A program made the position numbers and the translations under genes. From Gammaproteobacteria bacterium (GTDB taxonomy: Bacteria > Pseudomonadota > Gammaproteobacteria > UWMA-0217): DNA of 64,000 nucleotides. Numbering within the stretch: position 1 is the first letter of the stretch; every line of letters starts with the position of its first letter. The stretch spans positions 1,071 through 65,070 of the forward strand of contig JALWKV010000002.1 in the NCBI GenBank assembly GCA_027081275.1. The letters run 5' to 3'. The notes under the pieces were generated by a model, which was not told where the DNA came from, made no database searches, and saw only the letters and a program-made list of their open reading frames with translations. Of this stretch, positions 1-64,000 are shown one piece after another.

Positions 1-194
1 AGGCGGGTGTCGCGGGCAACGATGATCTGTTGCTCGCCGAGATCGCGCAGCGTGCTGCCGAAGCCGCACCCGATCAGGCGGACGGTCTCCTCGTCGAGGC
101 TGACATCGACGACGCCGCGAATGTCGTACTTGCGGAAGATGGTTGCGGCGATCGTCCCGGTCGCGGCCTCGCTACTGTTTGCCAGTATGACCAA
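1..194 (-). CDS. algC: phosphomannomutase/phosphoglucomutase, N-terminal fragment (gene runs off the window start)
   Basis: Minus-strand translation gives ...[20 protein letters not shown]..., the conserved PMM/PGM N-terminal motif. It sits downstream of dut as in Pseudomonas. The start codon is uncertain; no ATG is visible, so it may be TTG/CTG overlapping the 3' end of dut. Confidence 0.5.
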
Positions 195-627
195 AGCCCC
201 CTTCACCCCTCTCGCTGGCGACGAATTCGTCGACGATGTTGAAACTGGCCTGGATGACCGGAATGACCACCAGCTGGGCGATGCGGTCGCCGGGCTGGAT
301 CGTGAATGTCGTCTCACCGCGATTCCAGCAGGAGACGTAGATCTGCCCCTGGTAGTCGGAGTCGATCAGGCCGACCAGGTTGCCGAGCACGATGCCGTGC
401 TTGTGGCCCAGCCCCGAGCGCGGCAGGATCGTCGCCGCCAGCCCCGGATCGCCCAGATGGATGGCGATGCCGGTGGGAATCAGCTCGGTCTGGCCCGGCG
501 CCAGCGTTACCGGGCCGTCGCAGCAGGCACGCAGATCCATCCCCGCCGAGCCGGGCGTGGCGTAGTGGGGCAGCGGAAAGTCGCTGCCGATGCGCGGGTC
601 GATTATCTTGATGTCAATCTGGTGCAT
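172..627 (-). CDS. dut: dUTP diphosphatase
   Basis: [35 protein letters not shown]... aligns with Dut along its full length. The ATG at 627 is preferred over the GTG at 636 used in the ORF track. Confidence 0.9.
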
Positions 628-650
628 GGGCGCCACTTTTTCTCTTGATA

Positions 651-933
651 AGAGACTGTTGCAAACACCCTCTCCCCACCGGGGAGAGGGTTTGGGAGAG
701 GGGGTAAAGCACTGTTTTCATCCTCTCTCCACCCCTCTCCATCAGAGGTTGACGCAAAAGTGATAACTTTGCGGCAACCTCACGCAGCACAAGGATGTGC
801 TGCCAGAAACAACGACAATAAGTTGTTGTTTCTGTGAGAAAAGGAAGAATCGCACTTTTTCCTTTTCGTGTATCGCAAAATCCTGGACAAACTTTTGCGA
901 CACCCTCTCAAGGAAGAGGGAGTTTTTCGAGAC
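651..933. repeat. Mosaic intergenic repeat (modules A+B), hairpin-rich and MITE-like, flanked by the 9-bp direct repeat CTCTTGATA (642-650 and 934-942)
   Basis: It contains ccctctcccc..ggggagaggg hairpins and a gtcgcaaaag...cttttgcgac module. It is ~85-90% identical to segments at 3671-3830 and 46781-46935. Confidence 0.6.
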
Positions 934-2122
934 TCTCTTGATAGCGTTCGGCGATCAGTTCGATCAACTGCTGCGCGAGCCGCGTTTTCGTCGTTACCGG
1001 CAGGCTGCGGTGGCCGCCCGGCCAGAAGACCTCCAGCGAGTTGTCGTCGCGGTCGAAACCGAGCCCGTCGCCGACCGGGTTGGCGGCGATCAGGTCCAGC
1101 CGCTTGCGCTCGAGCTTGTCGCGCGCGTGCTCGGCCAGGTTTTCGGTCTCCGCCGCGAAGCCGACGCAGAACAGCGCCGGAAAGGCGGCGCTGACGTCGC
1201 CGAGTATGTCCGGGTTGCGCTCCAGCGTCAGCGTCAATGTTTCCGCCGTCTTCTTGATCTTCTGCCCGGCGGGCGTGGCGGGGCGATAGTCGCTGACCGC
1301 GGCCGTGGCGATGAATATGTCCTGCCCGGCCGCTTCGGCCATCGTGGCATTATGCATCTGCGCCGTCGTCTCAACGTCGATGCGTTTCACATCCGCTGGC
1401 GTCGGCTGCGCCGTCGGCCCGGCGATGATGGTAACGTCGGCGCCGGCGTCGATGGCGGCGCGGGCCAGCGCCATGCCCATCTTGCCCGAGCTGCGGTTGC
1501 TTAGAAAACGGACCGGGTCGATAGGCTCCCGTGTCGGTCCGAGGGTGATCAGCAGGCGTCTGCCGGCCAGCGCGCCGGAGGCAAAGAGAGCGGTGGCCGC
1601 GGCGGTGATCTCGGCCGGTTCGGCCATGCGGCCGGGGCCGGCCTCGCCGCAGGCCTGCTCGCCGCTGTCGGGGCCGACGAGCCGCACGCCCCGTTCGGTC
1701 AGCAGTTCGATGTTTCGCTGCGTTGCCGGATGCGTCCACATCTGCCGGTTCATCGCCGGCGCGGCGAGAATCGGCGCCGTGGTGGCGAGGCAGAGCGTGC
1801 TGAGCAGGTCGTCCGCCAGCCCCTGCGCCAGCCGCGCCAATGTGTTGGCGGAGGCCGGCGCGATGACCACCAGATCGGCCCAGCGCGCCAGCTCGATATG
1901 GCCCATTGCCGCTTCGTGGGCGGGGTCGAAGAGGGCACCGCGGACTGCGTGGCCGCTCAACGCCTGCAGCGTCATCGGCGTGATGAAGGCTTCGGCTGCG
2001 GCGGTCATGACGACGCGCACATCGGCGCCGGCGCGCTTCAGCAGCCGGGTCAGCTCCGCCGACTTGTAGGCGGCGATGCCGCCGGTGACGCCGAGCAGGA
2101 TCTTTCTCTGTTGCAGTGACAT
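908..2122 (-). CDS. coaBC: bifunctional phosphopantothenoylcysteine decarboxylase / phosphopantothenate-cysteine ligase
   Basis: [19 protein letters not shown]... flavoprotein N-terminal domain plus CoaB C-terminal domain, 404 aa. The last ~9 codons lie inside the repeat at 651-933. Confidence 0.9.
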
Positions 2123-2212
2123 GCCGGATTATCCCGGGTTGTGAATGCTTCAACTGATTGTACCGGCATCGGCAGGCTAATGTTGCGGCTGGAATCGGGA
2201 CGGAGGAGAGGG

Positions 2213-2884
2213 ATGTCCATTACCGACTGGCCGGCCGACGAGCGTCCGCGTGAAAAGCTGATCCAGCGCGGCGCGGCGGCGCTGTCCGATGCCGAGCTGC
2301 TGGCGATCTTTCTGCGCACCGGCACGCAGGGCAAGACCGCCGTCGATCTGGCGCGGGAGCTGCTCGATCGCTACGGTTCGCTGCGCGCGTTGCTGGAGGA
2401 TGACGCCGACGGCTTCTGCGCCAACCGTGGTCTGGGACTAGCCAAGTACGCCCAGTTGCAGGCGGTGCTGGAGATGGCCAAACGGCATCTGCAGGAGCGC
2501 CTGCGGCGGGGAGACGCCTTTACCGATCCGACCGGCGCCCGGCAGTTTCTGCAGCAGCAGTTGCGTCACCGCGATGTCGAGATCTTCGCCTGCCTCTTTC
2601 TCGATACCCGCCATCGCCTGATCGAATTCTCCGAGCTTTTCAGCGGCACCATCGACGGCGCCAGCGTGCATCCCCGGGAGGTGGTGAAAAAGGCGCTGGC
2701 GCTGAATGCAGCGGCGGTGATTCTGGCGCATAATCATCCTTCAGGCATTGCCGAACCGAGCGTCGCGGATCAGCGCATCACCCAGCGCCTCAAGGATGCG
2801 CTGGCGCTGGTCGACGTAAGGGTGCTCGACCATATCGTCGTCGGCGACGACTGCGTTTCGATGGCGGAGCGCGGCATGATCTGA
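2213..2884 (+). CDS. radC: RadC-family JAMM-like protein (UPF0758)
   Basis: The HNHPSG motif and a C-terminal JAMM domain are present. It is divergent from coaBC as in E. coli and Pseudomonas. The start is chosen at [16 protein letters not shown]. Confidence 0.8.
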
Positions 2885-2899
2885 CTCCGGAGGCTAGCG

Positions 2900-3490
2900 A
2901 TGAAACATCTCAAATATCTTGGCGCGGCGCTGTGCCTGCTTCCTGTTCTGCTGCATGCGGACTGGTACCCCTTTGGCGACGATGACAGCAGTTACGAATA
3001 CTGGGACGGCGCCACCTACGGCCAGGGCCAGGGCTATGGCGAGGGTTACGGTTATGGCTATGGTGACAGCCGCTATCGTGGCGACGGGCGTGGCCGCGGT
3101 GATTCGGCCTTTGGTTCCATGTCCGATGCGATGAGCGACTTCATGACCAACGGCGTCGGCGACATCTTTGGCGATATCGAGCTGGACTTCGAACTGAAGG
3201 CCCGCGCCCGCGGCAAGGGCAGCGGTTCCGGCAGGGCGCGTGGCAAGAGCGACTCCCGCGCCGAGTACTACAGCAGCGGCTCGGGCTACGGTGGCTATCT
3301 TGGGGAGTACTACGGCGAGGGCGCCGGAACGGGCTATGGCAGCGGCATCGAATACTACGACGGCGGCTGGGAGGGGTACGGCTACTCCGATGGTTACGAA
3401 GGCGGCTACTATCCCTATGGCGTCGATCCCGCCTGGGGTTATGGCTATGTTCCGCCGTATTACCAGTCATATGGTTACCTGCCGTACTAG
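2900..3490 (+). CDS. secreted Gly/Tyr-rich low-complexity protein (GYG / YGxG repeats), unknown function
   Basis: It has an N-terminal signal peptide (MKHLKYLGAALCLLPVLLHA), and about half of the mature protein is Gly or Tyr (GYGEGYGYGYGD, YGGYLGEYYGEGAGTGYGSG, a C-terminal YYQSYGYLPY). A GGAGG ribosome-binding site lies 7 nt upstream, and only 15 bp separate it from the radC stop. Confidence 0.6.
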   Translation: MKHLKYLGAALCLLPVLLHADWYPFGDDDSSYEYWDGATYGQGQGYGEGYGYGYGDSRYRGDGRGRGDSAFGSMSDAMSDFMTNGVGDIFGDIELDFELKARARGKGSGSGRARGKSDSRAEYYSSGSGYGGYLGEYYGEGAGTGYGSGIEYYDGGWEGYGYSDGYEGGYYPYGVDPAWGYGYVPPYYQSYGYLPY

Positions 3491-3667
3491 CCCGGATTTC
3501 TCACCACCCTTCTACTGCGACGTTCCAATGGCGCGCCCTGGCCGGTTTTCGCTCGGTCGGAGTGCTCGACATAGTGTCGGCTATGCCTGCGCGCTCCTCG
3601 GTCGTGAAAGCCACCCATGCCGCACCCTTGATCTGTCTCGCTACGAACGGTGGTGAGAAATGCGGGG
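3491..3667 (+). mobile_element. MITE-like element family C, copy 1 (~177 bp, terminal inverted repeats CCCGSATTTCTCACCACC)
   Basis: The terminal inverted repeats are cccggatttctcaccaccc ... ggtggtgagaaatgcgggg. It is ~95% identical to an inverted copy at 38733-38916. It begins immediately after the TAG stop of the upstream gene. Confidence 0.65.
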
Positions 3668-3670
3668 TAG

Positions 3671-3830
3671 AGGCTGTCGCAAAAGCGGTAGCTTTGCGGC
3701 AACCTCGCGCAGCACAGGGATGTGCTGCCAGAAACAACGACAATAAGTCGTTGTTTCTGTGAGAAAAGGGAAAATCGCACTTTTTTCGCGTGTCGCAAAC
3801 GTCCTGGATGGACTTTTGCGACACCCTCCA
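3671..3830. repeat. Repeat module B copy (gtcgcaaaag ... ctgccagaaacaacgacaataagtYgttgtttctg hairpin ... cttttgcgac)
   Basis: It is nearly identical to positions ~765-915 within the repeat at 651-933. Confidence 0.55.
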
Positions 3831-3859
3831 CTAGGGTGGGGCGCCCATATGACAGTCGG

Positions 3860-5275
<1,416 letters not shown>

Positions 5276-5463
5276 GTTCGTTCTCCCGGTTCAGGGCGCG
5301 GCGGAATGGCCGAACCTGACTGTTGGGATGCTAGCAGCTAAATGGTAGCGGGGGAGGGGCGCGACGGTCGTAAATGGCATCTGCTCGCAGAACGATAGTT
5401 CCGGCGGAACCTATCCGCCTGTTGCGAAGCGGGGGAGCGGCCGGGAGTAACCGTTCCGGCAGA

Positions 5464-6867
5464 TCAGAAGCGATACGGCATGCGCAGGCCGAAGGTGAAG
5501 TCGGGTGCGTCGTCGGTCAGGCCGATACCCACGGTCCCAGCGATCGACAGGTGTTTGCCAAGGCTCTGGGTGACGCCGGTGTTGAACATGGCCGAGTTGG
5601 CGTCGCTGCCGGTTACGCTGGTCCAGCCACTGCCGGCGGTGCGGGTGCGGGTCTTGCTGGTCAGCTTGTGGCTGAAAGAGAGGCTCAGGCTGGTGTTTTC
5701 GTTCATCGCGATCGCCATGCCGAGGCCATAGCTCACCGAGTCGCCGAGGTCGATATCGCCGGCGGTGCGTGTCGCCGGGTCGGAATCGACGTCGGAGAAT
5801 GACTCCTTGCGGGTGTAGCCGATGCCGAAGTTGCCGAACAGCACAGCCGGGTCGCTGACCCTGACGAACGAGACGCCGGTATTGAGCGACCAGACGCCGC
5901 TGCCGGTCGGCAGGTTGGCTGGGACCGAGAAGGTCGTTACACCGTCCTGATCCTTTTCGATGATCTGAACGGGAACCCCGTACGGGTGCTTGCCGGTCGG
6001 TGCGGTGATGTCGATGTTCCAGACCCAGTCGAGCTTGCGCGCCGTTGGGAGCAAGCGGTAGCTCATGCCGAAGGAGGCGTCCCCGAGCGCCGGTTGCCGG
6101 GTGACGTCGGTTTCGCTGGTTGCCGTTGCGACGCCTCCGACACCGCCCTTGGCGTAGGTCGTGCTGCGGTAGACCAGTGGCGTCGTCAGGTTCAGTACCA
6201 TGCGGTTCGACACGCCATAGCGCGCTGTCAGCGAATAGGTGAGCGTGTCCGAAGCAACGCCCTCGACAGCCAGATTGCCGAGAAAGATGGCGTCGAGCGC
6301 GAGAAAGCCGTTCAGCGTCAGCTGGGTACGGTCATAGCGGCTGTAGTCGAGCGCCGACTCCAGCGTGAAGGTTTGGTTGAAAGAGGGGTGCTCCGCGTCG
6401 ATCAGATCTTCGACATTGCGAGAAATCGCCGCCACATCTCTCGCCTTTTTCCGATCGGTGCCGACCTGCTTGCCCGATGATGGGGGCGATGCTGGAGTCG
6501 TGTGCTGGCCTGAAGTCTGTTGGGAGCTCGGGGCTGCGGTGGATCGATGAGCATCGCTCCCGGTGAGCGCCTTCAGTTTGAGGTCGAGTGCCCGCAGTTT
6601 TCTCAGGTCGTTGTTGTATTGCCTTCGCAATAACAGCATTTCCTGTTCCAGTTGTTGTCGCGTGACGGTCGGTCCATCGTTCTTGTTTTGAGTATTGTCC
6701 TTGGATGTTGCCGATGAAACGGTTGCAGCTGTCCTCCCTGTTGAAAGCCCCCATTCCCTTTGCGAAGCTGATGAGCTGGTATCGGCCGCAAAAGAAGACG
6801 TGGCGACAATGGCGATTAGTATGGCCGCAGCGGCAGCCTTTGGGCCGAAATCCTTTTCAACTATCAT
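5464..6867 (-). CDS. fapF: FapF-like outer-membrane amyloid secretion pore
   Basis: It has a signal peptide, a coiled-coil segment (LEQEMLLLRRQYNNDLRKLRALDLKLKAL), a Ser/Thr/Pro/Ala-rich linker and a beta-barrel ending in ...MPYRF (C-terminal Phe). It is the last gene of the operon, as in Pseudomonas fap. Confidence 0.8.
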   Translation of the reverse strand: MIVEKDFGPKAAAAAILIAIVATSSFAADTSSSASQREWGLSTGRTAATVSSATSKDNTQNKNDGPTVTRQQLEQEMLLLRRQYNNDLRKLRALDLKLKALTGSDAHRSTAAPSSQQTSGQHTTPASPPSSGKQVGTDRKKARDVAAISRNVEDLIDAEHPSFNQTFTLESALDYSRYDRTQLTLNGFLALDAIFLGNLAVEGVASDTLTYSLTARYGVSNRMVLNLTTPLVYRSTTYAKGGVGGVATATSETDVTRQPALGDASFGMSYRLLPTARKLDWVWNIDITAPTGKHPYGVPVQIIEKDQDGVTTFSVPANLPTGSGVWSLNTGVSFVRVSDPAVLFGNFGIGYTRKESFSDVDSDPATRTAGDIDLGDSVSYGLGMAIAMNENTSLSLSFSHKLTSKTRTRTAGSGWTSVTGSDANSAMFNTGVTQSLGKHLSIAGTVGIGLTDDAPDFTFGLRMPYRF

Positions 6868-6921
6868 GAGTACATCCTGTTTTGGGAAGTGCTTGGCGGA
6901 AAAGGCGCTGCCAAGCGGGGG

Positions 6922-7713
6922 CTACAATCCTCGCAAACCGCTCAATGAAACGCCAAGAATCCTGCTCAGATTGGTCGACTCGTTGCCCGGTTTCATCAGA
7001 ATTGAGAGCTGCATACGGTTCGATATGGTGTGCGCATCGCCCAGCGTGCGGATCGACTGATGCGCGCCGCGACCCGTTCCGCCGATGACGGCGCCGCGAA
7101 TCGACTGCTGGACGACGCCTTGTCCCGCAATGGAGAGCGTTACCATCACGCCGCGCTCGTCGAGCCCAGAGCTGGCGGTAGCACCGGTGTTGTCGGTCAT
7201 GGTGCGGGAGACCGCTTCGGTCCCGCTGTCCCGCGACTCGGGCATGCTGTCGAGCATTCTGATGCCGAGCGTGTTCGAGGCCTGATTGAAATCACCGGCC
7301 ACCTGAATGGTCTGTCCCAGACCGGTCACGTTGTCGATGCCGCCCGGTTCGATGTGCCGGTCGGTGGGCGCCGCGCGTGTCGGAGTGCGGCCGCTGGATA
7401 CGATGCTCACGGTTGGCGTGAAGCTGACGGTGGGCGTGCCGCCGCCGGAAAAGTCCAGCCCGAGCCTGGCGCCACCCGATAGCTGCTGTCCCTGCGCCGT
7501 TTGCCACCTGCTCGCCATTTCCACGCCGAAATAGAGTACGCGATGGGTATCGACGACATATTTCCCCCTGATCTGCGCCATTTCCGGGTTGGTCAGCAGT
7601 GAGATGCCATTGCCCACGCTGCCATCGCCGGGCGCCGCCAGCAGCGCCGCTGGCGCCGCGGGCATCAATATCCCGGCGAGGAGATGGGCGATCAACCTCT
7701 TTCTCGTTTTCAT
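6922..7713 (-). CDS. fapE: FapE-like secreted protein
   Basis: It has a signal peptide, is 263 aa, and sits between the C39 peptidase gene and the fapF-like gene, the canonical fapE position. Any sequence similarity could not be checked. Confidence 0.55.
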   Translation of the reverse strand: MKTRKRLIAHLLAGILMPAAPAALLAAPGDGSVGNGISLLTNPEMAQIRGKYVVDTHRVLYFGVEMASRWQTAQGQQLSGGARLGLDFSGGGTPTVSFTPTVSIVSSGRTPTRAAPTDRHIEPGGIDNVTGLGQTIQVAGDFNQASNTLGIRMLDSMPESRDSGTEAVSRTMTDNTGATASSGLDERGVMVTLSIAGQGVVQQSIRGAVIGGTGRGAHQSIRTLGDAHTISNRMQLSILMKPGNESTNLSRILGVSLSGLRGL

Positions 7714-7725
7714 TTGTTGTGTTCC

Positions 7726-8430
7726 TCAGAAAAGGTCCGCATGAGTAAAACCGAAATCCAGCAGTTCCGAATCTGGTATCGCGGCCTGTTTTTCCAGCCA
7801 TTGATTGGCGCTGAGCCTGAACGGCATTTTCAGCAGTGCGGTGTTGCGATCGAAGCCGCTGCCGATGACAGCGAAAATCACCCGGTTGGCCCAGGCTTTG
7901 CGGAATGCTTCGAGATCCATCACCTTGTTGCCCAGTACCGGGTCGGCGAGAAACGCCTCGCCATCATGGATGCGTTTCAGAACGGAGAAATGCCGGTAGC
8001 CATCGATGTCCACCAGGACGATGACCGGGATCTTCAGTCTCTTCAGACGCTCCTCGGTAAGGCGATAACCGCGCCCGCGCAGCCCCAGTGATCCGACGTA
8101 GCGCTTCATGTCGAGCATCGAGAATCCTTTGCGTCGCACGATTTCTGCGTCGCCGGCATTGAGCATGCCCTGCATGATGACTTCTTCGGTCGCATCCATG
8201 CCGTAGCCGTACTTCAGAATCGTGGCCAGTGCCGCCGCGCCGCAGCTGTAGTCCGTTTGTTGCCTGATCACATTGGCGTATTTTGCTTCCTGCATGCTGA
8301 CGACGCGGCTGGTGTAGAGCCCGCCGAAAGCGGTTACGCCCGAGAACTGGACGTTTCCGGCGCCGGCGGTTGTCCCCGACAGGTACATCGCCGATGCCAG
8401 TAGTGCTGTGACGAAAGACTTGCGTTGCAT
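7726..8430 (-). CDS. fapD: FapD-like periplasmic C39-family cysteine peptidase
   Basis: It has a signal peptide and the peptidase C39 catalytic region ...QQTDYSCGAAALATILKYGYG... Confidence 0.8.
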   Translation of the reverse strand: MQRKSFVTALLASAMYLSGTTAGAGNVQFSGVTAFGGLYTSRVVSMQEAKYANVIRQQTDYSCGAAALATILKYGYGMDATEEVIMQGMLNAGDAEIVRRKGFSMLDMKRYVGSLGLRGRGYRLTEERLKRLKIPVIVLVDIDGYRHFSVLKRIHDGEAFLADPVLGNKVMDLEAFRKAWANRVIFAVIGSGFDRNTALLKMPFRLSANQWLEKQAAIPDSELLDFGFTHADLF

Positions 8431-8513
8431 GAGACCGGCCTCGCTGACTGGAATGTGTGTTTGGATGCCGGGGCCGAAGGCGTCGGCCCCGGTGCGCTTG
8501 ACGCGATGCTCCG

Positions 8514-10625
8514 TCAGTGGCCGGTGGGCTTGCTGGCCGTGCTGGAGGCGATCGCCAGGCTGTTGGCCTGCATGTTGCCGTTGCCGGATGACATGTTCAC
8601 GCCGATGTTGCCGCTGGCGCCGGACAGCGCATTGCCGCCCAGTACGACCCGGTTGACGGCGTTGTCGACGAGGATGTGCGTCTTGTAGGTAACGGTGCCC
8701 GAGACTTCCGTGGCCAGATTGATGTCAGACATCTCTTCGAAGCTCAGCGTGCCATTTTCGCTGCCGTTGCTGGAGGCGTTGACACTGCCGTTGATCTTGC
8801 CCGATTCACTCCCCGCGTACTTGCCGGAGGAGCTGGCCTGGGTCGAACCTGCGGCCTGGCCCTGGTAGCTTCCTTCCGCCTTGGCCTTCAGCTCGCCTTT
8901 TTCGTTGCCGCGATACTCGCCGGCCTCTCGTCCCTTGTACACACCTTGGGAGACTGCAGCGGTTTTACCCGCTTCCTCCCCCTGGTAGTAGCCTTCGTTC
9001 GTGGTTCTGAGCTTGCCCTGCTCGGTCCCCGCGAACTTGCCGGACTCCTTGCCCTCGTAGATGCCCTTGATTGTGGCCGAGGTGCTGCCTTCTTCCCTGC
9101 CTCGATAACGACCCTGGCTCGTCGCCCGGGTCTCGCCACTGGCGTCGCCGCGGAATTTGCCGCTTTCGCTGCCTTCATACTCGCCGACAGAGAGCGCTGC
9201 CGTGACGCCCACTTCGCCACCGCTGTAGCTGCCACTGCTGGTGCCGCTGTATGCGCCGGTCTCGCCACCGGTGATCTGTCCTGAAGCGTTGCCTTCATAG
9301 CTGCCGTTGGATGTCCCCTCGTAGGTGCCTTTTTCTTTCATCACGGTGATGCCGACGACAGGCAGCTTGTGTTTTCCTTTGTAGTTGCCGCTCTGCTCGG
9401 CACTTGTGGTGCCGGATTCGGTGCCGTTGTAGGAGGCCGCTATTTCGCCGTTGTAGAAGCCGCTGGTCTGGCTCTGGGTCGTTCCCGCCTCGACGCCGAT
9501 GTAACCACCGATCGATGCGGCTTCCGTGGTGCCTTCCTGCTCGCCTTCGTAGGTGCCGTTGATGGTGCCCTTGTAGCTGCCCGCGATGTGCGCCTGCGTA
9601 TTGCCGCGTGCCACGCCCTCGTAGTTGCCTGTCGACTTGGCGGCGGTCTTGCCGTAGCTCTCACCGTTGTATTCGCCTTGCAGTCTTCCAGCGTATTCGC
9701 CGGTGCTGTGCCCCGCGGTTCGTCCGCCGGTCTCACCCGCGTAGATGCCCAGCGAGATCCCTGCTGTCGCACCCTCCGCCTGACCGTTGTAGCGGCCCGC
9801 TTCCTGGCCCTGGTACGCGCCGGCGATGTTGGCGGTGGTTGTACCTTTCTCGGCGCCCTTGTAGCTGCCTGTCAGCTGCGCCGACGTGGCGCCGCTCGCG
9901 CTGCCGCTGTAGTTGGCGTTCACGCTGCCGTTGATATTCGCGTTGGTCTGACCGGCGTAGCTGCCCTTGCCAACGCCCCTGGAGGTACCGTTCGATTCGC
10001 CCTTGAGTTCGATCGTGGTGGAATCGGAGACGACGTCGTAGCGACCTTCGGTGGTGACCGAGTTGCCGATTGACTCCTGATGGACGCCGGCGGAAGCCGC
10101 CACTGGTCCGGTTGAGGAGACCGATACGGCAAAATCGTTCTTTTGCAGATTGAAATTGCCGGAAGCGATGTTGGCGCCGACGTTGCCGCTAACGTTGCTG
10201 ATGGCGTAACCATCGAGCCATGCCTCATTGCGACTGCCCGAGCTGGAAAACCTGTTGCCGTTGATGCGCTGCTCGACGAAAACCTCGGCCGTCGGGTCGC
10301 CGAAGACAAAGGACGCATCGCTGTCGGACGTGGCGATGGCAGCGGCGTTGGCCTGCATGTTGTTGTCGCCCGAGGAAATGTTCACGCCCATGTTGCCGGA
10401 GGTATCCTTCATAGCGTTCTCGTTGAGCGACGACTGGTTGTCGGCTGACTTGACGACAATGGCGTTGCCTTCGGCTGCCTGCCTATCGGAGACCGATGCC
10501 ATTGCCTGGGCCGCGACGGTATTGCCGTTTTGTGCCGGCGTCGTTTCGGTCGCAAGCAGCGGGGTGCTCGTGATGCATGCGGTGACTGCGACACAGATTG
10601 CAGTTTTCTTGTATTGGATTTTCAT
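8514..10625 (-). CDS. fapC: FapC-like amyloid major subunit with a greatly expanded repetitive linker (703 aa)
   Basis: After the signal peptide there are two N-terminal Fap repeats (SGNMGVNISSGDNNMQANAAAIA and SGNVGANIASGNFNLQKNDFAVS) and one C-terminal Fap repeat (SGNIGVNMSSGNGNMQANSLAIAS). They are separated by ~450 aa of 11-residue GxYxGxxxGxx repeats. The ATG at 10625 has a GGGAGAAGAGAG ribosome-binding site, whereas the ORF-track start at 10643 is TTG. Confidence 0.8.
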   Translation of the reverse strand: MKIQYKKTAICVAVTACITSTPLLATETTPAQNGNTVAAQAMASVSDRQAAEGNAIVVKSADNQSSLNENAMKDTSGNMGVNISSGDNNMQANAAAIATSDSDASFVFGDPTAEVFVEQRINGNRFSSSGSRNEAWLDGYAISNVSGNVGANIASGNFNLQKNDFAVSVSSTGPVAASAGVHQESIGNSVTTEGRYDVVSDSTTIELKGESNGTSRGVGKGSYAGQTNANINGSVNANYSGSASGATSAQLTGSYKGAEKGTTTANIAGAYQGQEAGRYNGQAEGATAGISLGIYAGETGGRTAGHSTGEYAGRLQGEYNGESYGKTAAKSTGNYEGVARGNTQAHIAGSYKGTINGTYEGEQEGTTEAASIGGYIGVEAGTTQSQTSGFYNGEIAASYNGTESGTTSAEQSGNYKGKHKLPVVGITVMKEKGTYEGTSNGSYEGNASGQITGGETGAYSGTSSGSYSGGEVGVTAALSVGEYEGSESGKFRGDASGETRATSQGRYRGREEGSTSATIKGIYEGKESGKFAGTEQGKLRTTNEGYYQGEEAGKTAAVSQGVYKGREAGEYRGNEKGELKAKAEGSYQGQAAGSTQASSSGKYAGSESGKINGSVNASSNGSENGTLSFEEMSDINLATEVSGTVTYKTHILVDNAVNRVVLGGNALSGASGNIGVNMSSGNGNMQANSLAIASSTASKPTGH

Positions 10626-10654
10626 AAGACTCTCTTCTCCCAAGTGGATTGATG

Positions 10655-11314
10655 TTATGGAGTGGTTTGCATGAACACGCGGTTTTGCGTGACGTTGTGC
10701 ATCCCTGCTGCCTGGTTGAGCTGAAGCACGCCCTTGACGCCTCGGAAGGCCGTCTTGTCGACATGTGCGGTGCGAATGCCGCCGGATTTCCTGTCATTGG
10801 ACCGTCCGGATGCAGCGGCGACATCCAGTGAAGTCTGCGCCAGCAGATCATCGGTCAGCTCCGCCGGCAGTCTTTCATGTGAAATGGTGATGGCATTGCT
10901 TTCCAGATTGCCGGCGCCGCTGGCCTGGTTGATCGACAGTAGACCAACCGTGTTTTGAAATGCGTTTTCGCGGATGCTGGTGGTCAAGGCGTCGGCGGAT
11001 GTTGCGCCGGCCAGTGATGAAACCTGTCTGATGCTGGCTGTGGCCGGCCCCGAGCCGGCGCCTTCATTGATCGCGCGGACGTTGGCCTGCAGGTTGAAAT
11101 CTCCTGCTGCCTGGTTGATCCCGACGATCCCCTTGACATTACTGAGTGCGTTGTTGGTGATGATGGCGTCGCTGAGATGGCCGAAGTCTTCGGTAGCCGT
11201 CAGCGGCTGGGTCGTGCCGGCGAGCGCCAGCCCTATTGCCGAGGCGGTGAAGAAACGTCGAAACGGATATTCCGAAAATGGTATCCGCCTGTTCTGACTG
11301 GTCTTGCTGGACAT
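10655..11314 (-). CDS. fapB: FapB-like amyloid minor subunit / nucleator
   Basis: It has a signal peptide plus three Fap repeats (GIVGINQAAGDFNLQANVRAIN, VGLLSINQASGAGNLESNAITI, KGVLQLNQAAGMHNVTQNRVFM) matching the GxxGxNQAAGxxNxQxN consensus. It is the first gene of the operon, with a GGGAGGA ribosome-binding site. Confidence 0.75.
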   Translation of the reverse strand: MSSKTSQNRRIPFSEYPFRRFFTASAIGLALAGTTQPLTATEDFGHLSDAIITNNALSNVKGIVGINQAAGDFNLQANVRAINEGAGSGPATASIRQVSSLAGATSADALTTSIRENAFQNTVGLLSINQASGAGNLESNAITISHERLPAELTDDLLAQTSLDVAAASGRSNDRKSGGIRTAHVDKTAFRGVKGVLQLNQAAGMHNVTQNRVFMQTTP

Positions 11315-11343
11315 AGATCCTCCCGTTTGCTGCGAGGGGTAAT

Positions 11344-11358
11344 GCAGAAGGTGTGCCA
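11344..11358 (-). promoter_or_regulatory. sigma-54 (-24/-12) promoter of the fap operon
   Basis: The minus strand reads cTGGCACaccttcTGCat: a perfect TGGCAC -24 box, GG-N10-GC spacing and a TGC -12 element. It ends ~30 nt upstream of the fapB ATG. Confidence 0.5.
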
Positions 11359-11418
11359 GCGTCGTAACAGGCTGTAAACCCAGGTGTTTCTGTTGTCGTA
11401 GGGCCCCGGCTCGGGGGT

Positions 11419-11508
11419 GATCTGTTCAGATCTTTTACAGCGCTTGAGCCGCTTCCCAGCCATTCCGCGGTTTTCACGGAAAAAGCGGCTGTTCAGGATC
11501 TGAACAGC
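11419..11508. promoter_or_regulatory. Two related palindromic sites (GATCTG-TT-CAGATC at 11419-11432; GCTGTTCAG-GAT-CTGAACAGC at 11488-11508), candidate enhancer for the sigma-54 activator
   Basis: The two perfect dyads are centred ~70 bp apart, 75-145 bp upstream of the -24 box. This is the typical geometry for an enhancer-binding-protein site. The divergent lipoprotein gene shares this region. Confidence 0.4.
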
Positions 11509-11809
11509 TGGGGACGCGGCAGGTGGCTGGCGCTTGGGGAAGAAGAGAGGTTGGATCTGTGGGAGCGTACTGTACGGGACGCAACGGCGGATGGCCGCGA
11601 GAAGCGCGGACTACATGATGAAGTGAAGAGTTTCACAGAATCGTCGGAGAATGGCGATCCTTCTTATGATTGCTGAACTTTGCGCAAAATCCCCCTGTCG
11701 GATTGGTACCGATGGTTGCCGCGCCGGGAATTGCCCGGGGTTGTGGCCGTGTCGGATCCGGTACTTCAATCGCAAATGAGCTTCGCTCAAACGACTCGGG
11801 GTAGACACC

Positions 11810-12841
11810 ATGCGCGCCAGATACGCCACGCTTTTTCTTTCCAGCCTGCTGTTTCTTGCAGCCTGTGACCCCGAAGAAACAGGCTACAAGGACTGGTCGT
11901 TTCTGACCGCGGACAAGAGCGGGGTGCTTGGCGCACCACTGATATCGGGCATGGCCTACAGCACATCGACCAATCACGGGCTGACCGATGACAAGGGCCG
12001 CTTCAACTACCGCGACGGCCAGCAGATCGGTTTCTCCATCGGCGACATCAATCTGCCGCGCGTGACCGCCAAGCCGCTGATCCGGCTGGTGGACTTCGGT
12101 GGCGGGCAGGAGAACCAGGTGGTGCGCAATATTCGCCGTCTGCTGTGGACGCTGGACACCGACGGCAATCCGGCCAACGGCATCACCATCGACGCGATCG
12201 CGCGGGAAAGGGCCAAGTCCGCCCTGGTCGACTTCAACATGCCCACCGATGCCGCTTTCGAGGCGAATGTGGCCAACTATCTGGCGCGGGTGAAACCGGC
12301 CAATCCGGTGCTGGTCTCGCTCGATGCCGCAGCGCCGGCAGCGGGCGGCACGACACCGGCGGCGAGTACAGGTGGACATGGGGGCGGCGCGGGCCAGATC
12401 CCGGTCGATCCGCCCGCGCCGGCAACATCTTCCGAGTCGACATCCGGGACGCCGACGGCGCTCGAGCCTCCGCGCCGGCTGACGGTCAACGCGGCTGCCA
12501 TCGGCATGAATATCGTCTCCGAGGATGGCGCCGGTTATGTCTTTGAAGCGCAGGCCGGCAAGACGTACACGATCACCGTGGTGCCGAAGACGCCGACCGA
12601 TGATCCCGAGGTATTCGTCTTCCGCAACTTGACCGACATGCGCAATTACTGGAGCGTGGAAGCGATCGGCGGGGTGGACTCGCCGGAAGCGACGGCATTG
12701 CGGGTCGGCATTTCGACCAGCGAGCCGGGCATGACGGAAACGATCTCGTTTACGGCCGATCGTGGCGGCGACTACTTCATCATGATCGTCGATACCTCGA
12801 ATCGCGGGAATGCGACGATCACGGTGACCGAGCAGCCGTAG
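11810..12841 (+). CDS. lipoprotein of unknown function (lipobox LFLAAC), Ala/Gly/Pro/Thr-rich linker, C-terminal beta-rich domain
   Basis: It has a signal peptide with a lipobox cysteine and coherent codon usage. It is divergent from the fap operon. No family was recognised. Confidence 0.6.
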   Translation: MRARYATLFLSSLLFLAACDPEETGYKDWSFLTADKSGVLGAPLISGMAYSTSTNHGLTDDKGRFNYRDGQQIGFSIGDINLPRVTAKPLIRLVDFGGGQENQVVRNIRRLLWTLDTDGNPANGITIDAIARERAKSALVDFNMPTDAAFEANVANYLARVKPANPVLVSLDAAAPAAGGTTPAASTGGHGGGAGQIPVDPPAPATSSESTSGTPTALEPPRRLTVNAAAIGMNIVSEDGAGYVFEAQAGKTYTITVVPKTPTDDPEVFVFRNLTDMRNYWSVEAIGGVDSPEATALRVGISTSEPGMTETISFTADRGGDYFIMIVDTSNRGNATITVTEQP

Positions 12842-12945
12842 GGCGACACAAACAATGGGGGAAAGGGACCATCCTCCGCCAGACGATTGCCTGAATCCGA
12901 GGTTTCGATGCCGGTGCAGTGCCGTAGCCAGGCGCGGAGGTCTGC

Positions 12946-13488
12946 CTACGGATTCCGGTGGCGGTTCTCCGCATGTTGCCGCATCAGCTTGACGTAGTGT
13001 GCGGCGGAGTAGCGCAGGTAGTTCTTTTCCTCGTCGCCAAGCGGTCGCGCGCGCCGTACCGGCGAGCCGAGCCAGAGGTAGCCGCCTTCCAGCCTTTTTC
13101 CCGGCGGCACGAGCGAGCCGGCGCCGAGCATGACGCCCGGCTCCAGCGTCGCCTTGTCGAGGACGATGCTGCCCATCCCGATCAGGCAGCCGTCGCCGAT
13201 GGTGCAGGCATGCAGCGTCGCATTGTGGCCCACGGTCACGTCGTTTCCGATCACGAGCGGGGAGCCGCCGGGGGAGTAGTGGCTGTCATGGGTGACGTGG
13301 AGCACCGAGCCATCCTGGATATTGGTGCGCACGCCTATGTCGATGCGGTGAATGTCGCCGCGGATGACGGTCTGCGGCCAGACGGAGCTTTCCTCGCCGA
13401 TCGTGACCCGGCCGATTACGGTGGCCTGCGGGTCGATCCAGGCAGAGGCGGCAATCCGCGGTGTCCATTGCTGGTGGCGTCTGATCAT
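12946..13488 (-). CDS. gamma-class carbonic anhydrase-like hexapeptide-repeat protein (YrdA/PaaY family)
   Basis: It has a left-handed beta-helix hexapeptide pattern (IGDGCLIGMGSIVLDKATLEPGVMLGAGSLV) and is 180 aa. Confidence 0.8.
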   Translation of the reverse strand: MIRRHQQWTPRIAASAWIDPQATVIGRVTIGEESSVWPQTVIRGDIHRIDIGVRTNIQDGSVLHVTHDSHYSPGGSPLVIGNDVTVGHNATLHACTIGDGCLIGMGSIVLDKATLEPGVMLGAGSLVPPGKRLEGGYLWLGSPVRRARPLGDEEKNYLRYSAAHYVKLMRQHAENRHRNP

Positions 13489-13689
13489 CTTTCGAGATTC
13501 CCGGTGGTTTGTCTGTCAGTATAGAGGCTGAGTCGGGGAGTTCATATCGGCGAAAGAGGCGGGTTACCGGTTTTTTCTCCGCCCTGTCCACCGCAGGATC
13601 AATTGACTCCTTGTCTACCGCCTCCGCCCCGATCCAGTGGATTCAGGTAGAATGCGGCGGTCGATATTGCCGCTGTTCCGCGTTCCGCC

Positions 13690-14577
13690 ATGCAACCATT
13701 GCACCCCCCGATGAATGTATTCGATCGCCTTCAGGCCTATGCGCAGCTGATCCGCTTCGATCGCCCGATCGGGACGCTGCTGCTGCTGTGGCCGACCTTG
13801 TGGGCATTGTGGATTGCGGCGGACGGCATTCCCGATCCGACGGTGCTGGTGGTCTTCTGCCTTGGCGTTTTTCTGATGCGTTCGGCCGGCTGCGCCATCA
13901 ACGACTATGCGGATCGCGAGATCGATCCGCATGTGGAGCGCACCCGTGACCGTCCGCTGGCGGCCGGGCGCATATCGCCGGCCGAGGCCCTCGGCGTCTT
14001 CGTCGTGCTGTCGCTGCTGGCATTTTCGCTGTTGATCTTTCTCAATGACGTGACGCGGTGGATGTCGGTCGGCGCGCTGCTGCTGGCCGCGAGCTACCCC
14101 TTCATGAAGCGCTTTCACCATCTGCCGCAGATCCATCTCGGCATCGCCTTCGCCTGGGCGGTGCCAATGGCCTATACCGCGCAGACCGGCGCCTTCCCCG
14201 ATCGTGCTGGCTGGATGCTGTTCATCGCCGCGGTGCTCTGGACCACGGCCTACGACACGATGTATGCGATGGCGGATCGGGACGAGGATCTGCAGATCGG
14301 CGTCAAGTCGACCGCGATCCTCTTTGGCGACGCGGATCGCGTCATCATTGGCCTGCTCCAGGCGATGATGCTGTTCGCGCTCTATCTGGTCGGCAGGGAG
14401 GAGGGGCTGCGCTGGCCTTGGTATATCGGCCTCGCCGCCGCCGCGCTCTTCAGCCTCTACCAGCAGTTTCTTATCCGTCAGCGGCGACCCCGGGACTGCT
14501 TTCGCGCCTTCCTCAACAACAACTATCTGGGCATGACGCTGTTTCTGGCGCTGGTGGTGGATATGGCGCTGTACTGA
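13690..14577 (+). CDS. ubiA: 4-hydroxybenzoate octaprenyltransferase
   Basis: UbiA prenyltransferase motifs [26 protein letters not shown] are present in a polytopic membrane protein. Confidence 0.9.
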
Positions 14578-14714
14578 GAAGCGCGTCGTCTGTAAAACCT
14601 TGTTGTGAAAGCGTTTGCCCGGGAACCCTGGCCGACACGCGGTGTCGAAAACAGTAATGCTTCCCGTTCCCGGCGAAGGCCGGGCATCAGCCCGTCCCTT
14701 TTCGGACTGTTTTC

Positions 14715-15770
14715 ATGTCGAAACGATTTCCCTACCTGATCGCCGCGGCCCGTTGTCTTCTTCAAGCTGTTCCCGTTCATCGCCTCATGCGCCCTCTCTA
14801 CGGTGGAATCGGCACCATTTTCATGCTGCATCGTGTGCGGCCGCTGAGCGCGGAACCCCGTCTGCCTGACAATGCCCGGTTGGAAGTCTCGCCGGCGTTT
14901 CTGGCGTCGCTTGTCGATTTTGTTGTCGATACCGGTTTCGATGTGGTGTCGCTCGACGAGGCGCATGCGCGACTGGTTGGAAAATCTGACGGTAGACGTT
15001 TTGTCTGCTTTACCTTCGATGATGGTTACGCGGACAACTATGAATATGCTTACCCCGTTTTTCGTGAACGTGGCCTGCCGTTCGCGGTGTACGTTGCCTC
15101 GGGGTACATGAGCCGTTCCAGCATATTGTGGCACTGCATGCTGGAAAAGCTGCTGTTGCGCCATGATGAGATCCGCTACGAGCTGGATGGCGTCTCCCGA
15201 GTGGAGCGGGCGGTGACCATGGAGGAGAAGGAGGCGCTCTACGACCGTCTCTGCAACATCGTTATGGGGCTGCCGTCGGCGCGCTGGCCGGCGCTGTTCG
15301 ATTCGCTGTTCGACGATACGGGCATTCGGCCCGAGCAGTTCCATGCGGAGGTGATGGACTGGGATCAGGTGACGGCGCTTGCGCGGGATCCGCTGGTGAC
15401 CATCGGGGCGCACACGGTCAATCACTACAACCTGGCGCTACTGGAGGAGGCGCAGGCGCATTGGGAGATCGCCGAGTCGAAACGGATTCTCGAGCAGCGT
15501 ACCGGGCGCCCGGTCAGGCATTTCGCCTATCCATTCGGGCTCGCCGCCCATGCGGGTGAAAGGGAGTTTAGACTGGTCGAGTCCTGCGGTTTCGACACGG
15601 CGACGACGACCCGTGAAGGCAATCTGTTCCCCGCCCACCGTGGGCATCTCCACTGCCTGCCGCGGATCGAGGTGACGGGGCGGCATCAGGATGTGGCTTT
15701 CGTTGACATGCGCCTGAGTGGCGTCGTCGCCCTGTGGCGGTATGGCCCGCAGCGGGTGGTCACGGCCTAG
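14715..15770 (+). CDS. polysaccharide deacetylase family protein (NodB homology, CE4)
   Basis: FTFDDGY ... HTVNHYNL ... YPFG motifs of the CE4 NodB domain are present. Confidence 0.75.
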   Translation: MSKRFPYLIAAARCLLQAVPVHRLMRPLYGGIGTIFMLHRVRPLSAEPRLPDNARLEVSPAFLASLVDFVVDTGFDVVSLDEAHARLVGKSDGRRFVCFTFDDGYADNYEYAYPVFRERGLPFAVYVASGYMSRSSILWHCMLEKLLLRHDEIRYELDGVSRVERAVTMEEKEALYDRLCNIVMGLPSARWPALFDSLFDDTGIRPEQFHAEVMDWDQVTALARDPLVTIGAHTVNHYNLALLEEAQAHWEIAESKRILEQRTGRPVRHFAYPFGLAAHAGEREFRLVESCGFDTATTTREGNLFPAHRGHLHCLPRIEVTGRHQDVAFVDMRLSGVVALWRYGPQRVVTA

Positions 15771-15997
15771 ATCGTGCTTTTTGCCGGGGTGTCTCGTCCA
15801 GCCAGTCTGAGCGGGTTTCAACGTTTTGTTACGTTGGCCAAGCGCCATTGCGCCGGCGATGAAAAGGACGGATCGCCTCGCCGATGGTTCGGGCGCGGGC
15901 TCCGTGGCAGGCGATGAAGGGAGCAGAATCCGTTGACCCGTTCCTGGTCTGGCTGTATGATTCCGCCTCTTTTTTTCGATGAGTGTGTGGAGTCCTT

Positions 15998-16309
15998 ATG
16001 TACGCGGTAATCGCTACTGGTGGGAAACAGTACAGAGTATCCGAAGGTGACGTGATCCGTATCGAGACGTTGCCAGCGGAAGAGAGCGAGGAGATTACCT
16101 TCGACAAGGTGCTGCTCGTGGCCGACGGCGATGACGTCAACATTGGCGCCCCCTATGTCGAGGGTGGCAAGGTCAGCGCCATTGTCAATGGGCATGGCCG
16201 TGGCAAGAAGATCGAGATCATCAAGTTCAAGCGCCGGAAGCACCATCGCAAGCAGATGGGGCATCGCCAGAATTTCACCGAAGTGAAGATCACTGGCATC
16301 AGCGTTTGA
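15998..16309 (+). CDS. rplU: 50S ribosomal protein L21
   Basis: [23 protein letters not shown]... The ATG at 15998 is preferred over the track start. Confidence 0.9.
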
Positions 16310-16331
16310 TCCCGGCCGGTTTAGTTTCAGG

Positions 16332-16534
16332 GTAACTACTCAGCTCGTTCGGAAATACATCCGTGACTACTCAGGTTGCCCCTGGAATCCGACAGTTCAA
16401 GGCAGAATCGCACCGCCATCCATGGCTCCTTGCGAAATACAGCCCTTCCATGGGCATAAATGTGAGTTTACAAAGGTAAATGAGCATTTTCGAACGCAGA
16501 AATGGCGGATTTCAGGGGTGAGCTGAGTGGTCAC
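16332..16534 (+). mobile_element. MITE-like element family D, copy 1 (~31-bp terminal inverted repeats GTAACTRCTCAGMTYRCCYCTGARATCCGSC)
   Basis: It is inserted between rplU and rpmA. Its reverse complement matches 16882-17058 almost base for base. It carries a partial duplication of its own terminal inverted repeat at the 5' end. Confidence 0.65.
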
Positions 16535-16554
16535 GTTTCAAGAGGAATTAGCAG

Positions 16555-16818
16555 ATGGCACACAAGAAAGCTGGCGGCAGTACGCGCAACGGCCGCGATT
16601 CGATTTCCAAGCGCCTTGGCGTCAAGCGCTTTGGCGGTGAGGTTGTCAGGGCAGGCAACATTCTGGTGCGGCAGCGCGGCACCAAGTTCCACGCTGGCGA
16701 GAATGTCGGCTGTGGCAAGGACTACACGCTGTTTGCCAAGGTCGACGGCAAGGTCGTCTTCCGCACCAAGGGCATCAAGAACCGCAAGTATGTGAGTGTG
16801 GAGCCGCTGGCCTCCTGA
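16555..16818 (+). CDS. rpmA: 50S ribosomal protein L27
   Basis: [28 protein letters not shown]... An AAGAGGA ribosome-binding site is retained immediately after the end of the MITE. Confidence 0.95.
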
Positions 16819-16852
16819 TCACTGACGACCGAAAGGTTTCTCCTCACCAGCA

Positions 16853-16879
16853 AAGCCCCGCCGAGTGCGGGGCTTTTGC
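16853..16879 (+). terminator. rho-independent terminator after rpmA
   Basis: A GCCCCGC-cgagt-GCGGGGC hairpin is followed by TTTTG. Confidence 0.6.
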
Positions 16880-16881
16880 GT

Positions 16882-17058
16882 TGTAACTGCTCAGCTCACC
16901 TCTGAAATCCGCCATTTCTGCGTTCGAAAATGCTCATTTACCTTTGTAAACTCACATTTATGCCCATGGAAGGGCTGTATTTCGCAAGGAGCCATGGATG
17001 GCGGTGCGATTCTGCCCTGAACTGACGGATTTCAGAGGCAATCTGAGCAGTTGCAGGC
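16882..17058 (-). mobile_element. MITE-like element family D, copy 2 (inverted relative to copy 1)
   Basis: It is the reverse complement of 16359-16534 and lies between the rpmA terminator and obg. Confidence 0.65.
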
Positions 17059-17122
17059 GTATTTCTGAGGGAACCGAGTTGCTACTGCGTTACACTTTCC
17101 GCATCCGGCGCTTGTGTCGTGA

Positions 17123-19304
<2,182 letters not shown>

Positions 19305-19368
19305 TGTCGCCACAAGGACCTGTAGCGCCGGGCGCGCAGCGTGGAACGCCTCTTATACCGCGCCCATG

Positions 19369-19392
19369 AAAAAGGCCGACGCATGGTCGGCC
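19369..19392 (-). terminator. rho-independent terminator of rpsT (bidirectional hairpin between convergent proB and rpsT)
   Basis: AAAAA-GGCCGAC-gcatg-GTCGGCC gives a T-run on the minus strand. Confidence 0.6.
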
Positions 19393-19424
19393 CTTGAAAA
19401 TGAAAAGCGTTGTCGTATGTATCC

Positions 19425-19685
19425 CTACATTGCCTTGATCTGGGCGTTCATGCGACTCTTCTGGCGGGCTGCCTTGTTGGCATGAATCAAGCCCTTGCTG
19501 ACGGACGAGTCGAGCACGGACTGGACTTCACGAAAAGCCGCCGTTGCCATCTCCTTGTCGCCGGATGCAATGGCCGCGCGAGTACGCTTCACATAGGTGC
19601 GCATGCGGGAACGCAGCGCCATGTTGTGGGCACGATGTTTTACAGCTTGACGAGCACGTTTCCGTGCTTGGGCAGAGTTGGCCAA
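19425..19685 (-). CDS. rpsT: 30S ribosomal protein S20
   Basis: [34 protein letters not shown]... Confidence 0.95.
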
Positions 19686-19838
19686 CGATTCACTCCTGCA
19701 GTGGTCACCAGAAATAGGAGCGCGAATAGTACGCGCCTGCTGTTGTCAAATCAAGCGGGAAGCGGCTTGATACCAAGGATTTTTCCCGTCTTCGCCGCAT
19801 GTGCGGGGACAGCGCCTGCTCTGTAGCGAGCCGACGGT

Positions 19839-20918
19839 TCATTGGGTGGCCGCATTCAGTGTTTCGGTCAGCGCTGCGGCGGGAAAGTCGGCGGTCACGA
19901 CGGCCTTGCCGATGGCTTGGGGCAGCACCAGCCGGAGCGCGCCGCCCACGACCTTCTTGTCGACCGCCATCAGTTCACGGAAGCGCGCCGACGTCATCCC
20001 CTCCGGTGGCGTCAGTGGCAGCCCGGCGCTGGCGATGAGCGTGCGGATGCGACCGACTTCCTCCTCCTGCACCCAGCCGAGTCGCTGGGCCATTTCGGCC
20101 GCCAGCACCATCCCGGCGGCAACGGCCTCGCCGTGCAGCCAGGTGCCGTAGCCGGTGGCTGTTTCGATGGCGTGGCCGAAGGTGTGACCGAGGTTGAGCA
20201 GGGCGCGTTGCCCCTTCTCCTTTTCGTCCGCCGCCACGATATCGGCCTTGATCTCGCAGGAGCGTCGGATGGCGTAGGCGAGGGCGGGCTTGTCGCGCGC
20301 GATGAGCTTTGTCATGTTGGCTTCGAGCCAGGCGAAGAAGTCGGCGTCGAGAATGATGCCGTACTTGATCACCTCGGCGATGCCGGCGGCGAGCTGCCGG
20401 TCGTCGAGCGTATCGAGCGTGTCGGTGTCGATGATGACGCACTGTGGCTGGTAGAAGGCGCCAATCATGTTCTTGCCCAGCGGATGGTTGACGCCGGTCT
20501 TGCCGCCCACCGACGAATCGACCATTGCCAGCAGCGTGGTGGGCACCTGGATGAAATCGACGCCGCGTTGGTAGCAGGCGGCGGCGAAACCGGTCATGTC
20601 GCCGACAACGCCGCCACCCAGGGCGATCAGCGTCGTGCCGCGATCCATCCGCGTCTCCAGCAGCCCGGTAAAGACCTGCTGCAGCACTTCCAGCGTCTTG
20701 TACCGCTCACCGTCGGGCAGCAGGATTTCGGTGCTTTTCAGGCCGGTGAGGTGCCTGGCCACGCGCTCGGCATAGAGCGGTCCGACGGTGGTATTGCTGA
20801 CCAGCGCGGCCGACTGGCCCGCGATGTGGTCGGTCAGCAGCTCGGGGCGGTCGAGCAGCCCGCTGCCGATGTAGATGGGGTAGCTGCGATCGCCAAGATC
20901 GACATTGAGTGTTTCCAT
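19839..20918 (-). CDS. aroB: 3-dehydroquinate synthase
   Basis: 359 aa; the DHQS family NAD and metal binding regions are present. Confidence 0.9.
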
Positions 20919-20927
20919 GGGGACGGG

Positions 20928-21455
20928 TTATTCCTGTTCTGCCGTGGTTGCCGCGTTGTAGGCGGCGACAATCTTGTTTTTCAGCGTTCGCGTCCGGCTG
21001 TGGTTGGTGTTGATGCTGAAATGGGCCGTCTCCTCATAGAGCGGCTTGCGAATCTCCGCCAGCCGGGTCAGCGTTGCGGCCGGATCGGGCGTCTGCAGCA
21101 GGGGCCTCGAGCGATCGCGCATCGTGCGCTCCAGCTGCTGACGGATCGAGACCTTCAGGTAGACGACGAAGCCGCGCTCGTGCAGCCAGCGCCGGTTCTC
21201 GGGGCGCAGAATCGCGCCGCCGCCGGTGGCGAGGACGATGCGGTCGCGCTGGGTCAGCTCGTCGATGATGCGGCTTTCGCGCTCGCGGAATCCTTCCTCC
21301 CCCTCGATATCGAAGATCGTCGGAATGGTCACGCCGGTGCGCGCCTCGATGACGCGGTCGCTGTCGACGAAGTCGTAGCCGAGATCCTGGGCAATGAGCC
21401 TTCCGAGCGTGGTTTTTCCGGCTCCCATCGGGCCGATCAGGAAGAGGCGCTGCAT
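20928..21455 (-). CDS. aroK: shikimate kinase
   Basis: [32 protein letters not shown]; the start is ambiguous among several in-frame Met residues. Confidence 0.9.
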
Positions 21456-21565
21456 ACGCATAGGTGTTGTGACAATGCCATACATGATACCCCAATAGCC
21501 GCGGCCGGCGCATGAACGAAAAGGCCCGCTTGTGGCGGGCCTTTTCGTATGGCGGGATTGCCCCG

Positions 21566-23665
21566 CTATTGCAGCGTCAGGTCCTCGTTGATGATCTTCG
21601 GCGTGACGAAGATCAGCAGTTCCGACTTGTCGTGGGTGTTGCTGTTGCTACGGAACAGGCGACCGATGACGGGCAGGTCGCCGAAGAACGGCACGCGCGT
21701 TTCGGAGTTCGTCTTGTTCTCCTCGAAGATGCCGCCGAGGACGATGGTCTGGCCGTTTTCGACCAGCACCTGGGTCTGCACCTCGCGCGTGTCGATGCTC
21801 GGGATGTTGTTGAAGACATCGCCGACGCTGTCGCGGTTCACCACCAGCTCGAGATTGATGCGGTCGTCGAGCGTGATGTGGGGCGTGACCTCCATGCTCA
21901 GCACCGCCTTCTTGAACGAGGTGTTGGTGGCGCCGCTGGAGGTGGCTTCCTGGTAGGGAATCTCCACGCCCTGCTCGATGCGCGCCTTGGTCTTGTTCGA
22001 GGTGATGATGCGCGGGCTGGCGACGACCTCGGCGCGACGCTCGGCGACAGCGGCGGAGAGCTCGAGATCGAGCTTCGCGCCCAGCGGAATCTTCGCCAGC
22101 GCAAGGCCGAGCGTGCCGGCGGTGCCGCCCACCGGGGTGTTGACCTGGAATCCGGTCGTCAGGTTCTGGTCGGTCGTATTGTTGGTATTGGATACGCCGA
22201 AGGTCACGCCCAGCTCACGGGTGAACTTGTCATTGGCGGTAACGATCCGGCTTTCGATCATCACCTGCCGCACCGGCACGTCGAGCGTCTTGATCAGGGC
22301 GCGGATCTCGTCGAGCTTGTCGGCGGTGTCCTGGATCAGCAGGCTGTTGGTGCGACGGTCGAGGGTGATGCTGCCGCGGTCCGACAGAACGGTGTTGGCG
22401 CTGCCACGACTGCCACCGTTCGACTTCAGCAGCTTGACCATCTCCTTGGCGTCGGCGTAGTTCAGCGGGATGATCTCGGTGCGCAGCGGCGCCAGTTCGG
22501 CCACCTGCTTCGACGCCATCAGCTCCTGCTGCTCACGCTCGGCGATCTCCTTGGCCGGCGCGATATAGAGCACGTTGCCCTGGCGGCGCTTGGCCAGCCC
22601 CTTGGTCTTCATGATGATGTCGAGCGCCTGATCCCAGGGGACGTTCTTCAGGCGCAGCGTCAGATTGCCGGTCACGCTGTCGGAGACGACGACATTGAGG
22701 CCGGTAAAGTCGGCGATCAGCTGCAGCACGGAGCGCACCTCGATGTCCTGAAAGTTCAGCGACAGGCGCTCCCCCTTGTAGCTGATCTCCTGCTTCTTTC
22801 TGGCTTTTTTCGCGCCCTTGATCGGACGAACCTCGACCGTGTAGACGTCGTCCGACTGGTAGGCAAGCTGCGAAAAGTTGCCCTTGGCCTTGATGACGAT
22901 CTCGGTATTGCGGCCGACCGAGCGCGCGTCGATGGACTCCACCGGCGTGGCGAAGTCGAGTACGTCCATGTGGCGCTCGAGATTTTTCGGCAAGGTTGCG
23001 TTCTTCAGTTCGACAACGATGCGCGAGCCCTGCTGCTTGATGTTCAGCGGCGTGCTGGGGTCGCGCAGCTTGATCAGTACGCGGCCGGCGCCGTCGGGGC
23101 CGCGGCGGAAGTCGATGCCGGTGACGCCGAACAGCGGCTTGGGCCGGGATCGCGCGGCGGGTTTGGGTGGTGCGGCCTGCATGGCCGTTGCCGGCGCGGC
23201 GGGGGCCGCCGGCGGCTCGATGGTGAAGCTCGGCTGCGCGGCGGCCGGCGAGAGCGACACGATGAGCTTGTTGCCTTCGCTCCGGGTCTGATACTTCACC
23301 ATGCGTGACAGGTTGATGACCATGCGGGTGCGGTCACGGGCCTGGGCGGTGGTGATGCTCTGGGCGGCGCCGATCTGAACCGGCAGCGAGCGCCGGCGCA
23401 GGTTGTTGCGCGTATTGGGAAAATCCAGCGTGATGCGCGCGGGATTGGCGATGGTGAAGCTCAGCGGCTCGGGGGCGGGGCCGGAAAAATCCATGACGAT
23501 GTCGAGCGCGTCGCCCGACTGCCGATTGATACGGATATCCTCCAGCGATGTGGTCTCCGCCACGGCTGACGCCAGCGGAAGGATCGTCAGCAACAACAGG
23601 GCGAATGTCGCCATCCATGCCCGGACCCTCCCATCTGTTCGTATGATTTCGCGCATATCCATCAT
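21566..23665 (-). CDS. pilQ: type IV pilus secretin PilQ
   Basis: It has AMIN/N domains and a C-terminal secretin domain, and is the last gene of pilMNOPQ; the start is uncertain. Confidence 0.9.
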
Positions 23666-23704
23666 ATATACCTGTTTTTCCCTGATTTTAGTACTCTGTC
23701 CGGC

Positions 23705-24238
23705 CTATTGATTGCTGAGTGCAATCGCGGCCGGGCGCTCCTTGTAACCACCAAAGCCGTCCGGCACGATCTCGGTCAGTTCGACCTTCATATCCGTGAT
23801 CTTGGTGATCCTCCCGTAGTTCTGTCCCGCATAGTTGCCCACGCGCACGCGCTGGATGGTCCCGTCCGGCGTTTTCAGCAGCGCCCACAGCGAGCCCTGC
23901 TGCTTCAGTGTGCCGACCATCCTGAGCGAGTCGAGCGGAAAGCTTTCCAGGTATTCCTTAGGCCGGTTCCGGTCGATCTGGATGCCCGATGTCGATTTGG
24001 GGATCGGCATCAGATCGGGCGCCACGATACTGCTGTCGAACGGATCGCGCAGATGTTCGGGATAGACGAACGGATCGTAGGGCGGAATCACCGGGATCGG
24101 CGGTATGGCGCCAGCCGGTTGCGACTTGACCTCCTCGATGTAGTCGCGCAGATCCTGATTGTCCTGTTCGCAGCCGCCCAGGCCCGCCAGCAGCGCCAGC
24201 ATCACCATTGCGCGTCCTGTCATGCTATATGCCGCCAT
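23705..24238 (-). CDS. pilP: type IV pilus lipoprotein PilP
   Basis: It has a lipobox (LAGLGGC) and is in the canonical operon position. Confidence 0.8.
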   Translation of the reverse strand: MAAYSMTGRAMVMLALLAGLGGCEQDNQDLRDYIEEVKSQPAGAIPPIPVIPPYDPFVYPEHLRDPFDSSIVAPDLMPIPKSTSGIQIDRNRPKEYLESFPLDSLRMVGTLKQQGSLWALLKTPDGTIQRVRVGNYAGQNYGRITKITDMKVELTEIVPDGFGGYKERPAAIALSNQ

Positions 24239-24873
24239 CAGTGCTTCCTTTTCCGCTTGCCCTTTTTCTTCTTCGTCTTCTGCTCACCGTCGGCGAGGTG
24301 GCGGTAGGTCTTGGCCGTCACCTCCATGATGAGCGCTTCCGAATCCTTTTCGGGCTTGATCGAGATGTCGTCCAGCGTGGCGATGCGCGGCAGGCTGGCG
24401 ATGCCACTGGCGAAGCGTCCCATCTGGTCGTACTTGCCGCGCAGCTTGATCTTGATCGGCTTCTCGGCGTAGAAGCCCATGTCCACCTCGGGCTGGGGCT
24501 TGAACAGCAGGATCTGCAGGCCGCTGGAAAGGCCGGTCTGCGACACGTCGAGAATGACGGCCGGGATCTCGGTCTTGTCCGGCAGCTGCTGCAGCATGGC
24601 GCCGAACTCGTGCTCCATCTCCGCCAGCTGTTCGCGATAGGCCTCGAGGTTCGCGGCCAGGTGGTGCTTCTTCTCGAACTGCTTGCGCAGGTCCTGCTCC
24701 TTGTCCTTCAGGCTTTGCAGCGACTCCAGCTGGCTGCTGGTGTCGAGGTAGTAGCCCAGCGCGATCACCGCGGCGAAGGCGAGCGCGAAGAAGATGGCGC
24801 GGATCGCCAGCGGCGCCGAGCCGAGCTTGCCGAGGTCGCTGACGTCGAAATTCTTGAGTTCTTCAAGATCCAT
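24238..24873 (-). CDS. pilO: type IV pilus assembly protein PilO
   Basis: It is a single transmembrane segment plus coiled-coil protein in the operon position. Confidence 0.85.
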   Translation of the reverse strand: MDLEELKNFDVSDLGKLGSAPLAIRAIFFALAFAAVIALGYYLDTSSQLESLQSLKDKEQDLRKQFEKKHHLAANLEAYREQLAEMEHEFGAMLQQLPDKTEIPAVILDVSQTGLSSGLQILLFKPQPEVDMGFYAEKPIKIKLRGKYDQMGRFASGIASLPRIATLDDISIKPEKDSEALIMEVTAKTYRHLADGEQKTKKKKGKRKRKH

Positions 24874-25456
24874 TGCGCTTCTCCTTGCCGCTGGCGATCG
24901 TATCCGGCATCTCCTTGTCGACCTTCAGCACGAAGGAGCGCAATACTGGGCCGCCGCCTTCCTTCTCCTTCTTGACCGTCTCGATGACCTCCAGCCGCGG
25001 GTCCTTCAGCCACGGCGAGTTCTCCAGGTTGCTCATGTAGGTCGAGACGCGGGCGTCCGATTCGGCCTTGCCGCGAATCTCCAGCGTGTCTCCCTTCTGC
25101 TCGATCTGTGTCAGGTAGAGTCCGCCCGGTAGCGTCGTCACCAGCTCGTCGAACAGATGGACCGCCACCGGTCGGCTGCGCTGCAGTTTTTGGATGATGT
25201 CCATGCGGTCCAGCAGCGCCTGCTTGGTTTTCTCCAGCTCCTTGATATCGCGGATGCGCTTGTCGAGTACCTTGAATTCCTGCCGCAGCATGTTGTTGCG
25301 GCTTTCCTGGTTTTCGGCCATGCGTCCGATCACCATATGGGCGGCGACGACGACCAGCACGCCGGCCAGCGCGGCGAGGCCAAGCCCCTGGAGGAATTGC
25401 TTCTGCTGTTCCTGACGCCGTTTTTCGCGCCACGGCAATAGATTGATACGTGCCAT
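24863..25456 (-). CDS. pilN: type IV pilus assembly protein PilN
   Basis: MARINLLPWREKRRQ... is the PilN N-terminus. Confidence 0.85.
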   Translation of the reverse strand: MARINLLPWREKRRQEQQKQFLQGLGLAALAGVLVVVAAHMVIGRMAENQESRNNMLRQEFKVLDKRIRDIKELEKTKQALLDRMDIIQKLQRSRPVAVHLFDELVTTLPGGLYLTQIEQKGDTLEIRGKAESDARVSTYMSNLENSPWLKDPRLEVIETVKKEKEGGGPVLRSFVLKVDKEMPDTIASGKEKRNGS

Positions 25457-26523
25457 CAGTCGAAGTTCCTCAAAGCCAGGCCCACGGCAATCATCAGTGC
25501 CGGAGCATCATTGCCGAGCCGTTGCTGGTTGATCTTGGGATTGAAGCTCATCCGGCTGAAGGGGTTGGCGATGGTTGTGCGGGTATGGGTGTGCCGCTCG
25601 ATCAGTTCGTCCAGCCCCGGCAGCCCGGCGGTGCCGCCGGCGAGGATGATTTCGTTGACCATGTTGTGGTTGCTGTTGGCAAAGAAGAACTGCAACAGAC
25701 GATTGGCCTCTTGGGCAAGCGTCTTCTTGAACGGCGTAAGGATTTCGGTGACATAGTTGTCGGGCAGGCCGCCTTCCTTTTTGGCCAGCCCGGCCTCGGC
25801 GTAGGAGAGGCCGTAGCGACGCATGATCTCCTCGGTGAGCTGGCGTCCGCCGAAGGGTTTTTCGCGCGAATAGAGCACTTGTTCGTTCTCCGTCACGGTG
25901 ATGCTCGTCATCGTTGCGCCGACATCGACGATCGCGACGACATTGCTGTCGGGCGGCGCGTCGTGCGGGATATAGGGTTCGATCAGTTGATAGGCGTTGG
26001 CGGTGGCGAAGGACTCGACGTCCATCACCACCGGTTCGAGTCCCGCGGCCTCGGCGATGGCGGCGCGCGATTCGACGATCTCGCTGCGCGAGACGACCAG
26101 CAGCACGTCGATCTTGTCGGGCTGGTTCTCGTTCGTGCCCAGCACCTCGAAATCGAGATTGACCTCGTCCAGCGGGTAGGGGACGTACTGGTCGGCCTCA
26201 AGCTGGATTTGCCCCTCGAGCTCCTCCTCGTTGAGGTCGCCGGGCATGGTGATGACCTTGGTGACGGCGGCCGAAGTCGGCACGGCCAGAGCGCAGCGCT
26301 TGGCCTTGGTGCCGGCGCGGCTGAGCGCCTTGTTGAGGGAGCTGGTGACGGCCGACGTGTCGGAAATGTTCTTTTCGACGACCGCGTTGACAGGCAGGGG
26401 CTCCACCCCGTAACTTTCCACCCTGATGCCATTGCCGGACCGGCGCAGCTCGATAAGCTTCACCGAGGTCGAGCTGATATCAATCCCGACGAGTGGTTGA
26501 TTTTTCCTTCCGAGTGAAAACAC
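25456..26523 (-). CDS. pilM: type IV pilus assembly ATPase-like protein PilM
   Basis: It has the actin-like fold of PilM (MFSLGRKNQPLVGIDISSTSVKLIEL). Confidence 0.9.
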   Translation of the reverse strand: MFSLGRKNQPLVGIDISSTSVKLIELRRSGNGIRVESYGVEPLPVNAVVEKNISDTSAVTSSLNKALSRAGTKAKRCALAVPTSAAVTKVITMPGDLNEEELEGQIQLEADQYVPYPLDEVNLDFEVLGTNENQPDKIDVLLVVSRSEIVESRAAIAEAAGLEPVVMDVESFATANAYQLIEPYIPHDAPPDSNVVAIVDVGATMTSITVTENEQVLYSREKPFGGRQLTEEIMRRYGLSYAEAGLAKKEGGLPDNYVTEILTPFKKTLAQEANRLLQFFFANSNHNMVNEIILAGGTAGLPGLDELIERHTHTRTTIANPFSRMSFNPKINQQRLGNDAPALMIAVGLALRNFD

Positions 26524-26755
26524 AAAAAAACCTCAATCCCTAAGAAGCTTAGCATGCGAACATGCTTTTCCATGTTAAATGTTAGTTGCAACCTGATAGA
26601 ATTGCTACAAATTTTGTGGTTGCGGCACTCGAGATAGTTATTGGTCTCGGCACTGGAGCGGCTGCCGGGATGGACGCACACTAATCCCTGTGTTCACGAA
26701 CGATTGTGCAAGTAAACGGGCTTTGCCGCATTAAATCATTGAACCAATTCAGGTT

Positions 26756-29161
26756 ATGGAAGTAATCAAAACCGTTTTCCGCTGGATGTTGACGGCGGTC
26801 GCAGGGATGGCGCTGTTCGCGTTGGTGGTAACGCTGGGAGTCGTGCTCTATGTCTCCCCCGGACTCCCTTCAATCGACGAGCTCAAGACACTGCAATACA
26901 AGGTGCCGCTGCGCGTCTACTCCAGCGAGGGATCGCTGCTGGCCGAATTCGGCGAGAAACGGCGCGACCCGCTGCCACTGGAGCAGATTCCCGAGGCGCT
27001 GAAGGCGGCCGTCGTGGCGGCGGAGGACGACCGATTCTACGAGCATCCGGGCGTCGACTACCAGGGCATTCTGCGCGCCGCGCTGAAGCTGGCGCAGACC
27101 GGGGAGGCAATGCAGGGCGGCAGCACCATCACCATGCAGGTGGCGCGCAACTTCTTTCTCAATCGCGAGCGCACCTTCTCCCGCAAGCTGCGCGAAGTGC
27201 TGCTGGCGCTGAAGATCGAGAAGAACCTCTCCAAGGAGCAGATTCTCGCGCTCTATCTCAACCAGAACTACATGGGCAATCGCGCCTATGGCGTCAGCGC
27301 CGCCGCGCAGACCTACTACGGCAAGCCGCTGACCGAGCTGACCCTGCCGCAACTGGCGATGCTGGCGGGGCTCTACAAGGCGCCCTCCAAGTACAACCCG
27401 CTCGCCAATCCGGATCGCGCCCGCGAACGTCGCAACTACGTGTTGCGGCGGATGGTGGAGATCGGTTATCTCGAGCCGGACGAGGCCGGCGAGGCACAGC
27501 AGGCGGCGCTGACCGCGGCGCTCCACTCGCCGCGCCCGGCGGTCGAGGCCAACTATGTCGCCGAAATGGTGCGCGCCAAGCTCTACGAACAGTATGGCGA
27601 CGAGATCTACGCTTCCGGCTTCCGCGTCTACACCACTGTTCGTGACGAACTTCAGAAGGCGGCGGTAAGCGCGCTCCGCAACCGCCTGATCGAATACGAC
27701 ATGCGGCACGGCTATCGCGGTCCGGAGCGACACTACGACATCGCCGATACCGGCAATGACCGTCTCGACGAACTGCTCGACAACCATCCCGTCTATGGCG
27801 GGCTGAAGCCGGCCATCGTGCTGTCGGCGGACCGGAGCGCGGCGTCGATCTACCTCGGACATGGCGAGAGCGCGGTGTTGACGCTCGATGCGGTGCGCTG
27901 GGCGCGGCGCTACATCGACGAGGACAAGCGCGGCAAGCCGGTCAAGCGTGTCGATGAGGTGCTCCATGCCGGCGATCTGATCCGCGTGGTCGAGGGCGAG
28001 AAGGGCTACGAACTGCGGCAGCTGCCGAAAGTGGAGGGGGCGCTGGTATCCATCTCGCCGAAGGATGGCGCGATTCTCGCGCTTGCGGGCGGCTTCGACT
28101 ATTTCCGCAGCCGCTTCAACCGCGCGGCGCAGGCGGTGCGCCAGCCCGGATCCAACTTCAAGCCCTTCGTCTATTCGGCGGCGCTGGCGCGGGGGCTGAC
28201 GCCGGCGACGGTGTTCAACGATGCGCCGATCGTGCACGAGACGGAGATCGCCGGCGAGTCGGCGCTGTGGCGACCGGAGAACTACTCCGGCCGCTTCTAC
28301 GGTCCCACCCGCATGCGTGTCGCCTTGGCCAAGTCGCGCAATCTCGTGTCGATCCGTCTGCTGCGCAAGATCGGCGTCAGGCATGCGCTGCGTCATATTC
28401 GCAAGTTCGGCATGACCGAGCGGCCGATGCCGGCAGATCTGTCGCTGGCGCTCGGTACCGGCGCGCTGACGCCGCTGGAGCTGGTCAGCGGCTACGCCGT
28501 TTTCGCCAATCAGGGGTTTCGGGTCGAGCCCTACCTCATTCGCCGCATCGAGGATCGCAACGGCAAGGTGATCTACCGGCATGTGCCGCAGGTGGCCTGC
28601 GAAAAGAATGACTGCGACAAGCTGGTTGCCGAACCGGATGGCGAGGGGGCATCCGAAGAGAAGCGCGTCGGCGTGCCCGCCAGGCGGGTGCTCGATCGGG
28701 AAATCGCCTATCAGATGGTCAACATGATGCGGGATGTCATCACCATCGGCACCGGCCATGCGGCGCGCAAGCTCAAGCGCAAGGATCTCGCCGGCAAGAC
28801 GGGCACCACCAACGACCAGAAGGATGCCTGGTTCAGCGGCTTCAATCATGACCTTGTCACGACCGTCTGGATCGGCTTCGACCAGCTGCGGCCGCTGGGC
28901 CGCAGGGAGACCGGGGGGCATTTGGCGCTGCCGGTCTGGATGGATTACATGAAGGTGGCGCTGAAAGCGTCGCCCTATCGCCGCTGGGTCAAGCCGCCCG
29001 GCATGGTGACCGTCAAGATCGATGCCGAGACCGGCAAGAAGGCGGGGTCTGGCACCCGCAAGTTCGCTTTCGAGACCTTCCGGGCGGGCAACGTACCCGA
29101 GGAGGATACGACCAGCTTCGCCACGCCGGGCGGCATGGACATTCCCGAGCAGCTGTTCTGA
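26756..29161 (+). CDS. mrcA: penicillin-binding protein 1A (bifunctional transglycosylase/transpeptidase)
   Basis: It has a GT51 domain (EDDRFYEHPGVD...) plus a transpeptidase domain (SxxK SNFKP, KTGTTND). It is divergent from pilM as in Pseudomonas. Confidence 0.9.
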   Translation: MEVIKTVFRWMLTAVAGMALFALVVTLGVVLYVSPGLPSIDELKTLQYKVPLRVYSSEGSLLAEFGEKRRDPLPLEQIPEALKAAVVAAEDDRFYEHPGVDYQGILRAALKLAQTGEAMQGGSTITMQVARNFFLNRERTFSRKLREVLLALKIEKNLSKEQILALYLNQNYMGNRAYGVSAAAQTYYGKPLTELTLPQLAMLAGLYKAPSKYNPLANPDRARERRNYVLRRMVEIGYLEPDEAGEAQQAALTAALHSPRPAVEANYVAEMVRAKLYEQYGDEIYASGFRVYTTVRDELQKAAVSALRNRLIEYDMRHGYRGPERHYDIADTGNDRLDELLDNHPVYGGLKPAIVLSADRSAASIYLGHGESAVLTLDAVRWARRYIDEDKRGKPVKRVDEVLHAGDLIRVVEGEKGYELRQLPKVEGALVSISPKDGAILALAGGFDYFRSRFNRAAQAVRQPGSNFKPFVYSAALARGLTPATVFNDAPIVHETEIAGESALWRPENYSGRFYGPTRMRVALAKSRNLVSIRLLRKIGVRHALRHIRKFGMTERPMPADLSLALGTGALTPLELVSGYAVFANQGFRVEPYLIRRIEDRNGKVIYRHVPQVACEKNDCDKLVAEPDGEGASEEKRVGVPARRVLDREIAYQMVNMMRDVITIGTGHAARKLKRKDLAGKTGTTNDQKDAWFSGFNHDLVTTVWIGFDQLRPLGRRETGGHLALPVWMDYMKVALKASPYRRWVKPPGMVTVKIDAETGKKAGSGTRKFAFETFRAGNVPEEDTTSFATPGGMDIPEQLF

Positions 29162-29163
29162 CG

Positions 29164-29745
29164 ATGATCGACCCGCTACGCCGACAGATTGCCGAAGAGG
29201 CGGCGCTGATCGTCTGGGACGAGGGCGTGGCCGACTACAACCAGGCGCGCGCCAAGGCCTGTGAGCGGTTGGGCGTCAGCGGCACGCGGCAGATGCCGCG
29301 CAATACCGAGGTCGAGGCAGCGCTGCTGGATTGGCTGGCGCTGTTCGCCACCGATGAGGATCGGGAAAGGCTTGCGTTCCTGCGCGAGACGGCGCTGGGG
29401 GTGATGCGGTGTCTTGCCGAGTTCGAACCGCGTCTCGTCGGCAGCGTGCTGAAGGGGACGGCCGGACGCTACTCCAACATCCAGTTGCATCTGTTCAGTG
29501 ATGATGTCGAGGCGGTTGCCATCTTTCTGTTGAATCGGCGCATGCGCTATCGGGCGATTACGCGGCGGCAGGCGGGGGGGCGGCGTGAGGGCGTGCCCGG
29601 CTTTGCCTTCGACTGGGATGATGTGCCGGTAGAGGCGCTGGTGTTTCCCGTCGACGGGCTGCGGGCGGCGCCGCCGAGTCCGATCGACGGCAAGCCCGTC
29701 AGACGGGCGTCGATCGCCAAGGTGGAGAAACTGCTCGAAGGCTGA
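29164..29745 (+). CDS. hypothetical protein, translationally coupled to mrcA (3-bp gap)
   Basis: 193 aa with coherent codon usage. No family was recognised. Confidence 0.5.
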   Translation: MIDPLRRQIAEEAALIVWDEGVADYNQARAKACERLGVSGTRQMPRNTEVEAALLDWLALFATDEDRERLAFLRETALGVMRCLAEFEPRLVGSVLKGTAGRYSNIQLHLFSDDVEAVAIFLLNRRMRYRAITRRQAGGRREGVPGFAFDWDDVPVEALVFPVDGLRAAPPSPIDGKPVRRASIAKVEKLLEG

Positions 29746-29768
29746 GTCCGACGACCCGTCGCGTCGGT

Positions 29769-30833
29769 TTAGCTGTGGTAGGGCTTGCTGAATTCATGCA
29801 CCGAGTCCACCAGCACCTTGACGTTTTCGGGGTCGATGTGCTGATGGACGCCGTGTCCGAGGTTGAAGACGTGGCCCACATGGGCGCCGAATGACGCCAG
29901 AATCCGCTTCACCTCTTCCTCGATCTTCTCCGGCGAGCCGTAGAGCACGCCCGGATCCATATTGCCCTGCAGCGCCAGCCGGTCGCCGACGCGCTCGCGG
30001 GCATTGCCGATCTCGATGGTCCAGTCCAGTCCCACGGCGTCACAGCCGGTTCGCGCCTGCAGCTCCAGCCACTGGCCACCGCCCTTGGTGAACATGATCG
30101 CCGGAATGCGCTGCCCGTCCTGCTCGCGGATCAGCTGCGAGATGATCTGCTGCATGTAGTAGAGGGAGAACGCCTTGTAGGCCTCGGTCGTCAGCGCACC
30201 ACCCCAGGTATCGAAAATCATCACCGCCTGTGCGCCGGCCATGATCTGCGCATTGAGGTAGCTGGCGACCGAGTCGGCCAGCACTTGCAGGATCTGATGC
30301 AGCAGCTTCGGCTCGGTGTAGAGCATGCCCTTGGTGTTGGAGAACTCCTTGCTGCTGCCGCCCTCGATCATGTAGGTGGCCAGCGTCCACGGGCTGCCGG
30401 AGAAGCCGATGAGCGGCACAGCGCCGTCGAGTTCGCGGTGAATGGTTCTGACGGCGTCCATGACGTAGCGCAGCTCGTCTTCCGGGTCGGGAACGGCCAG
30501 CGCATCGACATCGGCGGCGGTGCGGATGGGGCGTTCGAACCGAGGACCTTCGCCCTCGGTGAAGTAGAGGCCGAGGCCCATCGCGTCGGGAATGGTGAGG
30601 ATGTCGGAAAAGAGAATGGCCGCGTCGAGGTCATAACGACGCAGTGGCTGCATCGTCACTTCGCAGGCGAGTTCCGGGTTGCGGCACAGATCCATGAAGC
30701 TCCCTGCCTGGGCTCGCGTGGCCTTGTATTCCGGGAGATAGCGCCCGGCCTGGCGCATGATCCAGATCGGGGTCTGGTCGACGGGTTCGCGCAGCAGGGC
30801 GCGAATGAAACGGTCGTTCTTGAGTTCGCTCAT
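29769..30833 (-). CDS. hemE: uroporphyrinogen decarboxylase
   Basis: [36 protein letters not shown]... Confidence 0.95.
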
Positions 30834-30902
30834 GGATCGATGAATCCCAAAATGGTGGCCGGCAGGCGCCGGAATCGAGACGGCGGGGTGAAGGGGTAAG
30901 GC

Positions 30903-31364
30903 TCAGCCGCCAAGGCGCTGTTTGATGCGTGCGCTGACCGCGCCCATGTCGGCGCGTCCTTGCAGCCTGGGCTTGAGCGCGCCCATGACCTTGCCCATGT
31001 CCCGCAGCGAGCTGGCGCCGGTATCGGCGAGCGTCGCCTCAATCAGCGTATCGATCTCCTCGTCGCTCAGCGGTTCGGGCAGGTATGTCTGGATGATGTC
31101 GATTTCGGCCTGTTCCTTTGCCGCGAGTTCGTCGCGACCGGCCTTTTCATACTGGGTGATGGATTCGCGCCGCTGCTTCACCATCTTGTCGAGAATTGCC
31201 AGAATCGCGGTGTCATCGGGCACCTGGCGGGTATCGACCTCGACCTGCTTGATGGCGGCCAGAATGAGGCGAATGGTGCCGAGACGCTCCTTTTCGCCGG
31301 CGCGCATCGCGGACTTCATGTCTTCCGTGATGCGTTCCCTGATGGTGGATTCGGCGGCGCTCAT
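30903..31364 (-). CDS. GatB/YqeY domain protein
   Basis: MSAAESTIRERITEDMKSAMRAGEKERLGTIRLILAAIKQ... The ORF-track entry (to 31595) runs through rpsU in another frame, so it is trimmed to the internal Met. Confidence 0.8.
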   Translation of the reverse strand: MSAAESTIRERITEDMKSAMRAGEKERLGTIRLILAAIKQVEVDTRQVPDDTAILAILDKMVKQRRESITQYEKAGRDELAAKEQAEIDIIQTYLPEPLSDEEIDTLIEATLADTGASSLRDMGKVMGALKPRLQGRADMGAVSARIKQRLGG

Positions 31365-31375
31365 CGGCAGCGTGC

Positions 31376-31591
31376 TCAGTAGAGGCGAGTCCGCCGGTTG
31401 AGCTCCTTGGAGAGGCGCTTCAGGTTGCGCTTGATGGCGGCAGCCTTCTTGCGCTTGCGAACCTCGGTGGGCTTTTCGTAGAACTCGCGGCGGCGCACCT
31501 CGCTGAGGATGCCGGCTTTTTCGCAGCTGCGCTTGAACCGACGCAGTGCAATATCGAAGGGTTCGTTCTCTTTGATGCGAACGGATGGCAT
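31376..31591 (-). CDS. rpsU: 30S ribosomal protein S21
   Basis: [42 protein letters not shown]... Confidence 0.95.
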
Positions 31592-31795
31592 TCATTTCTC
31601 CTGTTGAAACCGGTTCGGGCGGCAGGCTCGCGCGTCTGCGCCAACGCCTGCCGGACCATGAAGCTAAAGCTCGGGAATTATAATGAGCTGCGGCGAAATT
31701 GCAAAAAGCGCCGGGCGGTGCGGGAGTGGCCGGCTATGGTGGCGCGCTTCGCCGCCGGATAGAATGCCCTCTTTTCGGCGTCGGCGGAGGTGCGA

Positions 31796-32794
31796 ATGAA
31801 GGTTCTGGGCATCGAGACTTCCTGTGACGAGACGGGCGTCGCCATCTACGATGATGAGCAGGGGCTGCTGGGGCATGAGCTCTACTCCCAGGTCGAGCTG
31901 CATGCGGTCTATGGTGGCGTGGTGCCGGAGCTGGCGTCGCGGGACCATGTTCGCAAGACGATTCCGTTGATCGATTCGCTGTTGCGGCGTCTCGATCTGC
32001 CTCGTTCGTCGCTGGATGCGGTGGCCTATACCGCCGGGCCGGGGTTGGTCGGCGCATTGATGGTGGGGGCGATGCTGGGAAGATCCCTCGCCTGGGGTTT
32101 GGGCATTTCGGCGATCGCCGTGCATCACATGGAGGGGCATCTGCTGGCACCGATGCTGGAGGATGACCGACCCGCCTTTCCGTTTCTCGCCCTGCTGGTT
32201 TCGGGCGGCCACACCATGCTCGTTCGTGTCGATGCGGTCGGCGCCTACAAGGTGCTTGGCGAGAGCCTCGACGATGCCGTTGGCGAGGCCTTCGACAAGA
32301 CCGCGAAGATGCTGGGGCTGCCCTATCCCGGCGGGCCGGAGCTGGCCAGGCTGGCGCTGCGGGGGCGGCCGGGCCGGTATGAATTGCCGCGGCCGATGGT
32401 CGATCGGCCCGGGCTGGACTTCAGCTTTAGCGGCCTCAAGACCTACGCGCTCAATACCTGGATCGCGTCGCCCGGCTCGGAACAGGAGAAGGCGGATATC
32501 GCGCGCGCCTTCGAAGAGGCGGTGGTCGACACATTGTCTATAAAAGCCCGCCGGGCGCTGCAAGAGACCGGGCTGGAGCGGCTGGTGGTGGCGGGAGGCG
32601 TCGGCGCCAATGCCCGTCTGCGCGAGCGGCTGGCGTCGCTCGATGCGGCGGTCTACTATCCGCGTCCGGCGTTCTGCACCGACAACGGCGCGATGATCGC
32701 CTATGCCGGCATGCAGCGCCTCAAGGCTGGTGACAGGGTCGGGCTGGCGGTCGCGGTCAGACCGCGCTGGTCGCTGGAGGCGCTGTCGGAATGA
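31796..32794 (+). CDS. tsaD: tRNA N6-adenosine threonylcarbamoyltransferase
   Basis: [20 protein letters not shown]... A GGCGGAGG ribosome-binding site precedes the ATG at 31796. Confidence 0.9.
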
Positions 32795-32810
32795 TCGTGG
32801 GCGGGGCTGC

Positions 32811-33383
32811 TCAGGTCTCGGTGCCGTCGAGCAGTTTGCGGATGTTGCTGCGATGCCGCCAGAAAACGAACAGCGCCAGTATCACGCCGAACAGGGTGAA
32901 ATGGCGCGAGCCGGTGATCAGCCAGATATAGAGTGGCGTCAGCGCTGTCGCCGTCAGGGCGGAGAGCGAGGAAATCTTTTTTAGCTTGAACATGAGCAGC
33001 CACGTCGCCAGCGCGGCAAGGCCGACCCGCCAGTCCAGCGCCAGTAGCACGCCGGCCGCGGTGGCGACGCCCTTGCCGCCGGCAAAGCCGAAAAAGAGCG
33101 GGTAGAGGTGGCCGAGGAACGCCGCCATGGCAACGAGCAGCTGGATGTCCAGTGAAGCGCCGAGCGCCCTCGCGAGGAGCACCGGGATCAGTCCCTTGAG
33201 CAGATCGCCGAAGAGGGTGATGGCCGCGGCCTTCTTGCCGCCGGTGCGGAGAATGTTGGTCGCGCCGGGATTGCCGGAGCCCTGGGTGCGCGGATCGGGC
33301 AGGCCCATCAGTCGGCTGACGATGATGGCGCTGGAGAGCGAGCCGAGCAGATATCCCGTCAGTATCAGAAATGTCGCTTGCAC
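32811..33383 (-). CDS. plsY: glycerol-3-phosphate acyltransferase PlsY
   Basis: GSGNPGATNILRTGGK motif in a polytopic membrane protein. Confidence 0.9.
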   Translation of the reverse strand: MQATFLILTGYLLGSLSSAIIVSRLMGLPDPRTQGSGNPGATNILRTGGKKAAAITLFGDLLKGLIPVLLARALGASLDIQLLVAMAAFLGHLYPLFFGFAGGKGVATAAGVLLALDWRVGLAALATWLLMFKLKKISSLSALTATALTPLYIWLITGSRHFTLFGVILALFVFWRHRSNIRKLLDGTET

Positions 33384-33522
33384 AGGTGTTACCGGTTGCT
33401 AGTAGTGTGTCGTGGCGTGGGTGAGTAATTTGTTCACGAAGGTCGGCCGGTTCATGAAGGTGTCGTAAAAACCCTCTCCCTCGAGGGGGGCACTCACGAC
33501 ATACTCTAACTTAGGGGGGCAA

Positions 33523-34296
33523 ATGGCCCAACTGCAAACAACGGTCGTCGGTGATGGCGCCGATATCGTGCTGCTGCACGGCTGGGGTATGAACTCCCGT
33601 GTCTGGGCTGCGCTGTTGCCGAAGTTGTCGGCGCGTTTCCGCGTCACCTGTATCGACTTGCCGGGCCACGGCGGCAGTGAGGCGGTGGAGGCTCCGACGG
33701 TCGGCGTCTGGGTTGATGCGCTGCTTGCGGCGGCGCCGCCGCAAGCCATCTGGCTTGGCTGGTCGCTGGGTGGAATGCTGGCCATTTCAGCGGCCACGGC
33801 GCGACCTGATCGCGTCAAGGGCGTGGTGACGGTGGCCAGCAATCTGCGTTTCGTGGCTGGCGGCGGCTGGCCCTGGGGCGTGTCGCGGCAGTTGTTCGAC
33901 GACATGGTGAGCGGTATTGCGGAGAATCCGGAGGAGACCTTGCGCCGTTTTGTGGCTTTGCAGTTTCTCGGTGTCAGAGCCGGCGCCGAGATGGTGCGAC
34001 AGCTGCGCGCGGCCGTCGTGGCCGAGATGCCGTCGCGGCAGGCGCTGCTGGCCGGACTCGATCTGCTCCGTGATCTCGATCTGCGTCGCGACGTCTCGAC
34101 CTGCCGGGCTCCGCTGCGGATGATTTTTGGCGGTCGCGACAAGCTCGTGCCGCCGGATGTGGCCACGGTGGTGACGGATCATGCCCCGACGGCAGAGGTC
34201 GCGATGCTCGATCAGGCTGGTCACGCTTCCTTTCTCACGCATCCCGAGGCGTTCGTTTCCCTGCTGATGCCCATGCTGGAAGTTCATGCCAGCTGA
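33523..34296 (+). CDS. bioH: pimeloyl-[ACP] methyl ester esterase (alpha/beta hydrolase)
   Basis: It has HGWGMN ... GWSLGG nucleophile elbow motifs and is directly upstream of and overlapping bioC. Confidence 0.8.
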   Translation: MAQLQTTVVGDGADIVLLHGWGMNSRVWAALLPKLSARFRVTCIDLPGHGGSEAVEAPTVGVWVDALLAAAPPQAIWLGWSLGGMLAISAATARPDRVKGVVTVASNLRFVAGGGWPWGVSRQLFDDMVSGIAENPEETLRRFVALQFLGVRAGAEMVRQLRAAVVAEMPSRQALLAGLDLLRDLDLRRDVSTCRAPLRMIFGGRDKLVPPDVATVVTDHAPTAEVAMLDQAGHASFLTHPEAFVSLLMPMLEVHAS

Positions 34297-35164
34297 TTTC
34301 TCCATCGATACCGATCGGGCCCGACGCGCCTTCGATGCCGCAGCCGGCAGCTATGACGAGGCGGCGGTGCTGCAGCGCGAGGTGGGCGAGCGGCTCGTGG
34401 GGCGGCTCGACTACATCCGGCATCAGCCCCGGCGCGTGCTCGACCTCGGCGCCGGCACCGGCCATGTGTCCGAATTGCTGCTGCGGCGTTATCGCAAGGC
34501 CGATGTCTGGGCGGTCGATTTCGCTCCGGCGATGCTGGAGAAGGCGCGCCGTCGCGGTGGCTGGCGCCGGCGACCGCGCGTGGTCTGCGCCGATGCCGCC
34601 AGCCTGCCGTTTGCCGATGCCTGCTTCGATCTGCTGGTCTCCAATCTGATGCTGCAGTGGTGTCTGCCGCTGCAGGACTATCTGGCCGAGATGCGGCGAG
34701 TCGCCACGCCCAACGGTCTGCTGATGTTCTCGACCTTCGGGCCCGATACGCTCAAGGAGCTCAGGCTGGCCTGGCGCGAGGTGGACGGGGGGCGGCATGT
34801 GCATGAGTTCATCGATATGCATGATGTCGGTGACGCGCTGTTGGCGACGGGGTTTTCCGGGCCGGTCATGGACATGGAGATGATCACGCTGACCTACCGT
34901 GAGGTATTGGCGTTGATGCGCGACCTGAAATCGATTGGGGCGGTCAATGCGGATGCCAGGCGCCAGCGCGGGCTGCTCGGACGGAGCGGGTTCCGTCGTC
35001 TCTGCGACGCCTACGAACGCTTTCGTGACGGCGCCGGTTTGCTGCCCGCGACCTACGAAGTGGTCTATGGACATGCCTGGGTTCCCGATGTGCCGCCCCC
35101 TTCGCGGCTGGAAGAGAAATTTCCCTTGGGTGTTGTTGGCCCGGGAGAGAGGAAGGTTCGGTAA
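34286..35164 (+). CDS. bioC: malonyl-[ACP] O-methyltransferase
   Basis: It has the SAM-methyltransferase motif VLDLGAGTG and is in the bioH-bioC arrangement. Confidence 0.85.
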   Translation: MPADFSIDTDRARRAFDAAAGSYDEAAVLQREVGERLVGRLDYIRHQPRRVLDLGAGTGHVSELLLRRYRKADVWAVDFAPAMLEKARRRGGWRRRPRVVCADAASLPFADACFDLLVSNLMLQWCLPLQDYLAEMRRVATPNGLLMFSTFGPDTLKELRLAWREVDGGRHVHEFIDMHDVGDALLATGFSGPVMDMEMITLTYREVLALMRDLKSIGAVNADARRQRGLLGRSGFRRLCDAYERFRDGAGLLPATYEVVYGHAWVPDVPPPSRLEEKFPLGVVGPGERKVR

Positions 35165-35359
35165 CGTGCTGAGTTTGCGGAAATTGTCAGCGCCCAGAGT
35201 ATAGGCTATGACGCCTCTTTTTTCTGAGTGTCGCGCTTGGTTATTATTGATTTTTCGCGCTCTTTCTGTATCCTCACGCGACTTTTGTTCTATTTGGATT
35301 GCCCGACGCCGCTTCGGGGCAACCCACTGTCAGGCTGAACTTTTATCTGGGAGAGGCAT

Positions 35360-36817
35360 ATGGCTGGCGCTGCTGTACCTGTCGTGCATCAGGAATACAA
35401 CTACGATATCGTCAAGAAATTTGCGATTGCCGCGATCGTCTGGGCAGTGGCTGGCATGGGGGCCGGGGTGTACATCGCGTCCGAGCTGGCATGGCCTTTC
35501 TTGAATTTCGATATTGAGTACATCACTTTCGGTCGGTTGCGACCGGTTCATACCTCCGGCGTCATCTTCGGCTTCGGCGGTAACGCGTTGTTTGCCACCT
35601 CCTATTATGTGGTGCAGCGGACCTGCCAAGCGCGGTTGCCGAGCGACGCCGCCGCCAATTTCACCTTCTGGGGTTGGAACATCGCCATTCTGCTGGGCGG
35701 CATCAGCTACATGCTGGGTTACAGTCAGGGGCGCGAGTACGCTGAGCCGGAATGGCCGATCGATCTGCTGATCACCGTCGTCTGGGTCACCTATCTCTGG
35801 CTCTATGTCGAAACCCTGCGGCGCCGTTCCCAGCCGCATATCTATGTAGCCAACTGGTTCTATCTGGGGTTCATTCTCGCCACCGCGCTGCTGCATATCT
35901 TCAATAACCTGGCGATGCCTGTCAGCTTGACCGGGATGAAGTCGTACAGCCTGTTCGCCGGTGTCCAGGATGCCATGACCCAGTGGTGGTACGGCCACAA
36001 CGCCGTGGGCTTTTTCCTGACTGCCGCCTTTCTTGGCATGATGTACTACTTTGTGCCGAAGCAGGCGGGTCGCCCGATCTATTCCTATCGTCTGTCGATC
36101 GTTCACTTCTGGGCATTGGTGTTTCTGTACATGTGGGTCGGCACGCACCATTTGCATTGGACAGCGATTCCGGACTGGACCTCGTCACTGGCCGCAACGT
36201 TCTCCATCGTGCTGTTGATGCCGTCCTGGGGCGGGATGATCAATGGTGTCATGACGTTGTCGGGAGCATGGGACAAGTTGCGTAGTGATCCGATCATGCT
36301 GTTCATGATCACCGCGCTGTCGTTCTATGGCATGTCGACCTTCGAGGGGCCGATGATGTCTCTCAAGAGCGTCAACGCACTGTCTCATTACACTGACTGG
36401 ACCGTCGGCCATGTCCACTCCGGTGCGCTGGGCTGGGTGGCGATGATCTCCTTTGGCTCGCTCTATCACATGATTCCGCGGCTATACAACACCACCATCT
36501 ACAGTGTCCGTCTGATTTACGTCCACTTCTTCCTCGCCACTATCGGCATCGTGCTCTACATCGTAGCGATGTGGGTCTCCGGTATCGGTCAGGGGCTGAT
36601 GCTGCGGGCCTTCGATGACTACGGCAATCTTGCCTATACCTTTGTCGAGTCTGTGGCCTTTATGCACTGGCCATTGGCGACGCGCGCCCTGGGCGGCGGG
36701 ATCTTTCTGACCGGCATGCTCATCATGGCGTACAACATCTACAAGACGATCGCTCTGGCGCGGCGTGAGGAGGTCGCCCGGGAGGCGGCTGAGGCTGCCA
36801 AGCTCGCGCAGGCATAA
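35360..36817 (+). CDS. ccoN: cbb3-type cytochrome c oxidase subunit I
   Basis: 485 aa polytopic heme-copper oxidase with conserved His ligands. Confidence 0.95.
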
Positions 36818-36833
36818 TTAGGAGGCTCGCGGA

Positions 36834-37571
36834 ATGTTCAAGCATGAGACCATTGAAACAAACTCTGCCCTGCTGACCGTCCTGGCGCTGATCGCCATGG
36901 GGATAGGCGGGCTGGTGGAGATCGTGCCGTTGCACTACATCAATGACACGATCGAAAAGGTCGATGGGGTTCGCCCCTACACCCCTCTAGAACTGAGGGG
37001 GCGAGACATCTACCAGCGCGAGGGTTGCTTCCTTTGTCACTCTCAGATGATCCGCCCGTTCCGTGACGAGGCGCTGCGCTATGGGCATTATTCGCTGGCT
37101 GCGGAGTCGCAGTACGACCACCCCTTTCAGTGGGGGTCGAAGCGGACTGGCCCCGATTTGGCGCGTGTCGGTGGGAAATATTCCAACGAATGGCATGTGC
37201 AGCATCTGAAGGCGCCGCGCAGCGTCGTGCCCGAGTCGATCATGCCCAACTATCCGTGGCTGCTGGAGAATGATCTCCAGTACCTCGATATCGGCGACCG
37301 GATGCGGGCATTGAAAAAGGTCGGCGTTCCCTACTCTCTGACGAAGGAAGAGTATGACGCCAACGTCGAGAAATTCGGCGAGGAGGTGGCGAAGATGCTG
37401 GATATCAACCGCGCCGAGGAGAACCTGCTCGCCGAAGCGCAGGCCGACAACTTCGATGGCAACCCGAATCGTCTGACCGAGATGGATGCGCTGGTCGCCT
37501 ATCTGCAGATGCTCGGTACGCTGGTCGATTTCAGCAAGTATGACGAAGGCTACTTTGTTGAGTTCCGCTGA
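36834..37571 (+). CDS. ccoO: cbb3-type cytochrome c oxidase subunit II (monoheme)
   Basis: CFLCHS heme motif. Confidence 0.95.
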
Positions 37572-37589
37572 GTTGGCGGGGCGCCACTG

Positions 37590-37796
37590 ATGCTGGTTGA
37601 TTTCTGGCACTGGATTACGCAGCTGTCCAACAGCAAGATTGTCGCGCTACTGATCTTTTTTCCGCTGTTCATCGGCATCGTGCTGTATGTCTACACGAAC
37701 AAGGAGCGCTCCAATCGCCTCGAATCCTACAAATACATGCCATTTCAGGAAGACGACGAGCCTGAAGTGAAACACGAAAAAGGTAATGTAAAATGA
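37590..37796 (+). CDS. ccoQ: cbb3 oxidase subunit CcoQ
   Basis: Small single-transmembrane protein between ccoO and ccoP. Confidence 0.7.
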   Translation: MLVDFWHWITQLSNSKIVALLIFFPLFIGIVLYVYTNKERSNRLESYKYMPFQEDDEPEVKHEKGNVK

Positions 37797-38725
37797 GCAA
37801 TGCCGATAACCGAAACAGCAAGGGAGTAGAGACCACCGGGCATGTCTGGGACGGGGATCTGCAGGAATACAACAACCCTCCGCCGATGTGGTGGACCTGG
37901 GCGTTCTACGGCACGATCGTCTTCGCGCTGATCTACTGGCTGCTCTACCCGACCTGGCCGATCGGCAAGGACTTCACCAAGGGCATGTTCAACAATATCA
38001 CCTTCGTCAACGACAAGGGTGAGGAGGTAACGACCCACTGGAACATGCGGGCGCTGTTTCTCAAGGATCAGCAGACCGGCGAGCAGGCCGTCAAGCAGAG
38101 GGAATACCTCGACAAGATCGCGAAGAGCAGCTATGCCGAGATCATGCAGGATCCCGACAAGATGGCTTTCGTCAATTCGATGGCGAAGGTGCTGTTCGCG
38201 GACAACTGTGGCCCCTGTCATGGCCGCGGCGCCGACGGCGTGATCGGCCTCTACCCGAACCTGCGTGACGACGACTGGCTCTGGGGTGGCACGATCGAGG
38301 ATATCGAGCAGACTATTCGCAAGGGCCGCAACGGTTACATGCCCTCTTTCGCCGGTGTCTTTCCCAAGGAGAAGCTGGAGGCCGTTGCGGCCTATGTCCT
38401 CTCGCTGTCGGGTATCGAGGGCGAGGACAAGGCGAAGATCGAGGAAGGCAAGCACATCTTTCAGGGTGAAGAGGGCGGGTGCTACTACTGCCATGCGAAA
38501 GATGCGAAGGGGATGAAGTCCCAGGGTTCGGCGAACCTCGCCGACAAGGTCTGGACCATTGCCAATGTCCCTGCTGCCGCGACCTACGAGCAAAAGCTGG
38601 CCGAGGTCGAGAAGGTCATTGTCAATGGCGTCAACCGCGAGATGCCGGCCTGGGAAGGGCGGCTCTCCGATACCCAGATCAGGCTCCTGACGGTATACGT
38701 CCATCAGCTCGGAGGCGGTAAATAA
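37793..38725 (+). CDS. ccoP: cbb3-type cytochrome c oxidase subunit III (diheme)
   Basis: Two CxxCH motifs (CGPCHG, CYYCHA). Confidence 0.9.
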   Translation: MSNADNRNSKGVETTGHVWDGDLQEYNNPPPMWWTWAFYGTIVFALIYWLLYPTWPIGKDFTKGMFNNITFVNDKGEEVTTHWNMRALFLKDQQTGEQAVKQREYLDKIAKSSYAEIMQDPDKMAFVNSMAKVLFADNCGPCHGRGADGVIGLYPNLRDDDWLWGGTIEDIEQTIRKGRNGYMPSFAGVFPKEKLEAVAAYVLSLSGIEGEDKAKIEEGKHIFQGEEGGCYYCHAKDAKGMKSQGSANLADKVWTIANVPAAATYEQKLAEVEKVIVNGVNREMPAWEGRLSDTQIRLLTVYVHQLGGGK

Positions 38726-38732
38726 TCTTACG

Positions 38733-38916
38733 CTAGCCCCGCATTTCTCGCCAGCATTCGTAGCGAGACGGCTCAAGGGTGCCGCATGGGTGGCTTTCAC
38801 GACCGAGGAGCGCGCAGGCATAGCCGACACTATGTCGAGCACTCCGACCGAGCGAAAACCGGCTGGCGCGCCATTGGAACGTCGCAGTAGAAGGGTGGTG
38901 AGAAAAGCGGGCTAGA
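38733..38916 (-). mobile_element. MITE-like element family C, copy 2 (inverted)
   Basis: It is the reverse complement of 3491-3667 (~95% identity), is flanked by CTAG on both sides, and starts 8 bp after the ccoP stop. Confidence 0.65.
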
Positions 38917-39070
38917 GTGGTCGCGTCTGTGCAGGCAGACGCGGTCGTTTGCATCCGGTCGGGGCGGGCAGCTTCATGGCCGCATGACAGCGGCGCCGGC
39001 TCGTCCGTGGTCGACTTTTCCGGGGCTCCACACTATTCTTCACCGCAGTTTTTTATCCCGGGCTTCCGCA

Positions 39071-40477
39071 ATGAGCGAACAGAGCGCACCATCGACGCGC
39101 GTTCCAATCTATCCCCGTTCCGTCAAGGGCAGTTTCCGCCGCTTCAAGAACGCGATTCTCGTCATCGCCTATCTGGTCTACTACGGTTTGCCGTGGCTGC
39201 CGTGGGATCGCGCCGTCGGTCCGGATCGGGCCGTGCTGTTCGACATCGTCGGGCGGAAATTCTATTTCTTCGGACTCGTCGTCCAGCCGCAGCAGATTTT
39301 CTGGCTGGCCGGTCTGCTGATGATCGCCGCGTTGCTGCTGTTCTTCGTCACCGGCGTGGCCGGGCGCGTCTTCTGCGGCTATTTCTGTTTTCAGACCCTG
39401 TGGAGCGATCTTTTCTTCAAGATCGAGCACTGGGTGCAGGGTGAGCGGCCAGCGCGGATCCGTCTCGCCCGCCAGCCGTGGAATGGCGAAAAGATCCGAA
39501 AGATGGGCCTGACCTGGCTGTTGTGGTTTCTCGTCGCATTCTGGACGGCGATCACCTTTACGCTCTACTGGGGGGATGCTGGCGATCTGCTGCGCCGTTT
39601 TTTCACCGGTGATGCGCCGAGCGCCATGTATGTGACCGTTATCGTGCTGACGTTCACGACCTTCACCATGGCGGGGCTGGCGCGGGAACAGGTCTGCACC
39701 CACATGTGTCCCTACTCGCGATTCCAGGCGGCGATGTTCGACAAGGATACCAAGCTGGTTGCCTACGACCAGAAGCGCGGCGAGGGCGTCAAGGGGCGTT
39801 CCAAGGTCAAGAAGGGGCTCAAGACCGCCGAGGATCGCCACGAGGCCGGGGTCGGCGACTGTATCGATTGCGGCTACTGCGTTCAGGTCTGTCCCACCGG
39901 CATCGACATTCGCAACGGGCTGCAGATCTCCTGCATCCACTGCGGTCTCTGCATCGACGCCTGCAACAACATCATGGACAGCATGGGCTGGCCTCGAGGG
40001 CTGATTCGCTACAGCTCCGAGACCGAGGACGAGGGTGGCAAGATCCGCATCTTCAAGCTCAAGTCCGTGGGTTACGCGCTCTCGATCATCGCCATCACTG
40101 CGGTGCTGGTCTGGAGCATCTCGCACAAGGCCGATTTGGAAACGGCCATCACGCAGACCCGTCAGCCGCTCTATGTGGTGCTGTCGGATGGAAGCATTTC
40201 GAACAGCTACGAGATCAAACTCGCCAACCAAACCTCGGAAGATCATCACTATGCGATCTCGATGCGGGGGCTGGACAATGCCGTGCTCGATACCGGCGGT
40301 TTCGACGAGGTCATGCTCAGGCCCTTCAAGACGCTGCGTCTGATGGTCAGGGTCAAGCGTAGTGGTGACGATGCCGGGGACAAGTCGAGCAAGGTCAAGG
40401 ACTTCTGGTTCGTCGTGACCGATGTCGCCAAGGGGCGGGAAGCGGCGGTCATCCCGGCGCGTTTCTACACGCCATGA
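39071..40477 (+). CDS. ccoG: cbb3 oxidase assembly ferredoxin CcoG/FixG
   Basis: Two 4Fe-4S motifs (CTHMCPYSRFQ, CIDCGYCVQVCP) in a membrane protein. Confidence 0.9.
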   Translation: MSEQSAPSTRVPIYPRSVKGSFRRFKNAILVIAYLVYYGLPWLPWDRAVGPDRAVLFDIVGRKFYFFGLVVQPQQIFWLAGLLMIAALLLFFVTGVAGRVFCGYFCFQTLWSDLFFKIEHWVQGERPARIRLARQPWNGEKIRKMGLTWLLWFLVAFWTAITFTLYWGDAGDLLRRFFTGDAPSAMYVTVIVLTFTTFTMAGLAREQVCTHMCPYSRFQAAMFDKDTKLVAYDQKRGEGVKGRSKVKKGLKTAEDRHEAGVGDCIDCGYCVQVCPTGIDIRNGLQISCIHCGLCIDACNNIMDSMGWPRGLIRYSSETEDEGGKIRIFKLKSVGYALSIIAITAVLVWSISHKADLETAITQTRQPLYVVLSDGSISNSYEIKLANQTSEDHHYAISMRGLDNAVLDTGGFDEVMLRPFKTLRLMVRVKRSGDDAGDKSSKVKDFWFVVTDVAKGREAAVIPARFYTP

Positions 40478-40490
40478 TGGAGAACCTTCG

Positions 40491-41327
40491 ATGAGTGATT
40501 TCGTCAAACTGATGGCGGTGGCGCTGCCGCTGCAGTTTGCGCTGTTCTTTCTGATCTATCGCTTTACCCGCCTCAGGGGCAAGCAGGTCACGCTACTGGT
40601 CATCTCCCTGTCGCTGGCGGCCTATGTGCCGTTCGGCATCATCTTCTGGGAGAGTCTAGATCAATTTGCCTATCGGCTCGCCTTCTTTGTCACCTTTCCC
40701 TATGTCTTCGGCATCATCACCTCGCACTGGGAGGCCGCCGAGGCACGCGGGGAGAAGCGCGACGGCAGCTTCTTCCACTGGGCGCCGATGACGATGTTCT
40801 TCTTCTTCGTTGGTATCGCCACCGTGGATGCCATTATCATCAGTCTTGCCGACAAGGGCATGTCGGGGGAATTCGCGGCCAGATTTCTGCCCAAGCCACG
40901 CTCGGAGGCGAAGGTGGTCTCCTATTTTCCCGGTAATGTTTCACACGATTTTCAGGAGAAAGAGGAACAGTTCAACGCCCATCTGGCTCAGCTGGAGCGA
41001 CAGGCCAAGCTGGGCTGGCATATCCGCAAGGGCTGGCTCGGTCGGCCGGTTGCGGGCGAGCCGATGACCTTCAAGCTTGTCGTCGAAGGGCCGGATGGAA
41101 GGCGCGTGACCGGGGCCACCGTCGAGGGCAAGTTTCTGCGCCCCGGCAATCACCGTCTCGACACGCCCTTCACGCTGCAGCCGGACGGTGAAGGTGGCTA
41201 CATCACCGACCTGGCGCTTCCTGCGCCGGGGCGCTGGGATGTGGTCATCACCATCGTCCGCGGCGATGATCGCTACGAACTCAAGGCTTCGACATCCGTC
41301 AATGAGCCCGGGAAGAGCAGCAATTAG
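40491..41327 (+). CDS. ccoH: CcoH/FixH family protein
   Basis: It lies between ccoG and ccoI and has N-terminal transmembrane helices; the start is chosen at MSDFVKLMAV. Confidence 0.7.
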   Translation: MSDFVKLMAVALPLQFALFFLIYRFTRLRGKQVTLLVISLSLAAYVPFGIIFWESLDQFAYRLAFFVTFPYVFGIITSHWEAAEARGEKRDGSFFHWAPMTMFFFFVGIATVDAIIISLADKGMSGEFAARFLPKPRSEAKVVSYFPGNVSHDFQEKEEQFNAHLAQLERQAKLGWHIRKGWLGRPVAGEPMTFKLVVEGPDGRRVTGATVEGKFLRPGNHRLDTPFTLQPDGEGGYITDLALPAPGRWDVVITIVRGDDRYELKASTSVNEPGKSSN

Positions 41328-41338
41328 GCTGCGGCCCC

Positions 41339-43744
41339 ATGTCTGAATCCACGCAAGAGAGCTGTTTCCACTGTGGCCTTCCCGTTCCCGATGATGTCGA
41401 GCTGACGGTGGAGATCGAAGGCGAGGTCCGGCCGATGTGCTGCATGGGCTGCCAGGCTGTGGCCAAGGCGATCGTCGACAATGGGCTCGAGGACTACTAT
41501 CGTCACCGCACCGCCAAGGCGCGGGTCGGCGAGGCGCTCGTGCCCGATGCGCTGCGCGAGCTGGAGGTCTATGACAACGACACGCTGCAGCGGTCCTTCG
41601 TCCATGTCCGCGAAGGCGATATCCGGGAAGCGGCGCTGATTCTCGAGGGCATCGTCTGCGCCGCCTGCGTCTGGCTCAGCGAGCGTCACGTCGGCGCGCT
41701 CGACGGCGTGCTCGCGTTCCACGTCAACTACTCGACCCATCGCGCCCAGGTGACCTGGGACAACAGCAGGATTCACCTCAGCGACATTCTCAGGGCGATC
41801 AGCGAGATCGGCTATCACGCCCATCCCTTCGATCCTGGACGTCAGGAGGCGCTGCAGAAGAAGGAGCGGAATCGGGCGCTGCGCCGCATCGGCATAGCCG
41901 GCGTCGGCACGATGCAGGTGATGATGATGGCGGTGGCCATGTACCTCGGCGACTATCAGGGCATGGATGACGGCATTCGCCGTCTGCTGCGCTGGGCCAG
42001 CATGATCGTGACCATTCCGGTCATCGGCTATTCGGGTCAGGCCTTCTTCCAGTCGGCCTGGCGCGATCTGCGGCAGGGCCGGCTCGGCATGGACGTGCCG
42101 GTGTCGCTGGCCATCGGCATCGCCTTCGTCGCCAGCGTCTGGGCCACCTGGACCGATACCGGTCACGTCTACTACGACTCGGTGACGATGTTCATCTTCT
42201 TCCTGCTCGTCGGGCGGACGCTGGAGATGACCGCGCGGCACAAGGCCGGACAGGTGGCCGAGGAGCTGGTCAAGCTGATGCCCGCCACGGCCCACCGCAT
42301 CACGGCAGACGGCATCGAATCGGTGGCGGTCGCCGAGCTGAGGGTCGGAGACCGGCTGGTGGTCAAGCCGGGGGAGGTGGTGCCGACCGATGGTGTCGTC
42401 GTCGAAGGCGGCAGCAGCGTCAACGAGGCATTGCTCACCGGTGAAAGCCTGCCGCGCGTGAAGCGCGTCGGCGACGAGGTCATCGGCGGCACGATCAATA
42501 CCGAATCACCGCTGACGATCGAGGTCGACCGGCTCGGGCAGGATACCGTCCTGGCCGGCATTTCACGGCTGCTGGAGCGGGCCCATGCCGAAAAGCCGCG
42601 CGTGGCCGAATTCGCCAACCGCGTTGCCGGCTGGTTCGTCGCCGCGCTGCTGCTGGTGGCATCGTCGGTGTTCTTCTACTGGTATTCGCACCGCCCCGAG
42701 GATGCGCTGTGGATCACTCTCTCGGTGCTCGTCATCACCTGTCCCTGTGCGCTGTCGCTGGCGACGCCGGTGGCTTTGACTGCGGCGACCGGCAGTCTGA
42801 CCGCCCGGGGCGTGTTGACCACGCGGGGCCACGCGCTGGAGACGCTGGCGCGAACCACGGACATGATCTTCGACAAGACCGGCACGCTGACCTGGGGACG
42901 GCTCCGGCTCGTCTCGGTCTCGGCGCTGGCGGATGCGGACGAGCAGTGGTTGCGTCGTCTGGCCGCCGGGCTGGAGAAGTACAGCGAACACCCGGTGGCC
43001 GAGGCGTTGCGTGAGGCGGTCGAGCCGCTCGGCGTCGAGGTGATCGAGGCCGAGACCGGGCGCGGCGTGACCGGCCGTTTCGATGGCGACTGGTATCGGC
43101 TTGGCAGCCTCGAATTCATCCGCGAATGGCATCGCGGGCTGGAGCAGGCCGAAGGCGAGGGGACGACCATCTATCTCGCCAGCCGGGATGCCCTGCTGGC
43201 GGTTTTTCATCTCAGTGACGAGCCGCGTCCGGATGCGCAGCGGATCGTGCGCGAGCTGGAAGATATGGGCGTCGTGGTACATCTGCTCAGTGGCGACAAT
43301 TCGGCTGCCGTCGCGTCGATCGCCGGGCGCCTAGGCATCGAACACTGGCGCGCCGAGCAGTTGCCGCAGGACAAGCTCGACTATCTGCGGGCGTTGCAGG
43401 CCGAGGGACGCATCGTCGCCATGGTGGGTGATGGCGTCAATGACGCACCGGTGCTTGCCGGCGCGCAGGTTTCCATCGCGATGGGCAAGGGCGCGCAGCT
43501 GGCGCAGGCGAGCGCCGACATGGTCTTGCTGAGCAACGATCTGGGCGTGTTGCCGTACAGCGTCGAGATGGCGCGCAAGACACTGAAGATCATCCGCCAG
43601 AACATCGCCTGGGCAATCGGCTACAATCTCGCTGCATTGCCGCTTGCCGCCGCTGGCTACATCCAGCCGTGGATGGCCGCCATCGGCATGTCGGGATCAT
43701 CGCTGTTCGTCGTGCTCAATGCCCTGCGCTTGAAGGAGCGCTAA
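41339..43744 (+). CDS. ccoI: copper-translocating P1B-type ATPase CcoI/FixI
   Basis: It has an N-terminal CxxC metal-binding domain, a CPC transmembrane motif, DKTGT phosphorylation and GDGVNDAP motifs. Confidence 0.9.
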   Translation: MSESTQESCFHCGLPVPDDVELTVEIEGEVRPMCCMGCQAVAKAIVDNGLEDYYRHRTAKARVGEALVPDALRELEVYDNDTLQRSFVHVREGDIREAALILEGIVCAACVWLSERHVGALDGVLAFHVNYSTHRAQVTWDNSRIHLSDILRAISEIGYHAHPFDPGRQEALQKKERNRALRRIGIAGVGTMQVMMMAVAMYLGDYQGMDDGIRRLLRWASMIVTIPVIGYSGQAFFQSAWRDLRQGRLGMDVPVSLAIGIAFVASVWATWTDTGHVYYDSVTMFIFFLLVGRTLEMTARHKAGQVAEELVKLMPATAHRITADGIESVAVAELRVGDRLVVKPGEVVPTDGVVVEGGSSVNEALLTGESLPRVKRVGDEVIGGTINTESPLTIEVDRLGQDTVLAGISRLLERAHAEKPRVAEFANRVAGWFVAALLLVASSVFFYWYSHRPEDALWITLSVLVITCPCALSLATPVALTAATGSLTARGVLTTRGHALETLARTTDMIFDKTGTLTWGRLRLVSVSALADADEQWLRRLAAGLEKYSEHPVAEALREAVEPLGVEVIEAETGRGVTGRFDGDWYRLGSLEFIREWHRGLEQAEGEGTTIYLASRDALLAVFHLSDEPRPDAQRIVRELEDMGVVVHLLSGDNSAAVASIAGRLGIEHWRAEQLPQDKLDYLRALQAEGRIVAMVGDGVNDAPVLAGAQVSIAMGKGAQLAQASADMVLLSNDLGVLPYSVEMARKTLKIIRQNIAWAIGYNLAALPLAAAGYIQPWMAAIGMSGSSLFVVLNALRLKER

Positions 43745-43748
43745 GCTC

Positions 43749-43958
43749 ATGGAAATACTCTACATTCTCATCCCGCTCGCGGTCGTGCTCGCGGCCGTCG
43801 CCATTGCCGCCTTTGTCCTGTCAGTACGCAGCGGCCAGTACGAGGATCTCGACGGCGCGGCCCACCGCATCCTGATGGACGATGACGATCCGATGATTCC
43901 CGGCTGCAAGGGGCGCAAGCAAGCGAAACCGGGGCAGAAGAGGGAAGACGAGAACTGA
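43749..43958 (+). CDS. ccoS: cbb3 oxidase maturation protein CcoS/FixS
   Basis: Small transmembrane protein (MEILYILIPLAVVLAAVAIAAFVLSVRSGQYEDLD). Confidence 0.7.
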   Translation: MEILYILIPLAVVLAAVAIAAFVLSVRSGQYEDLDGAAHRILMDDDDPMIPGCKGRKQAKPGQKREDEN

Positions 43959-44042
43959 TTGTCTGGCACGACTGCTGCCTTGCGTCGGCCGAGCCGATCC
44001 GGTAGATTTCCGCGCAAGTCACAGCAAACCGAGGGAAGCCAA

Positions 44043-44147
44043 ATGTCGTTCGATTACAACAAGCACTTCTACATTTCGATGACGATCGTCTGGGCGCTGA
44101 TCGCCTGGTCATGGTTCAGCTTCTTCTCGGTGATCTTCGCCGACTGA
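44043..44147 (+). CDS. candidate small membrane protein (34 aa) downstream of ccoS
   Basis: MSFDYNKHFYISMTIVWALIAWSWFSFFSVIFAD, hydrophobic and preceded by a GAGGGAAG ribosome-binding site. It is unverified. Confidence 0.35.
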   Translation: MSFDYNKHFYISMTIVWALIAWSWFSFFSVIFAD

Positions 44148-44181
44148 TTCGCCGATCGAGCAGAGCTGTTCGATGCCGCAG

Positions 44182-44208
44182 AAAAAACCGCCGTTCGGCG
44201 GTTTTTTT
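44182..44208. terminator. bidirectional rho-independent terminator between the cco cluster and mnmA
   Basis: AAAAAA-CCGCCG-ttcg-GCGGTT-TTTTTT. Confidence 0.6.
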
Positions 44209-44228
44209 GTGCCCGGCAGGCGCTGGGC

Positions 44229-45317
44229 TCAGTCGATCACGGCGCCGGCGATGCAGGCCTCGCCGTCGTACAGCACCAGCGCCTGGCCTGGGGTGATGGC
44301 GCGCTGCGGCGTGTCGAAGACAACCTCGCAGCGTCCTCCATCCAGCAACGTTACCTCGCAGGGCTGGTCGTCCTGCCGATAGCGGATCTTCGCGGTGCAA
44401 CGCAACCGCGTCGTGGCGGGGGGCTTGCCTTCGATCCAGTTGAGCTGTGACGCTCGCAGCGTTCGTCGCAGCAGCAGCGGGTGGTCGTGGTCCTGAACGA
44501 CCACCAGTTCGTTGCGGTCGAGCCGCTTCTGCGCCACGAACCAGGGAGCGTCGCTTGCGTTTTTCACGCCGCCAATGCCGAGTCCCTGTCGTTGCCCCAG
44601 CGTGTAGAACATCAGTCCGTCGTGGCGGCCGATGATGTCGCCGCTGTCGGTGACGATGTTGCCGGGCTGCGCCGGAATGAAGCGCTGCAGGAAATCACGG
44701 AACTTGCGCTCGCCGATGAAGCAGATGCCGGTGCTGTCCTTCTTGGCGCTGTTGACGAAACCCTGCGCCGCCGCGATCTCGCGCACTTCCCGTTTTTCCA
44801 TGTCGCCGAGCGGAAACAGGGCGTGGCGCAGCTGGTGCTGGCCGAGGGCGCAGAGGAAGTAGCTCTGATCCTTGTTGGCGTCCCTTCCTTTCAGCAGTCG
44901 AAAATGGCCATCGGCTTCGACGATGCGCGCATAGTGGCCAGTGGCGATGCAGTCCGCGCCGAGCTCGAGCGCGTGGTCGAGAAAGGCCTTGAACTTGATC
45001 TCCTTGTTGCACATCACGTCGGGGTTGGGGGTGCGCCCGGCGCGGTATTCGGCGAGGAAATATTCGAATACGCGATCCCAGTAGTCGGCGGAGAAGTTGA
45101 CCGTATGCAAAGGGATGCCGAGCTGGTCGCAGACCGCCTGGGCGTCGGCCAGATCCTCGGCGGCGGTGCAGTATTCCTCGGTATCGTCCTCCTCCCAGTT
45201 CTTCATGAACAGCCCCTCGACGGCATGGCCGTCGCGGAGCAGCTTCCACGCGGCCACCGACGAGTCGACCCCGCCCGACATGCCAATGATGACCCGGTTT
45301 TTTTGCTGCGCTGATTG
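44229..45317 (-). CDS. mnmA: tRNA-specific 2-thiouridylase
   Basis: It has the PP-loop SGGVDSS and the start is chosen at [17 protein letters not shown]. Confidence 0.9.
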
Positions 45318-45372
45318 CATGGCGGATATAATGGTCAGCAAATCATTCATTAGCAATAGCACGGAGAATTGC

Positions 45373-46629
<1,257 letters not shown>

Positions 46630-46780
46630 TCGCGAACAGTCCCGCGTCGGCACGGAAGGGCGTATGCTGGTCGATGATGAGGGAGTGTGAGCCGTATCAC
46701 AAAGAGGCGGCGCTCGTCACACTATTCTCGATTGTGGCTGCCTCATTGAAAGGCTCCTCATCGTCCCGCATATTGGGGAT

Positions 46781-46935
46781 GTCGCAAAAGCCCTCCCCAC
46801 GGGGGAGAGGGTTTGGGAGAGGGGGAAAGCCATTGTTGTTCACCCTCTCCCTCATAGGGAGAGGGAGTTTTTCGATACCCTGTGTAGCGAGGGCTTGTGC
46901 GGCAACCTCGCCAGAGAGGTGGCTGTTGAGGCATC
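46781..46935. repeat. Mosaic intergenic repeat (module A with a module B fragment), copy 3
   Basis: ccctccccacgggggagagggtttgggagaggggg...accctctccctcatagggagagggagtttttcga matches 661-700 and 900-930 of the first copy. Confidence 0.55.
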
Positions 46936-47046
46936 CGCCTTGCGGGAGACGGAATCCGGCAGAAGACCGTTGGGATTGGCTATATTATCGAAGAGTCCCC
47001 GCGCCAATTTTGGGTGGACGGGGTGGTGACTTTCAGCTTGTACAGA

Positions 47047-47176
47047 AGCCTGCCTGTAACTGCTCAGATTGCCCCTGAGATCCGGCAGTTCAAGGCAGAA
47101 AATGTGAGTTTACAAATGTAAATGACCATTTTCGAACACAGAAATGGCGGATTTCAGGGGTGAGCTGAGTAGTTAC
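47047..47176 (+). mobile_element. MITE-like element family D, copy 3 (short variant lacking the ~55-bp central CCATGG-palindromic segment)
   Basis: It has the same terminal inverted repeats as 16332-16534 (gtaactgctcagattgcccctgagatccggc ... ggcggatttcaggggtgagctgagtagttac). Confidence 0.6.
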
Positions 47177-47204
47177 CGGGGTTGAAGGACAGACTTGAGA
47201 GCAT

Positions 47205-47528
47205 ATGGCTGACAAAGAGAAGTTCGATGGCGGCGACGCCGGCCTCGCCCTGGAAGAGGGCAAGCCGGAGCTGAAGGAGCCGCCGCGCTACAACGTCATT
47301 CTGTTGAACGACGACTACACGCCGATGGAGTTCGTCGTCAAGGTGCTGGAGCAGTTTTTCGGTCTAGACCGGGAAAACGCCACGCGGATCATGCTCAACG
47401 TCCATACCAAGGGCAAGGGCATCTGCGGAACATTCACGAAGGATGTGGCGGAGACGAAGACCGCGATGGTCAACAACTATTCGCGGGAGAACAATCATCC
47501 GCTGCTTTGTACGATGGAGGCCGTCTGA
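47205..47528 (+). CDS. clpS: ATP-dependent Clp protease adaptor ClpS
   Basis: [24 protein letters not shown]... Confidence 0.9.
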
Positions 47529-47658
47529 ATCAGACTCGCTCATGATGATCGCAGTCTCTTCTCGCTTTCGCGCATATTTTCATGCGGCGGGAGCCGTACC
47601 GGAAAGGGAACAGGAGCGTTTCCGTTTCCGGTGATCAACTTATTTTTGGTGAGCGGTA

Positions 47659-49929
47659 ATGTTAAACAAAGAGCTGGAAACTTCACTCAACGAGGCATTC
47701 AAGGAGGCGAGAGAGAAACGTCATGAATTCATGACGGTAGAGCACCTCCTGCTGGCCTTGTTGAACAATCCGACGGCTGCTCACCTGCTGCGTGTCTGCG
47801 GTGCCAGCATCGACGGGCTGCGGCGTGATCTGACCACCTTCATCGACGAGAACACGCCGACGCTTCCGGCCGGCGATCTGCGTGACACGCAGCCCTCGCT
47901 CGGCTTCCAGCGCGTGCTGCAGCGCGCCGTTTTCCATGTGCAGTCGTCGGGCAAGTCCGAGGTCAGTGGCGCCAATGTGCTGGTGGCCATTTTCGGCGAG
48001 CAGGAGTCGCATGCCGTCTACCTGCTGAACAAGCAGGACATCACCCGTCTCGATGTCGTCAACTACATTTCCCACGGCGTCTCCAAGATCGAGGATGAGA
48101 AGGACGACAGCGGCAACGAGGGAGAGGGGGATGAGTTCGAGTCGGGGGAGGCGGCCAAGGATCCGCTCGAGGACTACGCGACCAACCTCAACGCCCAGGC
48201 GCTGGCGGGGCTGATCGATCCGCTGATCGGTCGCGAGGCGGAGGTCGAACGCACCATCCAGATTCTCTGCCGTCGTCGCAAGAACAACCCGCTGCTGGTC
48301 GGCGAGGCGGGCGTCGGCAAGACGGCCATCGCGGAAGGGCTGGCGAAGAAGATTGTCGATGGCGAGGTGCCCGACGTGCTGAAGGACGGCGTGATCTATT
48401 CGCTCGACCTCGGCGCGCTGGTGGCTGGCACCAAGTACCGCGGCGACTTCGAAAAGCGGCTGAAGGCCGTGCTCAAGCAGCTGCGCAAGAAGCCCGGCGC
48501 GATACTCTTCATCGACGAGATCCACACCATCATCGGCGCCGGCTCGGCCTCGGGTGGCGTCATGGACGCTTCCAACCTGATCAAGCCGGTGCTCGCCAAT
48601 GGCCAGCTCAAGTGCATCGGCTCGACCACCTATGCCGAGTTCCGCGGCATCTTCGAGAAGGACCACGCGCTGGCAAGGCGGTTCCAGAAGATCGACATCG
48701 AGGAGCCGGATGTCGATGACACCTACGAGATCCTCAAGGGGTTGAAGACCCGCTTCGAGGAGCACCACGACATCAAGTACAGCAACGCCGCGCTGCGCAC
48801 GGCGGCCGAGCTGGCGGATCGCTACATCACCGACCGGCACATGCCGGACAAGGCCATCGACGTCATCGACGAGGCGGGCGCCTATCAGCGGCTGCAGCCA
48901 GAGGATCAGCGCGGCGACACGATAAAGGTTCGCGATATCGAGGCCATCATCGCCAAGATCGCGCGGATTCCGCCGAAGAACATCTCCGCATCGGACAAGG
49001 CGTCGTTGAAGAATCTGGACAAGAACCTGAAGATGGTCGTGTTCGGGCAGGACGACGCCATTACCCACCTTACCGATGCCATCAAGATGGCGCGGTCGGG
49101 GCTGCGTGACGAAAACAAGCCGATCGGCTCGTTTCTGTTCACCGGCCCGACCGGCGTCGGCAAGACCGAGGTGACCCGTCAGCTGGCGCAGATCCTCGGC
49201 ATCGAGCTGATTCGCTTCGACATGTCGGAGTACATGGAGCGGCACACCGTCTCGCGCCTGATCGGCGCGCCGCCGGGGTATGTCGGCTACGATGAGGGCG
49301 GCCTGCTGACCGACGCGATCATGAAGTCACCGCACGCGGTATTGCTGCTCGACGAGATCGAAAAGGCGCATCCCGATGTCTTCAACATCCTGTTGCAGGT
49401 GATGGATCACGGCACGTTGACAGACACCAACGGGCGCAAGGTCGACTTCCGCAACGTCATCATCGTCATGACCAGCAACGCCGGCGCCTTCGAGGCGTCG
49501 CGCAGTTCGATGGGCTTCACCAGGCAGGATCACTCCTCCGATTCGATGGAGGTGGTCAAGCGGGTGTTCACGCCGGAGTTCCGCAACCGGCTGGATGCGA
49601 TCATCCAGTTCAATGCGCTGTCGCCGCGTTTCATCCGCAATGTGGTGGACAAGTTCATCATTCAGCTCGAATCGCAGCTGGAGGAGAAGAAGGTCTCGCT
49701 GATCGTCGAGGATTCGGCGCGCGACTGGATGGCGAAAGAAGGATATGACGAGAAGATGGGCGCGCGGCCGATGGCGCGGTTAATCCAGGAGCATATCAAG
49801 AAGCCGCTGGCCGAGGAGATTCTGTTCGGCAAGCTCAGCAAGGGCGGCACGGTACGTGTCGTCAAGAAGGATGACGGGCTGGATTTCGAGTATTCGACGG
49901 AGCCCGTGGCGGAAACGGGGAAGAGCTGA
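47659..49929 (+). CDS. clpA: ATP-dependent Clp protease ATP-binding subunit ClpA
   Basis: It has two AAA+ modules ([16 protein letters not shown]) and a Clp N domain. Confidence 0.95.
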
Positions 49930-49978
49930 TCAGCCCCGGAAACGGCTTCCCCGGCCGGGATTCAGCGGGTCGGGGAAA

Positions 49979-50197
49979 TCACTTGTTCCGATAGGTGATG
50001 CGACCCTTGGTCAGGTCGTAGGGCGTCATTTCGACAGTGACCGTGTCTCCGGTCAGAATGCGGATATAGTGCTTGCGCATACGTCCGGAAATGTGAGCGG
50101 TAACGACATGGCCGTTTTCCAGCTCGACCCGGAACATGGTGTTTGGCAGGGTTTCCTTCACGACGCCCTGCATTTCGATAACGTCTTGTTTCGCCAT
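49979..50197 (-). CDS. infA: translation initiation factor IF-1
   Basis: [72 protein letters not shown]. Confidence 0.95.
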
Positions 50198-50395
50198 GGA
50201 TACTGGTGTTGGTGTTGATTGAGGCCCGCAATTATCACCAAGCAGCGCCATAACACAAGTATTTATTGTTCTATTACGCCTTCGATTCGCTGCTTTTGCC
50301 AAACAGGCCCCAGGTGTTCCGCTGGGCCCGCGTTTGCCTTTTCTTGCCCGCACCCCCTAAACTACGCCGCATTTTGAGCCGCATCACATGAGTGC

Positions 50396-50600
50396 TCCTC
50401 CGAGGCAATCATTACGGATTCAGCGTTTCTGCGCCGTTGTGCAACAAGGCGCGGTGCGCGGGCAACGGTTGTTCTCCTTGGACAAGCACTAGAATGCGGC
50501 TGTGGGACAGCGCAGAAACGCCCTGCGGGGCAGGCCGTCTGCGCCCACGGACTGCGTTGTTCCTCTTGGCAAGGGAACACAACCATTGCCTGGGAGGCTG
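50396..50600. ncRNA. candidate structured RNA or regulatory leader (nested helices; strand undetermined)
   Basis: A long-range helix pairs 50398-50410 (CCUCCGAGGCAAU) with 50584-50596 (AUUGCCUGGGAGG), 12 of 13 pairs. An inner 12-bp helix pairs 50423-50434 (GCGUUUCUGCGC) with 50511-50522 (GCGCAGAAACGC). There are additional local hairpins and a direct repeat GTTGTTCYYCTTGGMCAAG. No known family was matched by eye. Confidence 0.25.
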
Positions 50601-50828
50601 TCCGACTTAACGCTGTTTGGCTGCGAATCCGTGGCTAGCGATCAACTGGGCTGATCAGGTTCGTTAAATAGCTCTGCTATTCTCCTTACCTGATCAGCCC
50701 GTTTGATTCGCTCCCACGAATTTTCGCTTCAAACGGTCAAGTCGGACTGCCTCCTAAGGGACGCCTTGCCGTGAACGCAGACAAACTGACTGAACTCGCA
50801 ATGATTACCTTGGAGGGAGCACGAGTCC

Positions 50829-51779
50829 ATGCCGAAATACGCCGCAGTTTTTCCCGGTCAGGGGTCGCAGTCGCCAGGTATGCTGGCCGAGTTGGCGAGC
50901 CGTCATCCCGAGGTCGAGCAAACGTTCCAGGAAGCCTCCGACGTGTTGTCGAAGGATCTCTGGGCGCTGGCCCAAAATGGTCCGGAGGAGATGCTCAACG
51001 CCACCGTCAATACCCAGCCGGTCATGCTGGCGGCGGGCGTTGCCGTCTGGCGGGTTTGGCAGAAGGCGGGCGGATGCATGCCGGCGGCGATGGCCGGGCA
51101 CAGTCTTGGGGAGTACACCGCGCTGGTCTGCGCCGATGCGCTGGATCTCGGCGATGCCGTGACGCTGGTGGCCGAGCGGGCCGCACAGATGCAGGCGGCG
51201 GTGCCCGAAGGCGAGGGAGCAATGGCCGCCATTCTCGGTCTCGACGATGAGGCGGTCATCGATGTCTGTGAGCGGGCAGCCGAGGGTCAGGTCGTTTCCG
51301 CCGTCAATTTCAACTCGCCCGGTCAGGTCGTCATTGCCGGTGAAGCCGATGCCGTCGATCGCGCCGTGGCGCTCGCCAAGGAGGCGGGCGCGAAGCGGGC
51401 CATCAAGCTGGCGGTTAGCGTGCCTTCCCACTGCGAACTGATGCGCTCGGCCGCCGATGGAATGATGATGCATCTGGAAGCCACGGCGCTGCGGCCGCCG
51501 TCGATTCCCGTCCTGCACAATGTCGATGTGACGGCTCACGATGATGTCGCGGCCATTCGTCAGGCGTTGCTGAGCCAGCTCTACCAGCCGGTGCGCTGGG
51601 TGGAGACGGTGCTGGCCTTCCGGGACAGCGGCATCACGCAGCTGATCGAGTTCGGGCCGGGCAAGGTGCTGGCCGGGCTAACCCGGCGTATCGACAGGTC
51701 GATGGGCGCACAGGGCGTGTTCGATGACGCGAGCCTGGAGAAGGCGCTGGCTATCTGCGAAGGAGACGATGAACAATGA
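50829..51779 (+). CDS. fabD: malonyl CoA-ACP transacylase
   Basis: GHSLGEYTA active-site motif. Confidence 0.95.
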   Translation: MPKYAAVFPGQGSQSPGMLAELASRHPEVEQTFQEASDVLSKDLWALAQNGPEEMLNATVNTQPVMLAAGVAVWRVWQKAGGCMPAAMAGHSLGEYTALVCADALDLGDAVTLVAERAAQMQAAVPEGEGAMAAILGLDDEAVIDVCERAAEGQVVSAVNFNSPGQVVIAGEADAVDRAVALAKEAGAKRAIKLAVSVPSHCELMRSAADGMMMHLEATALRPPSIPVLHNVDVTAHDDVAAIRQALLSQLYQPVRWVETVLAFRDSGITQLIEFGPGKVLAGLTRRIDRSMGAQGVFDDASLEKALAICEGDDEQ

Positions 51780-52519
51780 AGCTTGAAAAAGAAATTGCGC
51801 TGGTCACCGGCGCCAGCCGGGGAATCGGCAAGGCCATTGCACTGGAGCTGGGCGCACGGGGCGCGACCGTCGTCGGCACGGCGACCAGCCAGTCGGGAGC
51901 GGATGCCATCGGCGACTATCTGGCGGAAGCCGGCATCGACGGCGCCGGCCATGTGCTGGAGGTCACCACTCCGGACAGCGTGACGGCGGTGGTCGAGTTC
52001 GTCCAGCAGAAGTTCGGGGCGGTGTCGATTCTGGTCAACAACGCCGGCATCACCCGCGACAATCTGCTGATGCGGATGAAGGAGGAGGAGTGGGATGCGG
52101 TCATCAACACCAATCTCAGCTCGGTCTTTCGTCTGTCGAAAGCCTGCCTGCGCGGCATGATGAAGCAGCGCAGGGGACGCATCATCAACATCTCCTCCGT
52201 CGTCGGCGCCACCGGTAATCCCGGGCAGAGCAACTATGCCGCCGCCAAGGCCGGCATCGTCGGCTTCTCCAAGTCGCTGGCGCGCGAGGTGGGCTCGCGC
52301 GGCATCACCGTCAACACCGTTGCTCCCGGCTTCATCGATACCGACATGACCCGCGCCCTGCCGGAGCAGCAGCGCGAGGCGCTGCGGAAGGAGATCGCGC
52401 TGGGGCGCCTGGGCGAGGCGGAAGAGATCGCCAGGGCCGTCGCCTTTCTGGCCTCGGCGGACGCTGCCTACATCACCGGCGAGACCCTCCACGTCAACGG
52501 CGGCATGTACATGGCCTGA
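51776..52519 (+). CDS. fabG: 3-oxoacyl-ACP reductase
   Basis: SDR fold with TGASRGIGKAIA and YAAAKAG. Confidence 0.95.
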   Translation: MKLEKEIALVTGASRGIGKAIALELGARGATVVGTATSQSGADAIGDYLAEAGIDGAGHVLEVTTPDSVTAVVEFVQQKFGAVSILVNNAGITRDNLLMRMKEEEWDAVINTNLSSVFRLSKACLRGMMKQRRGRIINISSVVGATGNPGQSNYAAAKAGIVGFSKSLAREVGSRGITVNTVAPGFIDTDMTRALPEQQREALRKEIALGRLGEAEEIARAVAFLASADAAYITGETLHVNGGMYMA

Positions 52520-52728
52520 CGCCGGAGGAGCGGGGGCATCCGCGATATCCGACAGAGAATTGTGAACGGCGCGTCATGCGCCTGTAATCTGGCAGGTATT
52601 GCCAGTTTTCACTACAATAGCCCGATGTTTTTTCGGGCAGCGCCATGAATTAAGTGCATACGGCTCTGTGTACTTAGCTCAGGGCACTGCCATGCACCAC
52701 AACCATTCTTGGATAAACAGGAACTGAT

Positions 52729-52968
52729 ATGAGCAATGTTGAAGAACGCGTAAGAAAGATCGTCGTCGAACAGCTTGGCGTGAAAGAGGAAGACGCAACG
52801 CTTTCCGCCTCTTTCGTCGACGACCTTGGCGCCGATTCTCTGGACACCGTGGAGCTGGTCATGGCGCTCGAAGAGGAATTCGAGACCGAGATCCCGGACG
52901 AGGAAGCCGAAAAGATCACCACGATCCAGCAGGCAGTCGACTACATTCTGGCTCACCAGAACGGTTAG
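52729..52968 (+). CDS. acpP: acyl carrier protein
   Basis: [19 protein letters not shown]. Confidence 0.95.
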
Positions 52969-52979
52969 TCGAGACTGCC

Positions 52980-53010
52980 GGGTGGCCCGCGACAGGGTTG
53001 CGGGCCACCC
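52980..53010 (+). terminator. strong hairpin between acpP and fabF (partial terminator / mRNA processing element)
   Basis: GGGTGGCCCGC-gacagggtt-GCGGGCCACCC, an 11-bp perfect stem with no T-run. Confidence 0.45.
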
Positions 53011-53163
53011 GCCATTCCCCCGGTTCGTCGAGTAATGCGCGGACCGGAACGAGTCGCCGGCCGGCACTACCGCCTGTCTGACGCGACCGCCCTCCCGCCT
53101 TTTGAACATTTCGACCGCGCCGGCGGAATTCCCGATCAGCATCAACCGAAACAGGTCCGGATT

Positions 53164-54396
53164 GTGAGTAAAAGACGTGTAGTAGTGACAGGCATGGGGA
53201 TTGTCTCTCCGGTCGGTTCCACCGTGGACACCGCTTGGCGGAACATCCGTGAAGGCAACAGCGGCATCAGGACGATCACCGACTACGACGTCTCCGATTT
53301 TCCAGTGCAGTTCGCCGGCCTCGTCACCGATTTCGATGCCAGCGACTACATCAGGCCAAAAGACCAGAAGAAGATGGATGTCTTCATCCACTATGGCATC
53401 GGTGCGGGCATGGACGCGCTGAAGGATGCCGGGCTCGAGATCACCGACGAGAATGCCGAGCGCATCGGCGTCGCCATTGGCTCCGGCATCGGTGGCATCG
53501 GCCTGATCGAGAAGAATCACGCGGCGATGCTCAAGGGCGGGCCGCGCAGGATTTCTCCCTTCTTCGTGCCGGCCTCGATATGCAACATGGTCTCCGGCAA
53601 TCTTTCTATCATGACCGGTGCCAAGGGGCCGAACATCGCCATCGTCACGGCCTGCACGACCGGTACCCACAACATCGGTGAAGCGGCGCGGATGATCGCC
53701 TATGGCGACGCCGACGCGATGATCGCCGGCGGCGCAGAGATGGCTTCCACGCCGCTGGGGCTGGCGGGCTTCGCCGCCGCTCGCGCGCTCTCCACCCGCA
53801 ACGATGCGCCGGAGAAGGCGAGCCGGCCGTGGGACAGGGATCGCGACGGCTTCGTGCTTGGCGATGGCGCCGGGGTGGTGATCCTCGAAGAGTATGAGAT
53901 GGCCAGGGCGCGTGGCGCGAACATCTACTGTGAACTGGCCGGTTTCGGCATGAGCGGCGACGCCTACCACATGACCCAGCCGGGGGGCGGCGGCGCTTCC
54001 CGCTGCATGAAGGCCGCGCTGCGCGATGCCGGCCTTGGCGTCGATGACGTGCAGTACATCAACGCGCATGGCACCTCGACGCCCGTCGGCGACGTGGCGG
54101 AAAGCAGGGCGATTCGCGACACCTTTGGCGCGGCGGCGGACAAGCTGATGGTGAGCTCCACCAAGTCGATGACCGGCCATCTGCTCGGCGCCGCCGGTGG
54201 CATCGAGGCGATCTTCTCCATTCTCGCGCTGCGCGACCAGGTCGTGCCGCCGACGATCAATCTCGACAATCAGGATCCCGACTGCGATCTCGACTACGTC
54301 CCCAACGAGGCGCGGGAGGCGAAGCTCGACGCCGTTATGTCCAATTCCTTCGGTTTCGGCGGCACCAACGGCACCCTGTTGTTTACCCGGGTCTGA
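53164..54396 (+). CDS. fabF: 3-oxoacyl-ACP synthase II
   Basis: It has a GTG start at [16 protein letters not shown] (compare E. coli Fab[11 protein letters not shown]); the ORF-track start is upstream and not real. Confidence 0.9.
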
Positions 54397-54430
54397 CCCG
54401 GTTTCTGTCGTTCGGGGAGGCAGTGGTCGC

Positions 54431-55264
54431 ATGAATCCTCTTTTCGCAGCCGCGCTGGTCAATGGGCAACCCGCCTTGGAGATTCCCGTTGCCGATCGGG
54501 GACTGCAGTACGGTGACGGCCTGTTCGAGACGATCCGGGTCAGCAACGGCCGCTGCCGTCACTGGATGCTGCATCTGACGCGGCTGCGCCGTGGTTGCGA
54601 GGCGCTCGGCATCCGCATGCCCGACCCCGAGCTGCTGAAAACCGAAGCGCGTCGCCTGCTCGTCTCCGGCGATTTTCAGGAGGTCATTCTCAAGCTCATC
54701 GTCACCCGGGGGAGCGGCGGGCGCGGCTACGCTCCGCGCAACATGCTGCCGCCGTCACGCATTTTTTCCGTCCACCCGTTGCCGCGCTACCCGGCGCACT
54801 GGTTCAAGCGGGGCGTGCGCGCGCGTTTCTGCGACATGCGCCTGTCGCGCCAGCCGAGACTGGCCGGCATCAAGCATCTCAACAGGCTGGAGCAGGTGCT
54901 GGCGCGGCAGGAGTGGGGCAGCGAGTTTGCCGAGGGGATCATGCTCGACGAGCAGGGCAATGTCGTCGAAGGGGTCATGAGCAATCTCTTCGCGCTGATC
55001 GACGGCAGGCTCGTGACGCCGCCGCTGGAGCAGTGCGGCGTGGCCGGCGTTGTCCGGGAGTGGCTGCTGCGGCGGGCCGACGCGCTCGGCCGCGACGTGG
55101 TCGAGGCGCCGCTGCGCCCCGAGATGCTGCTCGATGCCGAGGCGCTCTTCCTCACCAACTCCGTCATCGGCGTCTGGCAGGTCGCGCAGCTGGGCGAGCA
55201 GAACTGGGAGGCCCATCCGCTGACCGCGCCGCTGCGCGAACTGGCGGCAAGCGATGATGGCTAG
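54431..55264 (+). CDS. pabC: aminodeoxychorismate lyase (PLP fold type IV)
   Basis: It follows fabF as in E. coli and Pseudomonas and has a class IV aminotransferase fold (GDGLFETIRV). Confidence 0.8.
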   Translation: MNPLFAAALVNGQPALEIPVADRGLQYGDGLFETIRVSNGRCRHWMLHLTRLRRGCEALGIRMPDPELLKTEARRLLVSGDFQEVILKLIVTRGSGGRGYAPRNMLPPSRIFSVHPLPRYPAHWFKRGVRARFCDMRLSRQPRLAGIKHLNRLEQVLARQEWGSEFAEGIMLDEQGNVVEGVMSNLFALIDGRLVTPPLEQCGVAGVVREWLLRRADALGRDVVEAPLRPEMLLDAEALFLTNSVIGVWQVAQLGEQNWEAHPLTAPLRELAASDDG

Positions 55265-56285
55265 GGCGGTGCTGGCGCTGCTGCTGGTCGTCGCCGTCGC
55301 GGGTGGCGGCATCGGCTGGTACGCTTGGCGGGAGATGCGGCAGCCGCTGAACATCCCGGAGGAAGGCATCGTCTACGAAGTGCCGCAGGGCGCGTCGATC
55401 CGCGCTCTGGCGCGCGACCTGAAGCAGAAGGGGCTGCTGCCCAACCGGTGGTACTTCGAGGTCTGGGCGCGATGGGTGGAGCCGGGCAGCGCGATCAAGA
55501 CGGGTGAATACTTTCTGCCGGCCGGTTCGACCATCGCCGATGTCCTCAGGTCGTTCCGCGAAGGGGTGCCGGTGCAGCACAAGCTGACCGTCGTCGAGGG
55601 ATCTCGTTTCACTGATGTGGTGGCGAAGCTCAACGAGGCCATCGATGCCGGGCTGATGAAGCGCGTGATCGAACCCGGCCACTACGCCGAGGCCTTCACC
55701 GAGATGACCGGGGAGAAGTCGCCGGAAGGCTGGATCTTTCCCGATACCTACCATTTCCCCAAGGGGCAGACCGACAAGGGCTTTCTTCGTCAGGCGTGGC
55801 TGCGGATGAAGGAGACGCTGGATCGGGCCTGGGCGCAGCGCAAGGAGGGGCTGCCGCTGAATTCGCCCTACGAGGCGCTGATTCTCGCGTCGATCATCGA
55901 GAAGGAGACGGGAGCCGCCGAGGAGCGGCCGATGATCGGCGGCGTGTTCATCAATCGTCTGAAGAAGTCGATGAAATTGCAGACCGACCCCACCGTGATC
56001 TACGGCATGGGCGACCGCTATAAAGGCAATATCCGCAAGAAGGACCTGCGCGCCGACAACCCATTCAATACCTATACCCGCAAGGGACTGCCGCCGACGC
56101 CGATCGCCATGCCGGGCGAGGCGGCGATCATGGCCGCGGTGCAGCCGGCCGACACCGATGCACTGTTCTTCGTCGCCCGCGGCAAGGGGCGGCACTATTT
56201 CTCGGCGACCTACAAGGAGCACAAGCGGGCGGTCATCAAGTACCTGTTGGGTGGTGACGCGAGCCGCTACCGAGGCGGCGACTGA
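55254..56285 (+). CDS. mltG: endolytic murein transglycosylase MltG (YceG)
   Basis: It has an N-terminal transmembrane segment and the YceG domain. Confidence 0.9.
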   Translation: MMARAVLALLLVVAVAGGGIGWYAWREMRQPLNIPEEGIVYEVPQGASIRALARDLKQKGLLPNRWYFEVWARWVEPGSAIKTGEYFLPAGSTIADVLRSFREGVPVQHKLTVVEGSRFTDVVAKLNEAIDAGLMKRVIEPGHYAEAFTEMTGEKSPEGWIFPDTYHFPKGQTDKGFLRQAWLRMKETLDRAWAQRKEGLPLNSPYEALILASIIEKETGAAEERPMIGGVFINRLKKSMKLQTDPTVIYGMGDRYKGNIRKKDLRADNPFNTYTRKGLPPTPIAMPGEAAIMAAVQPADTDALFFVARGKGRHYFSATYKEHKRAVIKYLLGGDASRYRGGD

Positions 56286-56908
56286 TGGGACGGGGGCGTT
56301 TCATCTCCTTCGAGGGCGGCGAGGGCGTCGGCAAGACGACGCAGATCGGTCGGCTGGCGGCGTTTCTGCGCGAGCGGGGCATCGACGTGGTGGTGACCCG
56401 CGAGCCCGGCGGCACCGAGGTGGGCGAAGCGGTTCGTGGCGTGTTGCTCGACAAGTCTTTACCGGCGATGCACGCCGATACCGAGCTGATGCTGATGTAC
56501 GCGGCGCGGGTCGAGCATGTGGAGCGGCTGATTCGTCCCGCGCTGGAAGCCGGACAGTGGGTGCTGTCGGATCGTTTCGCCGACGCCAGCCATGTCTACC
56601 AGGGCGTCGGGCGCGGTCTCGATCCGGCCCGTATCGAGGCGCTGGACGACTGGAGCCTGCGGGGCTTCGCGCCGGACCGGACGATACTGTTCGACATGCC
56701 GGTCGAGGCCGGCATGGCGCGAGTGCGCTCGCGCGGCGCCACCGATCGCTTCGAAGAGGAGACCCTGGCATTCTTCGAGCGCGTGCGTCAGGGCTATCTC
56801 GACCGGGCGAGGCGCTTTCCCGAGCGTTTCGTCGTCATCGACGCCGCGCGGGAAATCGACGAGGTCACCCGTGATCTGATTCGCGTTGTCTCATCATGGC
56901 TGAGCTGA
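56285..56908 (+). CDS. tmk: thymidylate kinase
   Basis: FISFEGGEGVGKTTQ P-loop. Confidence 0.9.
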   Translation: MGRGRFISFEGGEGVGKTTQIGRLAAFLRERGIDVVVTREPGGTEVGEAVRGVLLDKSLPAMHADTELMLMYAARVEHVERLIRPALEAGQWVLSDRFADASHVYQGVGRGLDPARIEALDDWSLRGFAPDRTILFDMPVEAGMARVRSRGATDRFEEETLAFFERVRQGYLDRARRFPERFVVIDAAREIDEVTRDLIRVVSSWLS

Positions 56909-57891
56909 CCCCCTATCCCTGGCAATCGTCGCAGTGGCAGCGCCTGCAGCAGCAGCGCGAGCGCGATCTGCTGCCCCACGCCCTGCTGCTCTATGGCCAG
57001 CCCGGACTCGGTCTCGACCATTTCGCGCACTGCCTGATCCAGTCGCTGCTGTGCGAGGCGCCGACGGCCGACGGCGCGGCTTGCGGGGATTGTCCCGCCT
57101 GTCGCCAGTTCATGCAGGGCGTTTATCCCGACTACTGCGAGGTGGGGATGGCCGAGGACAAGTCGGCCATCCTGGTCGACCAGATCAGGGCGCTCAACGA
57201 GTTCATCGGCCTCACCCAGAGCAGCCGGGGCCGCAAGCTGGTGCTGTTGTCGCCGGCGGACAGGATGAATGTCAATGCCGCCAACAGCCTGCTCAAGACG
57301 CTGGAAGAGCCGTCGGGTGATACCGTCATCGTGCTGGTCGCCCACTCGCTCAGCCGGTTGCCGGCGACGATTCGCAGCCGCTGCCAGCTGGTGAAGTTTG
57401 GCAAGCCGGGCAGGGAGGTAGCCCGGCAGTGGCTGGCGCAACGCGGCTGCGAGCAGATCGATCACCTGCTGCATCTGGCCAATGGCGCGCCCTGTCTGGC
57501 CGAACAGATGAACGATCCGGCGCTGCTCGACAGCTACCAGCAGGTGGTGACGGCGCTGCTGGAGGCGCTGGAGTCGCGTCGTACCGTGCCGGAGCTGCGC
57601 AAGCTGGCGGCCGGTGTCGAGCGGGGCCGGCTGGTGGGGTGGATTCAAAGTGTGTTGCGTGACTTGCAACGAGCGTTCCATGGCCTGCCGGATGCCAGTT
57701 TTGAGAACTCCACCCGGGTTCCGCTGTTGCGTCGCATCGCAGGGTTGCTAGACTCGAAAGCCGTTTTCGAGGTGAGCGACCGGCTGCTCAAGACGGCCGC
57801 GACCGTCGATCACCCACTCAATGCCGATCTGTTTCTGGATGATCTGATCCAGAACTGGATGCAACTGGCGCCGGGCCGGCGCAGCGCATGA
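56896..57891 (+). CDS. holB: DNA polymerase III delta-prime subunit
   Basis: It has an AAA+ clamp-loader fold and Zn-module cysteines (CGDCPAC). Confidence 0.85.
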   Translation: MAELTPYPWQSSQWQRLQQQRERDLLPHALLLYGQPGLGLDHFAHCLIQSLLCEAPTADGAACGDCPACRQFMQGVYPDYCEVGMAEDKSAILVDQIRALNEFIGLTQSSRGRKLVLLSPADRMNVNAANSLLKTLEEPSGDTVIVLVAHSLSRLPATIRSRCQLVKFGKPGREVARQWLAQRGCEQIDHLLHLANGAPCLAEQMNDPALLDSYQQVVTALLEALESRRTVPELRKLAAGVERGRLVGWIQSVLRDLQRAFHGLPDASFENSTRVPLLRRIAGLLDSKAVFEVSDRLLKTAATVDHPLNADLFLDDLIQNWMQLAPGRRSA

Positions 57892-58274
57892 ATGCAACCC
57901 TGCAAACCGGTAGAAACTGGAACATCGATAAAATGGCAGACGGACATCCCATCCTTTCCCTCTCCATCAAGGAGAAGAACTCCCTGTACGCCGCGTACAT
58001 TCCGTTCATCAAGAACGGCGGGCTGTTCATTCCGACCGGCAAGCCCTACCAGCTGGGGGACGAGGTTTTCATCCTGCTGCACCTGATGGATGAGCCCGAC
58101 CGCATTCCGGTTGCAGGCAAGGTCGTCTGGGTCACGCCGCGCGGCGCGTCCGGCAGCCGCACGCCCGGCATCGGCGTCCAGTTCAATCCCGACGACAAGG
58201 GCGGCACGCGGCAGAAGATCGAGGATCTGCTCGGCGGCTCACTCAACACCGAAAAGCCAACGCACACGATGTAG
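57888..58274 (+). CDS. pilZ: PilZ-domain type IV pilus biogenesis protein
   Basis: It has a PilZ domain and overlaps holB by 4 bp, exactly as in the Pseudomonas tmk-holB-pilZ arrangement. Confidence 0.8.
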   Translation: MNATLQTGRNWNIDKMADGHPILSLSIKEKNSLYAAYIPFIKNGGLFIPTGKPYQLGDEVFILLHLMDEPDRIPVAGKVVWVTPRGASGSRTPGIGVQFNPDDKGGTRQKIEDLLGGSLNTEKPTHTM

Positions 58275-58901
58275 CGCGACCGAGTCCAGCAGATGAAGAT
58301 CTTCTGGACGGTCGATGTCATCGAGGGCCGGTAGCAGCTGGTACGCTGCACCGGCCCTTTTCATGTTGCGCAGCGTTCTCTCCAGCACATCCGCGCCACC
58401 CCATTCGATGCCCTCGAAGCAGCGTGACGGCAGTGGCTTGCGCGCGCCCACCAGAACGAAGCCGCCATCGCTCGCCGGAGCGAAAACGAACGGGGTGCGA
58501 CGCAGCGCGTCATGGGCCCGTCGGAAATGGTCCGGCGTGAAAAAAGGGCAGTCGGCGCCGATCAGCAGTACCGGTTGGCGTGACCGGCGCAGTTCGGATG
58601 AGATGGCGTTGCGCATGCGCTGACCGAGATCGCTGCCCGACTGGTCGCATTGCCTGATGGCAAGACGGCGCGCTGCGCGCCGGAGCAGACGTGACGGGGA
58701 GCGCGGCGGCGTCCACAGGCTGACGCTGGCGCCGGGGGTTCGGCGGCACTGCCACAGCGTCTGCATCAGCAGCTGTCGATGCAGCGCCACGCAGCGCGCC
58801 GGGGTTAGCGCCAGTTGCAGCCGCGTCTTGACGCGGCCGTGCCGAGGCGCCTTCGAGAAGACCGCGAGGCTGAAATCCGGGCCGAGGCAGTTACGGCTCA
58901 C
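58239..58901 (-). CDS. DUF2064 family protein (TIGR04282-like glycosyltransferase/nucleotidyltransferase-like)
   Basis: LAVFSKAPRHGRVKTRL ... LLIGADCP ... DIDRPEDL. It is translationally coupled (11-bp overlap) to the upstream GT2 gene. Confidence 0.7.
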   Translation of the reverse strand: MSRNCLGPDFSLAVFSKAPRHGRVKTRLQLALTPARCVALHRQLLMQTLWQCRRTPGASVSLWTPPRSPSRLLRRAARRLAIRQCDQSGSDLGQRMRNAISSELRRSRQPVLLIGADCPFFTPDHFRRAHDALRRTPFVFAPASDGGFVLVGARKPLPSRCFEGIEWGGADVLERTLRNMKRAGAAYQLLPALDDIDRPEDLHLLDSVALHRVRWLFGVE

Positions 58902-59571
58902 GGTAGTAGCGCCGGTACAGCCGTTGTGGCGAAGCGCGGAAGAAATAGGCCAGCCGCAGCCGCCACATCCGCAGAATGCTTCTGATCACGCCATGCCGCT
59001 CCCAGTAGCGCATCGAGATGATGGCCGGCCCGGCGAGGCAGAGAGGCTTCGCGAACCTTTTCAGCCGCTTGCTGAGCGCAATGTCCTCCATCAGCGGCAT
59101 GTCGGGAAAGCCGCCGGCCTGCTCGAAAAGGGAGCGTGAAACGAAGATGGCCTGATCGCCGGTGGCGATGCCGGTGATGCGGCTGCGCCAGTTCATCAGC
59201 GTGGTGATGACGCGAAAGGGCAGGCCGGCCCGGTCGGGCCGGACGTCGAAGCGACCCCAGGTCGTTTCTTGCAGCTCCAGCAGAGGGAGCAATGCGGTTT
59301 CGGTCAGGCGCGTGTCGGCGTGGAGGAACAGCAGCATCCGCCCCTCCGCGATGGCGGCGCCGGCGTTCATCTGCGCTGCCCGCCTGCGTCGCGCCGTCAG
59401 TTGCCGGTCGGAGAGGGGCCTCGCCAGCTCGAGCGTGGCGTCGTCGCTGCCGCCATCGACGACGATGATCTCGACCCGCTTGTTGCGCAAATCCTGTAGC
59501 GGCGCGAGCGCGGCTTCGATATTGCGGGCCTCGTTCAGCGTCGGGATGATGATCGAAAGATCGGGATGCAT
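58891..59571 (-). CDS. family 2 glycosyltransferase (TIGR04283-like)
   Basis: LSIIIPTLNEARNI ... IVVDGGSDD ... GDQAIFV, a GT-A fold. Confidence 0.75.
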   Translation of the reverse strand: MHPDLSIIIPTLNEARNIEAALAPLQDLRNKRVEIIVVDGGSDDATLELARPLSDRQLTARRRRAAQMNAGAAIAEGRMLLFLHADTRLTETALLPLLELQETTWGRFDVRPDRAGLPFRVITTLMNWRSRITGIATGDQAIFVSRSLFEQAGGFPDMPLMEDIALSKRLKRFAKPLCLAGPAIISMRYWERHGVIRSILRMWRLRLAYFFRASPQRLYRRYYREP

Positions 59572-59574
59572 GCG

Positions 59575-60531
59575 CTACAGCGCGCCACCGCAGCTGCTGC
59601 CCTGGCCGGCGGTACAGCCGTAGCAGTGGTCGGCAACGTAGATGGGCGCGCCTTCGAGGCCGTTTTCCAGCAGGTCGCGCAGATGGAGATGGCCTTTCCG
59701 TCCCGGGATGCCGCGCCCCAGCATCTGGTTGAAGTCGCAGTCGTAGAGCTGGCCGCGCCAGTCGACGCTGACGAGCGTGCGGCACATGACGGCGGAGAGA
59801 TTGGCGGGCTGGAACGATTGCTTGAGCAGCGCAAGGTAGTCGTCGAACTCGCCTTTGGAGATGAGGGTGCTGCCGAAGCGGGCGATCGGCATGTTGGTGA
59901 TGCTGAACAGATTGTTGAAGGTGATGCCGTAACGCTGCCGGAGGATGCGACGGTAGTCTTCTTCCAGCGCCTGCTGCGACGGCGGGAGATAGGGGCCGAG
60001 CGGATTGTAGACAAGGTTCAGCACCAGCCCGCTCCGCTTCTCACCGTAACCGAGGGCGTTGAGCCGCCGCAGCCCGGCAATGCTGCGCTCAAAAACGCCG
60101 TTGCCGCGCTGGCTGTCCACGTTTTCCTCGAGATAGCAGGGCAGCGAGGCGACGACCTCGACCTGCTGGCTGGCGAGGAAATCGGCCAGATCCTCCTGCC
60201 CCGCTTCGCCGAGAATGGTGAGGTTGCAGCGGTCGATGACGTGCATGCCCAGCTTCCGCGCGCCGGCGACGAGGCGACGAAAGCCGGGGTTCAGCTCCGG
60301 CGCGCCGCCGGTGAGATCGAGGGTCGAGATCTTGCGCGCCCGCGCCACTTCGAGCACCAGCGCCAGCGTCTCGTCGTCCATTTGCTCGGTGCGGCGTGGC
60401 CCGGCGTTGACGTGGCAGTGCAGGCAGCTCTGATTGCAGCGATAGCCGAGGTTGACCTGCAGCGTATCGATGGTTGCGCGGCGCAGGGCGGGGAAATCGC
60501 TCTGTTCGAGCAGCGGTAGTGTGTCGAGCAT
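59575..60531 (-). CDS. radical SAM / Cys-rich C-terminal domain protein (ArsS-like, TIGR04167-type)
   Basis: It has a CNQSCLHC (Cx3Cx2C) radical-SAM cluster motif and a C-terminal Cys-rich tail (CYGCTAGQGSSCGG). It is the first gene of a three-gene operon. Confidence 0.8.
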   Translation of the reverse strand: MLDTLPLLEQSDFPALRRATIDTLQVNLGYRCNQSCLHCHVNAGPRRTEQMDDETLALVLEVARARKISTLDLTGGAPELNPGFRRLVAGARKLGMHVIDRCNLTILGEAGQEDLADFLASQQVEVVASLPCYLEENVDSQRGNGVFERSIAGLRRLNALGYGEKRSGLVLNLVYNPLGPYLPPSQQALEEDYRRILRQRYGITFNNLFSITNMPIARFGSTLISKGEFDDYLALLKQSFQPANLSAVMCRTLVSVDWRGQLYDCDFNQMLGRGIPGRKGHLHLRDLLENGLEGAPIYVADHCYGCTAGQGSSCGGAL

Positions 60532-60548
60532 GGTGGGTTCGCCTGTTG

Positions 60549-60592
60549 AGTAATCTCTGAACAATTCAGGGATGAATTGTTCAGAGATTACT
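60549..60592. promoter_or_regulatory. perfect 19-bp inverted repeat (AGTAATCTCTGAACAATTC-agggat-GAATTGTTCAGAGATTACT), candidate operator at the 5' end of the radical-SAM operon
   Basis: The symmetry is exact. It is centred ~40 bp upstream of the likely ATG (60531) of the radical-SAM gene and is AT-richer than its surroundings. Confidence 0.5.
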
Positions 60593-60696
60593 ATAAAGCA
60601 TCACGATGCCGCTCGCGCCGCGCGGCGGTGCAGGCCGGGGTGAGAAAGGGTACAATCGGATCTCCCCAGAGGCGCCGTTTTACGGATGGACCACCG

Positions 60697-60939
60697 ATGA
60701 ACTGGCTCAGACAGACCCCCACTGTTCCCTTTGCGATCATTGCCATCATGCTGGCGATGGCGCCGTTCAAACCCGAACCGCATCTTATCGAAAAACTGCG
60801 CATGCTGGGGGCGGGCGAGCTGACGCGTCCACTGGATATCTTCGACCTGTTTCTGCATGGCACGCCACTGGTGCTGTTTCTCGTCAAGATCTTCATTGCC
60901 GATCGCCAGGGCACTGCCGACGCAGCCGATGATTCCTGA
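60697..60939 (+). CDS. hypothetical small membrane protein (80 aa)
   Basis: MNWLRQTPTVPFAIIAIMLAMAPF... has one or two predicted transmembrane helices. It is divergent from the radical-SAM operon. Support is weak. Confidence 0.35.
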   Translation: MNWLRQTPTVPFAIIAIMLAMAPFKPEPHLIEKLRMLGAGELTRPLDIFDLFLHGTPLVLFLVKIFIADRQGTADAADDS

Positions 60940-61055
60940 TTGCGCGCCACGGCCGGCTTCCGGCCCACTGCCCTGTCATTTCCCTTCGCGCGCGGACGCC
61001 TGCCTCGGCCCCGTGTCCTGCGCGAGCCGCTCTTGATCCGCGTCAAACCTCGACC

Positions 61056-61646
61056 ATGCTGACCGCTCACGACGAGTCCCTGTTCCGCAGCAGCGGCTAT
61101 CTGGAGGATGGCGTCATCGTCGATGCCGGTGGCGGGCAGCATCCGATCAGCGATCTTCCTCCCTTTCTGCGCACGCTGCTGGTGGCCGATGGCACGGTCA
61201 CCAAGGCGCTGGAGGCCTATTTCTGGGAGCCTGTCGCCGTGCGGCCCCTGCAGCAGAAGCTGGAGCGACACGCCGGGCCGATCAGGGGGCTGGCATTCGG
61301 GCAGGAGCATCCGCTGCTGCATCGCGAGGTGAGTCTCGAAGGCCGCGACAGCGGCACCCGCTATGCCCTGGCGCGCTCCTTTCTTGCGCTCGAAAACCTG
61401 CCCACCCATTTTGCCGAGGCCATCGTTGCCGGCAAGATGGGGATCGGCGAGTTGCTCCGCGAGCAGGGCGTCGAGACCTACCGCGACATCATCGGGCTGG
61501 ATTATCTCCCTCGCGGCGCAGCCACCGACGAACGGCTGGAAAAGCTCGATGACGATATCGTTGCGCGCTCCTACCGGATCAGCGTGTCCGGGGTTCCGGC
61601 CATTCTGGTAACTGAGTACTTTCCGGTCGGTCGCTATTTGCCCTAG
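61056..61646 (+). CDS. chorismate lyase (UbiC/DUF98) family protein
   Basis: LLVADGTVTKALE ... LVTEYFPVGRYLP resembles E. coli UbiC (LLEDSMTKRFE ... LTELFLPASPLY). Confidence 0.55.
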   Translation: MLTAHDESLFRSSGYLEDGVIVDAGGGQHPISDLPPFLRTLLVADGTVTKALEAYFWEPVAVRPLQQKLERHAGPIRGLAFGQEHPLLHREVSLEGRDSGTRYALARSFLALENLPTHFAEAIVAGKMGIGELLREQGVETYRDIIGLDYLPRGAATDERLEKLDDDIVARSYRISVSGVPAILVTEYFPVGRYLP

Positions 61647-61705
61647 AGTGCCCGAGACCACCGGCCGGTGGCGGCCAGACGGATCCAGTCAAGGGAACTG
61701 AGCAG

Positions 61706-62038
61706 ATGATTTATGTGAAGCGATCGACCGAAGGCGAGATCACGGATATCCGCTTTTCGCCCGATCCGGGATTCGAGCAGGCCAATCTGTTCGATCCGGA
61801 GGTGAGCGAATTTCTTCAGTCCTCGTCGGAAAACAGCGCGCTGATCAAGGATGTCCTCGATCGCGTCGACATGGAAATGGGGCGCGTCGTCGAGGATCTC
61901 ATCGACGTGCTGGTCGACAAGGGCGTGCTCAATTTCACCGATCTGCCCGAGGTCGTCCAGAACAAGCTGCTGTTCAAGAAAACCATCCGGAACGCACTCA
62001 GCACGGAGTTTTCCATTCCCGACGAAATCCCGTTGTAG
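61706..62038 (+). CDS. hypothetical acidic protein (110 aa)
   Basis: It has good codon usage and is followed by the hairpin GCTACGGCC-gggt-GGCCGTAGC (62040-62068). Confidence 0.5.
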   Translation: MIYVKRSTEGEITDIRFSPDPGFEQANLFDPEVSEFLQSSSENSALIKDVLDRVDMEMGRVVEDLIDVLVDKGVLNFTDLPEVVQNKLLFKKTIRNALSTEFSIPDEIPL

Positions 62039-62447
62039 CCCCGGCTACGGCCGGGTGGCCGTAGCTTGCACAAGGGTTGCAGGTGGGCCCCCGATACCCT
62101 CCCTCTCCGCCACCCGGTTCATCACATTTTTCCTTCGGATTTTTTTCTGGTTTACCGGCTTTTGCTGCTTGTCGGGTGCGCTCCGGGCTCATGCCGGGTC
62201 TTGCCAGGAGGCGTGGGTGAGGCGTCGCGGCGTGAGCCCTTCAAATTTCTGTGACGCTGGAGGCGGCAACAATGTTCCGCCTGCTTTTTCCTCTTTTGTC
62301 TCCGCCTGATCTGTGCTGTTCGTCAGGAGAAACGGTTGCGCAATACGATAGGGTGGCTTCCCTGCAAGGTCATGGCCGGACGCCTGCTTCAGTTCAATGG
62401 AGAGTGACGGGCCAATAAAAACAATAATCAAGACCGGAGAAGAAGAA

Positions 62448-64000
62448 ATGGGTATAGAGCAACAAGGCACCCTGAACTCGAAAGAGCAGATCGATACGAC
62501 CGCCGAGAATGGCGGTGGCGCCCCTCTCACCGCGATCAACGACTGGATCGATGTTGCCTCCAATTCCGAGAACACGATCATCAATGTGCTGGCCAACGAC
62601 CTGCATGCCGGCGGAAACATTTCCATTGTCCGTTTCGAGCAGCCTGCCAACGGCGTCGTCGTCGACAATGGCAATGGCACTTTCAGCTATACCCCCAATC
62701 CCGGTTACGCCGGCAAGGATACCTTTACCTACGTTGTTGCCGACGACTACGGGAATGAATCTTCCGCGCTGGTGGAAATCTACGTGATCGGCAGCGGCAG
62801 CCAGCCGTCCGATGAGCAGAACGAGCAGCCGGAAAACGCCTTGCCGGATGCCAAGTGGGACGACGCCGTGACCGACGAAAACCAGCCTGTCACCATCGAC
62901 GTGCTGGCGAACGACAAGGATCCGGACGGCGATCCGATTTCCATTACCGGTTATACCCAGCCGCAAAATGGCAAGGTGGTGCAGAATGCCGATGGCTCCT
63001 TTACCTATATTCCCAACCCCGGCTTTCACGGCACCGATGTATTCGAATACTCCGTCACCGACGGCGTCAACTCCTGGGGGGATACCGCTCGGGTGACGAT
63101 CGAGGTCCGCGAAATCGGTCAGGCGCCGGTTGCGCGGGACGACAGCAGCGTTACCGATGAAAACGTTCCGGTGGTCATCGATGTGCTGGCCAACGATTCC
63201 GACCCCGATGGTGATCCGCTGACGGTCTCATCCGCAACGGCCGCGCATGGTTCGGTGCAGATCAATGCCGACGGGAAGCTGGTCTATACGCCGGATGACG
63301 GCTTTTCCGGTCAGGACAGCATCGTCTATGAAATTGTCGATCCCGATGGCAATACCGCGAACGCCACGGTTACCGTGACCGTGCGGGAAGGCAATGAAAC
63401 GCCGGTCGCGATTGGCGACAACGCCGAAGTCGAGCAGGATCAGGTGGTCGTCATCGATGCGCTGGCCAACGACAGTGATGCCGACGGCGATACGCTGTCG
63501 ATCGTCGATTATTCCCAGCCCCAACATGGCATGGTGGTGCAGGATGCTTCCGGCAATTTCGTCTATCGTCCGGAGGCTGGGTTCAGCGGCAGTGACTCGT
63601 TTACCTATGTCGTCAGCGACGGCCAGGGGGGCACGGATACCGCTACCGTGTCGATCAACGTGCTGCCTGTCGTTCCGCCCGAACCGGAAAACAACAGGCC
63701 TGATGCCGATACCGATGTCGCGTTCATCGATCAGGGGCAGCCGAGCATTATCGATGTGCTGGCCAATGACAGCGACCCGGATGGCGACAGTCTGACAGTC
63801 AGCCAGTTTTCCAGGCCGGCGCACGGCAGCGTCGAGCTGAATGACGACGGCACCTTCAGCTACCAGCCCGATGCCAATTTCTCCGGTGTCGATTTCTTTG
63901 AATACACCGTCGATGACGGCAACGGCGGTACCGATACGGCGCGCGTCTACATCTGCGTTCACGAAACCAACCGTGGGCCGGATGCCGATGATGACATGGC
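62448..64000 (+). CDS. large repetitive adhesin-like protein with tandem ~100-aa VCBS / cadherin-like repeats (5' part only; it continues past the window end)
   Basis: There are at least five tandem repeats, each with ...PVA.DD..VTDENQPV.IDVLANDSDPDGDPLTV.......HGSV...DG.F.Y.P..GFSG.DSF.Y.V.DG.GGTDTA.V.I.V... An RBS-like GGAGAAGAAGAA sits upstream and the GC3 codon bias is strong. The gene is absent from the ORF track because no stop codon is reached. Confidence 0.75.
   Translation, partial: MGIEQQGTLNSKEQIDTTAENGGGAPLTAINDWIDVASNSENTIINVLANDLHAGGNISIVRFEQPANGVVVDNGNGTFSYTPNPGYAGKDTFTYVVADDYGNESSALVEIYVIGSGSQPSDEQNEQPENALPDAKWDDAVTDENQPVTIDVLANDKDPDGDPISITGYTQPQNGKVVQNADGSFTYIPNPGFHGTDVFEYSVTDGVNSWGDTARVTIEVREIGQAPVARDDSSVTDENVPVVIDVLANDSDPDGDPLTVSSATAAHGSVQINADGKLVYTPDDGFSGQDSIVYEIVDPDGNTANATVTVTVREGNETPVAIGDNAEVEQDQVVVIDALANDSDADGDTLSIVDYSQPQHGMVVQDASGNFVYRPEAGFSGSDSFTYVVSDGQGGTDTATVSINVLPVVPPEPENNRPDADTDVAFIDQGQPSIIDVLANDSDPDGDSLTVSQFSRPAHGSVELNDDGTFSYQPDANFSGVDFFEYTVDDGNGGTDTARVYICVHETNRGPDADDDM

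What the first reader, a model, noticed from the sequence alone, without database searches (positions are those of the whole stretch)
16332..17058. rpmA (L27) bracketed by two inverted copies of MITE family D inside the rplU-rpmA-obg operon
Two ~180-200-bp elements with ~31-bp terminal inverted repeats sit in opposite orientation in the rplU-rpmA spacer (16332-16534) and the rpmA-obg spacer (16882-17058). The two spacers are normally tens of bp long. The rpmA ribosome-binding site (AAGAGGA) and a terminator hairpin (16853-16879) are preserved just outside the elements. The arrangement looks like a composite transposon around an essential ribosomal gene. The inverted pair can form a >170-bp stem in a polycistronic transcript, which could create a processing site or uncouple rpmA and obg expression from rplU.
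Basis: seen in the sequence. Interest (0 to 1): 0.55.

Follow-up and report, generated by a model that had tools for sequence, protein, structure and literature searches.

The report
Two mobile-repeat insertions flanking rpmA
Two copies of a small, non-coding mobile repeat landed separately on either side of the ribosomal protein L27 gene in one strain of an uncultured gammaproteobacterium; this is a clear but fairly ordinary case of transposon insertion polymorphism, not a transposon carrying the gene.

Summary
A 203-nt inverted repeat (16332-16534 and 16883-17085, 89% complementary) brackets rpmA. Element 2 ends at 17085, not 17058.

Close relatives (94-97% identical DNA, identical L27) provide empty sites:
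- Two contigs lack both insertions. Their spacers are 29 nt (rplU-rpmA) and 143 nt (rpmA-obg, with the terminator).
- Three contigs carry only the rpmA-obg copy.
- Only the window's strain, seen in two assemblies, also carries the rplU-rpmA copy.

Each copy has its own target-site duplication, so these are two sequential, independent insertions. They are not a composite transposon and not a local inverted duplication.

The family is large, with more than 150 loci in MAGs and metagenomes of several gammaproteobacterial lineages. Its usual form is a 121-nt palindromic core, a variable spacer and a third terminal repeat. Its 8-bp target duplications are far above a shifted control. No autonomous parent was found. 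GTAA termini plus 8-bp duplications point to IS66 as a lead only.

The rpmA ribosome-binding site and terminator survive. A ~200-bp long-range RNA duplex is the computed minimum-energy fold, but it needs read-through of the rpmA terminator. Any regulatory effect is inferred, not shown.

Verdict: an undescribed member of a known kind (MITE), of modest interest.

The parts
15933..15961 (+). Promoter-like site (TTGACC-17-TATGAT) upstream of rplU; candidate operon promoter
   Evidence: This is a consensus match only.
15998..16309 (+). rplU (ribosomal protein L21, 103 aa)
   Evidence: (PF00829)
16319..16323 (.). Five extra bases (GTTTA) at the left junction of copy 1; absent from empty sites and not explained by a simple 8-bp duplication
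   Evidence: the insertion is 216 nt = 203 + 8 + 5
16324..16331 (.). Left target-site duplication of copy 1 (GTTTCAGG)
   Evidence: 7 of 8 matches to the right copy
16332..16534 (-). MITE copy 1 (203 nt, family orientation on the minus strand). Outer terminal repeat 16332-16344, spacer 16345-16362, arms 16363-16398 and 16499-16534, extra 51-nt central module 16408-16458
   Evidence: The junction with rplU is reproduced in a second assembly, L076.
16535..16542 (.). Right target-site duplication of copy 1 (GTTTCAAG); overlaps the first 3 nt of the rpmA RBS
16540..16546 (+). rpmA ribosome-binding site AAGAGGA, 8 nt before the ATG; intact
   Evidence: Predicted accessibility is similar in the filled and empty alleles.
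16555..16818 (+). rpmA (ribosomal protein L27, 87 aa)
   Evidence: PF01016
16850..16879 (+). Intrinsic terminator-type hairpin after rpmA (GC stem, loop CGAGU, then UUUUGCGUU); also present in relatives with empty sites
   Evidence: -21.2 kcal/mol. The simple terminator scan did not list it.
16877..16882 (.). Left target duplication of copy 2 (TGCGTT, 6 bp retained)
   Evidence: the insertion is 209 nt = 203 + 6
16883..17085 (+). MITE copy 2 (203 nt, family orientation on the plus strand). Arms 16883-16918 and 17019-17054, 51-nt module 16959-17009, spacer 17055-17072, outer terminal repeat 17073-17085
   Evidence: The orthologous insertion is present in L002, L003 and L005.
17086..17091 (.). 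Right target duplication of copy 2 (TGCGTT)
17171..18193 (+). obg (GTPase Obg/CgtA, 340 aa), followed by proB at 18186-19304
   Evidence: PF01018, PF01926
47026..47176 (-). Third copy of the family in the window: canonical 121-nt core (47056-47176) plus a degenerate outer repeat; lacks the 51-nt module

Best explanation
rpmA is flanked by two independent, sequential insertions of one non-autonomous terminal-inverted-repeat element (a MITE). Some transposase supplied in trans made a staggered 8-bp cut at each target and joined the element's GTAAC...GTTAC ends to it.

The first insertion hit the distal U-tract of the rpmA terminator and is shared by several related strains. The second, younger one hit the 29-nt rplU-rpmA spacer at the edge of the rpmA RBS and is seen only in the window's strain. 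Both are most simply survivors of selection, because they left the RBS, the terminator stem and all coding sequence intact.

Inferred consequences:
- The rplU-rpmA mRNA now carries a 172-nt hairpin with a ~36-bp basal stem 5 nt upstream of the RBS. The distance from the rplU stop codon to the rpmA start grows from 29 to 245 nt. This is likely to loosen translational coupling and to create a double-strand-specific RNase target, as shown for Correia elements.
- Only the fraction of transcripts that reads through the rpmA terminator could form the ~200-bp duplex with copy 2.

Shown: element identity, boundaries, target duplications, order of insertion and family size. Inferred: the transposase, and any effect on RNA. 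The confidence given (0.85) is for the identity and insertion history; for the inferred RNA-level consequences I would put it at about 0.3.
For: - Empty and filled alleles in contigs that encode the identical L27 protein. L004 and L006 are empty at both sites, L002, L003 and L005 are filled only downstream of rpmA, and the window (= L001) is filled at both.
- A second assembly (L076, Logan SRR13622958) reproduces the rplU-copy 1 junction base for base and breaks inside the repeat.
- Copy 1 has its own 8-bp duplication, GTTTCAGG/GTTTCAAG. Copy 2 has TGCGTT/TGCGTT.
- Family-wide, 18 of 48 complete elements have perfect 8/8 duplications and 24 of 48 have at least 7/8. A control shifted by 10 nt never exceeds 5/8.
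The canonical anatomy comes from a 70-copy alignment.
- There is no coding capacity: no reading frame runs through the element, the longest ORF is 51 aa, and the ORF called in the public record has no Pfam hit.
- There is no Rfam family.
- The copy 1 region as RNA folds at -97.7 kcal/mol, z = -5.65.
- RNase III cleavage of transcripts carrying Correia elements, and the RNase E effect of ERIC, are documented (PMC10969869; PMC2649163).
Against: - No autonomous parent element was found: no long TIR pair with a matching duplication in about 150 loci, and no transposase next to truncated copies. There was no plasmid match and no viral-contig match.
- Both window junctions are slightly irregular, with 5 extra nt at copy 1 and 6 rather than 8 bp at copy 2.
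- There are no expression data, so the insertions may be entirely neutral.
- Predicted RBS accessibility hardly changes between the filled and empty alleles, which argues against a strong translational effect.
- All sequences are metagenome assemblies. Whether L076 comes from a different sample than the window is not known.
Confidence: 0.85

Rival explanations
1. The inverted pair is a selected regulatory device. In read-through transcripts the two copies pair into a ~200-bp duplex that loops out rpmA. RNase III cleaves the duplex and so uncouples obg (and rpmA) expression from rplU.
For: - The long-range duplex is the computed MFE: -501.5 kcal/mol, against -323.9 for the sum of local folds and -291 for shuffles.
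- No promoter-like site was found between rpmA and obg, so obg may depend on read-through.
- RNase III processing of MITE stems is documented in Neisseria.
Against: - A terminator-type hairpin with a U-tract lies between the copies.
- During transcription each copy can fold on itself first.
- The arrangement is confined to one strain, and relatives manage with no copy or one copy. That pattern fits a recent accident rather than a conserved device.
Confidence: 0.08
2. It is a composite transposon. The two elements and rpmA moved together as one unit into this locus, or now move as a unit.
For: Two inverted copies flank a gene, and both outward-facing ends are genuine family termini (the outer repeats at 16332 and 17085).
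Against: - rpmA is at the identical position between rplU and obg in relatives with no element or one element.
- Each copy has its own duplication, and the 8 nt outside the pair (GTTTCAGG and TGCGTTAC) do not match.
- The exact-protein look-up found no copy of this L27 anywhere other than between rplU and obg.
Confidence: 0.02
3. Copy 1 is a local inverted duplication or gene-conversion product of copy 2, not an independent transposition.
For: - The two copies are identical over element positions 20-134 (115 nt).
- They share two variants (positions 51 and 60) that differ from the orthologous copy 2 in L002, L003 and L005.
Against: - Copy 1 has its own 8-bp target duplication.
- The remaining 88 nt differ at 22 positions (25%).
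- Copy 1's outer spacer resembles a different family member, the proB-rpsT copy in L004, with 2 differences in 31 nt against 10 for copy 2 (my count on the alignment).
- The shared central variants may reflect a short conversion tract after insertion, or collapse of the repeat during metagenome assembly.
Confidence: 0.05
4. The copy 1 insertion is an assembly artefact: a mis-join at a repeat in a metagenome assembly.
For: The window is a metagenome scaffold, and repeats of this family break or confuse assemblies. L005 and L076 both end inside a copy.
Against: - The insertion is flanked on both sides by contiguous operon sequence with a target duplication.
- The left junction is identical in an assembly made with a different pipeline from a named sequencing run.
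Confidence: 0.03

Closest known systems
Correia repeat-enclosed elements (CREE/NEMIS) of Neisseria
   Same: Both are roughly 100-150-nt palindromic MITEs scattered in intergenic regions, often co-transcribed with neighbouring genes. The TIR stems of Correia elements in mRNA are RNase III substrates and alter expression (PMC2649163; PMC10969869). This is the best functional analogy for a hairpin placed between rplU and rpmA.
   Different: The sequence and hosts differ. Correia elements duplicate a TA dinucleotide (from memory), whereas this family makes 8-bp duplications. This family also has a third terminal repeat beyond a variable spacer. No promoter-like site was detected in the window copies.
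ERIC/IRU elements of enterobacteria and Yersinia
   Same: Both are imperfect palindromes of roughly 120-130 nt inside transcribed intergenic regions, with longer variants that carry internal insertions at fixed positions. ERIC can change mRNA decay in an orientation-dependent way through RNase E (PMC10969869).
   Different: No sequence relationship was seen. Here there are clear 8-bp target duplications and strain-level presence/absence. The taxonomic range is different (vent and sediment Gammaproteobacteria).
IS66-family insertion sequences (candidate source of the transposase)
   Same: IS66 termini begin with GTAA and the family makes 8-bp target duplications. The literature gives 20-30-bp IRs starting GTAAGCG with 8-bp DRs (PMC11946415).
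   Different: Only the first 4 nt match (GTAACTA here against GTAAGCG). No IS66-type transposase, or any other, was found bounded by these ends. The link is a lead, not a membership.
Cross-taxon conserved prokaryotic MITEs (survey in PMC11602168)
   Same: One MITE family is shared by distinct genera. Here the cores average 88% identity across MAGs labelled Piscirickettsiaceae, Sedimenticola, Chromatiales, Thiothrix, Methylococcales and Pseudomonadales.
   Different: That survey stresses MITEs shared between viruses and hosts. Here the viral-contig scan found none. I saw that paper's abstract only and did not check whether this family is in its catalogue.

Membership tests
Prokaryotic MITE (non-autonomous TIR element) | Terminal inverted repeats | tested here: met
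   The ~36-nt arms and the 12-13-nt GTAACTACTCAGC termini are conserved in 70 aligned copies.
Prokaryotic MITE (non-autonomous TIR element) | Target-site duplication of characteristic length | tested here: met
   The duplication is 8 bp: 18 of 48 perfect and 24 of 48 with at least 7/8, against a shifted-control maximum of 5/8. Window copy 1 scores 7/8. Copy 2 retains 6 bp.
Prokaryotic MITE (non-autonomous TIR element) | Small size and no transposase coding capacity | tested here: met
   Elements are 121-204 nt. No reading frame runs through the element and the longest ORF is 51 aa. The ORF called over the element in the public record has no Pfam hit.
Prokaryotic MITE (non-autonomous TIR element) | Many dispersed copies, with presence/absence polymorphism and clean empty sites | tested here: met
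   There are at least 67 genome loci and 96 metagenome stretches. Empty sites exist at both rpmA flanks in close relatives. A further polymorphic copy lies between proB and rpsT in L004.
Prokaryotic MITE (non-autonomous TIR element) | A cognate autonomous IS with the same ends | tested here: inconclusive
   None was found in about 150 fetched loci, plasmids or viral contigs. Whole genomes could not be searched.
Composite transposon carrying rpmA | One target duplication around the whole unit, and cargo that is foreign to the locus | tested here: not met
   The flanks outside the pair do not match, and each copy has its own duplication. rpmA occupies the same position in alleles with no element or one element.
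IS66-family derivative | IRs starting GTAAGCG | tested here: inconclusive
   The termini start GTAACTA, so only GTAA is shared (against PMC11946415).
IS66-family derivative | 8-bp target duplication | tested here: met
IS66-family derivative | An IS66-type transposase (TnpC, with TnpA/TnpB) in the same genomes, bounded by the same ends | not testable with these tools
None was seen in the fetched loci.
Correia/CREE | TA target duplication and the Neisseria-specific 26-bp TIR (from memory) | tested here: not met
   The duplication here is 8 bp. Sequence similarity to Correia was not tested directly. No Rfam family matched.

The most novel reading that the evidence does not exclude
The inverted MITE pair makes rpmA a switchable cassette. 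This could work at the RNA level: read-through transcripts form a ~200-bp duplex that RNase III cuts, uncoupling obg and rpmA from rplU. It could also work at the DNA level: recombination across the 115-nt identical tract inverts rpmA and creates L27-poor subpopulations. Separately, the family may be an orphan MITE that spreads between gammaproteobacterial orders in vent and sediment habitats using a transposase not yet identified.
Probability: 0.08. Interest if true: 0.6.

Novelty: new member of a known kind. Interest (0 to 1): 0.3.

Why it matters
This is a clean natural series of empty, single and double insertions. It shows a mobile repeat landing inside one of the most conserved and highly expressed gene clusters, rplU-rpmA-obg, without breaking the signals around it.

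That makes it a ready test case for how much secondary structure and spacing a ribosomal-protein operon tolerates. It also allows a test of whether MITE hairpins create RNA processing sites outside Neisseria and the enterobacteria.

The family itself appears to be undescribed. It is abundant, has a three-repeat end structure, and is shared at about 88% core identity among MAGs labelled as different gammaproteobacterial orders. That makes it useful as a marker of horizontal exchange and as a cause of assembly breaks in these metagenomes.

None of this changes current understanding of MITEs.

Tried and rejected
- **Rfam scan of 15500-17700 at E<=1.** Only sub-threshold chance hits, so this is not a known RNA family.
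- **Parent IS search.**
  - I looked for pairs of terminal 13-mers 260-6000 nt apart with matching 8-bp flanks in all fetched loci. There were none.
  - The one promising 2.9-kb pair, in L014, encloses parE, not a transposase.
  - ORFs next to truncated or solo ends are host genes.
- **Other collections.** blastn of the 152-nt consensus against 72,556 plasmids gave no match. The arm pattern in viral contigs gave 0.
- **Metagenome scan for this species' rpmA RBS region**, to enlarge the allele sample, gave 0 hits.
- **Literature search for the terminal sequence** returned only an unrelated eukaryotic paper.
- **Literature support for rplU-rpmA-obg co-transcription.** The paper I read had nothing usable. 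The statement that E. coli obgE is co-expressed with rplU-rpmA rests on my memory only.
- **Promoter and terminator scan** found no promoter-like site inside either element.
- **Gene conversion between the two copies.** I considered it, but the signal is only two shared variants and could be assembly collapse, so I kept it as a note.
- **Protein search with translated MITE arms** to catch a transposase overlapping an end. I did not run it, because the open frames are at most 28 aa in the consensus and the chance of success did not justify the cost.

Full report
**Observation**

The region encodes rplU (15998-16309), rpmA (16555-16818), obg (17171-18193) and proB (18186-19304), all on the plus strand. 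The Pfam assignments come from the public record of the same contig. The repeat finder reports one inverted pair, 16332-16534 and 16883-17085. It is 203 nt long, 89% complementary and 348 nt apart. The arm motif matches five times in the 64-kb window against 0.00 expected in shuffles, and a looser regex scan finds all six arms.

Element 2 extends to 17085. The inner inverted arms are about 36 nt. Each element has an additional 12-13-nt terminal repeat (GTAACTACTCAGC) lying outside one arm, beyond a roughly 18-nt spacer. A third, shorter copy lies at 47026-47176.

**Related strains give empty sites**

An exact-sequence look-up of the L27 protein returned six places.

| Locus | Relation to window | rplU-rpmA spacer | rpmA-obg spacer |
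|---|---|---|---|
| L001 | the window itself, 100% over 8264 nt | filled | filled |
| L003 | 94-97% identical overall | 29 nt, empty | filled, same insertion with the same flanks |
| L005 | as above | 29 nt, empty | filled, same insertion (contig ends inside it) |
| L002 | as above | 29 nt, empty | filled, but the copy lacks the 51-nt central segment |
| L004 | as above | 29 nt, empty | 143 nt, empty; terminator hairpin present |
| L006 | as above | 29 nt, empty | empty; terminator hairpin present (contig ends before obg) |

At the first spacer the five relatives read CCGGTTT|CAAGAGG, and the window has 216 extra bases. At the second spacer the empty alleles read CTTTTGCGTT|ACACTTTC.

A contig from a different assembly pipeline (L076, Logan, run SRR13622958) encodes the identical L21. 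It reproduces the rplU-copy 1 junction base for base and then stops inside the repeat. The simplest history is therefore: both sites empty, then insertion downstream of rpmA, then, in the window's lineage only, insertion upstream of rpmA.

**Boundaries and target duplications**

- Copy 2 is 203 nt, flanked by TGCGTT on each side (16877-16882 and 17086-17091), so 209 = 203 + 6.
- Copy 1 is 203 nt, flanked by GTTTCAGG (16324-16331) and GTTTCAAG (16535-16542). Five more unexplained bases, GTTTA (16319-16323), bring the total to 216 = 203 + 8 + 5.
- The right duplication of copy 1 overlaps the first three bases of the RBS AAGAGGA (16540-16546), which stays intact 8 nt before the ATG.
- Copy 2 entered the distal part of the terminator's U-tract (UUUUGCGUU|). 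The stem (16850-16879, -21.2 kcal/mol) and the proximal U's are unchanged.

**The family**

All were MAGs labelled Gammaproteobacteria, Piscirickettsiaceae, Sedimenticola, Chromatiales/Chromatiaceae, Thiothrix/Thiotrichaceae, Thiomicrorhabdus, Methylococcales or Pseudomonadales. A metagenome scan gave 96 more stretches, of which a few gut-metagenome hits are probably chance. Viral contigs gave none.

Aligning 70 copies with their flanks gives the canonical anatomy: GTAACTACTCAGC-type arm (36 nt), a centre of about 49 nt, and the opposite arm (36 nt). Together these form a 121-nt palindromic core, found in 41 of 73 copies. Then come a 10-20-nt variable spacer and a third terminal repeat, GCTGAGTAGTTAC. 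The total is about 142-152 nt.

For 48 complete elements, the 8 nt on the two sides match perfectly in 18 and at 7 or more positions in 24. A control shifted by 10 nt never exceeds 5 of 8. A few copies appear to be bounded by a duplication around the 121-nt core alone (my reading of the flanks, for example L045 with GGTGTTTG). So either the inner or the outer right end seems usable.

Cores average 88% identity across all MAGs. The window's third copy is 95% identical to copies in an unrelated MAG. Binning errors could inflate the apparent taxonomic range.

The window's two rpmA-flanking copies belong to a longer variant with a 51-nt module in the centre (16408-16458 and 16959-17009). That module is also seen, 48/51 identical, in a Sedimenticola MAG (L054), and in a diverged form in L035.

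The core shows 7 base pairs with compensatory double changes among 58 copies. This fits maintenance of the hairpin, but much of it is inherited within subfamilies.

**What it is not**

- *Not a known RNA family.* Rfam gave only sub-threshold chance hits.
- *Not coding.* No reading frame runs through the element and the longest ORF is 51 aa. The 54-aa ORF called over copy 2 in the public record has no Pfam hit.
- *Not a composite transposon in origin.* rpmA is native to this position, each copy has its own duplication, and the sequences outside the pair do not match.
- *Not a simple local inverted duplication.* Outside a 115-nt identical centre, the two copies differ at 22 of 88 positions. By my count on the alignment, copy 1's outer spacer is closer to a different family member, the proB-rpsT copy of L004, at 2 differences in 31 nt against 10 for copy 2.
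- *Unlikely to be an assembly artefact,* because two assemblies share the junction.

**Parent transposase**

None was found. No long pair of ends with matching flanks exists in about 150 loci. The 2.9-kb candidate in L014 encloses parE. Truncated copies adjoin host genes. Plasmids gave no hit.

GTAA termini and 8-bp duplications are the published signature of IS66 (IRs starting GTAAGCG, 8-bp DRs; PMC11946415). Only four bases agree, so this remains a lead.

**How it probably works**

Origin: staggered 8-bp cleavage and joining by a DDE-type transposase acting in trans. This is inferred from the duplications.

Consequence: the rplU-rpmA mRNA gains a strongly structured insert. The copy 1 region folds at -97.7 kcal/mol (z = -5.65), with the two arms forming the basal stem. 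The distance from the rplU stop codon to the rpmA start grows from 29 to 245 nt. Predicted accessibility of the RBS and start codon changes little. I therefore expect at most a loss of translational coupling, plus a new target for double-strand-specific RNases. Both effects have precedent in Correia and ERIC elements (PMC10969869; PMC2649163).

The 821-nt read-through RNA has an MFE of -501.5 kcal/mol with the two copies paired along their whole length. This compares with -323.9 for the two halves folded separately and -291 for shuffles. It can only form in transcripts that pass the terminator, and only after each copy has had the chance to fold on itself.

The only promoter-like site in 15700-17300 lies upstream of rplU (15933-15961). 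Some read-through into obg is therefore plausible. In E. coli obgE is reported to be co-expressed with rplU-rpmA; that is from my memory and was not verified here (searches gave nothing usable).

**Secondary observation**

The window's copy 2 differs from its ortholog in L003 at 7 of 203 positions, which is in line with the flanking divergence. At two of these (element positions 51 and 60) it matches the window's copy 1, against all orthologs and the family consensus. This could be a short gene-conversion tract between the inverted copies. It could equally be collapse of the repeat by the assembler. L002 carries the canonical 121-nt core at the same site where L003, L005 and the window carry the 172-nt core. 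That again suggests exchange between copies, or a precise deletion.

**Verdict**

The composite-transposon reading is rejected. The regulatory reading is untested and, given its confinement to one strain, unlikely to be a selected function. This is a new member of a known kind, of modest interest.

Noticed in passing
L004:2925-3076 against window 19305-19340: A relative carries a 152-nt copy of the same family between proB and rpsT. The window and L003 have a short unrelated stretch there instead. This is a third polymorphic site for the family within 4 kb.
   Followed up: partly
L002:4329-4480 against L003:1216-1418 and window 16883-17085: At the orthologous insertion site, L002 has the canonical core without the 51-nt module, while L003, L005 and the window have it. 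Either a precise deletion occurred or another copy converted this one.
   Followed up: partly
window 16914-16960 and 16457-16503 (element positions 51 and 60): The two window copies share two variants (GCTCATTTACC) that differ from the orthologs and the family consensus (GGTCATTTACA). This may be gene conversion between the inverted copies or collapse of the repeat during assembly.
   Followed up: partly
window 16319-16323: Five extra bases (GTTTA, resembling the start of the target GTTTCA) sit at the left junction of copy 1. They are not expected from a simple 8-bp duplication.
   Followed up: no
L002:1756-3386 and L005:806-2424 against window 15770-15900: Two relatives carry a methyltransferase gene and a glycosyltransferase gene between the polysaccharide deacetylase gene and rplU. 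The window lacks both.
   Followed up: no
window 672-860, 3487-3785, 38737-38915, 46793-46837: The window holds other dispersed repeat families: 117-nt direct repeats (744-860/3669-3785, 91%), a 135-nt inverted pair (3533-3667/38737-38871, 93%) with an adjoining 51-nt pair, and a 45-nt repeat (672-716/46793-46837). They are probably further MITE-like families.
   Followed up: no
window 8547-11132 and 62888-63800: These are degenerate repeats (60-80% identical) inside long coding regions: about 67-nt units at irregular spacing, and 58-nt units spaced about 280 nt apart that look like repeated Asp-rich domains. They are protein-domain repeats, not mobile elements.
   Followed up: no
L019:4993-5303; L033:792-943: In other MAGs, family copies sit in tandem or nested, a few nucleotides apart. 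This suggests a preference for inserting next to or into existing copies.
   Followed up: no

Follow-up and report, generated by a model that had tools for sequence, protein, structure and literature searches.

What would a radical-SAM enzyme, a glycosyltransferase and a DUF2064 protein make together when their genes are packed into one operon? The question is raised by a locus near one end of the window, by which we mean the whole 64-kb stretch of gammaproteobacterial DNA that was analysed. A sequence-only reading had described the operon as headed by an 'ArsS-like' enzyme and had left its product unknown. We examined the locus itself, the families of its proteins and the surroundings of related arsS genes.

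Layout of the locus

The relevant features of the window are as follows.

59575..60531, minus strand: arsS; ATG start, 318 aa, radical-SAM domain plus Cys-rich DUF3641 C-terminal domain, Cys (not Sec) form
58891..59571, minus strand: GT2 glycosyltransferase of GT-A fold; 226 aa, TIGR04283
58239..58901, minus strand: DUF2064 protein with a MobA/CofC-like nucleotidyltransferase fold; GTG start, 220 aa, TIGR04282
57888-58274, plus strand: pilZ, convergent to the DUF2064 gene
60532..60696, no strand: divergent intergenic region from arsS to the 80-aa gene, with candidate −10 boxes and a palindrome at 60549-60592
60697..60939, plus strand: gene for an 80-aa small hydrophobic protein, a possible accessory gene with a loose association only

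All features that the sequence-only reading had placed on the minus strand at 58239-60531 were found there, as three intact and tightly packed open reading frames in the order arsS-GT2-DUF2064. The TAG stop codon of arsS is followed by CGC and then by the ATG of the GT2 gene, leaving a 3-nt gap, and the GT2 stop overlaps the GTG start of the DUF2064 gene by 11 nt (GTGAGCCGTAA); this GTG is also the start assigned by gene callers in the relatives L082 and L090. This spacing suggests that translation of the three genes may be coupled. The 3′ end of the DUF2064 gene overlaps pilZ by exactly 36 nt, as the earlier reading had counted, and the same overlap recurs in the relatives L081, L082, L085 and L090. 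Relatives with ArsS identity as low as 77% keep the synteny, the spacing and the 36-nt overlap. The GC3 of the trio (0.75-0.85) equals that of the neighbouring genes, with no compositional break. Housekeeping genes surround the operon, whose position is stable, and no arsenic regulator is seen nearby.

A consensus scan of the arsS upstream region found no canonical sigma-70 promoter. Relatives with 92-98% ArsS identity retain candidate −10 elements on both sides of the divergent region, TATAGT (60590-60595, minus strand) and GTACAAT; the stretch from the −10 box to the ribosome-binding site is not conserved among them. The palindrome at 60549-60592, with its 20-nt arms, was considered as an ArsR/SmtB-type operator or riboswitch-like element and was rejected as a conserved regulatory element because only the relative with 98% ArsS identity has it, those at 95% and 92% carrying unrelated sequence. 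The region had no match in Rfam. A longer arsS reading frame from a TTG at 60564 is a less likely start than the ATG since it runs into the palindrome.

The 80-aa protein matched no Pfam or NCBIfam model and has 744 homologous clusters. Its gene directly follows DUF2064 in four related loci (L025, L041, L064, L088) and lies near arsS in L040. It was rejected as an obligate fourth component because it is also found far from any arsS (L087, L089).

Family membership of the three proteins

The radical-SAM protein matched TIGR04167 over profile positions 2-303 of 303 with 460 bits (cut-off 300; E 3.2e-138), and Pfam searches returned PF04055 and PF12345, the latter with 187 bits. The label 'ArsS-like' had thus named the right family and was too weak: by its profile score, the protein is a full-scoring member of the ArsS equivalog model. 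Both cysteine features noted before were located. The cluster motif Cx3Cx2C is CNQSCLHC (C32-x3-C36-x2-C39), present in 87/87 homologues, and the Cys-rich C-terminal tail CYGCTAGQGSSCGGAL has the arrangement C303-YG-C306-TAGQGSS-C314. All ten cysteines of the protein are each conserved in 86-87 of the 87 homologues. In the tail HCYGCTAGQGSSCGG, Cys314 occupies the GxxU position of selenoprotein members, and there is no in-frame TGA. Certain members of the ArsS family are selenoproteins with Sec at this position (PMC13188914).

Our look-up returned no record of the exact window ArsS sequence, and comparisons were made with homologues at 77-98% identity. A sequence search found no ArsS relatives in the PDB. 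The AlphaFold2 model of ArsS (pLDDT 85) had SPASM/twitch-clade radical-SAM enzymes as its nearest folds (TM ~0.5), and Foldseek with the ArsS and GT2 models gave generic SPASM/twitch radical-SAM and GT2 matches only. ArsL, which acts in arsinothricin formation, likewise forms a C-As bond as a radical-SAM enzyme and has an ArsM as its partner, but no ArsL-type match of the window protein emerged from the HMM search.

The suggested relation to the cyanobacterial arsenosugar enzyme held, in that the protein belongs to the same family as the enzyme of Synechocystis sp. PCC 6803 (TIGR04167), with which it shares the Cx3Cx2C motif, the Cys-rich DUF3641 domain and the expected reaction to DDMAA. Synechocystis transcribes arsS together with arsM (bioRxiv 10.1101/2022.09.23.509062), whereas here arsS heads an operon with two transferases and the 64 kb contain no arsM. 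By adenosylation, ArsS turns DMAs(III) into DDMAA (PMC13598754; bioRxiv 10.64898/2026.04.29.721666), and the same conversion is expected of the window enzyme by analogy with the family activity of the Synechocystis enzyme.

For the second gene, the assignment as a GT-A glycosyltransferase was borne out by profile, domain and structure searches alike. The protein matched TIGR04283 over positions 1-221 of 221 with 252.5 bits (cut-off 182; E 3e-75) and PF00535 with 64 bits. Its AlphaFold2 model (pLDDT 95) is a confident GT-A fold, for which Foldseek returned the inverting GT2 enzymes WrtF, PcManGT and TarS/TarP (E ~1e-11, TM ~0.65, probability 1.0). Invariant motifs are D39-G-x-S42-x-D44, F82-L-H84-x-D86 and M161-E-D163; at the canonical place of DxD, all 51 of 51 aligned members have H-x-D, here within F82-L-H84-A-D86.

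The DUF2064 assignment was likewise upheld, with 181.9 bits against TIGR04282 (cut-off 134; E 1e-53; positions 1-189 of 189) and 100.9 bits against PF09837, so that all three proteins score above the trusted cut-offs of their NCBIfam models. Sequence matches in the PDB were 3CGX (E 1e-19, residues 12-205) and 2I5E, the structure of Methanosarcina MM_2497 (E 6e-4), and the conserved motifs are PxxGxxKTR, GxDCP, DGG and DxD. The TIGR04282 protein resembles a nucleotidyltransferase more than a glycosyltransferase. Its fold and nucleotide-binding motifs resemble those of CofC/FbiD and MobA, of the F420 and molybdenum-cofactor pathways, as does the proposed transfer of an NMP onto a phosphate ester. 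It differs from them in lying in a context without F420 or molybdopterin genes, and it scored 47.6 bits against the CofC model TIGR03552 (PF12804, 22 bits), far under the cut-off of 105 bits; it is therefore related to CofC without being a member of that family.

NCBIfam names TIGR04283 and TIGR04282 'arsenosugar biosynthesis glycosyltransferases'; their older names are rSAM/selenodomain-associated transferases 2 and 1, and TIGR04282 is rated 'hypoth_equivalog'. The two window proteins match the full profiles above cut-off and lie beside a TIGR04167 gene, which is the context that defines these families, and we saw no family-level difference. These names derive from genome context; no experimentally established reaction for either family was found in the literature searched, in keeping with the earlier description of the triad as largely uncharacterised. 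The trio is therefore no new kind of system, its three families being already catalogued by NCBIfam under arsenosugar biosynthesis. It is ordinary for its kind, apart from the arsenic methyltransferase missing from the window.

Neighbourhoods of related arsS genes

The comparison set comprised the 80 closest proteobacterial arsS loci from a genome-collection scan, in which reference proteins were used in tblastn to map partner genes. Related Burkholderiales predominate in the set, so that independent events are fewer than the locus counts suggest. Six-frame ORF clustering of the 80 loci was set aside, as its conserved 'families' were shadow ORFs of arsS or its neighbours, such as a 174-aa 'family' upstream of arsS. 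Among the 45 species-level loci that extend 9 kb or more to each side of arsS, a GT2 gene was present in 34, GT2 together with DUF2064 in 32 and neither transferase in 11, which agrees with the claim that the triad is a recurrent, conserved neighbourhood. GT2 lies downstream of arsS on the same strand in 53/55 loci, which include beta-, gamma- and alphaproteobacterial records, and DUF2064 starts −21 to +78 nt from the GT2 end in 43/45 loci. The GT2-DUF2064 pair is kept together even where 2-9 kb of other cluster genes separate arsS from GT2.

Linkage to arsenic methylation is variable. An ArsM-like gene was found within 10 kb in 16 of the 80 loci and was absent from that distance in the other 64. 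The ArsM-like proteins of these loci have all AS3MT-type cysteines and the motifs ACCD, YYGCG, SNCV(I/V)NL and GECLGGAL. Ten related loci carry arsS, arsM, GT2 and DUF2064 together, and two (L028, L063) have an arsS-arsM pair with neither transferase within 10 kb. Fusions of ArsS and ArsM occur in both domain orders (P0373, P0409, P0414, P0435), with the As(III)-binding cysteines intact. In the phylogeny, the ArsS proteins adjacent to arsM are scattered among the remaining ones, and the two groups could not be separated by sequence; the window ArsS is equally similar to the former (65.8%) and to the latter (65.7%). In L074 and L022, translation gave an uninterrupted ArsS with no Sec codon. With 733 clusters (50% identity, E ≤ 1e-30), the family is a large one. 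The gene set is found widely among beta- and gammaproteobacteria that are not photosynthetic, and arsM is often not linked to it.

Several other genes recur near arsS. A gene for MTA phosphorylase (MTAP; TIGR01694, 306-320 bits, cut-off 274.85) lies directly upstream in 11/80 loci of beta- and gammaproteobacteria. A phosphoesterase-like gene comes after arsS in 19/80 loci, and P0430 and P0431 are fusions of such a protein with ArsS. Other frequent neighbours are a DedA/VTT-pyridine-nucleotide-disulfide-reductase fusion (41/80), TIGR03169 (18/80), DUF3047 and DUF547; TIGR03169 ('N-terminal to SelD') is a domain fused to SelD in certain species.

In the window itself, tblastn with E. coli ArsR, ArsB and ArsC and three ArsM proteins gave chance-level matches only, confirming for these families the earlier statement that no arsM or ars genes are nearby. 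Neither MTAP nor the phosphoesterase-like gene was found in the 64 kb. An all-in-one arsenosugar pathway (ArsM, ArsS, adenine removal and riboside formation) is not encoded together within the window, and without arsM and MTAP the supply of substrate and the adenine-removal step are unaccounted for locally.

A candidate pathway and its alternatives

Taken together, we consider that the trio probably forms the core of an arsenosugar-type organoarsenical pathway, in which ArsS, phosphorolysis, nucleotidylation by the DUF2064 protein and inverting transfer by GT2 would lead to a beta-riboside. ArsS would reductively cleave SAM and place the 5′-deoxyadenosyl radical onto the As of trivalent dimethylarsenite, a step shown for the family, to give 5′-deoxy-5′-dimethylarsinoyl-adenosine. 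The dimethylarsenite would have to be taken from the environment or made by an ArsM whose gene lies elsewhere in the genome. An MTA-phosphorylase-type enzyme, suggested by the neighbourhoods of other loci and not found in the window, would then remove adenine, yielding 5-deoxy-5-dimethylarsinoyl-alpha-D-ribose-1-phosphate. In methionine and 5′-deoxyadenosine salvage, MTAP acts on MTA, which like DDMAA is a 5′-substituted 5′-deoxyadenosine, and we infer that DDMAA could be a substrate as well. As its fold and motifs suggest, the DUF2064 protein would join the sugar-1-phosphate to an NMP, and GT2 would finally move the arsenoribosyl group from the resulting NDP-alpha-sugar to an acceptor such as glycerol or a phosphorylated or lipid compound, forming the beta-riboside linkage characteristic of arsenosugars. 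If the acceptor were phosphorylated, a phosphoesterase would finish the product. Phosphorolysis of beta-nucleosides gives alpha-1-phosphates, family GT2 enzymes invert and arsenosugars are beta-ribofuranosides; the order MTAP, DUF2064, GT2 and phosphoesterase-like protein thus appears stereochemically consistent. Among these four steps, published biochemistry in the literature searched covers that of ArsS alone, and ArsM and ArsS, the first two enzymes, are the only arsenosugar enzymes demonstrated there.

The earlier verdict that the product is unknown was fair to the transferases, which are experimentally uncharacterised, and too cautious on the product class. The tie to arsenic is closer than that reading had assumed. 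A dimethylarsinoyl-riboside is the most likely class because of the NCBIfam names and of the related loci and fusions that link the genes to ArsM, MTAP and the phosphoesterase-like protein. Some observations point the other way. NDP-ribofuranose donors are unusual, GT2 has H-x-D in place of D-x-D, and an MTAP beside an enzyme that consumes SAM might serve only to recycle by-products. The DedA/VTT-reductase fusion, TIGR03169, DUF3047 and DUF547 hint at chemistry outside the proposed steps, and only 16/80 related loci have a linked arsM.

The absence of arsM from the window and from the 10-kb surroundings of 64/80 loci would also fit an enzyme that, in bacteria lacking arsM, adenosylates another soft nucleophile (a Se, Sb or S species), the transferases then building a non-arsenic 5′-deoxyribosyl conjugate. 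The size of the ArsS family, the Sec equivalent to Cys314 in certain members (PMC13188914) and the frequent disulfide-reductase fusion and SelD-associated TIGR03169 neighbours are in line with this explanation. We nevertheless regard it as unlikely: ArsS proteins with and without an adjacent arsM are inseparable by sequence and share the ten conserved cysteines, the ArsS-ArsM fusions retain the As(III)-binding cysteines in both orders, a Sec residue in an enzyme is uninformative on its substrate and the window showed no gene of selenium metabolism. It is less probable still that ArsS alone acts on arsenic while GT2 and DUF2064 belong to a separate glycoconjugate or cofactor pathway and merely share the operon. 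Both proteins are akin to generic families (GT2; CofC/MobA-like), and L028, L063 and the 11 fully flanked loci with neither transferase show that arsS can occur apart from the pair. Against this stand the position of the pair after arsS on the same strand in 53/55 loci, with beta-, gamma- and alphaproteobacterial records among them, its retention despite the 2-9 kb insertions and the match of both proteins to dedicated equivalog or hypothetical-equivalog models defined by association with arsS. If the operon were a mere relic, silent and without present function in its source organism, this would explain why arsM, MTAP and a regulator are not local and why the consensus scan found no canonical promoter, but the idea is highly improbable given three intact reading frames with full-length HMM coverage, the synteny, spacing and pilZ overlap kept down to 77% ArsS identity, a genome-like GC3 and conserved candidate −10 elements.

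Returning to the arsenosugar-type pathway, its value lies in a testable scheme for the later steps, adenine removal and formation of the riboside bond. A bolder and rather doubtful version is that the trio, in a vent-associated gammaproteobacterium without a linked arsM, does not form a self-sufficient route of detoxification but scavenges trivalent methylated metalloids (As, possibly Se or Sb) released by its neighbours and converts them to ribosides or riboside lipids through an NDP-5-deoxy-5-(metalloid)-ribose donor. If so, the donor would be previously undescribed, the DUF2064 protein would represent the first sugar-1-phosphate nucleotidyltransferase to act on a 5-modified ribofuranose, and the arsenosugar synthase that has long been sought would turn out to be GT2. 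Arsenosugars are the main organic arsenic species of marine algae and seafood, and the spread of the gene set bears on which organisms make or transform organoarsenicals in sediments, wastewater and hydrothermal settings.

The three genes and their families

A reading of the sequence alone had described an operon of unknown product with an arsenosugar-related radical-SAM member. Its coordinates, its motifs and the overlap with pilZ were confirmed, and all three predicted family memberships held up, each protein scoring above the curated NCBIfam cut-off across the whole profile:

59575-60531, minus strand: arsS, intact, 318 aa, ATG start; radical-SAM enzyme, TIGR04167 (ArsS), 460 bits (cut-off 300)
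58891-59571, minus strand: GT2 glycosyltransferase gene, intact, 226 aa; TIGR04283, 252.5 bits (cut-off 182)
58239-58901, minus strand: DUF2064 gene, intact, 220 aa, GTG start; TIGR04282, 181.9 bits (cut-off 134)

NCBIfam already curates all three families under the name "arsenosugar biosynthesis", and genome papers list them so; the trio therefore belongs to a known kind. The arsS stop and the GT2 start are 3 nt apart (TAG-CGC-ATG), the GT2 gene overlaps the DUF2064 gene by 11 nt, and the final 36 nt of the latter (58239-58274) overlap the 3' end of convergent pilZ (57888-58274). An overlap of the same length occurs in four relatives with 77-95% ArsS identity (L081, L082, L085 and L090). In GC3 (0.75-0.85) and composition profile the trio resembles the adjoining genes.

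ArsS consists of Radical_SAM and DUF3641 Pfam domains, with the cluster motif C32x3C36x2C39 and the tail HCYGCTAGQGSSCGG, and its ten cysteines are all kept in 86-87 of 87 homologues. Some family members carry selenocysteine at a "GxxU" position (PMC13188914), which is occupied here by Cys314, encoded by a cysteine codon. By sequence, no relatives were found in the PDB, and the AF2 model (pLDDT 85) has no closer structural matches than SPASM/twitch-clade radical-SAM enzymes at TM ~0.5. The family is large, with matches to more than 8000 clusters built at 90% identity and, at E <= 1e-30, to 733 clusters built at 50% identity.

The GT2 protein (Pfam Glycos_transf_2) has the family-invariant motifs DGxSxD, FLHxD and MED. 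Its confident model (pLDDT 95) shows a GT-A fold, and the nearest structures are inverting NDP-sugar transferases, for example WrtF, PcManGT and TarS/TarP. A structural-genomics entry, 3CGX, matches the DUF2064 protein (Pfam DUF2064) at E 1e-19, while 2I5E (Methanosarcina MM_2497) and the CofC model match it weakly. Judged by these matches and by its PxxGxxKTR, GxDCP and DGG motifs, the protein appears to be a nucleotidyltransferase and not a glycosyltransferase.

Genomic surroundings

The trio sits among housekeeping genes (dut, coaBC, radC, obg, proB, aroB, aroK), with pilQ, pilP and a fab cluster followed by pabC, mltG, tmk, holB and pilZ. On its other side lies a divergent operon for an 80-aa hydrophobic protein, an Rv2949c-like protein and a 110-aa protein, and then a giant cadherin-type adhesin gene that continues past the window end. 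The identical arrangement, 36-nt overlap included, is found in relatives from metagenomes and MAGs whose ArsS is 77-98% identical, one of them from a hydrothermal-vent metagenome; the operon is therefore a stable chromosomal feature of the lineage. Searches of the 64 kb found no homologue of ArsM, of E. coli ArsR, ArsB or ArsC, of MTA phosphorylase (MTAP) or of the accessory families of larger related clusters, and no Rfam or tRNA matches.

Several other features of the window were recorded. Immediately after a conserved TATAGT, and 17 nt upstream of the ATG of arsS, is a perfect palindrome (60549-60592, 20-nt arms, AGTAATCTCTGAACAATTCA-TCCC-TGAATTGTTCAGAGATTACT); its RNA fold has -38.7 kcal/mol (z = -7.9). 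It is kept in a relative with 98% ArsS identity and replaced by unrelated sequence in the 95% and 92% relatives, with no further copies in the window; candidate explanations are a strain-specific operator, a hairpin in the 5'-UTR and a small insertion. The gene for the 80-aa protein (60697-60939, plus strand) has 744 homologous clusters, some with the legacy name "RND transporter", and no Pfam or NCBIfam model. It directly follows the DUF2064 gene in L025, L041, L064 and L088, lies distant from arsS in L087 and L089, and pairs with a 124-aa CxxC protein in L025, L040 and L088. The adhesin frame (about 62352-64000, plus strand) spans at least 549 codons with cadherin/Big_9-type repeats; in relatives the protein has 1500-2300 aa and is followed by a TolC-like outer-membrane protein. 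Elsewhere, at 5464-11314 (minus strand), a C39 peptidase gene (7726-8430) is flanked by four ORFs of 467, 263, 709 and 219 aa without Pfam match at 1e-8. These ORFs adjoin a sigma-54 activator that carries a VpsR domain (3860-5275), and the region possibly forms an uncharacterised cluster for secretion or peptide processing.

Co-conservation and larger clusters

When each GTDB species was represented by one genome, the scan yielded 80 related loci, mostly beta- and gammaproteobacterial, with 61-70% ArsS identity. Accessory genes were detected by tblastn with a single representative per family. GT2 was present in 34 of the 45 loci whose sequence extends at least 9 kb to each side of arsS, and both GT2 and DUF2064 in 32; the triad is thus co-conserved, as the sequence-only reading had held. 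Locus counts, here and below, come from loci that share phylogeny and are not independent events. Overall, 53 of 55 loci place GT2 downstream of arsS and on its strand, and DUF2064 starts -21 to +78 nt after GT2 in 43 of 45. Because arsS is highly conserved at the nucleotide level, its other reading frames contain shadow ORFs that also look conserved (for example at 9163-9693 of locus L074) and cluster like protein families in ~28-59 loci; ORF-based surveys of gene neighbourhoods can be misled by this in high-GC genomes.

The trio is a minimal version of a larger cluster, with the typical order arsS - (phosphoesterase-like) - (DedA/VTT-disulfide-reductase fusion) - (DUF547) - GT2 - DUF2064 - (DUF3047) - (TIGR03169 oxidoreductase) - (arsM), often with an MTAP or ECF sigma factor gene just upstream. 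MTAP above the TIGR01694 cut-off directly precedes arsS in 11 of the 80 loci, including Microbulbifer (gamma) and several Burkholderiales. Of the 80 loci, 16 encode ArsM-like methyltransferases, directly adjoining arsS in seven; these enzymes score under the NCBIfam ArsM cut-offs and have all diagnostic ArsM/AS3MT cysteines (ACCD, YYGCG, SNCV(I/V)NL, GECLGGAL). All four genes (arsS, arsM, GT2, DUF2064) are present in ten loci. ArsS and ArsM domains are also fused, in both orders, in homologues with intact cysteine motifs (P0373, P0414 and P0435; P0409).

A ~320-340-aa protein follows arsS in 19 of the 80 loci (for example L027, 10947-11975, and L070, 12347-13303) and is fused to the ArsS N-terminus in other lineages (P0430, P0431). 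It had no match above threshold in Pfam, NCBIfam or PDB and has calcineurin-type phosphoesterase motifs (Metallophos_2, E 0.001-0.008); it is apparently an arsenosugar-cluster component for which no model exists. Further observations were a 724-aa protein in which a DedA/VTT membrane domain is fused to a MerA-like pyridine-nucleotide-disulfide oxidoreductase, found between arsS and GT2 in about half of the loci (41 of 80; for example L055, 11018-13192), recurrent DUF547, DUF3047 and TIGR03169 ("N-terminal to SelD") neighbours, and natural ArsS fusions to flavin-reductase and AhpD/CMD-like domains (P0367, P0449).

A proposed pathway and its alternatives

ArsS enzymes use the 5'-deoxyadenosyl radical from SAM and trivalent dimethylarsenite, DMAs(III), to form DDMAA, 5'-deoxy-5'-dimethylarsinoyl-adenosine (PMC13598754; bioRxiv 10.64898/2026.04.29.721666), a demonstration that applies to the family only. 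According to the cited reviews, which go no further, adenine "can then be removed" and the ribose can be derivatised; the literature searched gave no enzyme assignment for these steps. Neighbourhoods and folds suggest the following route. An MTAP-type phosphorolysis would convert DDMAA to 5-deoxy-5-dimethylarsinoyl-alpha-ribose-1-phosphate, DUF2064 would nucleotidylate this to an NDP-alpha-sugar, and the inverting GT2 would pass the arsenoribosyl group on to an acceptor. In clusters that include it, the phosphoesterase-like protein would strip phosphate from a phosphorylated acceptor or intermediate. By what is established for these classes of enzyme, conversion of a beta-nucleoside to an alpha-1-phosphate and an alpha-NDP-sugar is followed by beta-glycoside formation with an inverting GT2, and this order would explain the beta-ribofuranoside configuration of arsenosugars. 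In the window genome, both MTAP and the DMAs(III) source would have to come from beyond these 64 kb or from outside the cell.

That the trio acts on a non-arsenic substrate is unlikely. The missing arsM, the selenoprotein members of the ArsS family and the selenium-flavoured neighbours (TIGR03169 and the DedA fusion) speak for it, but ArsS-ArsM fusions exist and the ArsS sequences fall into no split: arsM-adjacent proteins are interleaved with those lacking a neighbouring arsM, and the window ArsS has a mean identity of 65.8% to the former versus 65.7% to the others. These sequence comparisons give no indication that a separate non-arsenic subfamily exists. Service of GT2 and DUF2064 in an unrelated pathway is less likely still, being hard to reconcile with their near-constant position behind arsS, and intact genes and conserved synteny make a silent remnant highly improbable. 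We consider the trio a probable core of an arsenosugar-type pathway, while the specific roles of DUF2064 and GT2, taken together, are proposed more tentatively. With the comparative evidence, what TIGR04282 and TIGR04283 catalyse, and how the phosphoesterase-like family contributes, become directly testable questions.
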